A stretch of 20,000 bases of DNA from an uncultured virus (IMG/VR IMGVR_UViG_3300044701_003393) (IMGVR_UViG_3300044701_003393); one strand, 5' to 3'; shown: positions 1-20,000, counted from the first letter of the stretch. Translations and numbers: made by a program. The notes: generated by a model from the sequence alone, not told the origin.

Positions 1-887
1 ATGAACTTCTGCCATCCTTTGGTGTAGAAATCTTTGAATGTATCAAACTCAGAGTGATCCAGTTTTTTCTGTCCCAGTTCCACTTCAGCAATATAATCTA
101 GACGATAAGATTCCTGAACTTTATAAGTAAATTTCTTATAAAGATCCAAATAGTCAAGTTGAGTCAAACCACCTACATCAAATGTGGTGTGCTTGCGTCC
201 ATTGATGAATACTTCACCCTCAGTCACAAGTCCCCAGTTAGAGAACCGTTTCATCAGTTTCTCACCAAGAACACGATTCAGTCTCTTACAGATATAAGGA
301 ACGTCATACATCTGGATGTTCCATCCTGTAATCACATCAGGAACATCCACCATCCAATAATTGATGAAGTGATTGAGAAGTTCATACTCAGAGGGGCAAT
401 GATGATAAGTCACATCCTTGCGGGTGTTATTGAATGGTTTAACTCCCCAAGTAATAATCTTCTTTGTTGTATAATCCTGAATAGAGATAGAAAGGATTTC
501 TTCAGATGCAGATTCTACATCAGGGAATCCTGCTTCTGATGCAACCTCAATATCTAGAGTTACAAGTTTGATTTTACTGATATCAAACTTAATTTCATCG
601 TCCGGATATTTTTCCGAAATGTATTGGTAGATATAACGGTCATTTCCGTAGATCTCAAATCCATCTACACTTTCATACTTATTATAAAATTCACGACAGT
701 CACGAACTGTTCCCGGATTTACTGGTTCAACTGCTTCGCCACTTAATGTTCGATATTTAGAATCTTTTTTAGTTTTCACATAAAGAGTTGGGAAGAACTC
801 ATCTCTTGTTTCAAATCTTTTTCCATTTTCTACCCCACGAACCAAAAACTGATTTCCAATCAATTGAACATTAGTATAAAATCTCAT
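1..887 (-). CDS. g43: DNA polymerase, family B (T4 gp43-like), N-terminal/exonuclease part; runs off window edge
   Basis: Not in the ORF track. ATG at 887-885 gives MRFYTNVQLIGNQFLVRG... The same frame at the window edge reads ...KKLDHSEFDTFKDFYTKGWQKF. ExoI-like TLDIEV motif near 550-565. ATGA overlap with the upstream gene. Typical position downstream of regA/hsp20. Confidence 0.95.
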   Translation of the reverse strand, partial: MRFYTNVQLIGNQFLVRGVENGKRFETRDEFFPTLYVKTKKDSKYRTLSGEAVEPVNPGTVRDCREFYNKYESVDGFEIYGNDRYIYQYISEKYPDDEIKFDISKIKLVTLDIEVASEAGFPDVESASEEILSISIQDYTTKKIITWGVKPFNNTRKDVTYHHCPSEYELLNHFINYWMVDVPDVITGWNIQMYDVPYICKRLNRVLGEKLMKRFSNWGLVTEGEVFINGRKHTTFDVGGLTQLDYLDLYKKFTYKVQESYRLDYIAEVELGQKKLDHSEFDTFKDFYTKGWQKF

Positions 888-1141
888 TCCTTAATCAAAT
901 CCTCATATTTTTCAAGAAGTGTTGGAGTTGGATCAGAGAGTGTGAGAATCTTGTCCGAACTCATCATAAATGTATCTTGTTTAGTATAACCCATTAGGAA
1001 AGGTTCTAATGTTTTATCTTTAGTGACTGTGAATGGTTTAACTAACTTACAGTCAGGTTCTCCAATATCAGCACTTACCTCTTCAATCTGGGTTATTAGA
1101 ATTTGATTGTTCGTTAATAACAATACTTTGATTAGTTTCAT
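884..1141 (-). CDS. Conserved T4-like phage hypothetical protein (85 aa, small beta-rich, possibly Sm-like)
   Basis: ORF track. Stop overlaps the g43 start (ATGA). Motif pattern resembles ORFs 1083-1472 and 15120-15515. Confidence 0.8.
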   Translation of the reverse strand: MKLIKVLLLTNNQILITQIEEVSADIGEPDCKLVKPFTVTKDKTLEPFLMGYTKQDTFMMSSDKILTLSDPTPTLLEKYEDLIKE

Positions 1142-1472
1142 CTTCTTTAATACCTAATACTTGAGTTTCATACATTTGTTTAAGACTTTCAACAGGATCT
1201 AAAACTGTAACAATAGAATTTGGAGAAAGTTCAATTGTAGTTAGTTGTTCTTTTGCCAATGATAACATAGAAGGCCAACGACGAAGTGAGATGCTTACTT
1301 TATTTTCATTATCCCCATCATCCTCTTGATCTAAAATTTTGTAAGTTCCATTAACAAATACATTGCAGGGATTCTCTAAAACATAACAGACTAATTTATC
1401 CTGAAAATAACCCTCCTTTATTTCAGAAACAATGTTTTCTCCAGATTGCAACAAAATAAGTTTAACAGACAT
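1083..1472 (-). CDS. Conserved T4-like phage hypothetical protein (129 aa, possibly Sm-like)
   Basis: ORF track. GGAGG Shine-Dalgarno at 1485-1489 and a sigma70-type promoter upstream. Starts MSVKLILLQSGENIV. Confidence 0.8.
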   Translation of the reverse strand: MSVKLILLQSGENIVSEIKEGYFQDKLVCYVLENPCNVFVNGTYKILDQEDDGDNENKVSISLRRWPSMLSLAKEQLTTIELSPNSIVTVLDPVESLKQMYETQVLGIKEDETNQSIVINEQSNSNNPD

Positions 1473-1493
1473 TTTTTTCTTGTACCTCCAAAT

Positions 1494-1522
1494 ATTCTAG
1501 CAACAAAAAAAGGAGGAGTCAA
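1494..1522 (-). promoter_or_regulatory. Sigma70-type promoter TTGACT-N17-TAGAAT for the hyp-hyp-g43 unit
   Basis: -35 at 1522-1517, exact 17-nt spacer, -10 at 1499-1494. Confidence 0.75.
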
Positions 1523-1546
1523 CCTGGATTGTGCCAGGTGCTCCTC
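1505..1546 (-). terminator. Intrinsic terminator (GAGGAG-C-ACCTGG-loop-CCAGGT-TGA-CTCCTC, then C and a U7 tract)
   Basis: Inverted repeat followed by a T-run on the minus strand. The 3' arm contains the -35 of the downstream promoter. Confidence 0.7.
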
Positions 1547-1570
1547 TGCGCCGACGATATTCAATTCTAT

Positions 1571-1750
1571 TTATTCTCCACCATCTCCCCCACTTCCATC
1601 TCCACCATCTCCATTACCACCAGCACTTGAGCGACTTCTTACAGGAACTGCTTTTCTTTTTGGAATTTTTTTTGATTTTCCTCCAGAATAAACAGTGTGA
1701 GGAATTGCATTTTTATATGCAATTTCTTTGAACTCTTCGAAAGATTTCAT
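1571..1750 (-). CDS. Small 59-aa protein, basic middle and Gly/Asp-rich tail; putative internal head protein
   Basis: Hand-translated, not in the ORF track: MKSFEEFKEIAYKNAIPHTVYSGGKSKKIPKRKAVPVRSRSSAGGNGDGGDGSGGDGGE*. Late-promoter motif CTAAATA at 1766-1760. Fills the gap between hsp20 and the terminator. Confidence 0.75.
   Translation of the reverse strand: MKSFEEFKEIAYKNAIPHTVYSGGKSKKIPKRKAVPVRSRSSAGGNGDGGDGSGGDGGE
1575..1621 (-). repeat. Imperfect 9-bp tandem repeat (GGAGATGGT-like) encoding a GDG/GDGG tail
   Basis: Plus strand reads tctccaccatctcccccacttccatctccaccatctccattaccacc. Confidence 0.6.
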
Positions 1751-1759
1751 TTTTATTTT

Positions 1760-1766
1760 TATTTAG
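1760..1766 (-). promoter_or_regulatory. gp55-type late promoter (CTAAATA) overlapping the hsp20 stop codon
   Basis: Close to T4 late consensus TATAAATA; 9 nt upstream of the ATG at 1750. Confidence 0.6.
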
Positions 1767-2197
1767 AGATAATCTTTACGAGTATGATGTTCTGGAACAA
1801 TCTTACCAAGAACAATAGTTAACAATCCATCCTCGAAAGTGACATCCTTGATTGTTGTGTCATCGGATAATGTCCATGCTCTCTTAAAACTTCTTTGAGC
1901 CAATCCCTTATGGACGTAGCGGGTATCAGTTTCTCGGTCTTCCTTTTGTCCTTCAACAAAAAGTTTTCCATACTCTGTGTATACATAAACCTCCTCCTTC
2001 TTAAATCCGGCAAGTGCAAGTTCTAAGCGAGATTCTACATTGCTTACTTGAACAAGATTGTATGGCGGATAATTAGAGGTAGTTTCATGAAGATTGAATA
2101 GGCGATCAAAATATTCGTCCATTCCAATACTGTTGCGAGTAATCTTATCCAACAAAGTAGAAAGATCCGCAGTAGTATATCGTGAAAGGTTAGTCAT
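1763..2197 (-). CDS. hsp20: Small heat-shock protein (Hsp20/IbpA family)
   Basis: YPPYNLV, ELALAGF, HKGLAQRSFKRAWTL, FEDGLLTIVL motifs; AGGAG SD at 2210-2206. Confidence 0.95.
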   Translation of the reverse strand: MTNLSRYTTADLSTLLDKITRNSIGMDEYFDRLFNLHETTSNYPPYNLVQVSNVESRLELALAGFKKEEVYVYTEYGKLFVEGQKEDRETDTRYVHKGLAQRSFKRAWTLSDDTTIKDVTFEDGLLTIVLGKIVPEHHTRKDYL

Positions 2198-2203
2198 TAT
2201 GGT

Positions 2204-2252
2204 AGCTCCTTTTTAAAGCGAGTTTGTGTTTTGTGGACCCTCTCGGCATCCA
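2204..2252 (-). promoter_or_regulatory. Structured hsp20 5' leader; ROSE-like RNA thermometer candidate
   Basis: CUC-G-CUU/UAAA/AAG-GAG hairpin pairs UCGCU with the SD and bulges a G. A 5' hairpin UGGAU-G-CC-GAGA-GG-GUCCA precedes it. TATAAT at 2265-2260. Confidence 0.6.
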
Positions 2253-2274
2253 TAATATAATTATACAAGATAAG

Positions 2275-2310
2275 AAAAAAAGAGGTACGGAAAAAACCGA
2301 ACCTCTTTTT
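2275..2310 (-). terminator. Intrinsic (possibly bidirectional) terminator downstream of regA
   Basis: AAAAAGAGGT-T-CGG-TTTTTT-CCG-T-ACCTCTTTTTTT. Confidence 0.75.
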
Positions 2311-2358
2311 AGGGTGTTCCGAACTTTTGTAGAGACCGCACGAAAGTCTCAAATATAT

Positions 2359-2796
2359 TTATTCGGTTTCTACACCCTTTCCCTTTTTACCAATATTATA
2401 TTTTTGTTCCAGAATCCAATCGCCTTTATCTTTATAAGAAAGAACTTTGATCTGATTCAATGGTGCAATATCAGATACAGAATCTTCCTTTACAACTGTA
2501 ATCAGTCCCCAGTCAGAAAGAAGACGTGCGATACGGTTGCGACGCTGAACGTCATTTACTGTAAGGTTTGCGTGTTTACCGTCGAGAGCAAATAGTTCCT
2601 TAAAATGAACGATGTAGTATCTTCCCTGCTTATGCAGAATATGGCAAGATTGGTAGAGTTTTTTCTCTTTACGTGATGCGACTCCGATTCGGGTCAAAGT
2701 TTCACGAACTTTCAGAAAGTCATCAGGTTCATTAAGAATTACCTCTACCATTTGGTCTTGAGACCAATTAACAGTAGGTTCTACCGTAGTAGTCAT
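2359..2796 (-). CDS. regA: RegA translational repressor
   Basis: EPDDFLKVRETLTRIGVAS, LYQSCHILHKQGRYYIVHFKELFALDG motifs; follows g62 as in T4. Confidence 0.97.
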   Translation of the reverse strand: MTTTVEPTVNWSQDQMVEVILNEPDDFLKVRETLTRIGVASRKEKKLYQSCHILHKQGRYYIVHFKELFALDGKHANLTVNDVQRRNRIARLLSDWGLITVVKEDSVSDIAPLNQIKVLSYKDKGDWILEQKYNIGKKGKGVETE

Positions 2797-3161
2797 TTTG
2801 TTCCTCCAATATCAAGTCGTTTTTTAATGAAAGTAAGTTGTTCTTTTGTCAGGATTTTCAGTGCTTGAGATGCTTTTTCATTACTATAACCATAGTATTG
2901 TTTTACACATTCTAAGTCCGTGATCTTATCCTTGCGGAGCCAGGGAGAAAATCTCTTCCGTTTCCTTAGACTATTTAGATAAAACGAATATTGCATACCT
3001 TTGTCAAGATGATGATTCATATTCATTTCATTAGCAAAAAGAACAGAATCAATATGACCCGCTAAGCATTTATTGATAATAAATGGAGGATATTCTTTGA
3101 TATTTTCCGACAGATCTTCTTTTGTAAAATTAATTGAGTTCAACCAATCCTTCAATTCCAT
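2793..3161 (-). CDS. g62: Clamp loader small subunit (T4 gp62-like)
   Basis: Start revised to MELKDWLNSIN at 3161. YPPFIINKCL, FANEMN, VKQYYGYSNEKA motifs. Lies between g44 and regA. Confidence 0.92.
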   Translation of the reverse strand: MELKDWLNSINFTKEDLSENIKEYPPFIINKCLAGHIDSVLFANEMNMNHHLDKGMQYSFYLNSLRKRKRFSPWLRKDKITDLECVKQYYGYSNEKASQALKILTKEQLTFIKKRLDIGGTK

Positions 3162-3984
3162 AATTAAAAAGTAGCAGTTCCTTTCTTTGTTTTTGCTCTC
3201 GCATATATTCACCAACAGAACGCATCGTATAAGTCAGGTCAAACTCAGCAGCATTCCATTTTTCACCTAAGAAGCGATCTTTAACAAGTTGATTCGTATT
3301 ATAACTTACCAACATATCCATATTGTTGGAATTGCAATCAGCAGCAAACTTATCGTGATCAAATCCTTTATGCATTGATCCCTTATTCCCATAGAGATTA
3401 TCCTTAATATCATAAGGAGGATCGAGATACATAAAAGCATCCTTGTTTCCATCCATCAGATAATCATAGGAGTAATTAGTTATACGCCAATGTTCTATAA
3501 GTTTAGAGTACTCGGGGAGTTTTTCAATTCCACGAACAGAAAAATTAGAGTTACTTGCTTGTGCCGAAAAAGAAGAACTTTCAGTAAGACCACTAAAAGA
3601 ACACTTATTTACAATATAAAATCTCACAGCACGTTCGAAATCACCAGTGTTTGGATCATTTAAGATCTGCTTTGAGATATCAAAAAGACCCCTAGCAGAT
3701 TCTGGGTTGGGGCAAACACTTTTGAAGTGAAGTAGATGTTCTTTCAGTTCTTCCCCAAACATCTGGAGTTGTTGCCAGAAGATTACAAGAGGAGGATAAA
3801 GATCATTGACCCAAATCTTTAGATCTGGATATTTTTTTGTAATATGAATTGCAACAGATCCTCCACCAAGAAATGGTTCACGGAACTCATCATAGTTACG
3901 AAGATCTGGAAAGTAAGGATCCATCTTTACACAAGCACGGGACTTACCGCCGGGATACCTTAGGGGTGTCTTAAGAGATTTCAT
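3130..3984 (-). CDS. dam: Orphan DNA adenine methyltransferase (Dam/D12 family)
   Basis: LRYPGGKS, EPFLGGGSV (motif I) and YLDPPY (motif IV). Target site not established. Confidence 0.9.
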   Translation of the reverse strand: MKSLKTPLRYPGGKSRACVKMDPYFPDLRNYDEFREPFLGGGSVAIHITKKYPDLKIWVNDLYPPLVIFWQQLQMFGEELKEHLLHFKSVCPNPESARGLFDISKQILNDPNTGDFERAVRFYIVNKCSFSGLTESSSFSAQASNSNFSVRGIEKLPEYSKLIEHWRITNYSYDYLMDGNKDAFMYLDPPYDIKDNLYGNKGSMHKGFDHDKFAADCNSNNMDMLVSYNTNQLVKDRFLGEKWNAAEFDLTYTMRSVGEYMREQKQRKELLLFNYGIEGLVELN

Positions 3985-4925
3985 TTGAATTCACACTCAC
4001 ACATAATTTCAGTTAGTGCCGCTAGGAGGTTAATTTCCTGATCAGCCACGAACGCACATTGGTATTGATACTTAGCAATAACAAGAACGGCAGCAGGGAT
4101 AGATTGGGGTGAAAGGCAATCATAAGAGGCGTCATAAATCCTGCGAAGTAGATGAGAAGCATCGTTATCCAAGTTAGAGACCACCCACTTACGGACTTCT
4201 GGGAAGTTCTTCTCCTTGAGGTTCTTGACGAGTTCATTTACAGAGATGTCTGAGAAAGATGCAAGAATGCCCGAGTCGATTTTTCCTCCCGTAGCGTACC
4301 TCTGACACTCGTTAAGGACCCTACGAAAGTCTGGGAAGTGCTTTGATACAAGTTCAGCAAGGACTTTTTGATCGTACTCAATCTTTTCCTGATCCAGGAT
4401 CGTTTGGAGACGTTGGAAGAAACTTCCTGCAAGTTGAACCCGTTGCTTCCCTTTGATGGTGAAGTCAATGACGGCACATCGGGAATGAAGAGGTTCAATG
4501 ATCTTGTTCTTGTAATTGCAAGTGAAGATGAATCGGCAGTTGCTATAAAATGCCTCAATATTTGCCCGTAGTAGGAGTTGTACATCTGAGGTTGTGTTGT
4601 CACTCTCATCCACAATGATGACTTTGTGCCTACCATTTCCTTGAAGAGATACGGTCGAAGCAAAGTTCTTTGCTTGGTTCCTGACAGTATCCAAGAAACG
4701 CCCTTCGTCGGATCCGTTGATGACATAGTAATCTGCTCCTAATTGTTCGCATAGTGCCTTGGCAATAGTTGTTTTCCCAATGCCCGGAGGACCAGACAAT
4801 AGTAGATTGGGAATTTCACCTTTATTAATAAAGTCCAAAAAAGTTTTTTTAGTATCCTCTGGAAGAATACAATCCTCTACTTTTTTTGGTCTCCACTTTT
4901 CCACCCACAAAAAATTGTCACTCAT
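3981..4925 (-). CDS. g44: Clamp loader large subunit, AAA+ ATPase (T4 gp44-like)
   Basis: Start revised to MSDNFLWVEKWRP at 4925 (TGATG overlap with the HNH stop). Walker A GPPGIGKT, Walker B IIVDESD, SRC motif LHSRC. Confidence 0.96.
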   Translation of the reverse strand: MSDNFLWVEKWRPKKVEDCILPEDTKKTFLDFINKGEIPNLLLSGPPGIGKTTIAKALCEQLGADYYVINGSDEGRFLDTVRNQAKNFASTVSLQGNGRHKVIIVDESDNTTSDVQLLLRANIEAFYSNCRFIFTCNYKNKIIEPLHSRCAVIDFTIKGKQRVQLAGSFFQRLQTILDQEKIEYDQKVLAELVSKHFPDFRRVLNECQRYATGGKIDSGILASFSDISVNELVKNLKEKNFPEVRKWVVSNLDNDASHLLRRIYDASYDCLSPQSIPAAVLVIAKYQYQCAFVADQEINLLAALTEIMCECEFK

Positions 4926-5374
4926 CAATAAACTCCATTTAATACATTCCAAATACTTTTTTGACTTTTTCCCATAATATCAGCAACTTGTCTTTGGGAC
5001 AATCCCTGACTGGAAAGATTCATAATTTCTCCTTTCACGTCAGGTTCCATTTGAACTACTGCTTTTCTTGGATTTGATTTTCCAATTTGAGACCTTCTTG
5101 TGTTTTCTGAACGAGGCAACCATCTCAAGTTTTCAACTTTGTTGTTGGTTTTATTTTCATCAATATGGTCTATACACCAATCTATACCTTTTGGTCTTGG
5201 TTCCCCCCAACATTCTACCACAAGTTGATGAAGTCGTTTTTCACGAACTACAACATAACCATCTCTTTTATCAACTCTTCCAATAGGTTTTACATTTAGA
5301 ATTTTACCACAAGCACTTACATAAATGTCTGGATAAGTTTTTGATTGTTTGTAGGTAATTCCGTTGAGTTCCAT
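4925..5374 (-). CDS. Free-standing HNH homing endonuclease (NUMOD4-like N-term, HNH_3, C-terminal HTH)
   Basis: YVSACGKI...LHQLV...IDHIDENKTNNKVENLRW...SEN, then GLSQRQVADIMGKSQKSIWNVL HTH. Own TATAAATA promoter. Confidence 0.88.
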   Translation of the reverse strand: MELNGITYKQSKTYPDIYVSACGKILNVKPIGRVDKRDGYVVVREKRLHQLVVECWGEPRPKGIDWCIDHIDENKTNNKVENLRWLPRSENTRRSQIGKSNPRKAVVQMEPDVKGEIMNLSSQGLSQRQVADIMGKSQKSIWNVLNGVY

Positions 5375-5395
5375 TAGAAGAGTAATAACTATTAT

Positions 5396-5403
5396 TATTT
5401 ATA
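5396..5403 (-). promoter_or_regulatory. T4 late promoter TATAAATA for the HNH gene
   Basis: Perfect consensus 21 nt upstream of the ATG. Immediately preceded by inverted repeat CCAAACTACAT-CAA-ATGTCGTTTGG (5429-5405). Confidence 0.75.
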
Positions 5404-5434
5404 ACCAAACGACATTTGATGTAGTTTGGAATAA

Positions 5435-5623
5435 TCACTCATCCACCAGTTTCTCCAATTTTAACTTATTTTGCAGAAGTTGAATGTTTGCTTCCAATTT
5501 TTCAATGTTCTTTTGAACCTCAGGATTACTTTGATTGAGTTCTTTGAGTGTAGATGCAAACTCAAGTTGAGATTTCAGTTGCCCTTGCAAAAATTTGATT
5601 TGTGCTTGTGTAAGTTCAGTCAT
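5435..5623 (-). CDS. Hypothetical coiled-coil protein (62 aa)
   Basis: Start revised to MTELTQAQ (ATG 5623, GGAG at 5632-5629). Heptad-like Leu/Ile pattern. Confidence 0.65.
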   Translation of the reverse strand: MTELTQAQIKFLQGQLKSQLEFASTLKELNQSNPEVQKNIEKLEANIQLLQNKLKLEKLVDE

Positions 5624-5870
5624 TTTCACTCCAATACTCTTCATAATCAATAAAATCTCTGGGTTCAGTATAAGGGTCTTCACAACCAGTATAGGCATAC
5701 ATTTTGTTATTCATCTTATACCAATCGTGGTTGAGACAATACCAAAAATCCATAATATACCAATCATAAAAACCCAAACTTTCTTTATCTTTAAGTGCCC
5801 AAATTAGGGTTCTATCTGGAAGGGTCATCCAGATTTTCCATTTATCAAAGATTATTCGTGTGAGTTTCAT
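5616..5870 (-). CDS. Hypothetical Trp/Tyr-rich protein
   Basis: ORF track 5616-5882. The ATG at 5870 (MKLTRII) just after the upstream stop is the more plausible start. Confidence 0.65.
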   Translation of the reverse strand: MKLTRIIFDKWKIWMTLPDRTLIWALKDKESLGFYDWYIMDFWYCLNHDWYKMNNKMYAYTGCEDPYTEPRDFIDYEEYWSEND

Positions 5871-5872
5871 AA

Positions 5873-6385
5873 TCAAATCCAATCAGGTTTTCGTTCTGGC
5901 ATACGAAGATAATTAGATGCAACCCAAGGTTTGCTGCTAATGTACATCTTGTAAGCAGTAAAAGTATCAATAGTTGTGTCCAGTTTAAATTCATCTGGCA
6001 TCGCACGGGCAAATGGAGTTACTTCAGTAATCTTACCTTTGGGGAAAAGATAGTAAGCATCTACAAGTGTCTTGTAGCACGAATGAACTTTATTATAACG
6101 CAAAGTGTACTCGTCACACAAGTTCAACCCGTGCTTAATCAACCAATAGGCATTGTGAATACTTTCTAAGGCCCATTTGGTGCAGGGATGATTGCGAAAA
6201 GCACCCTTTTCAGTTTTGTAAGGTGTCTCATCAGATTTATAAAGATAACCATACCCATGACCCCACTTTTCAGATGCTACAATAGACAGCATTTGACAGC
6301 ACTCTAGTGGCATCTTGACAACGTGCTTATCGGGAAGGCAGATAGCACTTTCAGCAGGCCAAGGGGAAGTTACAAAGATGTTCAT
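5873..6385 (-). CDS. Pyrimidine-dimer DNA glycosylase family protein (DenV/Pyr_excise-like)
   Basis: MNIF...PDKHVVKMPLECCQMLS...NHPCTKW...EYTLRYNKVH...FARAMPD signature. Confidence 0.8.
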   Translation of the reverse strand: MNIFVTSPWPAESAICLPDKHVVKMPLECCQMLSIVASEKWGHGYGYLYKSDETPYKTEKGAFRNHPCTKWALESIHNAYWLIKHGLNLCDEYTLRYNKVHSCYKTLVDAYYLFPKGKITEVTPFARAMPDEFKLDTTIDTFTAYKMYISSKPWVASNYLRMPERKPDWI

Positions 6386-7047
6386 CCGAAAGTAGAATCA
6401 GGTTCCAGAGCAATATAATAGCACAGGTCGTGGTTCTTGGATTGAAACCGTGACAAAAGTTTTTGTGACACAACCACCTCATAGGTCCCAGGAAGAATCT
6501 TGATGTTCTCTACTTTGAAGTTGAATGTAAAGACGCTATCAGTCTCACCAACAACGATAGAGAAATCGTTGGAAGTGTCGTTCTTCTTGTCACGAACAAC
6601 CAGTTTTACAACACCTGCTTCACCAACAGCAGAAATATCAGGAAGTTGATAAACCGCTGCTGCTTTCAGAAGTTTATCCATTTGCTCCGTAGAGAGTTCA
6701 AAACAAACATCTTCACTAGGAAGATTGATTTCTTTGTCTGGAGGAGTAACGATTACACTAGGGTCGGCAAAGAAATACTTAGACCGCATTTTACCTTCAC
6801 GAATGACGACATAACCATCATTTCCAAAGTCCAGTTCAGGTGCTTTGTGAAGACCAAGACCATTCAGAAACTGGTTAAGGTCATAGATACCAAAGTCACG
6901 AGGGAACTCTTCAGTAATTGTTGCTTCCGCAAGAATGTTCTTCATCACACTGATTGTGCGAAGTTTGTTTCCTTCCTTAAAGAGAATAGATTGATTGATA
7001 CCAGAGAAGTTTTTCAGGACCGAAAGAGTTTTATCAGAAAGTTTCAT
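6382..7047 (-). CDS. g45: Sliding clamp (T4 gp45-like)
   Basis: MKLSDKTLSVLKNFSGINQSIL, FGIYDLNQFL, YYIALEPDS; 221 aa. Confidence 0.96.
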   Translation of the reverse strand: MKLSDKTLSVLKNFSGINQSILFKEGNKLRTISVMKNILAEATITEEFPRDFGIYDLNQFLNGLGLHKAPELDFGNDGYVVIREGKMRSKYFFADPSVIVTPPDKEINLPSEDVCFELSTEQMDKLLKAAAVYQLPDISAVGEAGVVKLVVRDKKNDTSNDFSIVVGETDSVFTFNFKVENIKILPGTYEVVVSQKLLSRFQSKNHDLCYYIALEPDSTFG

Positions 7048-7052
7048 AATAA

Positions 7053-7421
7053 TCAGCGAAATTCAGAGAGACCATTATCTTGACGAGAGTAGTGACCGTC
7101 AAAGTGAAGAAGGAGCATAGCATAGTGAATGACTTTCAGCAAATCACGCTTATTGCGTCCATCCTTATCACCATAACGAGAACCATATTTTAAAATATTT
7201 GCCTGACAGAAACCAGGAGCAAGATCTTTTGCTGCCATCAGGTCAATAGTTTGAATGTCCCGATATTCTTGATTGTGACCGCAATAATGACTTCCATAAG
7301 TACTAGTCACATACTCCTGAATGTCTTTCAGGATTTTATCTTCGTTATATTTCCAAAGATGATTTGTTGTTTCACTCATAGTAATAGTAAAAGTTGTTTC
7401 AGTCATAAAAAGAGGAGGCAC
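7053..7421 (-). CDS. DUF3310/SaV-like protein (T7 gp1.7 nucleotide-kinase-related family)
   Basis: SHY...IQTIDLM...GFCQANILKYGSRYGDKDG...DLLKVIHY pattern. Start uncertain (GTG 7421, ATG 7406 or ATG 7379). Confidence 0.7.
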   Translation of the reverse strand: MPPLFMTETTFTITMSETTNHLWKYNEDKILKDIQEYVTSTYGSHYCGHNQEYRDIQTIDLMAAKDLAPGFCQANILKYGSRYGDKDGRNKRDLLKVIHYAMLLLHFDGHYSRQDNGLSEFR

Positions 7422-7434
7422 TTTTTACCTCCTC
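7407..7434 (-). terminator. Intrinsic terminator after cobS-like gene
   Basis: GAGGAGG-TAAAAAGTG-CCTCCTC-TTTTT. Confidence 0.65.
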
Positions 7435-7436
7435 AT

Positions 7437-7465
7437 ATTCTATCAGTTTGCTTGCTGTTCGTCAA
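7437..7465 (-). promoter_or_regulatory. Sigma70-type promoter TTGACG-N17-TAGAAT in the 3' end of cobS-like gene
   Basis: -35 at 7465-7460, 17-nt spacer, -10 at 7442-7437; positioned to drive the g45-g44-g62-regA cluster. Confidence 0.7.
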
Positions 7466-8561
7466 CGTTCAGTTCAGTTTGAACTGGCATCTCGAAATCA
7501 GCATCCACCTTATCATAGAGTTCAAGGAATGCTTGCTTAGTCTCATCGTCAAAACGATTGACGCACACTTGGATTGCTTTTCCTTTATCTTGGAAGATGC
7601 TGTAAGCACGGATGATATGAACCAGACGACGGGTGCTAATGATTTCCTCAATACCACCATCATAGAAGGTCTTGCGGATAATATCACCCCAATCGACCAG
7701 ACGCTTGCAGAAGTCACGGTCTTCCACACCCAGATCCAGAGCGATACCCTCAAGGATCTTCTGCTCCACGGAGGGAGCGGGATAGGACTGCTCGAAGGTC
7801 ACGGGGAAACGCTCTAGGAATGCCTCATTGAGGACATTAGTGCCGATGAAACGACCATCATCAGAACCCTTACCCTTAGTGTTTGCGGTGGCGATGACGT
7901 TGAAACCAGGAGCGGGTTTCACGAACTTACCAATCTTTTTCAGGAAGACACCTTTACCTTCCAGAACGGATTGCAGGCACAGGATTTTGTTAGAAGCAAG
8001 GTCAATCTCATCTAGCAGAAGAATTGCACCACGCTCAAGTGCCTCAATCACAGGACCATTATGCCAGGCAGTTTCACCATTCACAAGACGGAAACCACCA
8101 ATCAGATCGTCCTCATCAGTCTCAATAGTGATGTTAACGCGGATCAGTTCACGCTTGAGTTGAGCGCAAGCTTGTTCCACAGAGAACGTTTTACCATTAC
8201 CCGAAAGACCCGTAATGAACGTAGGATAGAAAAGACGGGACTGAATAATTTTTTTAACGTCGTTAAAATTACCAAACTTGACGAAGGTATCATCTTTATC
8301 AGGAATAAGGTTTTGATGAACTTCAGGAAGAACAGCAACGCTATTAAAAGTACGCTCAATCTCTTCCACTTTCTTTTGAGTTACTTCCAGATTCCACTTA
8401 CCGCGACCAATCTTAAAGTTTTCCAGTCGCTTGGTAACGGTGGGATAGGAAAGGTTTTTAGAAGCACAATAACCGCGAACATCAGCAGCGGTAAACTCTG
8501 CACCAAACGTGTTCTTGAGGTCACTGATGATCTGGTCGTCGGTCATTTGAATGCGGGACAT
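7443..8561 (-). CDS. cobS: CobS/MoxR-type AAA+ ATPase (cyanophage 'CobS')
   Basis: Walker A GLSGNGKT, TDEDDLIGG, Walker B LLLDEID, ATANTKGKG, NEAFLERF, ISTRRL. Confidence 0.9.
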   Translation of the reverse strand: MSRIQMTDDQIISDLKNTFGAEFTAADVRGYCASKNLSYPTVTKRLENFKIGRGKWNLEVTQKKVEEIERTFNSVAVLPEVHQNLIPDKDDTFVKFGNFNDVKKIIQSRLFYPTFITGLSGNGKTFSVEQACAQLKRELIRVNITIETDEDDLIGGFRLVNGETAWHNGPVIEALERGAILLLDEIDLASNKILCLQSVLEGKGVFLKKIGKFVKPAPGFNVIATANTKGKGSDDGRFIGTNVLNEAFLERFPVTFEQSYPAPSVEQKILEGIALDLGVEDRDFCKRLVDWGDIIRKTFYDGGIEEIISTRRLVHIIRAYSIFQDKGKAIQVCVNRFDDETKQAFLELYDKVDADFEMPVQTELNVDEQQAN

Positions 8562-8587
8562 AATGTGTGTTTTGTTTCAACTCAATC

Positions 8588-8643
8588 ATTATAGGGCAAA
8601 AAAAGGTCCGCTGGGACCCCTGGTGGTCAGTTCACCAACTGGT
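8588..8643 (-). promoter_or_regulatory. Non-canonical promoter module: CCAGTT-N4-AACTG dyad, hairpin/U-tract, TATAAT
   Basis: Dyad 8642-8628, hairpin GGTCC-CAGC-GGACC plus T7 (8618-8598), -10 at 8593-8588, no TTGACA. Duplicated with the same spacing at 11345-11399. Confidence 0.6.
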
Positions 8644-8812
8644 TCCGAAGTGTCTCCAGATACTCCTTGCTGCCGATGTGACCTTTATAACCAGGATAGT
8701 ATTTTTCAACAAGTGCAGGAATACCAATAGCAGTAGTTACGCTGCTACAAGCAACCCACACTTCTTTTGTGTCGTATTTAATAACGTGTTCGTAGGGAAA
8801 TTTTGTTTTCAT
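8627..8812 (-). CDS. Hypothetical protein (61 aa)
   Basis: ORF track; starts 3 nt after the upstream stop, co-oriented. Confidence 0.7.
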   Translation of the reverse strand: MKTKFPYEHVIKYDTKEVWVACSSVTTAIGIPALVEKYYPGYKGHIGSKEYLETLRNQLVN

Positions 8813-8815
8813 CGT

Positions 8816-9106
8816 TTATCGTCTCATTTGTTTTTCATAATTTCTGTGTGCTCTCTGGCGATGTGCTTCTGCCTCTGCAGGACTTTTACCAGATTTAGTT
8901 GCTGCAGCATGAGCTTCGTCCCCTGCCGCTTTCTTTTTAGCAGCGTGGTCGGCAAAATGCTGTGCGATTTTATTTTGTCTTTGAGTGTTAGTAATAACTT
9001 CGGCAGAACTTACTCTTTGCTTCACATTTCTTACTTTAGTGCGACCACTAGAAACATTTTCATCAAGTTGATATAACTCGCACATAAACTCTTGAAAGGT
9101 TTTCAT
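8816..9106 (-). CDS. Small basic protein with T4 capsid-targeting-like N-terminus; putative internal head protein
   Basis: MKTFQEFMCE versus T4 IPII/IPIII CTS MKTYQEFIAE. L-D-E candidate gp21 cleavage site at residues 14-16. ATAAATA late motif at 9133-9127. Confidence 0.75.
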   Translation of the reverse strand: MKTFQEFMCELYQLDENVSSGRTKVRNVKQRVSSAEVITNTQRQNKIAQHFADHAAKKKAAGDEAHAAATKSGKSPAEAEAHRQRAHRNYEKQMRR

Positions 9107-9126
9107 ATCTACAGATACTTTTTAGG

Positions 9127-9133
9127 TATTTAT
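9127..9133 (-). promoter_or_regulatory. Late promoter ATAAATA overlapping the vWA gene stop
   Basis: Motif 20 nt upstream of the ATG at 9106. Confidence 0.6.
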
Positions 9134-11322
9134 GCGACGAGTGAAATGAACTCACCAAGAACTTTTTTATTTAGTTTTTTAGTTTTCAGAGACTTCACAA
9201 AAGCAGATTTGATTTGTGCTTTAGAAGCACATTCAGCAACCTCAAAGTCAGCATCCTGAGAAAGTGCTGCTGCAGACATTCCAAAGTATGCATCATAACC
9301 AGAGTTGGTGATAATAAAACTCCTATTCTTCTTCCAGTCACTCTGGATTACATCATACTTCTTATCCTTCCAAGAATGATAAAGTTGAATGAAGCGATTT
9401 GCATCACGACTTTCAAGGACACGAATACCAATCAGATTAACAGAAGGAAACTTGTCCTTCAGGTTCTTCAAAAGAGTATCAGTATATCCGTGATAATCGT
9501 ATCCAAACTTGTAGTTCATACCAGTCTTCCTATCACGCAGGAAAGAGTTATCAGGATTGATATGACGGGTTCCAAGGTAGGGCTCACTTTCCCAACCACG
9601 CTTCACTTCAACGTGACGGGGAAGCGGAGGTGCTTCACCATCAGTCAAAACAATACACTGAACCTTCTGAAGTTTGTTTTGAGATTGAAACTGAGGAATA
9701 ATCTGATTAAGGCAAATCAGAGCCTCATTCAGAGGAGTTCCAGAAAGACACAAACGATTGGGATACGTATAAGGAGAGTGATAGGTGTTGTTAAAATACG
9801 CAGCAAGACGCCAAATGTTCTTCATTTGATTTTCCAGTTGCTTACCAGAAACTTTACTAGTAAGAAGGTTCATCAGAGAGAAACTTTCATCAATCGCAAT
9901 CACACTTTCTTTCTTCTCATAATGAGAAGTTCTATCGGAAGAAATATACTTACCAGTTTCATAGTCATATTCATAACGACGCCATTCATTTGTGAAAGCA
10001 TAAACCTCAAAAGGAATGGAAACCTTCTTACAGAACCAAATCAGGTTAAAGAGTTGCTTACAGGTATCCAGAAGGACATTCTGCATAGAACCACTCCAAT
10101 CCAGAATGAAGATAAGTCCGTGATTCTTACCATCAGGAAGAACAGTCACTTTCTTGAAAAGGTCTTCGCTAAACTTATAAGAATGAAGACGAGCAGTATC
10201 TAGAACACCTGTGCGAGCAGTAGAAGCACGGGAATAACTATCTGCTGCTTTACGGCACTCAAACTCCTTCACAAGATAGTTAACTTCTTTCTGAGCGGAG
10301 TTCTTGAACTTCTGAAACTCAAGGTCTACATTCTTATAAAGACTCCAAAGAGGTGCGTTATTTGCTTCATTCAAAGCATCCATATTCCTCTGCTGATGAT
10401 TAAAGCAGTCATCAAGTTCTTTATGAACCTCAGAGTTCTTCGCAATAATCGTCTCAAGATTGACTTGAGGCAGTTCTACATACACATTATCTTCACCGTG
10501 CTGATTTACCAGACTGCGAAGTTTATCATCCAGAGATTCTGCAGTACGAACTTCAGGTTCTTCCTGAGTGTTAGAAGGTGAAGTAGTATTTTGTTGACTT
10601 TGAGCGGGTCCTTCATTATCGCTATTCTCCTCAGATTGAGTAGATTCTGATTCGTTAGATTGACCCTCTTGCTCGTCCTGAGGTTGCTCCATTTCAGCAT
10701 CTTCACCATTAGGAGAAGTAGAAGCACTTTGAGTTTCGTGATTATCAAAGTCAGCAACTTTCTGCTGTTGTTGCTGTTCTTTCTTACAGTACTTATAAAG
10801 TTCCTCAGAAGCAATCAGAACATCTGCAAACGTTTCCGTTGCACCAATCAGGTCAACAATCTCCTTTTCTTCTGGAGTGAAATCCAGAGAAAGGAAGTTA
10901 CCGACTTTATAGTAAAGATTTACTTTATCAGCAAGATTAAAGGTAGAGACATCTTCACCCTCAAGTTGAAAGAAATCCTCCTCATTCAGTTCCTTATATC
11001 CACCAAAGAAAGTCTTAGCAAGACCAGCATACTTACGCTTCATCAGTTTCTCAACGCGAACGTCCTCTACGACATTCACAAACTGAGCGGGAACCTTTGC
11101 AGTCTCGGTCCAGTCCTCATCAGGCGTGAAGAGTGCGTGACCCACTTCGTGACCCACCAGAAGGTCGTAGACGGTCCCGCTAGCCTTCTCCCAGAGAGGC
11201 AGCGTCAGAACCCGCGTATGGACGTTAAAGCAGGCAGTCTCAACCTTTTTATGCTCCACCACAAGGTCTTCAGTCGCAAGAAGTTTCGCAAGTTGGGATT
11301 TGATTTCGTGGCGAACAGGCAT
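9130..11322 (-). CDS. HEXXH metallopeptidase-like + acidic linker + vWA protein (CobT-like partner of the AAA+ ATPase)
   Basis: GHEVGHA and NVVEDVRVE; E/Q/S-rich linker; MIDAS elements LDWSGSM, LSGTPL, LTDGE. Start revised to MPVRHEIK at 11322 because the 11349 ATG lies inside the -10 box. Confidence 0.88.
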   Translation of the reverse strand: MPVRHEIKSQLAKLLATEDLVVEHKKVETACFNVHTRVLTLPLWEKASGTVYDLLVGHEVGHALFTPDEDWTETAKVPAQFVNVVEDVRVEKLMKRKYAGLAKTFFGGYKELNEEDFFQLEGEDVSTFNLADKVNLYYKVGNFLSLDFTPEEKEIVDLIGATETFADVLIASEELYKYCKKEQQQQQKVADFDNHETQSASTSPNGEDAEMEQPQDEQEGQSNESESTQSEENSDNEGPAQSQQNTTSPSNTQEEPEVRTAESLDDKLRSLVNQHGEDNVYVELPQVNLETIIAKNSEVHKELDDCFNHQQRNMDALNEANNAPLWSLYKNVDLEFQKFKNSAQKEVNYLVKEFECRKAADSYSRASTARTGVLDTARLHSYKFSEDLFKKVTVLPDGKNHGLIFILDWSGSMQNVLLDTCKQLFNLIWFCKKVSIPFEVYAFTNEWRRYEYDYETGKYISSDRTSHYEKKESVIAIDESFSLMNLLTSKVSGKQLENQMKNIWRLAAYFNNTYHSPYTYPNRLCLSGTPLNEALICLNQIIPQFQSQNKLQKVQCIVLTDGEAPPLPRHVEVKRGWESEPYLGTRHINPDNSFLRDRKTGMNYKFGYDYHGYTDTLLKNLKDKFPSVNLIGIRVLESRDANRFIQLYHSWKDKKYDVIQSDWKKNRSFIITNSGYDAYFGMSAAALSQDADFEVAECASKAQIKSAFVKSLKTKKLNKKVLGEFISLVA

Positions 11323-11491
11323 CGGTTTTGTTTCGTATGGACCTATCATAAAACGAAAGGTCGCCTTTTGGGCGACCCATATGACGCTTTTTGAACTGGG
11401 CTAGTCGTGCTTTTGCTTGCCTCAGTGCTTGCGGTTTAAGTTTTCGTTTTTGTTCTTTTTTAGAATGGTGCTTCCAGTTTGGGACTTGCAT
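11270..11491 (-). CDS. Small Lys/Arg-rich hypothetical protein
   Basis: MQVPNWKHHSKKEQKRKLKPQALRQAKARLAQFKK...; starts just after the g46 stop. The C-terminal part runs through a promoter module and into the next gene. Confidence 0.55.
   Translation of the reverse strand: MQVPNWKHHSKKEQKRKLKPQALRQAKARLAQFKKRHMGRPKGDLSFYDRSIRNKTDACSPRNQIPTCETSCD
11345..11399 (-). promoter_or_regulatory. Second copy of the non-canonical promoter module (CCAGTT-N4-AAGCG, hairpin, TATGAT)
   Basis: CCAGTT at 11399-11394, hairpin GGTCGCC-CAAAA-GGCGACC-TTT at 11377-11356, -10 at 11350-11345. 43 nt separate CCAGTT and -10, as in the 8588-8643 copy. Confidence 0.6.
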
Positions 11492-11505
11492 TGTTCTTGA
11501 GTGGT

Positions 11506-13218
11506 TCAGACCACCATACGCGAGAAACCTTTGACTTTCTCAAACTTTATGACGCTTTCAAATTTGTCCTCTAAACCAGTCTTATGAGAAATGACGAATA
11601 TATTAGCATCCTTAATCACATAACGAATGATTTTGAGAAACTCTTCTGTACCAAATCCATCAAGTGAACTATCAAACACCTCGTCCATAATCAAGAGATT
11701 TGTATTTACTGAGTTTTTAAACCTTGCAACTTCTCTCCAAGTGAAAAGGAGTGCAAGGTCAATCCTCATTTTCTCACCCTCACTAAAAGATGCATAAGAG
11801 AAATCTTCGTGAATAGGTGATTGGACGGTTTCGTTAAACTCCTCATCAAGAGTAAAGTTAATGTAGAAATCCATCATCTGAAGATAACGGTTTACTTGCT
11901 GATTTATCAGCGGTAGATACTTCTTGATGATTTTAGTTTTTACTCCTCCGTCCTTAAGCAAACTATAAGTGAAATCGTAGTAGTTAACTGAGTCCTTTTT
12001 AGAGGCTAGTTCTTCGTATGTGGTTTGGAGATTGTTTCTGAAATTTTCTAACTTCTCATGTTCAGTATTTCGGTTTTCAAGTTGAGTGGTAATAGTTTGA
12101 ACTTCCGATTCAAGATCTCGGATTTGTCGTTGACATCCATTGATCTTAATATTATTTTGAGAAATTTCATTTGTGAGTTTTGTAATCTCCTTAGAGAGAG
12201 CAAGGAATTGACGCTCTCGCTCTTCTTCTTCTTTAATTGCCTCCTCCAGTTCTTTATAACCAGATTGCAACTCTTTTGCTTTATTTTGAGCGTCTGTAAT
12301 TCTATTTATTCTAAAGGTCTCGTCAATCTCTTGAGTACAAGTAGGACAAACCGTATTTTCAGTGAAAAACTTATGCTCTTTAGTAATCGTAGATACTTTC
12401 TGAGAGATCTTTCCTTTGAGATTTCCTAACTTACGAAGTTTATCGGAAGCACCAGTCACATACTCCTGCTCTTTAGTAAACTCAAATACCTTTTCTTCGG
12501 TAACTGAATTTTCCGTCATATGAAGTTCAATTTCAGACATTAGATCAGAAATTTTCCGATTATTGTTATTGATATTATCTTTTCCGCGATTTTCAAGTTC
12601 TTCAATAAACTCTTTTTGCATCTTAACTTTATCATTAAGAGATTCTTTCTTCAGTTCAAGAGTTTTGATTTCTTCCTTAACTGCACGAATCTTTTCTTTA
12701 ATTACATTATTCATTGAAGAAAAGATCTTGATATCAAGCAAATCTTCAATCACCTCACGACGATGAGCTGCAGGAAGTTGCATAAAAGGAACAAAAGTAC
12801 TGGAACCCAGAATCACAATCTGAGTAAAAGACTTATAGTTCATTTTAAGAACATTTTGCTCCAACCATTTCTGCTGATCCAAAGCAGCAGAAGATTGATC
12901 TAAGAGAGAATCATCACGATAAATCTCAAAGATATTAGGTTTAATACCCCGCACTACCTTCCAAGAAATATTTCCAATATCAAACTCAACTTCAACTCTA
13001 CAATCTCTATCATTTGTAGAGTTGATAAGTTGCGGTTTATTAATTTTACGGAATGGTTTCCCAAACAAAGAAAAAGTCAATGTATCAAGAATTGTACTCT
13101 TTCCAGCACCATTTGATCCAATAATAAGATTCGTTGAATTTTTTGTAAAGTCAACTTCCGTAAATTGGTTTCCTGTAGAAAGAAAATTTTTCCAACGAAT
13201 AGTTTTAAATAAAATCAT
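11506..13218 (-). CDS. g46: Recombination nuclease ATPase subunit (T4 gp46; Rad50/SbcC)
   Basis: WKNFLSTGN, Walker A GSNGAGKS, CPTC zinc hook, signature FSEGEK, Walker B LIMDEVFD. Confidence 0.97.
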   Translation of the reverse strand: MILFKTIRWKNFLSTGNQFTEVDFTKNSTNLIIGSNGAGKSTILDTLTFSLFGKPFRKINKPQLINSTNDRDCRVEVEFDIGNISWKVVRGIKPNIFEIYRDDSLLDQSSAALDQQKWLEQNVLKMNYKSFTQIVILGSSTFVPFMQLPAAHRREVIEDLLDIKIFSSMNNVIKEKIRAVKEEIKTLELKKESLNDKVKMQKEFIEELENRGKDNINNNNRKISDLMSEIELHMTENSVTEEKVFEFTKEQEYVTGASDKLRKLGNLKGKISQKVSTITKEHKFFTENTVCPTCTQEIDETFRINRITDAQNKAKELQSGYKELEEAIKEEEERERQFLALSKEITKLTNEISQNNIKINGCQRQIRDLESEVQTITTQLENRNTEHEKLENFRNNLQTTYEELASKKDSVNYYDFTYSLLKDGGVKTKIIKKYLPLINQQVNRYLQMMDFYINFTLDEEFNETVQSPIHEDFSYASFSEGEKMRIDLALLFTWREVARFKNSVNTNLLIMDEVFDSSLDGFGTEEFLKIIRYVIKDANIFVISHKTGLEDKFESVIKFEKVKGFSRMVV

Positions 13219-13480
13219 GAGTCACATTACTTGGAGGAATAACAATGTCATCTGGAGTAATTAATGTATATTGATATCCATGAAGTTCACAAGTTTTTAT
13301 CATAACTTCATCTTCAATTTCAATTACGTGCATTTCTGGATATCCATCTTCTTCTAACATCATAGCATATCGTGTTGCATCATCTTCTTCTTGAAAAAGA
13401 TAAAGGATATGTTCTCCCTCATCATCCATTACAGAATATGCACCTTCAGTTTCTCTGCCGTTAATTGTTAGAATAAACAT
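13205..13480 (-). CDS. DUF3110-like acidic protein
   Basis: EGAYSV...LYLFQEEDDATRYAMMLE...C...GY...IVIPP resembles the cyanobacterial DUF3110 pattern (recognised from memory). Confidence 0.65.
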   Translation of the reverse strand: MFILTINGRETEGAYSVMDDEGEHILYLFQEEDDATRYAMMLEEDGYPEMHVIEIEDEVMIKTCELHGYQYTLITPDDIVIPPSNVTHDFI

Positions 13481-14520
13481 TAAACTAATTCACATGCTTC
13501 TTGATAAACTTCTTGAAGTATTTTTTGAACTACAGATTTATCAAGATTGACTTCTGCCTCCTCAATATATCTATTCAGAATTGAAAGTGTATCTTCTGAT
13601 TCAAATGCTTCAAAATCTGCAGATTCTTGAATCTCAAAATTTTCAACAATCTTAAGTTCAGCAATATTAGAGGAATAAAGTTTATCAATGAACTTCTCAA
13701 ACTTTTTAGTATCTGTCTTTTTTCGGACAACAACTTTTACGATTTTATTTTCATAATCTCGCGTATCAAAAGTTTGATAATTAGTATCCTCATAGTAAAT
13801 GTTGTGGAACATTCTATAAGGATTATTGATTGGTTCGTGCTCTAGAGTTTCAGTATCAAAGATAGTAAACCCGCGAGTATCACCTACATCCGTCCAATAA
13901 ATCTCATAAGGATTTCCTAAGTAGAAGACGGTTCCATTAGTCGATCTAGTGTGATAGTGACCTGAGTAGACACGCTTAAACTTCTCAAATAACTTGCTAT
14001 CCAAACCATGTTCCATAACGATTTGTCGATTGACTCTAAATCCATGAAGTTCAAGGTGTCCCATCGCGCAAGGGCAAGTTGTCTTTTGAATGAGTTTGAG
14101 AGTCTTTTCTTCATTTTCCTGATTAATCCAGGGTATAAAAAGTACTTTGAGTTTATCCAAAAAAATCTCAGTTGGTTCCGAATAAACTGTTACATTATCG
14201 TACTCACGAAGAAGTAAATCCACAGCATTTACTTCGTTTGTATTCTTATAATAAGCAGTATGATTTCCTACAATAGTGTGAATTTTTACTCCCATTTCTT
14301 GGAGTCTATCATAGTAATGATTTTTAGCCCATGAAAGTGCTGAAAAATCAATACCTTTACGACTATCAAATGTATCGCCCATATCAATGACTGTGGTAAT
14401 CCCGTACTGTTCCAGCGTCGGGAAAAATACATCATTGTAGAACTTCAGAAAATAATCGTGAAAAAGTTTTGAGTTTTTTCTTGCACCGAAATGCTGATCC
14501 GTGATAATAGCGACTTTCAT
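13480..14520 (-). CDS. g47: Recombination nuclease subunit (T4 gp47; Mre11/SbcD)
   Basis: Metallophosphoesterase motifs TDQHFG, MGDTFD, VGNH, GHLE, SGHYH. Confidence 0.97.
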   Translation of the reverse strand: MKVAIITDQHFGARKNSKLFHDYFLKFYNDVFFPTLEQYGITTVIDMGDTFDSRKGIDFSALSWAKNHYYDRLQEMGVKIHTIVGNHTAYYKNTNEVNAVDLLLREYDNVTVYSEPTEIFLDKLKVLFIPWINQENEEKTLKLIQKTTCPCAMGHLELHGFRVNRQIVMEHGLDSKLFEKFKRVYSGHYHTRSTNGTVFYLGNPYEIYWTDVGDTRGFTIFDTETLEHEPINNPYRMFHNIYYEDTNYQTFDTRDYENKIVKVVVRKKTDTKKFEKFIDKLYSSNIAELKIVENFEIQESADFEAFESEDTLSILNRYIEEAEVNLDKSVVQKILQEVYQEACELV

Positions 14521-15015
14521 TCAATAACGAAGTTTAGAATGCACTGCATCTTTAATGCTATTATAGTCGCTGTAGTTGGATCCGTCAATACTGTTGTCAT
14601 CAAAAACCTCAGAATATCCTGAACGCTCAAGAATTTTGTTTTTGATTTCTAACTGACGCTTCTCTCTTTGAATACGACGAAGGAAAGCGTAGTGAATGAT
14701 TTGGGTGAAGTAAGCAAACGGGTTTTGTGACTTCTCAGGATTGAAGTTGTGAATATACTGAACGCAATTTTCAATCCCATCGGAAATCATGTCTTCCTTA
14801 AACATGTAATTTACAAAGTTGGGCTTAAAGGAGAGATGATTTGCGATCTTCAAGAAGCACTCACCAATGTAGCGGGGAATAGGGGGTTTTGGTTTGTCCT
14901 GAAGTTGTGCGATTTCAATATCCTCACGATACTTAATTAGAGCAGCAAGAAACTCTTTGTTGTTTACATAATGCTCTGACCTCTTTCTTTTGGTCATGAC
15001 TGCTGTGGTTATCAT
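14521..15015 (-). CDS. g55: Late transcription sigma factor (T4 gp55-like)
   Basis: HYVNNKEFL, YIGECFLKIA, DMISDGIENC, NPFAYFTQI motifs. Confidence 0.97.
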   Translation of the reverse strand: MITTAVMTKRKRSEHYVNNKEFLAALIKYREDIEIAQLQDKPKPPIPRYIGECFLKIANHLSFKPNFVNYMFKEDMISDGIENCVQYIHNFNPEKSQNPFAYFTQIIHYAFLRRIQREKRQLEIKNKILERSGYSEVFDDNSIDGSNYSDYNSIKDAVHSKLRY

Positions 15016-15040
15016 AAGTTTTTATCATTAATATGTAGGT

Positions 15041-15069
15041 ATTATAACACTCATAGAAATGCTTGACAA
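15041..15069 (-). promoter_or_regulatory. Sigma70 promoter for g55: TTGTCA-N17-(TGT)TATAAT
   Basis: -35 at 15069-15064; extended -10 TGnTATAAT at 15049-15041. Confidence 0.75.
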
Positions 15070-15091
15070 GACTCTTAAACCTCAGTACAAT
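15063..15091 (+). promoter_or_regulatory. Divergent (antisense) sigma70 promoter TTGACA-N17-TACAAT
   Basis: Perfect -35 at 15063-15068, exact 17-nt spacer, -10 at 15086-15091; no credible plus-strand ORF downstream. Confidence 0.65.
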
Positions 15092-15119
15092 AACCTTTGT
15101 CGGGGTTGAAAGGATGGGC

Positions 15120-15515
15120 TTAGCTATTTTTATAGAGTTTCTCTAAGATTTCCTTAGCGTCATTGACATTAGCAATGTATCCCATTCTGCGAGTAATTTG
15201 GGAATGATTGCTTCCTTCTTTAGAGGATTGACGTATATAGTTTTGATACATCATTATCATTTCAATGTCTGAAGATTCAGACATAGTTAAAATATCATTT
15301 AAATTTAAAATAAACATATCTTCAGTGGTTGTTTTTAACCAAGGTTCTATTTTATATCCAACTATTCCATTTCTTCCTTTAAGTTCGCATACAGTGATTG
15401 GATTAGAAACAATTAAAATTGTTCTATCTTCTTCTTCAGAAGCTGCTACTTTAGCAAAGATTTCTTCACCAGTCTTTAGTTTGAGTGTTGCATAAAAGTC
15501 TTCTTCAATTCCCAT
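15120..15515 (-). CDS. Conserved T4-like cyanophage hypothetical protein (possibly Sm-like)
   Basis: FYATLKLKTGEEIFAKV...NP...EPWLK; overlaps the uvsW stop; sits between uvsW and g55. Confidence 0.82.
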   Translation of the reverse strand: MGIEEDFYATLKLKTGEEIFAKVAASEEEDRTILIVSNPITVCELKGRNGIVGYKIEPWLKTTTEDMFILNLNDILTMSESSDIEMIMMYQNYIRQSSKEGSNHSQITRRMGYIANVNDAKEILEKLYKNS

Positions 15516-16989
15516 TTTTCTTAAGTTGTATAGTGATTATTTCATAGTTAAAGTTTTCTTCATTATAGATTTTAATTCTTTCTATGAGGTGATTAAGGGT
15601 ATAGTTTTTCCTTGAGTTGTAAGTGCAATCATCAGCAATATCATAAAGAACTGCTTTTGTTTTGTTTTTTCCCTTTCTTAAAACTCTTCCGATTGACTGA
15701 AGATTGCGAATCCTTGATTTGCTTGGGGAAGCAAAAATTACATTGTGTAGATTTTTAATATTAATACCTGTAGAGAAAGTTCCATAAGAAGCTACAATGA
15801 CTGCATTGTTTTCTCTTTCAGTAATTTCTCTGACTAATTCTCTTTCTTCAGTATCAACTCCACCATGAATGAAAAATACTTTACGATCATCTCGCTTATT
15901 GTTATTTATCTTTTCATAGAGTATTGATCCGTGTGCTTCTACTCTAGAAAACAGGACAAGAGTATTTCCTTTTAAATCAAGAGTAAGGTTGGTAATAAAT
16001 TTATTTCTTTGATCGTGGGAAATGAGATATTGAATTTCATCCTCATACTTTTCAAATTTTTGTGGAGGATGCTTCAGAACAATACATTGAATATCTAATT
16101 GAGAGAGATGTCCTTGACGCATTAGTTCATCAGTCTTTGTGACTTTGTATGATGGACCAAACAATCCTTCTAGAACCCATTTATGAGTTTGAGTTCCGTC
16201 AAGAGTTCCTGTAAATCCAAACCGATACTTTGCATGATGAAGTTTCGTCATGATTTCAACAAGTGACTTGCTCTTGAATAGATGAGCTTCATCTCCTATA
16301 ATTACATTATAATCTTCAAAGAATGAACGTTCTAATTTGTATACTGATTGCCAAGTGGTAATTGTAACGGGATACTCATTCGTCTTTTCTCTACCTGAAT
16401 AAATTCTGTGACAGTATGACTCAGCATCCCAACCATAATCCTGAAAATCCTTATACATCTGCTCTACAAGAGATGTCGTTGGAACAACTAAAAGAATTTT
16501 TTGCCCTTTATCTACATAATATCTCACGATTGAATAAATCATCAGAGATTTGCCTGAGGCAGTTGGTGATATCAGCAGTTTTCGGTTGTGTCTTAGAGCA
16601 TCATATACTCCCTCAATTTGGTATTGTCTGGGAGAATGAGAACATATGGAGCTCATATAATCCTTGACACCTTCATATGAGATGGTTTCATTGATCTCAT
16701 ATGGTTGCCCGTAGAATTTATTTTCTCTAAATTCGTAAGTATAATTATGCAGAGAAAGTTTATCGATGACTTTATCAAGTAGTCCGACGTAAATCTCTCC
16801 AGTATGAGTGCTTAAGAGTCTGATCTTTCCATCCCAGTGTCTGCTTCTATACTGAGACATGAATTTTGCAGACTCAACCTCAAAGGTAAAATATGGTTGA
16901 AGTTCGTATAGAATGTGTGGTTCACATTGAAGTTTTACGAAGACTTCATTTTTCTTTTCAATAATTACGTCACTCATAACATTCATCAT
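15505..16989 (-). CDS. uvsW: UvsW SF2 DNA/RNA-DNA helicase
   Basis: SPTASGKS, GDEAH, GFTGT, FSTGINI, QSIGRVLR motifs. Exact start among Met 16989/16986/16977 uncertain. Confidence 0.96.
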   Translation of the reverse strand: MMNVMSDVIIEKKNEVFVKLQCEPHILYELQPYFTFEVESAKFMSQYRSRHWDGKIRLLSTHTGEIYVGLLDKVIDKLSLHNYTYEFRENKFYGQPYEINETISYEGVKDYMSSICSHSPRQYQIEGVYDALRHNRKLLISPTASGKSLMIYSIVRYYVDKGQKILLVVPTTSLVEQMYKDFQDYGWDAESYCHRIYSGREKTNEYPVTITTWQSVYKLERSFFEDYNVIIGDEAHLFKSKSLVEIMTKLHHAKYRFGFTGTLDGTQTHKWVLEGLFGPSYKVTKTDELMRQGHLSQLDIQCIVLKHPPQKFEKYEDEIQYLISHDQRNKFITNLTLDLKGNTLVLFSRVEAHGSILYEKINNNKRDDRKVFFIHGGVDTEERELVREITERENNAVIVASYGTFSTGINIKNLHNVIFASPSKSRIRNLQSIGRVLRKGKNKTKAVLYDIADDCTYNSRKNYTLNHLIERIKIYNEENFNYEIITIQLKKNGN

Positions 16990-16997
16990 GCTATGAG

Positions 16998-17004
16998 TAT
17001 TTAT
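16998..17004 (-). promoter_or_regulatory. Late promoter ATAAATA upstream of uvsW
   Basis: Immediately after the uvsY stop; T4 uvsW is late-expressed. Confidence 0.6.
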
Positions 17005-17442
17005 TTACCCCAATCCAGAGTTAAATCGCATAAATTCAATAGAATTTTTGATTTGATAAGTTCTGTTTTGAATCATTTTGAGAATACTCTCAATATAAAC
17101 AAGCATTGTATCATAATAATCAATTTTCAAACATACCGTAGAAAGTTTTTCATCCGCATCAAGATATTTTTGCATTGTATCTTTATCCCTAATTTTCTTT
17201 GGAAATGGATTTTCTACATATACATCTGGATCTGCTTTTCCCGAATAATATTCGTATCTTTCATGTCTTATATTTCTTTTTTGCTGCTCCGCCTTTTTTC
17301 TCAAAAGAAATATTGTATTATATAAATCAAAATATTTTGCGTGGAGAATTGGAATATTTAAAGATTCCGTATGTAAATTGTCAATGTCAATGTTGGAATC
17401 TTTCTCCCACATCTCCTGAATTTTATCAAGACTAATATCCAT
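17005..17442 (-). CDS. uvsY: UvsY recombination mediator
   Basis: WEKDSNID, ESLNIPILHAKY, YYSGKA, YLDADE, RTYQIKNSIEFMRF; adjacent to uvsW. Confidence 0.93.
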   Translation of the reverse strand: MDISLDKIQEMWEKDSNIDIDNLHTESLNIPILHAKYFDLYNTIFLLRKKAEQQKRNIRHERYEYYSGKADPDVYVENPFPKKIRDKDTMQKYLDADEKLSTVCLKIDYYDTMLVYIESILKMIQNRTYQIKNSIEFMRFNSGLG

Positions 17443-17989
17443 ATAATGGGTTTCCGCTCAAATCTACTATATCATAGATAGTATACTTGAAACTAACCTC
17501 TGCAGTAAAGTACTGAATATCTGTATCTGTTGCATCAAAAGTTAGAGTTGATAAAGTATATGGAAATAAATCCTTAAAAATTATTTTAAAATTTGGAACT
17601 TGACTACTTGTAAGAACCTGTAAAGTTCCATCAGAGTAAATATTTTGTCTATCTTTTACATAATTACCTCTCGCCATTCCTTGTCTTTCTAGTTCACCAA
17701 ATTGCTCCAACCTTTCTGGGAATCCAAGACCACGTATCCAATTTTGAATTGCCATATAATTCTCAAGATTTTCATCAACAAGAAAACGTAAATTTAAATC
17801 TCCAAACTCAATAATGTCTCCTGGAGTTGGGAGCATTTTTGTGTATGAGGGTTGAGTAGCAACTCCAAGATTTAAATCTGGTATATTTGCCTGATTACAA
17901 AAAAAAGCAACCTTAGGTTCTCTTACCAAAGAGAATTTAAACCCTGTTGGAGATAGATAATTTCTATTCTCAATCTGTCCTCTAGTCAT
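17432..17989 (-). CDS. g3: Tail tube terminator / tail completion protein (T4 gp3-like)
   Basis: NYLSPTGFKF, FFCNQANIP, FLVDENLENY, SDGTL, FKDLFP, FTAEVSFKYT; follows g23 as in cyanophages. Confidence 0.88.
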   Translation of the reverse strand: MTRGQIENRNYLSPTGFKFSLVREPKVAFFCNQANIPDLNLGVATQPSYTKMLPTPGDIIEFGDLNLRFLVDENLENYMAIQNWIRGLGFPERLEQFGELERQGMARGNYVKDRQNIYSDGTLQVLTSSQVPNFKIIFKDLFPYTLSTLTFDATDTDIQYFTAEVSFKYTIYDIVDLSGNPLYGY

Positions 17990-18000
17990 CTTTTTTTAAG

Positions 18001-18007
18001 TATTTAG
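18001..18007 (-). promoter_or_regulatory. Late promoter CTAAATA for g3
   Basis: Directly after the g23 terminator U-tract; 11 nt before the g3 ATG. Confidence 0.65.
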
Positions 18008-18009
18008 AT

Positions 18010-18035
18010 AAAAAAAGAGACCCTTTCGGGTCTCT
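18010..18035 (-). terminator. Intrinsic terminator after g23
   Basis: AGAGACCC-GAAA-GGGTCTCT-TTTTTT: perfect 8-bp stem with a GNRA loop. Confidence 0.9.
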
Positions 18036-18056
18036 GAGTAATTTATGTGAAATGAC

Positions 18057-19490
18057 TCACATGAGGTTCTTAACAGCAACTCTTCTGTAGTAGCGGTTGC
18101 TGTTGGTTGTGAGACGACCAAGACCCTGAGTGGTTCCTTCTGCGAATGGGTTAGCAACGAGACCATAACGGGTCTTGAAGCCAATCTTGGGCTGGAAGGA
18201 GTTCTCGCCAACGGCACGAACCATTTGGAGAGGAACATAAGGACAATAGAAGAGTCCAGCGTCATAAGGTGAAGAACCCTTATAACCAACAACGTAGTAC
18301 TGGTTGCCACCTGTTGGAGCACCATTAGCTGCGGTGAGGTTTGCTGAATAAGGATCGATATATACGCGATACTTACCCATCAGAGTACCAGCAAAGGTGT
18401 TGCCAGTGTCGTCTACCTGGAGATTAGCGTTGAGTGCAGGGGTGTAGTCGAGAACACCAGCCATGGTCAGTGCTGAAGCAACGTCAGCAGAGCACATGAT
18501 GATGTTGCCCTTTCCTCTACGAGTTCTTTGAGCGATAGCGTTAGCATCTCTCTCAATTTGGAACAGAAGACCCTTGAACTTTTCAACCGACCAACGACCA
18601 TTGGAGTCAACGTCGAGGTCAAATACACCAGCGGTAGCAACGTTCTGGGAAGCACCCTTTTCAGCAACCATGTAAATGGTACGAATAACTTCGCGGTTGA
18701 TCTCAGCAAGAATCTCAGTTGAGAGAATGTTTGCTAATTCCGCTTCAGCATTCAGACCGTGGATTGCTTTAAGGTCTTGAGCGAGCTCAAGTGAGTACTC
18801 GGCTTTCAGAGCGCGTGACTTTGCAGTAACCGTGACTTTCTCAATTGAGAATGCCATCTGGTTGAAAGCATTGCTTCCGGTACCATCAAGGTTCTCTGAA
18901 TCGCCTGTTGGCATTCCGCTACCGACGTTATAGTCACCAGCAGCAACTGAAGCAGCGTTGAGGACAGATGGGTTATCGCCTCTCTGAGTGGTAGTACCAA
19001 TACCAGTTGAGGTTTGTGCGAAACCAGCAGTAACGTCAAACCCAGCATCCTGACCTGAGAATGAAGAATCTACTTCATTGTAGAAGGTCTCGGTGCCACT
19101 TTGATTGGTGTAGCGTGAGCGCATTGCGAAGATGAGTCCAGTAGGACCACTCATTGGTTGAACGCCAGCCAGGTCATAAGCGACCAGGTTAGGCATTGAA
19201 CGGCGAATGAGTGAAATTAGAACTGGATCAAAACCTGCGGTAGGACCACCTGCAGCAGCACTACCACCAAATGCACCTGATGCACCAGCAGCGTTACCAC
19301 TATTGGTTGGAGCTTCCATGAGCATATTCATGGAACCGTGCTCAAATGCACTTTGCTCTCTGAGGAATTTTTCTTGGTTTTCGAGCAGGACAGCGGTTAC
19401 AGCTCTACGATGAGAATCTTTGATTGGATCAAGACCCTGATAGTCTAAGAGAGGTGCCCACTTTTCCTGCAGATGTTCTGAATGAAACAT
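18057..19490 (-). CDS. g23: Major capsid protein (T4 gp23-like)
   Basis: LQEKWAPLL, FDPVLISLIRR, GVQPMSGPTGLIFAMR, KSRALKAEYSLELAQDLKAIHG, YCPYVPL, FQPKIGFKTRYG. Confidence 0.99.
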   Translation of the reverse strand: MFHSEHLQEKWAPLLDYQGLDPIKDSHRRAVTAVLLENQEKFLREQSAFEHGSMNMLMEAPTNSGNAAGASGAFGGSAAAGGPTAGFDPVLISLIRRSMPNLVAYDLAGVQPMSGPTGLIFAMRSRYTNQSGTETFYNEVDSSFSGQDAGFDVTAGFAQTSTGIGTTTQRGDNPSVLNAASVAAGDYNVGSGMPTGDSENLDGTGSNAFNQMAFSIEKVTVTAKSRALKAEYSLELAQDLKAIHGLNAEAELANILSTEILAEINREVIRTIYMVAEKGASQNVATAGVFDLDVDSNGRWSVEKFKGLLFQIERDANAIAQRTRRGKGNIIMCSADVASALTMAGVLDYTPALNANLQVDDTGNTFAGTLMGKYRVYIDPYSANLTAANGAPTGGNQYYVVGYKGSSPYDAGLFYCPYVPLQMVRAVGENSFQPKIGFKTRYGLVANPFAEGTTQGLGRLTTNSNRYYRRVAVKNLM

Positions 19491-19530
19491 TTGCGTTTAC
19501 CTTTGTTTACTAAGTGTTTGTTTTTTGGGT

Positions 19531-19557
19531 TTGAATTATATTAAATTCAATTATTTA
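19531..19557 (-). promoter_or_regulatory. Late promoter-like TAAATA at the g22 stop, followed by AT-rich inverted repeat TTGAATT-N6-AATTCAA in the g23 leader
   Basis: TAAATA at 19557-19552; inverted repeat at 19531-19550. Confidence 0.5.
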
Positions 19558-20000
19558 CTAAATGCTGAGAGACTCTTGAGATAAGCAGCCATTGATGGTG
19601 AGTGTGACTCATAATCAGAGCTTACTCCTTCTGAAAGAGTATCTGCTTTAGTTTTTGGAGAAACAACTCTTGAAGGGAAATATGATTCCTTCAAAGTCTC
19701 CAGTTTTTCACGATATTCTTCTTCACTTTCAAACTCAACACTTTCGGCAAGTGAAGCGAGCTTGTCTTTCTGAGTGTCTGCAAGACCTTCAGTGACTTGT
19801 TCAAAGATTCCATCCGCAACCGCCTCTGCGAGACGCTTGTTTAGGGAAACATTCTTTTCGATTTGCTCGTTGAGTTTTGTCTCCATTTCATCAAGTTTTT
19901 CTACCATGCTCTCAAGCACATCATATTTATCTTCAGGGATTGATACATAATGTTCTTCAAAAAGACCCTTCATTCCTTGGAGGAATGATTCGGTCATTTC
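19551..20000 (-). CDS. g22: Prohead core/scaffold protein (T4 gp22-like), C-terminal part; 5' end outside window
   Basis: ESFLQGMKGLFEEHYV, GLADTQKDKLASLAESVEF, KLETLKESYF, MAAYL; directly upstream of g23; frame open to the window edge. Confidence 0.93.
   Translation of the reverse strand, partial: EMTESFLQGMKGLFEEHYVSIPEDKYDVLESMVEKLDEMETKLNEQIEKNVSLNKRLAEAVADGIFEQVTEGLADTQKDKLASLAESVEFESEEEYREKLETLKESYFPSRVVSPKTKADTLSEGVSSDYESHSPSMAAYLKSLSAFSK

Follow-up and report, generated by a model that had tools for sequence, protein, structure and literature searches.

Work by Waldminghaus in 2009 reportedly tested the leader of Escherichia coli ibpA as an RNA thermometer, and the ibpA and ibpB leaders are both reported to be tested thermometers (Waldminghaus 2009; Gaubig 2011). 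A phage-borne RNA thermometer is known as well, that of lambda cIII. Within Rfam, the family ROSE_3 (RF02523) is one that we take to have been built on Pseudomonas ibpA leaders. The Pseudomonas ibpA leader consists of two hairpins and is a tested thermometer in which hairpin II melts while hairpin I stays folded; hairpin II is sufficient by itself, and deletion of the unpaired G abolishes induction, according to Krajewski, Nagel and Narberhaus 2013 (PMC3669281, accessible text). A fourU thermometer element is described for the SPbeta prophage gene blyA in the accessible part of PMC10586365, and a 2024 review, as far as its text is accessible, still treats phage RNA thermometers as speculation (PMC10884466). 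In the open-access literature searched, we found no report of an RNA thermometer or a ROSE leader on cyanophage hsp20, and the words phage and virus are absent from a ROSE survey (PMC11342760).

In a comparison of 16 genomes of T4-like cyanophages, Sullivan et al. found 25 genes common to all, hsp20 among them (PMC3037559, accessible text). The small heat-shock protein (sHSP) of these phages is nearer bacterial class A than cyanobacterial sHSPs, according to the accessible part of PMC3827213, which makes no mention of the promoter or leader of the gene. We conclude that this core cyanophage gene carries a conserved ROSE-family leader, and our analysis makes thermosensing by that leader probable. 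Specifically, we favour, with moderate confidence, the reading that the hsp20 leader is a ROSE-type two-hairpin leader that would gate Hsp20 translation by temperature. Since the leader is kept in related phages and shared by bacterial relatives, temperature probably sets chaperone output at the level of translation. A preliminary description of this DNA had called the leader ROSE-like, and that characterisation is upheld by the two hairpins, an invariant bulged G, covariation, and the presence of the same leader type at bacterial class-A sHSP genes.

The window, that is, the whole 20,000-nt stretch of DNA analysed here, is part of a T4-like cyanomyovirus and sits at C1:4769-24768 of a 60-kb IMG/VR record. 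The region was matched by blastn in 159 phage records, all of them cyanophages or marine viruses. Along the minus strand, the gene order is clamp loader genes, regA, hsp20, small ORFs, and the start of a putative gp43-like DNA polymerase, a label given by eye from ORF translation and synteny. The phage small heat-shock gene that the preliminary description had placed downstream of the leader is indeed an HSP20-family gene (Table 1). Its product shares 32% identity with E. coli IbpA in a protein alignment, and has equivalents of IbpA Y34 and R93. Directly downstream of hsp20 is a 59-aa ORF (1571-1750, minus strand) with a basic middle and a Gly/Asp-rich tail (GGNGDGGDGSGGDGGE), for which a Pfam search returned no match.

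Table 1. Features of the hsp20 leader and its surroundings in the window
Feature	Position	Strand	Details
Strong intrinsic terminator	7412-7446	(-)	GAGGAGGUA-AAAAG-UGCCUCCUC, then U run
regA	2359-2796	(-)	Pfam Translat_reg; neighbour of hsp20, upstream
Intrinsic terminator after regA	2274..2310	(-)	Stem AAAAAGAGGU.CGG / CCG.ACCUCUUUUU, then U run
Extended -10-like box TGTATAAT	2260..2267	(-)	TATAAT 2265-2260, TG at 2267-2266
Hairpin I	2234..2252	(-)	UGGAU[G]CC-GAGA-GGGUCCA = UGGAUGCC-GAGA-GGGUCCA; fold -7.0 kcal/mol
A/C-rich linker CAAAACACAAA	2223..2233	(-)	Unpaired in fold
Hairpin II	2206..2222	(-)	CUC[G]CUU-UAAA-AAGGAG; bulged G2219
Shine-Dalgarno AAGGAG	2206..2211	(-)	Read from sequence
8-nt spacer and ATG	2195..2205	(-)	Spacer 2205-2198, ATG 2197-2195; predicted unpaired
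hsp20	1763..2197	(-)	Pfam HSP20, E 6e-13; class-A (IbpA-like) small heat-shock protein, 144 aa

The minus-strand leader string previously reported was found letter for letter between the regA terminator and the hsp20 ATG. This terminator folds at -16.4 kcal/mol (z -5.55), and 0/200 shuffles fold equally well. Missed by the terminator scan and recovered by separate folding, it sets hsp20 apart from the upstream gene, and a listing of the loci places terminator-like hairpins, differing in sequence, at the equivalent position in relatives. The promoter scan of the window found no -35 box or sigma-70 pair on the minus strand. The hsp20 transcription start would fall at about 2253-2251, giving a leader of about 55 nt. 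Given the regA terminator and the -10-like box upstream, the hsp20 leader can be read as a 5′ UTR. Contigs from RNA runs cover 2187-2241 with 0-1 differences (share of words 0.04), from libraries that may contain DNA; one such contig extends upstream of 2258, and contigs cannot show the transcript start.

Across related loci, a crude regular expression finds a -10-like A/T hexamer 4-11 nt before the hairpin I bulge in 195 of 196 cases. The box upstream of hairpin I is TATAAT in 93/196 loci, often as TGnTATAAT, and (T/A)TAAATA in 78/196. The latter resembles a T4-type late promoter, and both kinds of box keep a fixed distance to the leader. Because two kinds of box precede one leader, the timing of hsp20 may differ among cyanophage lineages.

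Within the leader, hairpin I has its bulged G at G2247 and a GNRA loop at 2244-2241, and in hairpin II the anti-Shine-Dalgarno (anti-SD) motif UCGCU (2221-2217) pairs with the Shine-Dalgarno sequence (SD). The GNRA-capped upstream hairpin and A/C linker of the preliminary description are thus both recognisable, the first as hairpin I at 2252-2234 with its GAGA loop, and the second as a stretch left unpaired. Linker length and sequence differ among phage groups, and the linker is A/C/U-rich throughout.

We collected 212 cyanophage hsp20 loci from three protein-guided IMG/VR scans and four named phages. The arrangement CGC(U/C)-loop-(A/G)GG(A/G)G-spacer-ATG occurs in every one that has upstream DNA (10 of the 212 are cut off); in one locus, L116, the SD reads GGGG. 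There are 153 distinct leaders among these loci, and 150 were aligned with MAFFT, L057 and L204 being left out. Persistence of UYGCU/SD pairing in homologous leaders had been set as a test beforehand, and it is borne out: the columns of C2220, the unpaired G2219, C2218 and U2217 are invariant in 150/150 leaders, as are A2210, G2209, G2208 and G2206 of the SD. In the same alignment, the loop between the arms of hairpin II varies freely, and the spacer around the AUG is different in different phage groups.

Hairpin I is more variable in sequence, with 88 distinct versions across 199 loci in ViennaRNA folds of the upstream part. Its 5′ side always reads Y-G-C(C), and its loop is of GNRA or UUCG type. 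The fold listing has hairpin I in all loci except L057, whose 5′ arm is gone; for the L203 group, L024 and L154, ViennaRNA drew an alternative pairing. At L057:634-703, the terminator and promoter box are gone together with that 5′ arm, the linker and hairpin II are intact, and the regA stop adjoins the 3′ arm of hairpin I. This hsp20 is presumably read from the regA transcript.

Among close relatives, mean pairwise identity of the leader is 84.9% (65 loci, those collinear with the window coding sequence), against 83.1%, 93.3% and 56.3% at codon positions 1, 2 and 3 in the same loci, and 57.5% over the 60 nt preceding the leader (76 loci).

A covariance model, R1, was built from phage leaders only and applied to 100 of 127 distinct cores. 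It gave exactly one match in each of the 100 sources, and scored 64.8 bits in the window. Over the 100 model-aligned leaders, 94.6% of cells are paired, compared with 36-62% in slid controls. The alignment of leaders also provides the covariation that had been sought: both-sided changes occur at 7/13 pairs, a level reached by 0/500 shuffles. Most of this covariation is located in hairpin I, where 4/7 pairs change on both sides (UA/GC/AU; AU/UA; CG/UG/UA). Constraint on the SD keeps variation in the pairs of hairpin II low. Few lineages have changes on both sides here: in the P-HM group, A-U takes the place of the U-A pair seen elsewhere, and L198 and L199 read GAC[G]CU/AGGUC, with both arms altered and pairing and bulge preserved. 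In L198:360-418, L199:360-418 and L219:347-406, the hairpin II variant is GAC[G]CU-UAAGG-AGGUC, and the SD has partly moved into the loop.

The exact register of hairpin II deserves comment. ViennaRNA prefers GCUUU/GGAGC in the window, a pairing that hides the SD too, and in which 74.5% of cells are paired across the 100 leaders, with no covariation and no bulge. Sequestration of the SD by CUC(G)CUU/AAGGAG around a bulged G, as first proposed, holds up better: 98.7% of cells are paired in this register among the same leaders, and RNAalifold independently predicts it.

When applied to whole records, R1 found a single strong match, always at hsp20, in P-SSM2, P-HM2, Syn1, S-SKS1 and our own record (58-71 bits), the second-best matches in these five having E 0.25-0.65. 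In P-SSM2, hsp20 lies between purL and purM, away from regA, and the leader is still present. The leader also bears on gene annotation in P-HM2 (NC_015284.1, PHM2_147; L082:589-663). Here, the annotated hsp20 start stands directly after the regA terminator, and PHM2_147 as annotated translates through the promoter box and the entire leader. The leader SD and ATG place the start at L082:661, 24 codons downstream of the annotation, and most relatives align to the annotated protein only from residue 12-13 on.

The folding energy of the leader alone is no better than chance. The whole leader has z -0.55, with 53/200 shuffles folding equally well, and the separate hairpins have z -1.80 (hairpin I) and -0.93 (hairpin II). 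The pattern CTCGCTN{3,9}AGGAG has one match in the 20-kb window against an expected 0.04, and 8/200 shuffles had at least one. Comparing SD occlusion within the window does not single out hsp20 and is not informative: hsp20 ranks 5th of 17 putative starts from crude gene calls, and at least one of the four starts above it is an artefact, the top one being a terminator stem. This terminator, at 7412-7446 on the minus strand, folds at -17.9 kcal/mol over a 76-nt stretch (z -3.2), and the crude gene calls had taken its stem to be an SD. Rfam matches to Spy490380c, Arrc11 and SpF25 (E 4.7-7.1) overlap the terminator after regA and were taken as chance. The leader stands above chance by virtue of its conservation, covariation and homology.

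That homology can be seen in Rfam. The ROSE_3 model aligns with all of its 69 positions (1-69) at 2192-2255 on the minus strand; E is 4.8e-4 when all 4227 families are searched, and 9.8e-6 for the phage's own 60-kb record. The model and the window share the hairpin I core GGAUGCC...GGGUCC and ACUCGCU...AGGAG. The ROSE assignment of the preliminary description is therefore sustained by a full-length ROSE_3 match, and falls short in two respects: the match lies below the gathering score (29.5 vs 43 bits), and the ROSE and ROSE_2 models had no match in the window at E <= 10. The remaining attributes of ROSE elements are all found here. The leader is the 5′ UTR of a class-A sHSP gene, ending at the ATG of a Pfam HSP20 gene, and it has the U(U/C)GCU/SD pairing, the unpaired anti-SD G, and one 5′ auxiliary hairpin. 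Leaders of bacterial class-A sHSP genes from other phyla score 22.6-33 bits with ROSE_3, so that its threshold looks tuned to the seed taxa.

These bacterial leaders come from 25 loci found by scanning species-representative genomes with the phage Hsp20 alignment. At 19 of the 25, from many phyla, protein identity is 30-44%. R1 matches just upstream of the sHSP gene in 12/19 at E <= 0.05 and in 16/19 at E <= 0.4, and the remaining three have less than 80 nt of upstream DNA. All 16 matches (16/16) end at an in-frame, open ATG. Rfam ROSE_3 itself has sub-threshold matches in 5/19. The metagenome-assembled genome (MAG) labels of these loci (L221-L239) include Acidimicrobiales, Sphingobacteriales, Fischerella, Melainabacteria, Pelagibacter, Rhodobacteraceae and Thiothrix. 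In the Melainabacteria MAG (L236:310-334), the hairpin I core GGAUGCC-GAAA-GGGUCC is letter-identical to that of many phages; this core is near-identical to the ROSE_3 consensus, and its bulged G is always kept. An RF02523 search of 151 genomes of the class to which the Thiothrix MAG (G001) belongs gave no match, and the controls were likewise silent.

At the other six bacterial loci (L215-L220), protein identity is 68-83%. The phage leader is present at five of them; at L220, no more than 9 nt of upstream DNA is available. The labels of the six are Psychromonas, Acidibacter, Actinomycetota, Thermoplasmata, Paceibacterota and a Prochlorococcus single-cell genome, and they are likely to be phage DNA in MAGs or single-cell genomes, or to come from an infected cell.

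In E. coli, R1 has a match of 15.3 bits (E 0.003) to the ibpB leader, which it aligns as two hairpins and whose SD hairpin reads ACUC[G]CUU/AAGGAG. The ibpA leader scores 100.4 bits with ROSE_2 and has the SD hairpin CUC[G]CUG/CAGGAG. Among viruses, a pattern scan of IMG/VR found ACTCGCTT-N2-7-AAGGAG in at least 120 loci (L241-L360). Among the matches listed, at least 85 precede an sHSP gene, 71 being of the cyanophage type and 14 being other sHSP genes, more IbpA-like, from other phages; Pfam HSP20 matched 14 of 21 tested fragments from these loci. The same hairpin precedes an AhpC/TSA peroxiredoxin gene in L251, and an ORF of no family in L271 and L306.

Judged by sequence, then, the phage leader is a homologue of the two-hairpin leaders found at class-A sHSP (ibpA-type) genes in bacteria, and two-hairpin ROSE_3-like leaders extend far beyond the alpha- and gamma-proteobacteria, where ROSE elements have been described. 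Being common to the phages and to bacterial relatives of the gene, the leader most likely entered the phage lineage together with hsp20.

We infer temperature sensing from this homology to tested thermometers, those of Pseudomonas ibpA and E. coli ibpA. Hairpin I, with its bulged G and its tetraloop of GNRA or UUCG type, is a stable cap at the 5′ end, and hairpin II a weak stem that holds the anti-SD UCGCU on the SD AAGGAG and leaves one G bulged. In the mechanism that we propose, hairpin II would be closed at low temperature and the 30S subunit kept off the SD; as temperature rises, hairpin II would open and Hsp20 would be translated. Ambient temperature would thereby set the phage's chaperone supply directly, without any protein acting as sensor. 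Hairpin I probably helps folding or shields the 5′ end, and feedback of Hsp20 on its own leader may be added on top.

Energies were predicted for hairpin II alone, leaving out non-canonical pairs. The phage median is -3.1 kcal/mol at 25 °C and -1.6 kcal/mol at 37 °C (range -2.9 to 0; n=203), and the commonest version (73/203 loci) has -5.0 kcal/mol at 10 °C and -3.7 kcal/mol at 20 °C. The corresponding hairpin of E. coli ibpA has -5.1 kcal/mol at 30 °C and -3.5 kcal/mol at 42 °C, and the aquatic bacterial leaders have a median of -0.8 kcal/mol at 37 °C (15 of 16). Since the phage hairpin II is predicted to be weaker than that of E. coli ibpA, these models give a hint, and only a hint, of a cooler set-point than in enteric ibpA, perhaps some 20 °C lower. 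Hairpin II may, on such estimates, be largely open at 20-28 °C. When the full leader is melted under the nearest-neighbour model, the SD is at least 80% paired at temperatures up to 45 °C and still paired above 45 °C, so that melting in silico neither shows nor dates a switch.

Temperature might also be sensed indirectly, if the leader is mainly an operator through which free phage Hsp20 represses its own translation. Aggregating proteins in the infected cell would then titrate the chaperone, and translation would rise. We regard this as rather unlikely to be the main role, and self-repression and thermometer may coexist. In E. coli, Cedecea and Vibrio, IbpA acts on a ROSE-type 5′ UTR to repress its own translation, and this requires R93 and the aromatic Y34, according to the accessible text of PMC10474464. 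Equivalents of both residues occur in 8/8 aligned phage Hsp20s, and R97 in 7/8. Further, the hairpin I core GAUGCC-loop-GGGUC, with its bulged G, is conserved from the ROSE_3 consensus through the Melainabacteria MAG to the phages, which exceeds the needs of a folding aid. However, the K98 equivalent is replaced by A, V, S, N or Q in all eight (8/8) phage proteins, and the R93-equivalent arginine is a general sHSP residue, so its retention says little for self-repression.

The sequence conservation of hairpin I and the linker exceeds the needs of a plain thermometer. We speculate, tentatively, that gene and leader constitute a dual sensor cassette moving as one piece between bacterial phyla and into phages, in which hairpin II would read temperature and hairpin I would dock the sHSP. 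If so, a lytic cyanophage would gauge both heat and protein aggregation, tuned to cool water, and would thereby set its supply of chaperone in infected cells without a host regulator.

Alternatively, the 5′ UTR might be structured and unregulated, with hairpin I guarding the mRNA 5′ end and a strong ribosome binding site (RBS) retained from a bacterial donor without any switching. The weak predicted hairpin II (the median at 37 °C given above) would fit this, as would the persistence of the gene in L057 without the hairpin I 5′ arm and promoter, and a stabilising role of hairpin I was suggested by Krajewski et al. (PMC3669281, accessible text). Yet an unregulated RBS needs no anti-SD, and here 150/150 leaders have the same anti-SD arm with the same unpaired G, around a loop that is free to vary. 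The leader is also much more conserved than synonymous sites, and L198 and L199 altered both arms while keeping pairing and bulge. We consider the absence of regulation improbable.

Finally, we think it very improbable that the conserved stretch is a DNA site or the site of another protein, whether a Pho box for host PhoB or an operator for RegA, the phage translational repressor: a putative Pho box, ATTCAAACTCGCTTAAATA, has been placed upstream of S-PM2d hsp20 and coincides with the anti-SD arm, and regA adjoins hsp20 in the window, but both hairpins have compensatory changes, as expected of pairing in RNA, phage groups differ in the spacer around the AUG, the leader accompanies hsp20 away from regA in P-SSM2 and in bacteria without regA, and the S-PM2d gene was unresponsive to low P (PMC10976474, accessible text). 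The Pho-box reading is rejected on the published EMSA, in which PhoB did not bind the S-PM2d hsp20 fragment (PMC10976474, accessible text), and that of a RegA operator found no support.

If the leader is a thermometer, as we favour, it would be the first of the ROSE class in a virus, and would provide a direct, protein-free link from water temperature to phage chaperone supply. T4-like cyanophages kill a large share of ocean picocyanobacteria. Such a link would bear on how infection outcomes shift with season, depth and warming. More generally, these leaders suggest that a regulatory RNA can be carried along when its gene is transferred horizontally, and they show that the two-hairpin ROSE form has a far wider distribution than one would gather from the Rfam family, which is centred on Pseudomonas.

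How does the phage leader compare with known systems? Like that of Pseudomonas ibpA, it is a 5′ UTR of about 60 nt in front of a class-A sHSP gene, contains two hairpins and no more, and leaves the AUG unpaired. In both, hairpin I is stable, carries a bulged G and includes the core GAUGCC...GGGUC, and hairpin II pairs U(U/C)GCU with the SD. Unlike the ROSE_3 model, the phage hairpin I is shorter, with 7 pairs vs 11, and unlike in Pseudomonas, hairpin II is weaker and closed by A-U. In Pseudomonas, G-C pairs flank the SD/anti-SD core, as described in the accessible text of PMC3669281, and it is not obvious that the phage has both of them. A phage -10-like or late-like box serves as promoter, rather than one for sigma-32, and the carrier is a lytic phage of cyanobacteria.

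With E. coli ibpA and ibpB (Rfam ROSE_2, RF01832), the phage leader shares the SD hairpin as the same module. The ibpA leader of E. coli exceeds it in length and in number of hairpins, and the E. coli SD hairpins are predicted to be 2.6-2.9 kcal/mol more stable than the phage median at 37 °C. The IbpA self-repression system has the same gene class and the same leader type as the phage; it is demonstrated for gamma-proteobacterial IbpA only, and the K98 equivalent is not kept in the phage (PMC10474464; bioRxiv 10.1101/2020.04.20.050740; accessible texts). The fourU element of blyA (PMC10586365, accessible text) and lambda cIII belong to other motif classes, in temperate phages and on non-chaperone genes. 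Among cyanobacteria, the hsp17-type system, which belongs to the sHSP class of the hosts themselves, is, like our proposal for the phage, a translational thermometer on an sHSP gene; it consists of one hairpin, differently designed and lacking the UCGCU motif, according to the accessible parts of PMC4152365 and PMC4477652, whereas the phage leader is of the class-A type.
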